Below, one piece after another: positions 1-64,000 of a DNA stretch of 64,000 bases. A program made the translations under genes and the position numbers. The stretch lies in the NCBI RefSeq assembly GCF_009834535.1, contig NC_045704.1, positions 17,484,001 to 17,548,000 on the forward strand, in the 5' to 3' direction. The first letter of the stretch is position 1. Each line of letters starts with the position of its first letter. The notes beneath the pieces are model-generated. The model was not told the origin of the DNA and ran no database searches. It saw nothing but the letters and a program-made list of their open reading frames with translations. Source of the DNA: Camelus ferus. Lineage: Eukaryota.

Positions 1-750
1 GCGGGTCCTGAGGAGAATCTGCATCGTCTTGCAGGACGATGGCCCCCAGGGGGGCATTACCATTTCCTCAGGTGATGCAGGCTTCAGCCCCTCAGACTGG
101 GGTGTGGAGACCTGTTCCACTGGCAAAAGAGACTCATCAGAATTGAGGGGCTCAATGTCCCCAGCTTCACCAGGGTCTTCCTACACGTCTCCATCCAAAC
201 TTGTAGGATCTCGTTCTTTCCCAGTCGATGCCCTTCCTTTGACAGTAAACACCCCAAGAGGCTGATATTCACCCAGTCACAGGATAAGATCCTACATTTG
301 ATTTTCAACAACCTCAGCCCTGTGACTACAAGAGACAAGGGGCTCCTTCAGGGCACATGGAGAAGTTTCCAGGTTATTTCTGCACAGCTTGAGCTGGAAT
401 CTCACCCCTGAAATCATCCTTTTCTATCACAACGTTGTTCAGCAACATTAGGATCAGTCAGCGAACCTCACTATATTTGTTATTTCCCCAGAAATGTTGG
501 CAAGTTTCACATACACAGTCACCTAATTCCTTGTTTCGTATAAGTGGCTGAGTAGGAGTATCCAGTGGAGATAAGCTGTGTATCTCAGCTGCCAGCCCTG
601 GCCTGTCAGTGCTCTTACTACTAGCAATAGAGTCATTAATATCTTTAAGTTCAACCAGATTAGAGAACCAATTTTGAAATCCCAGAACCAATTCAGAAAA
701 TCATCTTTAACATTCTGTTCCTCTAGAACCACTTGCATCACCAAAATCCA
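1..750 (-). mobile_element. ERVL/MaLR internal region with decayed gag-like sequence
   Basis: The minus strand begins GATTTTGGT...GTGGTTCTAGAGGAACAGAAT, the ERVL/MaLR internal start. It encodes broken segments (GFQNWFSNLVELKDINDSI..., EDPGEAGDIEPLNSDES) resembling ERVL gag as recalled. Stops and frameshifts are present. Confidence 0.75.
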
Positions 751-1065
751 CATGAGCTTCGACTACCACAACAAAATACCATTGACTGAGTATTAAACAA
801 CAGAAATTTATTTTCCTACAGTTTGGACACTGGGAAGTCCAAGATCAAGGGTCTGGCCAGTTTGGTTCCTGGTGAGCACCCTCTTCCTGGCTCGTAGAAG
901 GCTGCCTTCTGACTATGTGTTCACATGGCCCATCCTCAGTGCATGCTGGGAGAAAGAAAGAAAAAGAGAGAAAGAGAAAGATCTTATAAGGACACAGATC
1001 CCATCATGAGAGCCTCCCCTCATGACCTCATGTAACTTTAATTACCTGCCAAAGGGCCCATCTCT
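751..1065 (-). mobile_element. MLT1-type MaLR LTR, probably the 5' LTR of the element at 1-750
   Basis: Contains the MLT1 hallmark AAACAACAGAAATTTATT...GGAAGTCCAAGATCAAGG...TTCCTGGTGAG. Its 3' end (GGTATTTTGTTG on minus) abuts the internal sequence. Confidence 0.7.
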
Positions 1066-1500
1066 AAATCAGCCACAAGTTTAGTGGCTTCAAACAACAC
1101 TCATTTATTCTGTTACAATTTTGGAAGTCAGAAGACTAAAATCAAGGTGTTGGCAGAGCTGCGTTCCTTCTGGAGGCTTCAGGAGAGAACATGTTACCTT
1201 ATTTTTTCCATCATCTCGAGGCCACTGCAATTCTTGGCTTGTGGCCTCTTCCTCACACAGCCTGTTGCTTCGGTCATCACATCATCTTCTCATGTCTGTG
1301 GTCACATAGCTCTCTGTCTCTTATAAGGACACTTGTGATTCCATTTAGGGCTCACCCAGACAATCCACCATAGTCGTCTCATCTCAGTATCTTTCATAGA
1401 ATCATAAATCTGCAAAGTCCCTTTTTTCATAAAAGGTAACATTCACAGGTTCCAGGGATTACAACACAGATATCTTTGGGGGTAATTATTCAGCCTACTG
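1066..1500 (-). mobile_element. Second MLT1 (MLT1C/D-like) LTR
   Basis: TTAGTGGCTTCAAACAACAC...AAAATCAAGGTGTTGGCAGAGCTGCGTTCCTTCTGGAGGC...TATTCAGCCTAC matches MLT1 consensus motifs. Confidence 0.7.
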
Positions 1501-1601
1501 TATTGCCTGTCTCCTACTCACCAGATCTTGAAGTTTCTCCGCTCGCACACCAGCGCTACCCGGTTTCTCCCATAGCTGGTGGGGCTGCAGAAGCCTGTGT
1601 T

Positions 1602-1617
1602 TGGCGCCATCTGGTGG
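1602..1617 (-). promoter_or_regulatory. Strong CTCF core motif
   Basis: The reverse complement CCACCAGATGGCGCCA matches the consensus CCASYAGRKGGCRS exactly. Confidence 0.6.
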
Positions 1618-1914
1618 AAGCAGTCCGCCACAGCAGGTGTGCGTTCAATAGAAACACAAGTCAGGCAAGTAATTTTTGATTTTCCTAATAGCCTCCCATG
1701 CACACAGTCAAGCTGCAAAAGAACCACACGTGATCCTCCCCCCAAACCACTCCTCCTCTGTGTCCCCGTCCCTCGGTCCTCAGGCTAATGCCCCTCCCCA
1801 TGCCCAGTCCTGCCCATCAGTCTCCTGAGCCTCCTCCCCACCGGCTTCCCCCTCCCCACAGCCCTGACCCGTCTGGCCCCTCCCGGCCCACCTGGGTCCT
1901 CTACTGACCAATAC

Positions 1915-4900
1915 TTCAATTTGGGGGGATATAAATTCATACATCATAAAAGTGACCCTTTTAAAGTGTACAATTCAGTGGCTTATATATAGTATATTCA
2001 TGCTGGATAACCATCCCCACTAGGTAACTCCAGAACATTTTCATCAGCTCAGAATAAAACCTCGCACCTGTTAAGCAATCATTCCCTGGTCTCCCCTTCC
2101 GTCACCGCCCCCCACCCCACCCCGGGCCACCACTAATCTACTTTCTCTGTGGATTTGCCTCTTCTGGACATTTCATACAAATGAAATCATGCCATATGTG
2201 GCCTTGTATTCAGCTTCTTTCAGAGCATAGTGTTTTCAAGGTTTATCCACAATGTAGTGTGTATCAGTCCTTCATTCCTTTCTACAGCTGAATAATGTAC
2301 AGTTGGTTACATGACATGTATATTCATCACATGTGGACATTTGGATTATTTCCATTATTTGGCNNNNNNNNNNNNNNNNNNNNNNNNNNNNNNNNNNNNN
2401 NNNNNNNNNNNNNNNNNNNNNNNNNNNNNNNNNNNNNNNNNNNNNNNNNNNNNNNNNNNNNNNNNNNNNNNNNNNNNNNNNNNNNNNNNNNNNNNNNNNN
2501 NNNNNNNNNNNNNNNNNNNNNNNNNNNNNNNNNNNNNNNNNNNNNNNNNNNNNNNNNNNNNNNNNNNNCCTTCACATCCTCATCCACACTTGCTATTTCC
2601 ATTTTTTGGGTTATAGTCATTCCTAGTGGGCGTGAAGTGGTGTCTCATTGTGTTTTTAATTTGCAAGTCCCTAATGACCAGTGATGTCGAACGATTTACA
2701 TGCGCTTATTGGCTATTTGTGTATCTTCTTTGGAGAAATTTCTTTCCAAGTCACTTGATTTTTTTTAAGATGTAGTTTCTTTATAATGCGATATTAGTTT
2801 CCAGTGTACAACATAGTGATTCAAAATTTTATAGATCACACTTATTTAAAGTTATTATAAAAAATTGCCTATATTCCCTGTGCTGTACAATATGTCCTTG
2901 TAGCTGATTTATTTTATACATAGTAGGTAGTACCTCTTAGTCCCCTACCCTTATCTTGCCACTTTCCCCTTCCCTCTCCCCACTGGTATAGTTGGTTCTC
3001 TATATCTGTGAGTCTTTTTCTCCTTTGTTATATTCATGTATTTGTTTAATTTTTAGATTCCATATATGAGTGATAACATACATTATTCTTCTTTCTCTGT
3101 CTGACTTATTTCACTAAGCATAATATACTCCAGGTCCATCCATACCANNNNNNNNNNNNNNNNNNNNNNNNNNNNNNNNNNNNNNNNNNNNNNNNNNNNN
3201 NNNNNNNNNNNNNNNNNNNNNNNNNNNNNNNNNNNNNNNNNNNNNNNNNNNNNNNNNNNNNNNNNNNNNNNNNNNNNNNNNNNNNNNNNNNNNNNNNNNN
3301 NNNNNNNNNNNTTAGTTATTGTAAATAATGCTGTTATGAACACTGAGGTTAATGTATCTTTTTGAATTAGTGTCTTCATTTTCCTTAGATATATAACTAG
3401 GGATGGAATTGTTGGGTCATGTGGTAGCTTTATTTTCAGTTTTTTGAGGAACCTTCATACTCTTCTCCACAGTGGCTGCATTAATTTACATTCCCTGCAG
3501 CAGTGTATAAGGGTTCCCTGTTCTCTACATCCTCACCAACGTTTGTTTTTTGTGCTCTTTTTGATGATGGCCATTCTGACAGTGTGAGGTGATACCTCAC
3601 TGTGGATTTGATTTGTGTTTCCCTGATGATTAGCAATGTTGAGCATCTTTTCATGTGCCTGTTGCCCATCTGCATTTCCTCTTTGGAAAAATATCTATTC
3701 AGCTCTTCTGCTCATTTTTTAATCGGATTGTTTGCTTTTTGTCGTTGAGTTGTATGAGCTGTTTATATATGTTGGATATTAACCCCTTATCAGTCATATC
3801 ATTTGCATGTATTTTCTCCCATTCAGTAGATTTTTGTTTGCTTTGTGGATGGTTTCCTTTGCTGTGCAAAAGCTTTTAAGTTTAATTAGGTCTCATTTAT
3901 TTATTTTTGCTTTTATTTCCTTTACATTAGGAGCTGGATGAAAAAAAATGCTGCAGTTTATGTCAAAGAGTGTTCTGCCTATGTTTTCCTCTAGGAGTTT
4001 TATAGTATCAGTCTTACATTTAAGTCTTTAATCCATTTGAGTTTACTTCTGTATGTGTGTTAGAGAATGTTCTAGTTTCATTCTTTTACAGGTAGCTGTC
4101 CAGTTTTCTCAGCACCACTTATTGAAGAGATTGTCTTTTCTCCATTGTATGTTCTTGCCTCCTTTGTCAGACATTAATTGATCATAAGTGCATGGGTTTA
4201 TTTCTGGACTTTCTATCTCATCCCATTGATCTATGTGTCTCTCTTTGTGCCAGTACCATACTGTTTTGATTACTGAACTTTGTAGTATAGTCTGAAGTCA
4301 GGGAGTGTGATTCTTCCAGCTCTGCTCTTTCTCAGGATTGTTTTGACTATTAGGGGTCTTTTGTGTTTCCATGCAAACGTTTAAATCATTTGTTCTAGTT
4401 CTGTGAAAAATGCCATTGATAACTTGATAGGGGTTGCANNNNNNNNNNNNNNNNNNNNNNNNNNNNNNNNNNNNNNNNNNNNNNNNNNNNNNNNNNNNNN
4501 NNNNNNNNNNNNNNNNNNNNNNNNNNNNNNNNNNNNNNNNNNNNNNNNNNNNNNNNNNNNNNNNNNNNNNNNATCTTTTGCCTCCTTAGGTAGGTTTATT
4601 TCTAGTTTTTTTATTTCTTTTGATGTGATGCTAAATGGGATTGTTTCTTTCATTTCTCTTCCTGATAGTTTGTTGTGAGTGTATAGAAACTGCAACAGGT
4701 TTCTGTATATTAATTTTTTATCATGCAGCTTTACCAAATTCATTGATGAGCTGTAGTCGTTTTCTAGGTGGTGTCTTTAGGATTTTCTATCTGTAGTATC
4801 ATGTCATCTGCAAACAGTGACAGTTTTAGCTCTTCCTTTCCAGTTTGGATTTATTTTTTTATTTTTTTATCTTCTCTGATTGCTGGGGNNNNNNNNNNNN

Positions 4901-6150
4901 NNNNNNNNNNNNNNNNNNNNNNNNNNNNNNNNNNNNNNNNNNNNNNNNNNNNNNNNNNNNNNNNNNNNNNNNNNNNNNNNNNNNNNNNNNNNNNNNNNNN
5001 NNNNNNNNNNNNNNNNNNNNNNNNNNNNNNNNNNNNNNNNNNNNNTATGCCTACTTTCTGGAGTTGTTTTTTTTTTTTATTATAATTGGATGTTGAATTT
5101 TATCAAAAGCTTTTTATGCATCTCTTGAAATGACCATTTAGTTTTTATTCTTAATTTTTTAATGTAATGTATTACACTGATTTGCAGATACTGAAAAATC
5201 CTTGCATCNNNNNNNNNNNNNNNNNNNNNNNNNNNNNNNNNNNNNNNNNNNNNNNNNNNNNNNNNNNNNNNNNNNNNNNNNNNNNNNNNNNNNNNNNNNN
5301 NNNNNNNNNNNNNNNNNNNNNNNNNNNNNNNNNNNNNNNNNNNNNNNNNNNNTTTTGGTACAGTGTGATGCTGGCCTCATAGAATGAGTTCAGAAGTGTT
5401 CCTTCCTCTGCAANNNNNNNNNNNNNNNNNNNNNNNNNNNNNNNNNNNNNNNNNNNNNNNNNNNNNNNNNNNNNNNNNNNNNNNNNNNNNNNNNNNNNNN
5501 NNNNNNNNNNNNNNNNNNNNNNNNNNNNNNNNNNNNNNNNNNNNNNNNNNNNNNNNNNNNNNNNNNNNNNNNNNNNNNNNNNNNNNNNNNNNNNNNNNNN
5601 NNNNNNNNNNNNNNNNNNNNNNNNNNNNNNNNNNNNNNNNNNNNNNNNNNNNNNNNNNNNNNNNNNNNNNNNNNNNNNNNNNNNNNNNNNNNNNNNNNNN
5701 NNNNNNNNNNNNNNNNNNNNNNNNNNTGTATTAGTTGCCTAGGGCTGCCGTAGTAAATTACCACAAACTGGGTGGTTTTGTTACCGAACCAGGTTGGCTT
5801 GCCCATTTGCAGCAAGCTGAAGCATCTAGATGAGATTCGCAGTGGCGAGGCTATTCGCAATGCAGCCAACCGAGGAGAAAACAAGTCTCTCGCCTTCTTC
5901 CCCAAAACCAAGGGGATTTATTGGAATAGTTTCTGAAGGATAGGTGTTAACTTCTCTGAACGTTTGGTAGAATTCACTGGTGAAGCCCTCTGGTCCTGGA
6001 CTTTTGTTTGTTGGGAGTTTTTGAATTACTGACTCAATTTCAATACTGGTAATTGGTCTTTTTGCTTTTGATCATATGTTTTGATATACAGTACTGTTTA
6101 GTTTTGGTGAATTCCAATTTATCTGTTTTTTTCTTTGGTTGCTTGTATCC
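1915..6150 (-). mobile_element. Cluster of L1 fragments (3' UTRs and ORF2 end), interrupted by N-gaps and a short MLT1/LTR piece at about 5727-5920
   Basis: Minus-strand ORF fragments TLIQKDT...[40 protein letters not shown] and WMDLEYIMLSEISQ are L1 ORF2 C-terminal motifs. Poly-T-led L1 3' ends are also present. Confidence 0.9.
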
Positions 6151-6261
6151 AGCCACCACTTGAGATCCCTCTAACCCAGCCCCACACAGCAGCTAGAGGG
6201 AGCTTTCAAAACTTATGTCCTCTCATGCTCAAAACAGTGCTGTTTGTGATTTAGAACAGTG

Positions 6262-7570
6262 CTTCTTGAATCAAATATGCAAAGGAAGCATCTGAAAAAT
6301 CTTGCAGAATATAGATTCTGATTCAGGAGGGGGATGAGACCTGAGAATCAACACATCTACCAAGCTTCCTGGTGATGTTGTGGCAGATTGTGTTTTCCAA
6401 AAATGACCACAGCAGTATGTCTTGTTGTTACTGAACTGAACTTGAGTCCGCTTGCTCGCTGCACAACAAAGCCAATCTACTGACACCAGGTTGTGGTGAA
6501 GGAAAGTACAGTATTTATTTGCAGGTGGCAAGCAAGGAGAATGGGCAGCTTGTGCTCAAAAGACCCAAACTCCCCAGTGGCTTTCAGGGAAGGGTTTTTA
6601 AAGGCAACATGTGGGGTTAGGGCTGCAGGGTATGTGACTTTCTTCTCATTGGTTGGTGGTGAGGTAACAGGGTGATGTTTTAGGAACCTAACCTGATTCC
6701 AACCAGTCTGGGGCCTACTAGCTTGTGGTCCATGTACTCACCATCCTCCACCTGGGTGGGGGTCTTAGTTTCTGTAGAACGACTCAAAGCTGTGCATCAA
6801 ATTATTATGTATATCCCCTGAGGAGGAACTAGCACTTTGTTTGATCACTGAACCCTTGTTTAAGCCATCATTACTTTTCTTGATTGACTGTTTTCCCTTT
6901 GTTTCTGCATTCCTTTCCTTCCCTAATTAGTAAACTATTTGAGTCTGCTCTTTGCAACTCAAGGAAGGTCTAGGAGACTAAAGCCTTTTTCTACAAACAA
7001 GAAATAAGGGACATGGAGGGGCTTTCATACCCAGGAGGGCCCCATAGCACCCTGCTCCATTTCACTGACCCACACGCTTCCAGAACCTTGTGTTCCCCCA
7101 TAAAAAGGTGGAAACCATTTCCCCATCCCCTGAGCCTTTGCAGTTGCCTCAACAAGTGGAATGTGGTGAGGGTCACTGCCTGGCATCTGAGGCTAGGTTT
7201 TATAAGGCAGTATGGCTTCTGCCTGGCTCTCTATTCTTTGTATTTGCCTTTGGAACCCACCCACCACACTGTGTGAAAGCCAGTCTCTCCCACGTAGAGA
7301 GATGCATACAGGAACTGAGGCCCCCGCCAATAGCCAGCATCAACTACCAGACATGTGAGTGGTGGTGCCTTCAGATGGTTCCAGCTGAAGCGCAACAGCT
7401 CATCTTTGAACTGAGAGGAGTTACCCTTGCAGACTGCAGATTCGTGAGCAAAATACATGTTGTCATTGCTTAAAACAGCTGAGTTGTGCAGTCATTTATT
7501 ATATAGCAGTAGATAGCCACAGCAATGCTGATCCTGCCGGTCCATGGACCACACTCTGAATAGCAAGGAG
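6262..7570. mobile_element. MER5A (hAT-Charlie) split by an MLT1G/H-like LTR (6379-7524), itself split by an ERV1-like LTR (6426-7064)
   Basis: MER5A motifs (GATTCTGATTCAG...AAGCTTCCTGGTGATG; GGTCCATGGACCACACTCTGAATAGC) flank an LTR starting TGTGGCAGATTGTGTTTTCCAAAAATG. That LTR is interrupted by a 639-bp element with TG...CA ends. Confidence 0.65.
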
Positions 7571-7904
7571 CCAGACCGCTAGATCATCCAGAACCTGTGT
7601 TTATGCAATTTTTCTACTTGTTATGCTCTTTCCACCCTCTTTCTCTTTCCCATTCTCTTTCATTCTCTGATAGCTCCCCAAAGAGCTCTCTCTCCTCAGG
7701 CTGGAGCCCTCCACCTGCTGGGCTGGGCAGCTTTTCTACAAATGTGGAACTGGGCAGGAGTTACATTTACAGCCCTGCTTCTCGGCTTCCATCCTCAGGT
7801 ATCTGCCTGTCTCCTGCAGGTGGAGCTGTGACGCCCTGCAGTGCATCTGGGAACATCGATGAAGCCTCACCGCGCATCTGCTCACACCCACATTCCATTT
7901 TCAA

Positions 7905-8990
7905 ACGTTTGAAATAGTGCCGCACAAGAGAAATACAACGGGAGCTACTTATGTAATTTTAAGTTTTCTAGCAGTCATATTTAAAAACATAAAAAGAAAT
8001 AGATGAACAAGCATAGGAAAAGATGTTCAACATCATTAATCATTAGGGAAATGCAAATCAAAACCACAGTAAGGTACCACCTCACATCCACTAGGATGAC
8101 TATCATGAAAAACAGAAAAAGAACAAGTGTTGGCAAGGAGGTGGCAAACCGGAACTCTCACGCACCGTTGGAGGGGAGTGGCAAATGGTACAGGCACTGC
8201 GGAAAACAGTATGGCACTTCCTCAGATAATTTGGTATAGAACGACTGTACGGCCCAGCGATTCCACATCTGGCTATATATACCCAACACAACTGAAAGCA
8301 GGGACTTGGATAGATATTTGTACCCGCTTGTTCATAGCAACGTTAGTCACAATAGTCCAAAGGTAGAAACAATCCAAGTGCCCATTGACAAACAAAACGT
8401 GACTGTACATACAATGGAATATTATTCAGCCTCAATAAGGAAGGAAATTCTCATACATGCTGCAACATGGATGAACCTTGAGGATATTATGCTAAGTGAA
8501 ATAAGCCAGTCCCCAAAACAGAAATACTGTGTGATCCCACTCACAGGAGGTCCCTGAGAGTAGTCAAATTCATAGACAGACAAAGTAGAAGGGTGTTTGC
8601 CAAGGGCTGTGGGAAGGGGGAATGAGGAGTTATTGTTTAATCAGTACGGTTTCAGTTTTGCAAGATGAAAACACATTCACACAATGTGAATGCATTTAAC
8701 TACTGAGTTGTACACTTAAAAATGGTTAAAATGGTAGCTTTTATGCAATGTTATTTTACCACAATAAAAAAGTTTAAAATAAACAGGTGAGGTTGATTCT
8801 AGTCATATTTTTATTTATCTCAACATACTCAAAATTGTCACTTCAATATGTAATTAATTTTTACAACTATCAGAATGCTGAATATTCTGTTTATCATACC
8901 AAGCTCTAAAATTCAGCATGTATGTTACACTTAGAGCGCACCTCTGCTAGGGCTGGCCACTTTTCAAGTGCTCAACAGCCATCTGCACAC
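7905..8990. mobile_element. MER33-like hAT element interrupted by an old L1 3' fragment (about 8000-8785, + strand)
   Basis: MER33 motifs occur on both sides (AAGTTTTCTAGCAGTCATATTTAAAAA; TTTCAAGTGCTCAACAGCCA). The insert encodes the L1 ORF2 end ([17 protein letters not shown]; WMNLEDIMLSEISQ). Confidence 0.7.
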
Positions 8991-9280
8991 ATCTCCATCA
9001 TATTTGGAAAGACCCTTGTCTCCCCTGCAGCACATCTGCAGGGCATCTGCAAATACACCTAGAGTTTCCCGGCAAACCTCCCACATCATCTGCAAACATA
9101 CCCCCCACAGCTCAACACCTCCATCTCATCTCAGACATCTTTAGGAAAGCTCTTGCTCAAGGAAGGCACGCTGATTCCAAATCGACATTGGCAGGTTAAT
9201 TTGACGTGCAAATCCCCCCACCTTCTTTGCATAAACTTGCATATCATTCATGTGTCCCTCGGAAGCACATTGGCTGGGCC

Positions 9281-10762
9281 TCAGATAGTCATCTCAAAGT
9301 CAGGGAGGCGGCGGCCTGGGGCAGGGCTGGAGGCCCCCTCCTGCTTCCCTTCCAGCTCTCTGTCCTCTTCCTCGATGCTCTCCTCCTCCTCCTCTTCCAG
9401 GAAGGTGACGAGTTCTTCCCGAAGCGCCCCCATCTCCAGCCCCAGGCTGCACAGCTGGCCCAGCAGCTGGACATCCACTCGGCGGAGGTTCCCCTGTGAG
9501 TGGGAAGGGGGAGTCATGGGCACCCCACCTCAGAGGGCGAGGGGTTAGTGTGCCCCCACCTCGAACCCTGGGTGGGAGTGGCTCCCAGCTCAAGCCCCGG
9601 CATAGATCTTTGCCTGACCAAATTTTAGTGAGGATCCTGAACATTTTCCTGGGCCCATCAGCACTTCCTTGTAAAATCCAGTTTTAGCAAGACTCCCCCT
9701 CCTCCATATCTCATCATTCTCTCAATATCTGATCAGGTTCCTTGCCCTCCCCCCTCCCCCAGGTGATGGCTGCTCACCCTGGCCTGCCTTCAGCAAGAAT
9801 CCTGCTAGGTTGGTTTAGCCAGAATCCCCCCTAACCCCAGATGTTTCCTCTTAGGAATTTTCTGTCCCCTGACCCCTCCCCTGCTCCTTGGCTGTAATTT
9901 TCCTCTTGCCTATGCTGTGTTCGGAGCTGAGCCCATTCTGTTTCCTTTACTGCAAAATCCCACCGCAGTGATCCCCATACTTAGGGCCTGGCCATCTTTC
10001 ACAGGTGTCATCAATTACTTTTTCTTTAAAGGTCCTGGCCCACAGCACATGGGTGGAGTCCTCACTGTGTCCCTGGACTTTAACTGCCATCCTCTTCTGT
10101 CTCTGATCTCTGCCTCTGTCTCCCTCTGCCTTGGCCTCTCCATTCCATTGGCCCTCACTGTCCCCATCTCTCTTTCTCTCTGTGTGTCTTTGAGTCTGTC
10201 TCTTTGTCTCTCTTATTCTGTCTCCCTCTCTTGTTATCCCTCTCTGTCTCTCTGTCTCTGCTTGACTGTCTCTGTCCCTGTCTTTCCAAATCCCTGTCTT
10301 TCTGTCTGTCTCTGTTTCTCTACCTCTCTGTCTCTCAGATTTAATCTGAGTCTGTTGTGGTTCTCAGTCTCTGCTCTCCATATCTTGTCTCTGTCTCGCT
10401 GGGTCTGTCTCCATGTCTTTTTTTTTTTTTCTCTCTCTCTCTCTCTGTGTCTGTCTCTGCCCCTACTTCTCTAGTCCTGTCTCTCACTTTCTGTCTTTCA
10501 ATCTGCGGCCTTTTTATTTCCATACATTCCCCATCATTCATCCATTCTCTCCACCTCCATCTCTTGCCCCTCCAAACCCCTCACTCACCAGCTCCTCCCA
10601 GATCCACAGCAGACTCTCCCTGGCACTTCCAGTGTCAGCCCCTGGGAACATGAGGGTCTGACCCACCTTCTCCACTGGGGGGAACCCGTTCAGGGCCCGG
10701 GGAGGTGGGCCCAGCCCCGGAGGCACCAGTCCAGCCTGCCTCAGCTGCTTCCACAGCTCCAT
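9281..10762 (-). CDS. ERICH4: Glutamate-rich protein 4; complement(join(9281..9493,10589..10762)), 128 aa
   Basis: Exon 1 reads MELWKQLRQAGLVPPGLGPPP...WIWEEL|GTGAGT. Exon 2 reads CAG|GNLRRVDVQLLGQLCSLGLEMGALREEL...EEEEEE...stop. The junction is phase 0, and the gene is in the syntenic position next to DMAC2. Confidence 0.9.
10090..10500. repeat. (TC/TG)-rich low-complexity tract in the ERICH4 intron
   Basis: Long degenerate TCTCTG/CTCT runs are visible directly. Confidence 0.85.
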
Positions 10763-12431
10763 AGTCTTTGGGTAGTGACAGCCAGGAGCAGGAAGTAGCA
10801 AGGTCCAGAGTGACCCAGTCCCCCAGGGAGCTGGGGGGAGGGGAGTAAAGGGCAGTAGGGGTGGGGGAGGGGGACTGGGCATCCCAAAGTCCATTTTCCC
10901 CTGAGAATCAGCAGCCTCGTGTGGGTTTTGGTTTTTTTGTTTGTTTTTCATACTGAAGTTTAACTTCAACTCTGTTCTTAAGAATCCAACCACAGCCCCT
11001 TTGGCGGAGGTCAGACACCACTGTCCCTGACTCTTCTCAGGCAGGACCCCTCACCGGGTGTGTGGATGCGCTGCCTCATCCTTCCTGCCCCCTCCTGGGT
11101 CCTTCCAACTGCTCCTCCCCAGCCTCCCCTGCAGCCTTCTCCACTTGACCTCTGGCTTCCTCCTGCTGGGTCTTTGCCTGTATTCTCCACTCCAGCCCTC
11201 CCACAGCTCCCTGATCCATGTGCCTGAGGAGCCAGAAGTGGCTTCCAAGAGAACGATTCCTTGGCTGCAGTGCCTCGGTGTCCAGGCTGCTGGCCCACAG
11301 CTGAGCAGCCAGTTCTGCCCACCCTAGACTTGCCTGCAGTCATTATCACTAGCATCTTGGGCCCTGCCACGGAGAAGGTCAGGATGCACTGTGGGCCACC
11401 CTCAGCTAGAACCCCTCTTTCAGGGGTGTGAAAATTCCACCTATATGTCAATGGCTCCCCCGTCTCTGACTCTAGTCCTGACCCCCAGACCTTTACTCAG
11501 CATCTCCACCTGGACGTCTCAGCCATCTCATGACCATGAATATGGTCAAAACAGATCTCTCAGCTNNNNNNNNNNNNNNNNNNNNNNNNNNNNNNNNNNN
11601 NNNNNNNNNNNNNNNNNNNNNNNNNNNNNNNNNNNNNNNNNNNNNNNNNNNNNNNNNNNNNNNNNNNNNNNNNNNNNNNNNNNNNNNNNNNNNCCGGGAG
11701 GCTCCAGGGAAGAATCCATTTCCTAGCCTTTCTTAGCTTCTAGAAGCCACCTGCATTCCTTGGCTCATAAGCCCTTCCCTGCATCCTTCCAACCTCTTGC
11801 ACCTGTCATCACATCTCCTACTTCTTGACTCTTCTGCCTCCATCCAAATAGGACTTTCGTGATTACACTGGGCCCATCGAGATCATCCAGGATAACCTCC
11901 CCATCTCAAGATACTTAATCACATCTTCCCTTTACCATATAAAGTAACATATTCACAAGCTCCGGGAATCAAGATGTAGATATGGGGGGGGCGCTATTCA
12001 GCCTACCACACCTACCTTTCTGTACCTGCTGCTTTCCCAGTTTCCCCATCTCCATAAATGGCATCACTATTCTTTTAGTTTCTCAAGCTATTGGCTTTGT
12101 CCTCAAAACACTCATAACCTGGGCACTTCTCACCATTTCCATTGCCCCGTTCCTGCTACTGCCCACAGGACTCATCTCCTGCCTGGACTATTGCAGTAGC
12201 CTCTTCCCTGAACCCTGCTTTCCCCCCTTGCCCTCTAAGGTCTGTTTTCCACTGGGCAGAAATGATCCTTAGAAAATGTAAATCAGATCATGCCCCTGCA
12301 AATGGAATAAATTAGTCAGCTTCTTGCTCACCTCTCTGACCCAGTCTCCCACCTCTCTCTGCAAGCTGGTCCCACCTCTGAGCCTTTGCACTAGCTGTTA
12401 CCTCTGCCTGAAACACATTTCCCCCAGATCT

Positions 12432-13221
12432 TTTTTTGTTTAATTTATTGAAGTATAGTCAGTTTACAATGTTGTGTTAATTTCTGGTGTACAGCATAAA
12501 TTTCAGTTATACCTATACATACATATATTCATTTTCATATTGTTTTTCATTATAGGTTACTACAAGATATTGAATATAGTTCCCTGTGCTATACAGAAGA
12601 AACTTACTGTTTTTCTATTTTATATATAGTAGTTAGTATCTGCAGATCTTGAATTCCCAATTTATCCCTTCCCACCCCCTTTCCCCACTGATAACCATAA
12701 GTTTACTTTCTGTGAGTCTGTTTCTGTTTTGTAAATAAGTTCATGTTTTTTTTTTATTTTTTTTATTTTTTAGATTCCACATAAGAGTGATATCNNNNNN
12801 NNNNNNNNNNNNNNNNNNNNNNNNNNNNNNNNNNNNNNNNNNNNNNNNNNNNNNNNNNNNNNNNNNNNNNNNNNNNNNNNNNNNNNNNNNNNNNNNNNNN
12901 NNNNNNNNNNNNNNNNNNNNNNNNNNNNNNNNNNNNNNNNNNNNNNCATCTTCTTTATCCAGTCATCTACTGATGGACATTTAGTTTGCTTCCATGCCTT
13001 GGCTATTGTATATATTGCTGCTGTGAACATTGGGGTGCATGTGTCTTTTGGAATTAGAGTTCCCTCCAGATATATGCCCAGGAGTGGGATTGCTGAATAG
13101 AACGGTAAGTCTATTTTTATTTTGGGGGGGAATCTCCATACTGTTTTCCATAATGGCTGTACCAAACTACATTCCCACCAACAGTGTAGGAGGGTTCCTT
13201 TTTCTCCACACCCTCTCTAGC
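12432..13221 (-). mobile_element. 5'-truncated L1 (ORF2 end, 3' UTR and A-tail); 3' part of a chimeric retrocopy
   Basis: The minus-strand [15 protein letters not shown]...KDTCTPMFTAAIYTIAKAWKQTKCPSVDDWIKKM is L1 ORF2. The A-rich tail lies at 12432-12450. Confidence 0.9.
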
Positions 13222-13233
13222 AAAACAACCCCA

Positions 13234-13319
13234 CGACGGTTAGATACGTATTGTCAGGCCCGAGTGACTCTTTCATCCTTGTCAAGGGGAGTGCTATCCT
13301 TCTCTCTTTCATACAACAC
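13234..13319 (-). pseudogene. RNU6ATAC: U6atac (RNU6ATAC) snRNA retrocopy fused to L1
   Basis: The minus strand reads GTGTTGTATGAAAGAGAGAAGGATAGCACTCCCCTTGACAAGGATGAAAGAGTCACTCGGGCCTGACAATACGTAT-CTAACCGTCG. This matches human U6atac as recalled from nt 1, with about 7 differences over nt 1-77, then nt 111-120. An identical 12-bp TSD (TCCCCCAGATCT) lies at 12420-12431 and 13320-13331. Confidence 0.9.
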
Positions 13320-14059
13320 TCCCCCAGATCTCTGAATGGCTGTTTTTCGCTAAAATGTCATCTCTTCACAAAGGTCTTTGCCGGTGGCCCTATGCCTCAG
13401 TCACTCCCTTTTATAGTGCCTGTTTTTATTTGCCTCTTATCAAACACTGTCTGAAATTATCTTGCCTATTCATTTGTTTCTTACCCATCCTCTCTCTGCC
13501 TGGAATGTTGACTTCCTGCCGAAGAAGCTTGGTCTGCCCTGTTCACCACGGCAACCTCAGTACCGAGAACAGTGCCTGCCACGTGGTAGAGACTCAGTAA
13601 ATATTTGTAGAATGAATGAATAATTCTATCCATAAGACCTCGTATTGAATTTTCACGGCAAATTCCAGCCTTGAACTCCAAACTAAAATTGTGAACACAT
13701 CACAATGCTAGTCTTGAGATCCCACTTCTGTCCCTTACCTAGATCTAACCTCAACACCCACCACCCACACCTTTCCCGTCCCTAACCCTGCTTTAAAGAA
13801 AGAAGCCAACAGTTTCTTAGCGCATCATTCCCTTTTCTAGGGAGGTAGCAAGCCAGAGCTAGAGGAACAGGAAAGCTGAGGGGGGCTGTGAGTGCAGTGG
13901 GAGGTCAGGAAGGTACTCCAACAGGAAGGAATGCCCACCCTCTTCTAGGGAAATGCTGCGGAGTCCCACATACTAAGGCCCGTGGAAGAAGGGACGCCAA
14001 CCGATCCTTAACCCCTAGAAGAGTGAAAAGTGTGTGTTCCTTTAAGAGGAGGGTTGGAA

Positions 14060-14160
14060 AACGGAGGGGGCGTGGCCATGAGAAAAGACACCCGAGCCTG
14101 AATCGGATGGGTAGGATTAAAAAAAAGGCCAGCCCCTTCCGGTTACGTAGTCTTAACAAG
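14060..14160 (+). promoter_or_regulatory. DMAC2 CpG-rich proximal promoter
   Basis: GC-box-like GGGCGTGGC at about 14068, ETS core CTTCCGG at 14136-14142 and TTACGTAG at 14143-14150, all directly before the ATG. Confidence 0.6.
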
Positions 14161-17100
14161 ATGGTGGCGCCGAGGACGGTGGGTGACTTTAGTTAGAGCC
14201 CCTAAAATTAGCCCCTCTGCCTTCAGGGCTTCTGTCGGCCCCCAGGAAGCAAGGAGCAGGAGGGAGCAGAGGGCCTGTCCCGCTAACTCTCACGCTGAGC
14301 GGAGACGTGTGGCCGCAGGGGGTCGGGAAGGATCCGTGCGGGTCACAGACCGCAGAGGAGAGAAACCAGTGGGGAAGCAGGGCGTTCGGTGTGAGAAAGC
14401 GCGCCCAGCCAGTTAGGAAGGGATCCGACTGCGGGCGGGTGAGAGTGGGACCTGCAAGGGATGAGGGTTTGGAAGGGATTGGCCGAGAAACTGGGATTTG
14501 AGGTCCTAGGGTAGGGGACCAAAGGATACAAATGAGGGCAACTCATGGGAGAGTTAGGAATTTTGATGGAAAGCCAAAGGGATGATGGGTGTAGGGGGGG
14601 GGCAGGAACCAAGAGGTGAATTTGGGAATTCCAAGGAAGGACCTAGGAGAAATTAAGGGGAGAATTTGCCATATTGGTGGAGAGAATTTAGGAAGAATGG
14701 GCAAAATCAAGGGATAGACTTAACGAAAAATTAAAGTAAGAGGTTGGCAAGGTTCACAGCCGCACTATGTACAACAGCCAAGACATGGAAGCAACCTAAA
14801 TATCCATCCACAGATAACTAGATAAATAAGCTGTGGTATATTTATACAATGGAACACTACTCAGTGATTTAAAAAAAGGAATAAAATATTGCCATTTGTA
14901 GCAACATGGATAGACCAGGAGATCTTCATTCTAAGTGAAGTAAGCCGGAAAGAGAAAGAAAAATACCATATGATATCATTCATACGTGGAATCTGAAAAA
15001 AAAAAAAAGAAAAAAAAGACACTAATGAACTCATCTACAAAACAGATTTGCAGACATAGTAAACAATCTTATGGTTACCAGAAGGGAAGAGGGTGGGAAA
15101 GGATAAATTTGGGAGTTTGAGATTTGCAAATGTTAGCCACTATATATAAAAGTAGATATAAAAAAGCAGATTTCTTCTGTATAGCACAGGGAACTATATT
15201 CAATATCTTGTAATAACCTTAAATGAAAAAGAATATGAAAACGAATATATGTATGTATACGTGTGACTGGGACATTGTGCTGTGCACCAGAAATTGACAC
15301 ATTATAACCGACTATACTTAAATTACAAAAAAAAAAAGGCTAGATGACATTCAATTAAGAAATGAAGTAAGATTGGGAGCTTAAGAGGAATTTTGAGGGA
15401 AAATAAGAATTTGGGCAAAATTATCAGGAGAATGTGGTTAAAGCAAAAGGAGAAATGGAAGAGGCTAAGAGAAAACTTCAGAGGGGAAATTGAAGGAAGA
15501 GTTTGGGAGCTTTAACAAGTTAAGGGTGGTTTGGAGAAAAGATTATATTTGGGGTAAAGGAATGTGTTATTCAGGAAGACTCTGGGGAGAATTGGATAAA
15601 ATTAAGAGGAGAATTTGTGGGAAACTAAGAGGTCAGATAATAGAGGTTTTGAGAAAATAAGGGTTTGGGGGAAATTGGGAGGATTTGGGGAAACCAAGAA
15701 TATTTGGCCAAATCAAGGAGAATTTAGGAGCAGAACTTGGGGAAAACATGAGGACATTTTGTGGATCCCAGAGAATTTGGAAGTTCTGAATGGAGGATTA
15801 AGTGAGCGGAAAGCTTTGGGGAGGGGGATTTGTGGAGCAAGCACAGGGGGATCCCGCTGTGTGTCTCACAGGAGGCTCCAGGCTCAGCCCCTCCTCCCGT
15901 CTCCTCTTCCCCAGTCCCTGCGCCTGGCGGCCCCGGTATGGAACTGGGGTACCGGCAGCATCCGTGGCCTGAGCAGGGCAGTGGACCCGGAGGGCATTCA
16001 GAGGAAGGGGAGGACGCTGTTCCAGTTCCTGGCAGACCGATTCTATGACGTGGCGGCCGTGAGGGAGTACCTGCTCCGAAAGCAGGTGTTGAAGGTGCAC
16101 CAGAAGAATCGGTGAGAATCCCTGGCCTGCAAGACCCTGCTGTTCAGGCCTCCCTAGTCGGTGCCCACCCTGCCCTTGCCACTCCAGGCGGTGCCAGCTA
16201 TGCCCGCTTGCAGCGTCATCTCCAGCCCACACCTTTCCCACATTCCAGCGCATAAAGGCCGCCTGCCGCCCACCATCTCCTCTTGGAGTTCGAGCTGGCA
16301 CTTCAGACTATGTGGCTAACAGCACACCCTTGATTCCCCCTAGAAAGTCTTCTCACCCCAAGCCTTCTCCATCCCAGTGAACAGCCACATTCTGAGGAGT
16401 CATCCCTGATTCCTCTCTTTCCATCCCTTCCGTCCACATCCAGTCCATCAGTAAAATACTAGAATGTCACAGGTTTGCCCAGCGGTCATCTCTTACCTGG
16501 TCACCTCTTGCCCCTACAGTCTGTCATAGTCTCCAGAGCAGCCAGAGGACTCTTCAGAGAGCAGAATGGGTCACATGACTGCTTTGCCTCAAACCCTCAA
16601 ATGGTTTCCAGTCGCAACTAGAATAAAAGCCAAACTCTGAGGCTGAAAACCTGGCCCCTACTGAGCTTTGAGACCTCCACCAGAGACTCCCCCAACCCCG
16701 TCAGCTGATGGCCTTACTGCTGTTCGTTCAGCCATCCTAATTCAAGCCTCCAAGCCTTTGCACTCGCCGTTCCTTGGCCTGGCAGACTCTTGCCTTGACA
16801 TCTGCGTTCCTTCTCCCACTCATTCTCTGCTCAAGTGTCATCTCCTTCAAGAAGCATTTCTTCCTTTTTTTCCTATCATTACATCATTTTTATTAGTGAT
16901 TTTTATACTGTGAAATATTTGCTACATTTTTTGATGACATTCATAGTTCATTCAGAATCAGGCTTTCTGGGTTTCAGTAGGTGCATGAATATTAATTACT
17001 ACACAAATATAAAACTGTTATTCTGAAATAAGTTTCCTCAAGATTATTTTTATGTGGCTAGAATGACATGTCATGAAATAGAACAGAACTTTTCATTTGA

Positions 17101-19422
17101 ATATAACTCTTTATTCCTAAGAAGCATTTCTTAACACCCAAACTAAATTAGCCTCCTCTGTCCCTACCCCTGACCCAGCCCACTCCTAGTCTGTTCTTCT
17201 GTGTTAAGATCATCATGGAATTGATACTCTGCAGTTTGTTACCTGTTTCCCCCAGTGAAATAACTTCACAAGGGCGGGGCTGGTTATCTGCCTTGATCAC
17301 CACCGTCCCCTGGTGCCCAGCACCTAACAGGCACTCAGTAAATATTTGCAGTCTGAGTGTGTGTGTCCCCCTGCCTGCCTGCCTGCGTCTTGTGCTGTGG
17401 ACTCTGACCGTGTCAGCAGCGCCGGGGCCTGACGACGGGTGTGGTGCTGCCAAGCCTTATCCTCACTCTCCTCCCGGCAGGTCCTTCACCTACATCAAGG
17501 AGCGATACGGCCCGTACGTGGCAGGTGCCCACTTCATCCTGAAGCAGGGAGGCGCAGTCAAGTATGACGACAAAGGTGCAGAATGGGGTTGGGGGAGGCG
17601 GGAGAGCGGCTCCAAGCCCCAGGCTCTTCAGTCAGACAGGCTTCTGTGCGCCCCCCAGTCTCTGTCCCCTCCTAGCTGTGTGACTTGGGACTTGTTCCTG
17701 AGCTTCAGTTTTGTCATCTGTAAAATGGGTTTGCTGTAAAGATTCAAAGCCATTTTGCAATCCAGACAGTTGTAACAGGCCCGGCCTGGCACGTGTGCTC
17801 AGTCAGTGTTGGTGCTGCTTTTCTTTGCTCTTTCCCCCTTCCTTTCTCATTCTTACCTTCCTCCTCCTCCTCCCTTTTTTCTGCCTTTTAAATATTTTAT
17901 TATATATGTTTTTGTTTTGGGGGGAGGTAGTTAGCTTTATTTATTTATTTATTTTTAATGGAGGTACTGGGGATTGAACCCAGAACTTCATGCGTGCTAG
18001 GTATGCGCTCTACCTTCACCCCTACCTTTACTTTTTTGAAAAACAAAATTCATGTAAGCTTCATCAACCCCTCATCTTGGTTCCAGTTAAGATTCTCACT
18101 TGGTTTGAACACTCCCTCCAGCACCTGGAAATGCCTCAACTTTTGCCCATCTACAGGGAGTCTGGTCTTAGAGCTCTATTCTCTTCTGTTATCAGTAATC
18201 TCTTTGACCCTCAGCTTCCAGGTATGTAAAATTGGCCAAACCTTCCATCTTTGATGGGGTTGTCAGGGGATCCAATGAGGACAGACACGTAAAGCCCTTA
18301 GTCCAGGGCCTGGAATATAGTAAGTGCGCCAGGCCCAGTACAGTCGTTGTGTTATATGGGCTGCGAGTGTTCTCAAGAAGTTGGTGGCCTAGGGAGGGGT
18401 AGGGTACCCTGCAAACCCTGTCTTCCTTTCCAGGTTTCAGGACAAGGAGTGGATGCGGTCAAGTGGGCGTGGTCTGTCCTTTCTTGAGTTCTGGGAGTTC
18501 CGGGCGGTGCCCATAGAGGCTGTCGATGCCAGTGGCTGTGCCATCAACTACCAAGGCCTGGACCACCTCTGTGAGTGGGGGGTGGGGATGGGCAGGGCTC
18601 TGCACTTTCCCTTTCGTGGTGAGCTCCAGAAGGGCCCTCGGTGCCATCTGCCCTCTCCCCCCTCTAGTGGCCCTGAAGGAGCTCCAGTCCCTGTCGCTGC
18701 GGTGCTGTCCCCACGTGGATGACTGGTGTCTTAGTCGCCTCCACCAGCTGGCCGACTCACTGCAGGAGCTCTCGCTGGCTGGTTGCCCCCGAATCTCTGA
18801 ACGGGGCCTCGCCTGCCTCCACCACCTCTGGTGAGACCTCAGCTCAGGCTGGGCCCCAGGCCAGGCGAGGCGCTACCACCCAGCACAGATACATGGGAGA
18901 GGGAGTGGGGAGGGGGCGCCGCTGGGCAGCTCCCGCATTCCTGCCTCCAGGACAGAGTCAGTGTTTGTGGTGATGAGCACAGCTGAGCAGCACGGCAGAC
19001 CCCTGGGAGAAAGGAGGACCCCTGGTTTTTTTGTTTTAATGGAACTCCATGATATTTACACTGTTGCAAAACAAGAGGAGCCAGAGGTGTCTGTAACTAA
19101 CATGGTGGGTCTCATGTACTTGGGCCCTCAGACTTTTATTTTAGGAAGCTGGGGGTTGAAGTGGGGGCGGGGGCAACCCCCTCCCTACCCTGATGCAGAC
19201 ACGCAGTCCTTAGGCGGGCCTCCCCCATCTTGCCTCCTCAGGAACCTCCGCAGGCTGGACATCTCCCACCTCCCTGCTGTGTCCAACCCGGGCCTCACTC
19301 AGATCTTGGTGGAGGAGATGCTGCCCAACTGTGAGGTTCTGGGGGCTGGCTGGGCCCAGGGCCTCAAGTTGGGGCTGGAGGAGCAGTCGCAGGACACAGC
19401 CAGCAGCCCCATCCCTGCCTAG
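14161..19422 (+). CDS. DMAC2: Distal membrane arm assembly component 2 (ATP5SL, complex I assembly); join(14161..14178,15915..16111,17481..17561,18434..18570,18668..18830,19242..19422), 258 aa
   Basis: Six GT-AG-bounded exons total 777 nt in frame: MVAPRT|[10 protein letters not shown]...[11 protein letters not shown]...|[27 protein letters not shown]|FQDKEW...[16 protein letters not shown]|...LRR-like [20 protein letters not shown]...|NLRRLDIS...SSPIPA*. Confidence 0.93.
14752..15337 (+). mobile_element. L1 3' fragment in DMAC2 intron 1
   Basis: Runs from GTTCACAGCCGCACTATGTACAACAGCCAAGACATGGAAGCAACC through GCACAGGGAACTATATTCAATATC to an A-tail. Confidence 0.9.
17905..18014 (-). mobile_element. 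Camelid tRNA-derived SINE (vic-1-like), 5'-truncated
   Basis: GGTAGAGCGCATACCTAGCACGCATGAAGTTCTGGGTTCAATCCCCAGTACCTCCATTAAAAATAAATAAAT on minus; same family as the copies at 30630, 61549 and 62046. Confidence 0.75.
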
Positions 19423-20327
19423 ACTCAGCCTGCGTCAGCAGGGCTGCGCTGAGGGGCCGACAGCCCAGTTCTGGCTTCTAGGCGGTCTCACCAACGTGGG
19501 GGTCGGGCGGGCTGAGGGGCCCTGGTGGGATGGAGGGAAAGAGTGTGAGGCGGGGTATTTACTCCCCAACCCAGGGGGCTCTGTACCTTGGGCGGAAGGT
19601 CACAGCCCCTGTCAGGCACGCGTCCCTCCTTCCAGTTCACAACCTCCTCCTGCCTCTGCAGGCCTGGGGGAGGTGGGGGCTTCCCCACACCGTGCCCACC
19701 ACTATGTCAAGAAAACTCTGGTCAAATTATCCCATTTGCATGTGCTGCTGTTTCCTGCCGGGACCTGACCAAACAGGGGCTGCTACCCACGTTTTACAGG
19801 GTGCGCTTCCCTGTGTGGGACTCAGCTCACCGCAGGACCCAGGCGTGGTCCACACCAGTAAAGGCTGGGAGCGCCTCAGGTCCACGGTGTTCCTGCTTAT
19901 TGCATTACTGACTCAGCTCCAAATTCAACTTTCTTGTTTGCTCTGTGAAAATTGATGTGGCCCTTAGAAATATTTTTCCCTTGCTAACTGGCGTGATCAG
20001 GTTTGCCAGCAGAGGGCACTGGGAAGACGTTCCTCGTCAAGGGAAAGGCTTTTGCTTCCTGGCTCAGGTGTGCAGCGCGGCGCCCCCTGCAGTGCTGGCT
20101 CGGCTTCCCCAGTGCCTGGTTCCTGAAGCCCCAGGTGGTCAGCAGCACCCCCGGCAACACACCGCCCCACACACACCCCCGCAGTTTCACGCAGGAGCGC
20201 CTGCACGGAGACACCTCCCTGAATGCCTCACCACACCTCTGAACGTGGATTTCCAGTAAATTCTGAGGCACCTTACCAACGAATCCCTTCCTGTTTCAGT
20301 TTGCTGTTAAAGTCAATAATTCTTTAT

Positions 20328-20333
20328 ATTAAA
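20328..20333 (+). terminator. Candidate DMAC2 poly(A) signal ATTAAA
   Basis: ATTAAA lies about 900 nt past the stop codon and is followed by U/GU-rich sequence. Confidence 0.45.
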
Positions 20334-21951
20334 CTTTCCATGTTCAAAGCACTATGTAGTTTTTCTCTCCGGATTGGACCCAAACTGATACAGGACTGGC
20401 ATCCGGAGAGTTCCCAGAGATAAACTCAGAGGGACAGGATTTGGGAGTTGGTTTTTCCTGCCTCTGACTTGAGGGCAGCGCAGAAGCCCCTGGCAACGGG
20501 CAGAGGCACAGGAAGAACCCAGGGCATGCAGCAGCAGCAGCAGCATCTGAGGGGCTTCCTCTCGGGTTGTGATGAGGCGCCAACTGAAGGGCGTGCCCTG
20601 GGGGCTCCTAGGCTGCTGTGCTGACCTGTGGCAGTGATGACAGCCCTAAAGACAGTGCTGGGCGGGTTCCCTGGAGTGACTTTGAGCACCCAGCTCAGGT
20701 CACTGTCTCAGAACTGGAAAGCCCTCGTGACAGCCCCCACCACAGTTCTTACTTTTAGCTCCAGGGCTGATAAATGTGCTTTTTCCACAGAAGTTTGTAA
20801 GTTGCTAAGGTGCAACAGCTGACTTCATGGTCTTGAGAAGTTTCTCATGTAAAAGTAAGGACACTGACTGGTAAACAGTGGGACCCAGAAATTTGGAATC
20901 AGGTCATCTGGTTGGGCCCAAAGGAATCAGATTCTTGAACCCCCCGGTTGCTGCAGGCCCCCCCTTGCCAGTGTCTGAGACCACCGGGGATCCCTGCCCT
21001 GGAAGCCCTGTGCTGACCTCTCCTGGGGCAGACGCCCTGAAAAGGGTGACTGCTCTTAAGACTTCCACAAGCACCCGCTGCTGTCACTAGACCCAGAAAT
21101 ACCGAGGGTCAAGTCTCGGCGCACTCCGGGGGACAGGTGCTCACTATGACCCGAAGGCAACAGCTTTGACACGAAAAGGGGAAGACTTGCAAACATGTAG
21201 TGTCAGAACCCTGGGGAACCTGTGCAGGAGTGGGTCCTCAGGGTGTTAGCCAGTGAGGGCAGATCTCACTGGCTGGGGCCAAGTTCACTGACAGGAGGGC
21301 ACTTTAGTACTAGATCTAGATGTAACGAGTTAGCTAGTGCAGCCGGGGGTAGTCCTGACAGCTTTTCTAGGTTGGCTGACTGGAATTTGGACTCAACAGT
21401 GACCTACAATCCCTAAGGCGGGCGAGAAGCCAGAACTGCCCCAGCATCATCTGGAGAGGGACCTGAAGGCTCGGGAGGCAGGAATGCTGGGTTGTGTTCA
21501 CCGTGTTCTACCTGCACATCCCCCTCAACCATGCTCCACAAGGCACCTCTTCATTCTTGAAATTCGACTGTACCTGTTACAGTTGCTGGGTGGTTTCTCT
21601 CTCCTCATCGGGTGTCTGCAGACTGATGCACACAGCAACCAAAACCCTCTGCTTCGAGACTTCCCACCACTCCCAGGAGGGGCAGCTGCCCAGATCGAAG
21701 AACCTCCAGGCCCTGGGAGGTTCTCTGCTCTGCTAGATGAGCAGAGAGTTAGGGGGCCTGGACCCCCATCCTGGTCTGGGGGAGGCTTGAAGGCCCCTTC
21801 CAGGGATGCTCAGGGCCCTGATCCCAGCCCATTCTAGCTTTTATTCCATCAATATTTCCCACCTCCTCTGCACTCACTTCCCCCAGCTGGTCCCGTGGGC
21901 TCCATTATTCAAACCTGGCAGGGAGGGAATCAGTGCTGGACGGATAATCAA

Positions 21952-21975
21952 CTGCTGCTGCTGCTGCTGCTGCTG
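21952..21975 (+). repeat. (CTG)8 microsatellite upstream of B3GNT8
   Basis: Eight perfect CTG units counted directly. Confidence 0.95.
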
Positions 21976-23139
21976 AGATGATCGGCAGTCCCCAGCCTGG
22001 GTGGGGTGAAGGGTGTCAGGCCAGGCTCGCTGAGGGGCCTTCTGCCCCACCCCAGGAGGTCTGGAATGAGGAGGCCCCCCTGCCTGCCTCCCCAGACAGC
22101 TGATGCAGCCTCAACAGCAGGGGCCTCTGGAGGGCAGGGATGTAAACACAGGCAGACACTCTCTCCCATCCCAGGGGGCCGGATGTGAGTGTTCCTGGAG
22201 TCACGGTGCAGCTGGAGACAGGGCCGGGGCTGGAGTGAGGGATTCCCGCCCCACTGGGCAGGCAGCCCAGGCACCCAAGGGGACAGAGGAGGTGCAGGGG
22301 TCAGCTTAGCTCCAGGGCTCCTGGTGCCCCCACCCATCACCCTTCACTGCCCTCTAGCCTGGCTCATGCTCCACCCACCCCTTCCATCTGCCCCACTCCT
22401 GGCAGCTCTGGCTCCCTTCTCTGGCTCCCTTCTCGGCCTCTCCCTGGCTGAGGCTCTGTCCCCCACCCTGCGTCCCTCCACCTGCCTCTCCTCATGTCCC
22501 TTTCTACCCTCCCCAACAGGGGCTCCTCTTTTCTCTCACTTGCTGTCTCCATTTCCCTCCTCCTCCGACTCCACTTTCCCATCTCCTCTCCTGGCAGCTC
22601 TTTCCTCTTTGCCTCCCCAAGTCCTCTTTGCCTCTCCCTGGCTGTCTCTTCTCTGCACTGTCTATCTCTGCCCGTCTCTCCTCCTCCTCCCCCCCAGCCC
22701 CCTTCCCAACCCCCACCCTGACTGGGGGGGAGGGCCGATGACGACACCCCCTACCACTGGCAGGGCCACCCGTGCCCTCTCAGCACATTCACCTCCGCCC
22801 CGCCCTCCACCCCCGGCCAGGCGCTGCCACTTTAGGACTCTCTCTGTCCCTGGGCCCTCAGCCCATGGCTCCACCAGCCCTCAGCCTCAGCCTCCCTCGG
22901 GCTCTCTCCGGGGCCCCTGGTTCTCCCCTCCCCGGCCTGCTGGCCCCCCGTCAGTCTCTGCAGCCACCCCGGCACCTTTCCCGCTGCCTCACCAGAAAAC
23001 CAGCCCTAACACGTCAGAGCCCCATCTCTCAGGTTGGCCTCCTGCCCTCCTGCCCTCCTCCCCGTTCCCTCTCCCCTCCTCCCTCAGCCCCGCCCCAGCC
23101 CCTCCCGGCCCCTGGGGCCCTCCCAGCCTCTAGCTCCCC

Positions 23140-23267
23140 TCCCCGCCCCACCGACCAGCTGGGCTGGAGAACAAGGGCAGTAGCTCCAGGACGAGGGCAG
23201 GGGAGGCGGCAGGGAGGGCCGGACCAGAGGCCCAGGGCGCTGGAGCTGGCGGGAGCCGGACCCGGAG
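23140..23267 (+). other. B3GNT8: Candidate non-coding 5' exon of B3GNT8
   Basis: GC box CCCCGCCCC at 23141, a C-rich to G-rich skew switch near 23160, donor GAG|GTAAAG at 23267/23268, and acceptor TTCCTTTGCAG at 23674 before the ATG. Inference only. Confidence 0.4.
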
Positions 23268-23706
23268 GTAAAGACAGAGCAGCGCCTGGGGTGAGGACTT
23301 GGGCGGTAGAGGGAGGCTGGTTTCTGGTTTCCACGAAGGTGGAAGGAGGGGACCCTGTGATCCTGACTCCCGGTAAGGGGGATGAACTGGTGGGAGAAGG
23401 TTGGAAGGGCGGAGTACCGGTCTCTAGGGTGGGGATGGGGTTGAGGATGAGGAAGAGGCAGCCTCCTGAGTTTCTAGGAAGGTGGAAGGAGCTGGGCTGA
23501 TGGTGGAAGAGCAGGGTGTTGTAATGGGAGCAGGGATCCACAAGTCCAGGAAGAGGGGAAAGTCCTTGCTGGAGGGCTGGTTTAGGGTCTGGGACTGTGA
23601 GAAGCCTTACTGGGGTTGGCAGGGGCTGGAGGGCTCATCCCTGCACCCCAAAGGCCTCTGTGGTTCCTTTGCAGCTCCCACAGCTGCCCCTTCCCTGGGT
23701 CGGGTC

Positions 23707-24900
23707 ATGCGCTGCCCCAAGTGCCTCCTCTGCCTGTCAGCACTGCTCACACTCTTGGGCCTCAAAGTGTACATCGAATGGACGTCAGAGCCTCGGCTTA
23801 GCAAGGCCTACCCCGGACCCCGCAGCACCCCGCCAGGCCCCACGCCAGCCTGCCCTGAGCCCACCCTGCCGGCTAACCTTTCAGCCCGTCTGGGCCAAAC
23901 TGGCCCGCTGCCCATGGCTTACTGGAACCAGCAGCAGTGGCGGCTGGGGACCCTGCCCAGCGGGGACAGCACTGAGGCGGGAGACTGCAATGCCTGGGGG
24001 GCTGCTGCTGCTGCCGAGATCCCAGACTTCACCTCCTACCCCGAGGACCTCCGCCACTTCTTGCTGTCGGCAGCCTGCCGGAGCTTCCCACAGTGGCTGC
24101 CTGGGGGTGGCGGCGGCCAAGTGGCCAGCTGCAAGGATTCTGACGTCCCCTATCTGCTACTGGCCGTCAAGTCGGGACCAGGGCGCTTCGCGGAACGACA
24201 GGCCGTGAGGGAGACATGGGGCGGGCCGGCTCCGGGGGTCCGGCTGCTCTTCCTGCTGGGGTCTCCGGAAGGCAAGAGGGGGCCTGACTTAGGCTCCCTG
24301 GCGGCCTGGGAGAGCCGCCGCTACAGCGACCTGCTGCTCTGGGACTTCCTCGACGTCCCCTTCAACCAGACGCTCAAAGACCTGCTGCTGCTGGCCTGGC
24401 TTGGCCACCACTGCCCCAGTGTGCGCTTTGTCCTGCGAACCCAGGACGACGCCTTCGTACACATCCCTGCCCTGCTGGACCACCTGCGGGCCCTGCCGCC
24501 CAGCAGGGCCAGAGTCCTCTATCTGGGCGAGGTCTTCACCCAGGCCAAGCCCCTCCGGAAGCCTGGAGGACCCTTCTACGTGCCTGGGTCCTTCTTCGAA
24601 GGCAGCTACCCGGCCTACGCGAGCGGGGGCGGCTATGTCATCGCCGGGCGCCTGGCACCCTGGCTGCTGCAGGCAGCAGCCCGCGTGGCCCCCTTCCCCT
24701 TTGACGACGTCTACACAGGCCTGTGCTTCCAAGCCCTGGGCCTGGTGCCCAGGACCCACAAAGGCTTCCTTACGGCCTGGCCAGCGGACCGCACCGCTGA
24801 CCCCTGTGCCTTCCGCGACCTGCTGCTGGTGCGGCCCCTCAGCCCCCAGGACAGCATCCGGCTCTGGAAACAGCTGCAGGACCCTCAGCTCCAGTGCTGA
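23707..24900 (+). CDS. B3GNT8: UDP-GlcNAc:betaGal beta-1,3-N-acetylglucosaminyltransferase 8 (GT31), single coding exon, 397 aa
   Basis: MRCPKCLLCLSALLTLLGLKVYIEW is a type II anchor. GT31 motifs LLLAVKS, RQAVRETWG, DFLDVPFNQTLK, YPAYASGGGY and FDDVYTGLC are present, ending LQC*. Confidence 0.96.
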   Translation: MRCPKCLLCLSALLTLLGLKVYIEWTSEPRLSKAYPGPRSTPPGPTPACPEPTLPANLSARLGQTGPLPMAYWNQQQWRLGTLPSGDSTEAGDCNAWGAAAAAEIPDFTSYPEDLRHFLLSAACRSFPQWLPGGGGGQVASCKDSDVPYLLLAVKSGPGRFAERQAVRETWGGPAPGVRLLFLLGSPEGKRGPDLGSLAAWESRRYSDLLLWDFLDVPFNQTLKDLLLLAWLGHHCPSVRFVLRTQDDAFVHIPALLDHLRALPPSRARVLYLGEVFTQAKPLRKPGGPFYVPGSFFEGSYPAYASGGGYVIAGRLAPWLLQAAARVAPFPFDDVYTGLCFQALGLVPRTHKGFLTAWPADRTADPCAFRDLLLVRPLSPQDSIRLWKQLQDPQLQC

Positions 24901-25491
24901 GCCTCGGCGGGGAGGGGCAGGCAGACCTGGCCTGGGCCTCGGCACCGGCCCTTGGCTCAGCCTCTCCTTCCAGTCCTCGGTGTGAAATGGAGCCTGCTCG
25001 AGCCCCTCCTGGGCCTCCCCAGGCCAGAGGCCTCCCCAAGAGGCAACGGACTTTCTGTCTTTTTGTTTTTTAAAAATACGCTTTCCCTCCTGAGGCCTGG
25101 AGTCGCTTGTATCTGAAGGGTACCAGGGGGTTTTACAGAGCAGAACTCATCTGTACCCTGATCTTCACATCAGACACCCTCCCCATCCTTAATGTGCAAG
25201 GCCAGCCCCGATGGCCTCCTGGTCACTGTGCTGGACACCAGCCTGTCCCTATTCTATGGGAGACAGGAGCCCATCTCTGTAGGTCCCCCACCCCTACCTG
25301 TCTGCTGAAGCTGACCCTCCAGCTTGCAGAAGTTTCCAAGGGAAATAGATAGCTCAACAGCCTAGGCTTCATTTATCTCAAGTGGAGAAGTGGGGGTGGC
25401 CCCAAATCAGTCATGCTGGACTCTCCTACCACGTCCCAAACTCCAGGAGACGGAGACCAGAGGTGGCACGGAGCCAAAGGCAGAGAGACAG

Positions 25492-25497
25492 TTTATT
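25492..25497 (-). terminator. BCKDHA poly(A) signal AATAAA
   Basis: TTTATT on plus, about 315 nt downstream of the BCKDHA stop codon. Confidence 0.7.
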
Positions 25498-25809
25498 CAC
25501 TCCCTGCTGACCACCTCACACTCTAAATCCCACAGGCTGAGCTGCCACATCCACCCCCAGCCCAGAAGGGGCTTCCAGTCCTCGAGGGGCCCTGGCCCAG
25601 CCCCCGAGAGAAGGCCCTGTAACAAAAGCCGGAGAGGGGGCTGACGAGGCCCCACCAATGTAACAGCCTGTAGGCGCGGGGATGGTGAGCAGGAGCCACC
25701 CGGTACTGCCCTGGCCTGAGTATTTTGAGGGGGCTGTGTGTGGAAGGAGTAGCGTCCCTCCAGTCCCCTCTGCCCCTTGGGGTGGTTGAGGCGGGTGGGG
25801 CGAGCGGCC

Positions 25810-42637
<16,828 letters not shown>

Positions 42638-43143
42638 CTTGACTAACAATCCTTGGGCGACCCGCCCCCTCTCCTCGCGAGACTGGAGAGACTGAGGCTG
42701 CCCCTTCATGAGCCTGACTCAAATGCCAAATCATCCTGCCAAGAAACCACCTGCTACTAGTCCTGTGGTCTGTAGGACACATATGTAGGGGGATAAAACA
42801 ATACAGCTTCCCCCAAAGTTACTCAGACCGCCTCGTCGTAGTTGTTTCTGTAACAGGCAAAGAAGAGGGCAATCTGGCTAGAGCCCCAGGGTTTCAGGGC
42901 CCGGGGGCCTCGGGTAGGAAGAGCTCATGCCAAGGCCCGCCCTCTTTTCTCTTCTGTCCAATGGCTTTCCTGGACTTTCGAGGCGGGAGTGAGAGCGACC
43001 AGATTGTTAGTAAACGCGGAGCCACGTGTAGGCGCGGATTCTGGAGCCCCCGGCGGCGCGTGCGCACTGGGTACGCAGTGTGTACGCAAGCGCGCGTTTC
43101 TGTGCGGAAGCGAGAATCCCCGCTGCACGTGGGGTCCGGGGCG
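42638..43143. promoter_or_regulatory. Bidirectional CpG-island promoter of BCKDHA and EXOSC5 (506 bp between the ATGs)
   Basis: Head-to-head ATGs at 42637(-) and 43144(+). Motifs: GC box 42661, TCTCGCGAGG (BANP/ZBTB33-like) 42673-42682, E-boxes CACGTG at 43023 and 43126, NRF1-like GCGCGTGCGCA 43056-43066, ETS GCGGAAG about 43104. Confidence 0.85.
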
Positions 43144-50717
<7,574 letters not shown>

Positions 50718-50784
50718 GGCAAGAGCTGAGGCAAGCCGGGGCAGGGCGCCCTCCCGCCACTGCCACCTACCACCTCCAGCGACA

Positions 50785-50790
50785 AATAAA
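50785..50790 (+). terminator. EXOSC5 poly(A) signal AATAAA (second copy at 51045-51050)
   Basis: AATAAA lies 68 nt after the stop codon. Confidence 0.75.
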
Positions 50791-52762
50791 CCAGCAGCCT
50801 GGCCCTGCCTATCTGTCATTGTGTGCCGGAGTGAGCTGGTCCCAGAGCTGCAGGGACCCCCAACCTGCTAGTCAGTCCCTGGGCCCATGGGGGGAGGTCG
50901 GTACAGACCCCACCCCGCCCCCAGGAAGACACTCTAGGAGTGTGCATTTATTGAGTGAATCTACTCATTCTGACCGTCCCATAAAGTGGGGCTGTTACTG
51001 TAGCCTCCAGGTCCCAGGTTCCAGGAGCAGTGAAGTGATGGACAAATAAAGTTGGTGTCTGTTGAATGGTGGCAAATGTTATTTTAAAAAGGGACGGGGC
51101 CGGGAGAGGGGTTTTGGCGGGTTCGTTTGAGGAGGGCAAATTTAATACATCAGTCAGAGACACCTTCATGGAAAGGGGGACATCCAAGGGAAGCCCGGGA
51201 AGAGGCCAGGGGCAGGCTCAGGAACTCACAGATATGTGGGGGGAGGACCCCTGGCAGAGACCTGCAGAGGTTCAAGGGCTGGCAAGGTGGCCAGTGTAGC
51301 TGAAGCAGAATGAGGGTGGGAGGAGGGAGGGGTGCTCAGGGAGGTAACAGGCCTTCTGGGCCTCAGGGGAATCTGGTTCTGAGTCTTTTAACTGCCAGGG
51401 GTCACCACCTAATTAGCGGTGCAGCATGGGTTCCACTGAGTCCAGACCCAGAGCCCTCACCGTTCAGACAAACCCAGGAGATGCCAGCACACTCTGGACT
51501 GCGGTTCCCTCTCTGTGAACCAAAGTGGCTGAGGCCTGTTGGTTCTCAGGGGTGGGAGCAACCCCTAAGGGGCTTTTGGAAATGGGTATATTTTTAGTTT
51601 TGATTTGACTGATCACAACCCTCATATTTAGGGAATAGGAGCCAGGAACATCCTTCAGGAGTAGTGTTCCCACCGGTGGGCCACATGGCTGCCAGATCCT
51701 GTCTGCCACTGCCACTTGGGGGTGCATGGTGAAGGTGACACGCTGGGGGGCCTTCTGCACACTTCATACTTGAACTGGCTCACGAGGTGCCCACAATTGC
51801 CCCTTTGGGCAGGTGTCATTTTCATCCCCAGTAACCAAGAAGGAAATGCATAAATATCTAGCTTAAAATTATGATCCGTGAAGACACTCAGGAGGGCACA
51901 AATGGGGAACAGTATTTCCTCCTAGCGAGATTAAACGGCTTTAAATGGAGTGAGAAAACTAAACCACTGTCGCCTTGTTACTTGGTGTTATCAGGCCCCA
52001 TTTAACGTGCTTCTGCTAAGTGTTCATGGCAGACGGCTGTTTTGCCTGCCTTTGATGTCTTAAGGCTCCATCCATCCCAGCCTCCCAGTCTCGGGCCACT
52101 TGAGGGGGCTGCCTCCTACCCCAGGAGGGCCAACAAGAGAGTAACTGAGGAACAGGACCTCTGGGGTACCTGAGCTACCTGGGGCTATTTTTCTCTCCCA
52201 GAAGGAGGAGCCTGCACAGTGAAGCCAACAGGAGAAAGGAGGGCCAAGAGATGGGGAGACCAGACCATTTCATTTGAGCCCTGAATACTGGTACTGTGTC
52301 GGCTTTCTTGCCCTTTCTTGGGCAAGGCAGGCCTTCTTGGATTTCTGCCATTTGCTGTCAAAGGAGCTCAGAGGGAGGCTGTGGTTTACATGTATGACCC
52401 ACAGTCTTCGGGTCTGTTTCAGGTGTAGGGGGAAATAGTCCCATTTCGCAAATGAGAAAAAGAGGCTCAGAGAGAAGGCACTTGGGCAGAGGTTCCACAA
52501 TGAACATGGAGGAGTGAGGACTTGGAACCTGGCTTTCTCTAATTCTACCGACCACCCATGCTGTGAAGAGAATATTCTGCAATTTGGAAGCCCTCCGGGC
52601 CGCGCGGCGGATTCCCCCTTCTCTAGCTCTGAGGTGTCAGGGGGCACCCTGGGGACAGCCCGTCACTCTGGCCCGCCCCCTCCAGGGGTCAGGCGCCGCC
52701 AGCCCCTTCCACCTTCCCACACACACAGACAGACACAGGTTTGGCGGCAAGAGTGTCTGGTG

Positions 52763-52768
52763 TTTAAT
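52763..52768 (-). terminator. TMEM91 candidate poly(A) signal ATTAAA
   Basis: TTTAAT on plus, about 160 nt downstream of the stop; GU-rich sequence follows on minus. Confidence 0.6.
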
Positions 52769-52926
52769 CGCTCTTTGCGGCCTCCAGGAAGCGGGGCGGG
52801 GGTGGTCCGGCGCCCTCCCATTTCTGGACGCTACCGCCGCCGCCTCATCCACCCGGATTCTCCACTCCGACCGCGGACGCGCTGGGCGGCCAGCCTCTGG
52901 GTTCACAGTGGGGGCCGCAGGGGCAA

Positions 52927-55842
<2,916 letters not shown>

Positions 55843-56699
55843 TTAGGTAGCTGACTGATCTTCAGACCCATTTTACAGATAGTGAAACTGAGGCCCAGGG
55901 AGTAAAAAGAGTTTCATCCAAGTTGTGACGAGAACTCAGGAATATGGACATTTGGTTCTGGGCTACTTTCTCTTCAGGTCAAAACCACATACCTGTTGCA
56001 CATTTATTCCAAACCATGCCTTACACACCTACTTGGCCCATGAACTTCACACCCATACTGGGTTCACACTCCCATCCCTCCCCCCCACGCCCATCCCCAA
56101 TTATGCGTAGTTCACACACCCTCTGTGGCCCCCAAGCCTTCACATTCTCAATCCCCAAGTCCCCTGCCACACGTACCCATCCAGGCAAGCCCAACACCCC
56201 CTCCTCCTGTGCACATTCATGTCCCAAGGGACTGTTTGCATACTTGCCCCCCTAAAATAAGCTCGCAGAAAACACCTCTCTGGAGCCCCAAGCTTCTCAC
56301 ACACTCATCCAAATAACTCCTTGCACCTTCATCCTAATCCCCCCAGCATCAGATTCCCCCAGATACACATATATACACAGGCTTCCCACACATGCAGCCT
56401 GGACACTCTCCCCTGTTCCCACCCATCACCTTCCTTGTACACCTGCCCCAGATACCCAGAGCCACACACCCCTCTCCTACTCCAGCCACATCCATGACTC
56501 ACACCTACCAGCTCCCCAAACACCTCACCAGAATCCACCTTTGCACACCTCCCCCATAACATCCGCAAACCACCACACGTACACACTCAACTCAACCAGA
56601 GAATATTCTTCTTGCCCTCACTATCCCCCTGAGGGGTCCCCAAGTCTCCCGCCCTCAGTACAAACCTGCCTTGAGCCGATTTCCTCACCAAGGTTTTGC

Positions 56700-57400
56700 C
56701 TCCGGATCCCCAACGCCAGGACCCGGGGGAAAGCGGTACCCGCCCCCCCCCCCCAGCTGAGCCCCTCACTCACCGCCCACGGCCATAGGCCGAAACCTCT
56801 TGGGCCCCCTGCACAGACACCCGCCCCGACCCTACCTCCCGGGGTGGGGGAACTCCGTGAACCTCGCTTTCCCCGGTGCCGGGACCGGGGCCTGGGGGCG
56901 CGGGGTCTGTGCGCGCCGCTCGGCGCCCCTCCCAGCGCCCCTGGCCCGCAGCGCGCGGGGGCGGGGATGGGGGCGGGGCGGCGGGCCCCAGGCTCCTCCC
57001 TCTGCCGAGCCAAGGAGGGGGCCTTGAAGGCCGACGTCAGCGCCCGGCGTGGGTCCCTGCTACCCCGGGTGTGGAGGAGCAGGCGGTAGTCTCTGAGCAC
57101 AGACCCTCCCGAACCCAGACCCAAAAGCTGTAGGACGGTGGAGGGGGCGCCCCAATTCTCCAGGGCCTTCCTGGCTTGGCCCCGCCTCCACCCCACTGTC
57201 CTCCCCGCTGCCCAGCAATAATAACGGCAACCACAGCTAACTGTGGGTAAGGTTCCTAGTGCTTTACACATACACGTACACGTTTATTCCTAAGAACGAT
57301 CGTTGATTGTCCTGTTGTGCCCAGGGGGAAACAGGCGCAGAGAGGTTAGGATTTGCCTACGAGCACGCCGCGGGGTCACTGAGTGCAGACTACATCCGGC
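56700..57400 (-). promoter_or_regulatory. TMEM91: CpG island, probable TMEM91 promoter and non-coding exon 1
   Basis: CpG-dense with GC boxes. A strong minus-strand donor GCG|GTGAGT lies at 56774/56773, and the acceptor CCCCCAG at 55752 precedes the first coding exon. Confidence 0.55.
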
Positions 57401-58699
57401 CCCTGGGTTAGATGCCCTGCATTATCATCTCAAGGATTCCTCTCAGTAGCTCTATTCCTATCCCAATTCTGCAGATAAGGAGACTGAGGCTCAGAGATGT
57501 GTGCTCACTTGGCCAAGGTAAACAACTGGTACTAGGATCCACCAGCAGTTTGCAACCCAGGGCTGTGTTTCTTGCTGGCCCAAAGAGAGGGGAGAAAGCA
57601 GAGGCAGCAGGTGAGGTAGGGGCTTTCAGGGAAAGGGTGCGGAGGTGGGAGTGGGCCAGGGGTGGCGTGCTACTTATCAGGTGGTACAGGTGGTGGTTAT
57701 GAGGCAGTGTTTGGACCCACACAGACCTTTCCTTTCCAGGCTCTTCAAGGCACCTGCTATATGACCTCTGGATAATGGCATCACCTTTCTGAGCCCCCAA
57801 TTTCTTCATCTGTAAAATGTAGTAAATACTCCCTGCCTCTTACATGTGATAATATATATAAAACACTTAGATTAGGTGCCATAACAAATGTCCAACATCT
57901 GCCCCAAACTAGGCACTCCGAACATGTCTGGTATTTAGGAATATAATTATTTATTTCCATCTTCATCAGTCTGATTAGAGGATTTCTCACCCTGCCGGCC
58001 TCCACCTCTTTCAGGGAGCCCACCCATCTTGCATTGGCTTCCCTTTCTCGGAAGCCCTCCATCTCACCAGTCCCAGACAGTCAAACTGGAGGATTCCCTT
58101 CCTGATGTGGGGCCGGCCAGAGTTCCCTTGCTCCAGGGCTCTGGGGCTCCGTGCCAAGAGTCCAGACGCTGGAGCTGGCACAGGCCCCACTCCCGGGGAG
58201 AGCAGATGGTGTCTGGAAGTGCACTTGGCTCAGCCAGAGTTTCTGGCAGACAACAGGCGGGGAGATCCACGGAGGGAAGATGAGAGACCTGTTTTATGGG
58301 GAGAGAGACCCTGTTACTCTCTGTCTCCTTAACCTCGCTCTTATTGCTTATCACTATGAAACATATATTTCTGTTGTTTGTAGTTTGAATCCTCCCACAT
58401 CAGTGTCAGTTCCAGCCAGGCTGGGATTTGATCTCTTTTGTTCACTGCTGTGCCTCAGGGCCTAGAACAGTGCCTGGCACAAAGCAGGGCTTCAATACAT
58501 ATTTGTGGGGTGGGGGCATGAATTCCCACCAGCCTGTTTTTTTTACCAAACCTCTGAGCAATATAGGTCCCTCCGACTCCCTTGTCCACCCTAGAGATTT
58601 ATTCATGTCCAGTAGATCTCTCTGGCTGCCATCAGCCTTGTATAGTCAGTCTCCCCAGGATACCACAAGAGACCCTGGCCTCTTGGAGTTTGTGATGGT

Positions 58700-61030
58700 C
58701 GTGGAATATTAAACATGAGATTCCAGCCAGGATCATCAACAGAAGCCTAAACACTGACTGAAAGTTTGATGAGGAACAGAATATTTATTAAGTCTCAAAG
58801 TATGCTCCCACAGATCATATATTTATTACAAAGGGAAAAAAATAGTAATAACGGACAATATCACTGTAACCAGGAGATAGAAATTAACATCAGTATTAGG
58901 ACAAATCAACATTGTGTCCCTCCTGATATACACTTAGGACACAACATCATTTCTGTGATTTTTCTGCCAAAAATGCATCATCTGAATCTAATCATGAGAA
59001 AACATGGGACAAAGCCAAATTGAGGGACACAGTATAAAGTAGCTGGTCTATACTCTTCAAGAATGTCAGTGTCATGAAAACCAAAACAATAACAAAGATT
59101 TAAAAGCTGGAAGCCTGTTCTAGATCAAAGGTGACTAAGGAAACATGACAACAAAACACAAAGTGTGATCCCGGAGGGAGAGCAGATGGTGATAAGGTAT
59201 GTTATTGGGACAGTGGGCGAAATTTGAATATACACTATAAATTAGATGATAGTTTTGCATCAATGTTAAATTGATACTTGGGGAAATGTTAAATTGGTAT
59301 TTTGGTTATATAGGAGAATCCTCTTGTTCTTAGGAGAATTTTATTGTTAGAAATAATGAGTTATGGGTATAATATATATGTATATATCTGTATATATATA
59401 CACACACATAAAATCAAGCAAAAGAATTGAACAAAAATTTCACAAAAAGAGGAAATCCAAGGGAGCAATGAACATTTAAAAAGTTACTCAACTAGTCATC
59501 AGGGAAATGCAAATTAAAATCACAATGCGATACCAGTACACACCCACCAGAACAGCTAAATGAAGGAACACACCACCAGGAAATGTTGGTGAGGATGGGG
59601 TTGGGGGGGCTCTCATACACTGCTGGTGGGCATCCAAATTGGTCCAACCACTAGGAAAACTTGTTGGGCAGTTACTACTGTAGCTGAACATATCCTATGA
59701 CCCAGCAATTTCACTCCACTCAGATCTGAACATATGTCCACCAAACATATGTCAACAGATGGATAAATAAAGTGTGGCATCTTCACACAGAGGAAACTAT
59801 ACAGCAATGAGAATGAAAGATCTACAGCCATATGCAATAGCGTGAATGAATTTCACAAGCAAAACACAGCCAAAGACAGCAGACACAAAACAATGCATAC
59901 TGTGCGACTTCATTTCCACAAAGTAAAAAACAGGCAAAATTAATCCATATTGTTAGAAATCCAGTTAGTGGTTTCCCTTGGGGGCATCTTGGAAAAGGCA
60001 TGATGGGCATCCTAGGGGGCTGGTCATGTTCTTTACATGGGCTGAGTTCTGGTTACCAGGTTCATTCAGTTCATGAAATTTAATCCAGCTGCTCATTTAT
60101 GATTTGTGCACTTTACTGTACATATATTATACTTCAAAACATTTATTTTTGAAAAAGAGTGAGTTAGATCTTTACATACTGATGTGGATAAATTTCCAAG
60201 ATGTATCACTGGGTGAAAAATGCAAGATATAAAACAATGTGAATAGTCACTATNNNNNNNNNNNNNNNNNNNNNNNNNNNNNNNNNNNNNNNNNNNNNNN
60301 NNNNNNNNNNNNNNNNNNNNNNNNNNNNNNNNNNNNNNNNNNNNNNNNNNNNNNNNNNNNNNNNNNNNNNNNNNNNNNNNNNNNNNNAGCATTATTAACA
60401 ATAGCCAGGAAAAGGAGGAAGTAACCCAACTGTACATTAACAGATGAATGGATAAAGAAAATGGGCTGAATATTATTCAGCCTTAAAAAGGAAGAAAATT
60501 CCGTGCTGATCATTTTGTAATATATAGAAATACTGAATCATTATGTTGTATACCTGGAACTAACATGGTGTTGTAGGTCAATTATACTTCAAATTTAAGT
60601 ATATAATTATAAATAAAGAGTATAATTATAAATAAATAAAAGACTGCTATATAATTTTTTTAAAAAAAGGAAGGAAATTCTGACATGCACTACAGCATGG
60701 ATGACCCTAAAGGACATTATGATAAGTGAAATAGACCAGTCATAAAAGGACAAACAATGAATGATTCTACTCATATGGGCGCCTAGAGTTGTCAAATTCA
60801 TAGCAACAGAAGGTAGATAGGTGGTTACCAGAGGGCTGGAGGAAGGGAGGGATGGGGAGTTTTTGTTTAATAGGTACAGAGTTTCAGTTCTGCAAGATGA
60901 GAATAGTTCTAGAGACTGGTTGCACAACTGTGTGCATGTACTTAATGCCACTGAATTGTACACCTAAAGACAGTTAAAATGGTAAATTTTATGTTATGTG
61001 TATTTTATCACAATTTTGAAAACCTTAAAA
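58700..61030 (+). mobile_element. Old L1M (L1MC/ME/MB-like) fragments, with a nested younger L1 3' end at 60502-60663
   Basis: L1 ORF2 and 3' UTR motifs are present. The nested piece is flanked by AAAAAGGAAG(A/G)AAATTC at 60485-60501 and 60664-60680. Confidence 0.75.
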
Positions 61031-61189
61031 GTAAAAAGCCCATCAATAAGTACTCAGCATGCTTATTGTAAAACACGTGTGTATGTCATTTCAGTTACAA
61101 CAACAACGTCAACAATAAAAACCATCAATAATAGCAAACATTCATAATGCTTCCTTTGTGCCAGGCACTACCCTAAATGCATTAGGCAT

Positions 61190-61905
61190 TTGTATTAGTT
61201 ATTACTGCTGTGTAACAAATTATCTCCCCAAACTTACTGGCTTAAAACAATAAACATTTATCATCAGACATAGTTTTTGTTGGTCAGCAATCTGTTGATG
61301 ACTTAGCTGGCTGGTTCTGGCTTAGGGTGTCATGAAGTTACAGTCAGCATGTTGGCCAGGTGCAACAGTCACCTGAAGATTTGATGTGGCTGAAAGGTCT
61401 CCTTCCAAGATGGGTCACTCACATGGTGCTGGTTGTTGGCACGGGGCCTCAGTTCTTCCCCACTGGGGTCTCTCCACTGGCTGCTTCACTGCTGTCACAA
61501 TCTGGTGGCTGGTCTCTCTCAAGCTGAGCCATTCAAGAGAGACATTGAGGGGGTAGGTATGTATAGCTCAGTGGTAGAGCACGTGCTTAGCATGCACGAG
61601 GTCCTGGGTTTAGTCCCCAGTACCTCCATTAATAAACAAACAAACAAACAAATAAATAAACCTAATTATGTTCCCCCTCCAAGTGAAAAAAAAAAGAGAG
61701 AGAGGGAGAGGAGGAAGCCTCAATGCCTTTTATGGCCTAGTCTCAGAAGTCACACACCAACCACTTCTACCATATTCCACCGGTTAGAAGCAAGTTACAA
61801 AGTGCAGCCTATACTCAAGAGGAGAGAAATTAGGCTCTACCAAGTGAAAGAAGGAGTGTTAAAGAGTCTGTGGACATATTTTAAAATAGCTTCATACATT
61901 CATTA
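61190..61905 (-). mobile_element. MLT1 LTR containing a vic-1-like SINE (61549-61694, +)
   Basis: TGTATTAGTTATTACTGCTGTGTAACAAATTA...GGCTTAAAACAA marks the MLT1. The SINE head is TATAGCTCAGTGGTAGAGCACGTGCTTAGCATGCACGAGGTCCTGGGT. Confidence 0.75.
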
Positions 61906-62045
61906 AATCCTGACAGTAATCTAACAAGGTAGATACCATCACTCACATTACAGATGAGGAAACTGAGGCCCAGAGAGGCTGAAGGTCACACAGAAGGGGC
62001 AGAGCTAAGACTTAAACCCAGGTAGTTGAACTGGGAGGCATTTTT

Positions 62046-62161
62046 TGGGGGAAGGGGGTAATTAGCTTTATTTATTTATTTTTAATGGAGGTACTGGGGA
62101 CTGGACCCAGGACCTCACGCTTGCTAAGCATGTGCTCTACCACTGAGCTATACTCTGCCCC
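62046..62161 (-). mobile_element. Camelid vic-1-like SINE with TSD
   Basis: Full tRNA-like head on minus. It is flanked by CTGGGAGGCATTTTT and CTGGGAAGCATTTTT (1 mismatch). Confidence 0.8.
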
Positions 62162-63299
62162 CTGGGAAGCATTTTTCTTAATCAGTAATATCAACCAGTG
62201 GGGAAGAAACCAACTGAAGAAAAAATATTTAAGAAGTAGACTTGTATGGAACTTTGATGACTGGTTGTATATGGGACGTGATGGAGTCGAGGAGGACGTG
62301 CATAACCTCCATATTTGATACTGGGAGATGTGTATCCAAGAGAGGCAGGAAAGCAGAAGGTTAGGAACATAGAGTTTGAGGACAGAGACAGAACTATAAT
62401 CATTTTGGTTTAAGGCAAATGATTTTGCCCTAATTTCTTCATCTTAAATAAAGCTGATAATTTCCTACCCTGTGGGATAGCTGTGAGGATTAAAGGAGAT
62501 CATGCATACAAAACAATCAGTTTACGGGGCTAGCACAGAGAAATCACTCCATAAATGGTGACTTTCAAATACACCTATTAGTGAAATATTAACCTATTGA
62601 ATTATTTTATTTATGTAAATATCATCCCATTGAAATGTTGCCCCCTAGCTATAACTTTCAGCTGGTGACTCTAACTTTTGCAGTCCCCGTTTTGCTAAAA
62701 GATAGGGGGAAAAGTTCCTTTTGGACTCTTTTGGTTTGGGCTGGAGGAATAAGACACGAACTAAGGTTCAGTTGGACTTAAAGGGTGGGAAAGTCACTGC
62801 TCTGGAAATCAGAATGAGTGCTTCTGACTCAGTTACTCTCCTTGTGCCCATTGCATGGATGCGATAATTGAGACCTAGTCATGCAAGGTCACAAGTTACT
62901 GACAGAGTTCAGCCTTTAAGAACAGGATTTTCTGCAGATAAAGGGGCCTCAGTTCCTCATTTCTCATACCCCTTCCCCCATACCCGACTCCTTGCTCAGA
63001 ATCGCCACTAACAGTGAAGAACTGGACAGTATTGCTGAGAAGGAAGTTGGATTTATCAGTCCTTGAGAAGCTTGGGGGAACTCTAAAAAGGAACCCCCTC
63101 CCCAACTTCTCTGAATGAGTTTTGGGGTTTTTTTCTAGTTATGAGGCGGAGGATGCACACAGCCATCTGACGGAGATTCCCCCTTGGCTTTGGCTCAAGT
63201 CTCTGATTTGTGGTTCTGGTTGTGAAGAGAGTTTTAGGGCGCACGGGGCATCGATGTACTTGCTTACTTTGTTAAAAAAAAAAAAAGTGTCTGGGAGAA

Positions 63300-64000
63300 G
63301 CAGTTGATGATCAAACTTCCTCAGCCACACTCAAGATGGCAACAGCAGGGCCACGCCCCGAATGGCGGAACCGTGGGTCGCGGCTGGACAGACGCCTGTC
63401 ACAAAATGGAGAAACCAGGAGAGAAAAAGTCCATCACATCTCAGCCCCGCCCCCATAGACCGCTAGGGCCAATTAGCAACCCGCAGGGCGGGGGCAAGGC
63501 CAGGGGCGGAGGCTACTGTCGCCCTAGCAACAACCAGGGAGGCGGGAGCCGGGCGCGGCCTCGGAGGGATCAGCCCCTCAGATCTCTCGCTGCCAGGAAG
63601 GTCTTGGGAGAGGCGCGAGCCAGGCCTGAGGGTCAGTGTCCGCGGAGAGACAAACATTCAAGCCCATGAACTCCAATCGTCGCCGGCGCTTTCACCTCTG
63701 GTAACCGTTAGGTGCTCTGAGGTAGGAATAACGCATGCGTTAGCTCAGAGGCGGGGCTAAAGTGCCCTGCACTTAGAACGCATGCGCCTCATGAATCTGA
63801 AGGGAGGGATCCGACTGAGGAGGCGGGGCTTTGTGCTTGTGGGCGGGGCTATGGGCCCTGGGGCGGGACTTTCCGCTGCAATGATCGGGAGGAAGAGGTT
63901 ATTTTGGAGGCCGGCTGAGTTAGACGCCAGCTCCTCAGCTGGTCCGTTTCTCGCCTCTCATTTTTCCGGGGCTGTCTTGGAGAGGCAGTTAGTATCATGA
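63300..64000 (+). promoter_or_regulatory. CpG-island promoter, probably of B9D2, with candidate non-coding exon 1 ending at 63721; the CDS would lie beyond the window
   Basis: CCAAT at 63469, GC boxes, RFX X-box GTCGCCCTAGCAAC at 63518-63531, donor GAG|GTAGGA at 63721/63722, and NRF1-like CGCATGCG at about 63732 and 63779. B9D2 identity rests on synteny only. Confidence 0.55.

Follow-up and report, generated by a model that had tools for sequence, protein, structure and literature searches.

A U6atac snRNA-L1 chimeric retrocopy shared by Camelus and Vicugna

Upstream of DMAC2, the Camelus ferus genome contains a U6atac snRNA copy that is attached to the end of an L1 element. It was noticed in an earlier sequence-only reading of a 64,000-nucleotide stretch of this genome (here called the window, whose numbering is used for all coordinates that are not assigned to another locus), and the observation is confirmed: the chimera is a retrotransposed U6atac copy joined to an L1 tail. 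The best explanation, to which we give a probability of roughly 0.93, is that a single L1-mediated event in the stem lineage of living camelids put a chimeric cDNA into an old L2-like repeat.

Structure of the insertion

Read on the minus strand, the locus runs from the flank through AGATCTGGGGGA (13331..13320), U6atac, T4, L1, AATAAA and an A-rich tail to a second AGATCTGGGGGA (12431..12420) and the other flank. The features of the insertion, with the nearest ERICH4 exon, are listed below; TSD denotes a copy of the target-site duplication.

10590-10765, minus strand: ERICH4, assigned by peptide identity
12300..12419, plus strand: left flank, the upstream part of the interrupted old repeat, limits approximate, from outgroup alignments
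12420..12431, no strand assigned: TSD at the 3' side of the insert, directly past the A-tail, an exact 12-mer
12432..13221, minus strand: 5'-truncated L1 3' end (ORF2 C-terminal fragment plus 3' UTR), 790 nt including a 152-nt mask, from paralog homology and the ORF2 frame
13222..13319, minus strand: U6atac snRNA retro-pseudogene, 98 nt, Rfam RF00619, with the same structure in three camelid species
13320..13331, no strand assigned: TSD at the 5' side of the insert, TCCCCCAGATCT on the plus strand, an exact 12-mer that is identical in dromedary and alpaca
13332..13625, plus strand: right flank, the 3' part of the interrupted old L2-like repeat, limits approximate, from outgroup continuity with the left flank

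The sequence-only reading had described a single perfect 12-bp TSD around the whole unit, and this description is accurate. When both strands of the 64 kb are considered, TCCCCCAGATCT occurs at only two sites (12420-12431 and 13320-13331), which exactly bound the unit. A match of this kind is expected by chance with a probability of ~6e-8 to 7e-8 at a fixed register, or ~7e-6 if 5 bases of slack are allowed on each side.

Distribution in camelids and outgroups

Besides C. ferus, the chimera is present in Camelus dromedarius (L006 and L007, from two assemblies) and in Vicugna pacos (L005), whose locus is 96.5-96.9% identical to the window. For these comparisons, which run from window position 11800 on, a Camelus ferus locus (L001; GCA_009834535.1, CM020776.1) was fetched via the ERICH4 protein. 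Dromedary and alpaca have both TSD copies, the short U6atac, and the joint GTTGTTTT followed by GCTA, all as in C. ferus, and the U6atac scores that Rfam gives in the dromedary and alpaca loci are 66.5 and 71.3 bits.

Empty sites were sought with a reconstructed sequence consisting of one flank, one TSD copy and the other flank. In Przewalski's horse (L008 7526-8985), a single HSP of 1496 columns crosses the site at 77% identity, and exactly one AGATCTGGGGGA is found in this locus. Alignments also extend across the junction in warthog (L003) and Blainville's beaked whale (L004), each of which has one target copy with a one-base difference. Thus the clean empty site with a single TSD copy that the sequence-only reading anticipated is found in horse, warthog and beaked whale. 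The hippo locus (L002) likewise has one target copy, and its flanks align in two pieces. Rfam gives no U6atac match in the hippo, warthog and whale loci, which are the outgroup loci covered by that scan (the horse and otter loci lay outside it).

In the otter locus (L009), nothing can be aligned to the site, and this locus is uninformative. Sequencing runs of three organisms contain 0.79-0.92 of the sampled words, and these shares are silent on presence or absence of the insert, which makes up 21% of the query.

The chimera is present in both living camelid tribes and absent in a perissodactyl and three non-camelid cetartiodactyls, and therefore the polarity of the change is fixed. Judged from these alignments, the stem camelid lineage acquired the insertion once, when it had already separated from the other cetartiodactyls and Camelus and Vicugna had not yet diverged. 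This interval would extend from roughly 60 to 20 million years ago. The suggestion that the copy is lineage-specific also agrees with the data, in that it is camelid-only among the loci compared.

Other changes are visible near the site. In hippo, an unrelated SINE-like insertion of ~130-155 nt with an A-rich, (CAAA)n-like end (L002 ~8080-8224) lies a few bases from the target, and is a hippo-specific, independent event in the same short stretch of old repeat. In the 5' flank at ~13345, ~15 bp from the insertion, camelids are without 16-17 nt of the old repeat. These 17 nt are full in warthog and whale and mostly kept in horse and hippo, which makes this a small lineage-specific deletion.

The distribution also bears on whether the two parts arrived together. 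A U6atac retrocopy might have landed precisely on the 5' edge of an L1 3' fragment that was already in place, or the L1 fragment might have joined an older U6atac copy. Two such events best explain one human U6atac/Alu case in which no TSD is present (Doucet 2015, PMC4476161), and the 7 extra nt near the camelid joint (see below) mean that this junction is imperfectly clean. However, neither poly(A) nor a TSD lies between U6atac and L1, no TSD surrounds either part alone, and the only direct repeat bounds the whole unit. Moreover, all three camelid species hold both parts and the informative outgroups hold neither, as the earlier claim of a single retrotransposition event implies. Two independent events are therefore very improbable.

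Target site and interrupted repeat

The alignments of horse, warthog and whale join the left and right flanks, which were contiguous before the insertion; it was correctly recognized from the camel DNA that an old repeat is split. The repeat resembles an L2 3' region in plus-strand sense that ends near 13625. Two other places in the window match the terminal ~100 bp of the right flank: 58428-58525 weakly (68%, direct orientation) and 42005-41974 over 32 bp on the reverse strand. No paralog of the host repeat that spans the target was found in the window. Weak paralogs of the left-flank segment are present in DMAC2 introns of hippo, warthog, whale and horse, and one hippo paralog of the host repeat spans the target region.

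As read today, the nick on the plus strand is ATCT/CT. The consensus for the L1 endonuclease is TTTT/AA. The base immediately outside the upstream TSD is A in all four outgroups and G in camelids. If A was present at the time of insertion, the nick would have been CTTT/GA, which is closer to the consensus, and the duplication would have been the 14-bp AAAGATCTGGGGGA. In this 14-bp version, the first As of AAAGATCTGGGGGA would merge with the A-tail.

The U6atac portion

Rfam model RF00619 (U6atac) matches the minus strand at 13319..13220 with 63.6 bits (E 3e-14; gathering score 33), and this is the sole Rfam snRNA match in the 64 kb. The match spans model positions 1-126. Model position 1 corresponds to 13319, where the copy opens with GTGTTGTATG on the minus strand, so the proposed start exactly at snRNA nt 1 holds. 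The T4 that closes this part is at 13225..13222. Within the 3' stem-loop, 29 Rfam model positions are replaced by 7 nt. The extent first given for U6atac, 13234-13319, needs correction: the U6atac-derived part reaches 13222 and is without ~33 nt of the 3' stem-loop.

A visual comparison with the U6atac sequence given in bioRxiv 10.1101/2021.08.01.454689 located the missing segment. By this comparison, the copy corresponds to reference nt 1-77, minus one G and with a few substitutions. Reference nt 78-110, which comprise 33 nt of the 3' stem-loop and have GCAT direct repeats at both bounds, are absent, and nt 111-121 follow the gap, exactly so in alpaca. The 7 extra nt, GGGGTTG, occupy 13232..13226, just 5' of T4. 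Both the 33-nt loss and the extra nucleotides are common to all three camelid species, and therefore arose at insertion or soon after. It is conceivable, though rather doubtful, that they are footprints of the insertion itself, in which the L1 reverse transcriptase skipped a stable hairpin and added or copied bases near the joint. In that case, the locus would preserve a natural trace of what ORF2p does with a structured snRNA template, and might help to decide between ligation and template switching. Dating of the insertion from substitutions was abandoned: the 88 aligned nt have only ~4 that are shared, and a date would also call for the camelid source gene.

Could the copy instead be a functional or expressed U6atac gene variant? 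Its 5' 77 nt are well conserved, including the segments used for pairing to U4atac and to the intron, and its Rfam score is well above threshold. Also, NCBI-type pipelines often call such matches snRNA genes. However, direct reading of the sequence immediately upstream reveals a TSD plus an old repeat in place of a type-3 Pol III promoter. The 3' stem-loop is largely lost, several substitutions have occurred, and T4 runs straight into L1, which is the architecture of a retrocopy. Because the copy has no promoter context and keeps little of the 3' stem-loop, we infer that it is a dead pseudogene, and a functional gene seems even less probable than two separate insertions.

The L1 portion and its masked stretch

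The L1 segment (13215..12431) is homologous to two further L1 3' ends in the window, with 80-83% identity to the paralog at 14748-15335 (plus strand) and about 67-71% identity to the one at 3534-2851 (minus strand). When it is aligned with the older paralog, homology starts at ~13221, right after T4, and the sequences are unrelated above that point. At the other end, the alignment to paralog positions 14972-15335 extends to 12431, and the L1 part thus reaches its natural 3' end. AATAAA is at 12449..12444, followed by the A-rich tail (~9-11 nt) at 12440..12432, and both are found in camel and alpaca. This arrangement, in which T4 is followed by L1 homology from ~13221 to AATAAA and the tail, is a head-to-tail joint, and it bears out the earlier description of a U6atac copy that continues into an A-tailed, 5'-truncated L1 3' end.

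A single stop-free frame of 91 codons covers 13221..12947 and represents the ORF2 C-terminal region, with the motif HCWWEC. An N run of 152 bases follows (12795-12946). Past this run the ORF2 frame continues in the same register to a stop at 12772-12770 (motif CGI*). A Pfam search with the short ORF2 fragment gave no match.

The N run at 12795-12946 is a mask and not a gap. The Camelus ferus locus L001 is free of N and 100% identical to window positions 11800-12794 and 12947-14740; by coordinates alone, these anchors are exactly 152 bases apart in it. Between the same anchors, alpaca has 144 bases and the L1 paralog within the window has 138. Because 152 true bases are present and the ORF2 frame is in register, both sides are continuous and belong to one L1 fragment.

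In total, the window has nine N runs of 128-313 bases (2364-2568, 3148-3311, 4439-4572, 4889-5045, 5209-5352, 5414-5726, 11566-11693, 12795-12946 and 60254-60387), and their irregular lengths suggest masking rather than assembly gaps, as does the true length of the run inside the chimera.

That the chimera spans a 152-N stretch could mean that the sides of the run are unrelated and the "L1" is two pieces joined by an assembly or masking artefact, but this least probable of the alternatives is refuted by the ORF2 frame kept across the run and by the lengths in L001, alpaca and the paralog, and four assemblies from three species agree.

The two paralogs have features of their own. The L1 at 14748-15335 (plus strand), a second 5'-truncated 3' end, belongs to the same family as that of the chimera. 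It follows the DMAC2 ATG by ~590 bp, presumably within DMAC2 intron 1, and alpaca has it too (L005 10586-11171). The L1 at 2851-3534 (minus strand) is an older, more diverged 3' fragment, in which an N mask occupies the place that corresponds to the mask in the chimera.

Gene context

The insert is located inside the 3.4-kb intergenic region between ERICH4 and DMAC2, which are divergently oriented. It is 1655 bp from the ERICH4 ATG (10765), and position 13331 is 830 bp from the DMAC2 ATG (14161). The earlier placement upstream of the DMAC2 ATG is therefore right, and the distance of ~840 bp given with it is replaced by 830 bp.

Both genes were identified from exons that were searched singly. 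A minus-strand ORF (10538-10993; Pfam DUF4530) contains an exon-1 peptide with 100% identity to ERICH4 (glutamate-rich protein 4) of Camelus ferus. The last-exon peptide at ~19240-19419 (plus strand) matches, with 100% identity over that region, a DMAC2 cluster whose representative is the Vicugna pacos protein and whose members include the Camelus ferus and C. dromedarius DMAC2 proteins. In L001 and in L005, the annotated start of DMAC2 corresponds to window position 14161, where the ATG opens MVAPRTV. Farther downstream, a Galactosyl_T ORF (23482-24900, plus strand) fits B3GNT8. The gene order is therefore ERICH4 (minus), DMAC2 (plus) and the B3GNT8-like ORF (plus), with BCKDHA beyond it in the alpaca locus.

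Additional RNA matches were encountered in the window and in related loci. Rfam tRNA matches at 61557-61628 (plus strand, 48.9 bits) and 62091-62153 (minus strand, 39.8 bits) may be tRNA genes or the heads of tRNA-derived SINEs. U1 snRNA matches are present in hippo (L002 15994-16165, 98.7 bits) and beaked whale (L004 16068-16230, 135 bits), ~4.5 kb downstream of ERICH4. No U1 match above the Rfam threshold was found in the camel window or in the warthog, alpaca and dromedary loci.

Proposed mechanism

In the single L1-mediated event favored here, the cDNA would have combined U6atac, copied from nt 1 as far as the U-tract, with the ~790 nt at the 3' end of an L1 RNA and its poly(A). Priming at the target nick would then have led to the 12-bp (possibly 14-bp) duplication. 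The joining itself could have taken either of two routes. The reverse transcriptase might have switched templates, from the 5' end of the truncated L1 RNA to the 3' end of U6atac. Alternatively, RtcB might have ligated U6atac, through its 2',3'-cyclic phosphate end, to a cleaved L1 RNA before reverse transcription. Both routes fit the sequence of this one locus, which does not favor either. The copy would later have become fixed as a non-functional pseudogene and undergone neutral decay.

Several observations count against this explanation. The nick ATCT/CT is a poor match to TTTT/AA, and the better CTTT/GA applies only if the outgroup A is ancestral. Neither a simple ligation nor a simple template switch predicts the 33-nt internal loss and the 7 extra nt by the U-tract. 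Finally, the A-tail is short, at ~9-11 nt.

Comparison with known snRNA chimeras

Human U6atac/L1 chimeric pseudogenes were reportedly also described by Buzdin in 2003 and Garcia-Perez in 2007. The camelid copy is like the human U6atac/L1 chimeras in running from snRNA nt 1 to the U-tract, and in having a same-orientation joint to a variably 5'-truncated L1 with poly(A). In both, one TSD surrounds the whole unit, as for a single event. In contrast to the human chimeras, the camelid copy is in another host lineage (Camelidae) and involves another L1 family. It is also distinguished by the absence of ~33 nt of the stem-loop, the 7 additional nt by the U-tract, and a nick that is non-canonical as read.

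The U6/L1 chimeric pseudogenes (Moldovan 2019, PMC6789731) have the same architecture as the camelid copy, whose snRNA differs in being the low-abundance minor-spliceosome paralog. Polyadenylated or 3'-truncated U6atac processed pseudogenes (PMC4476161) derive from the same snRNA and are likewise L1-mediated and flanked by TSDs. These pseudogenes have no attached L1, whereas in the camelid copy the snRNA is separated from the A-tail by 790 nt of L1.

The sequence-only reading had referred to snRNA/L1 chimeras as an established class explained by template switching or RtcB, and such chimeras are indeed described for both U6 and U6atac in human. Among the human U6atac copies analysed, 7 of 23 are repeat-associated (6 with a TSD), and these were credited to template switching; for U6, 14 of 36 copies are repeat-associated (Doucet 2015, PMC4476161). 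The statement that U6atac chimeras are much rarer than those of U6 is thus true of absolute numbers and not of proportions (7/23 versus 14/36). RtcB ligation has been shown for U6/L1; U6atac has the 2',3'-cyclic phosphate end too, and could therefore be joined to L1 RNA in this way as well (Moldovan 2019, PMC6789731).

Conclusions

The kind of element reported here is already described in human, and the camelid locus is an ordinary further example. Its practical value is modest, and it opens no long-standing question. For annotation, the Rfam U6atac match near the DMAC2/ERICH4 promoter should be labeled a pseudogene, not a gene. For the family, the insertion is a clean, homoplasy-poor marker that unites Camelus and Vicugna, and the loci of horse, hippo, whale and the pig lineage do not have it. 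The insertion also shows that L1 in stem camelids made snRNA chimeras, as human L1 does.
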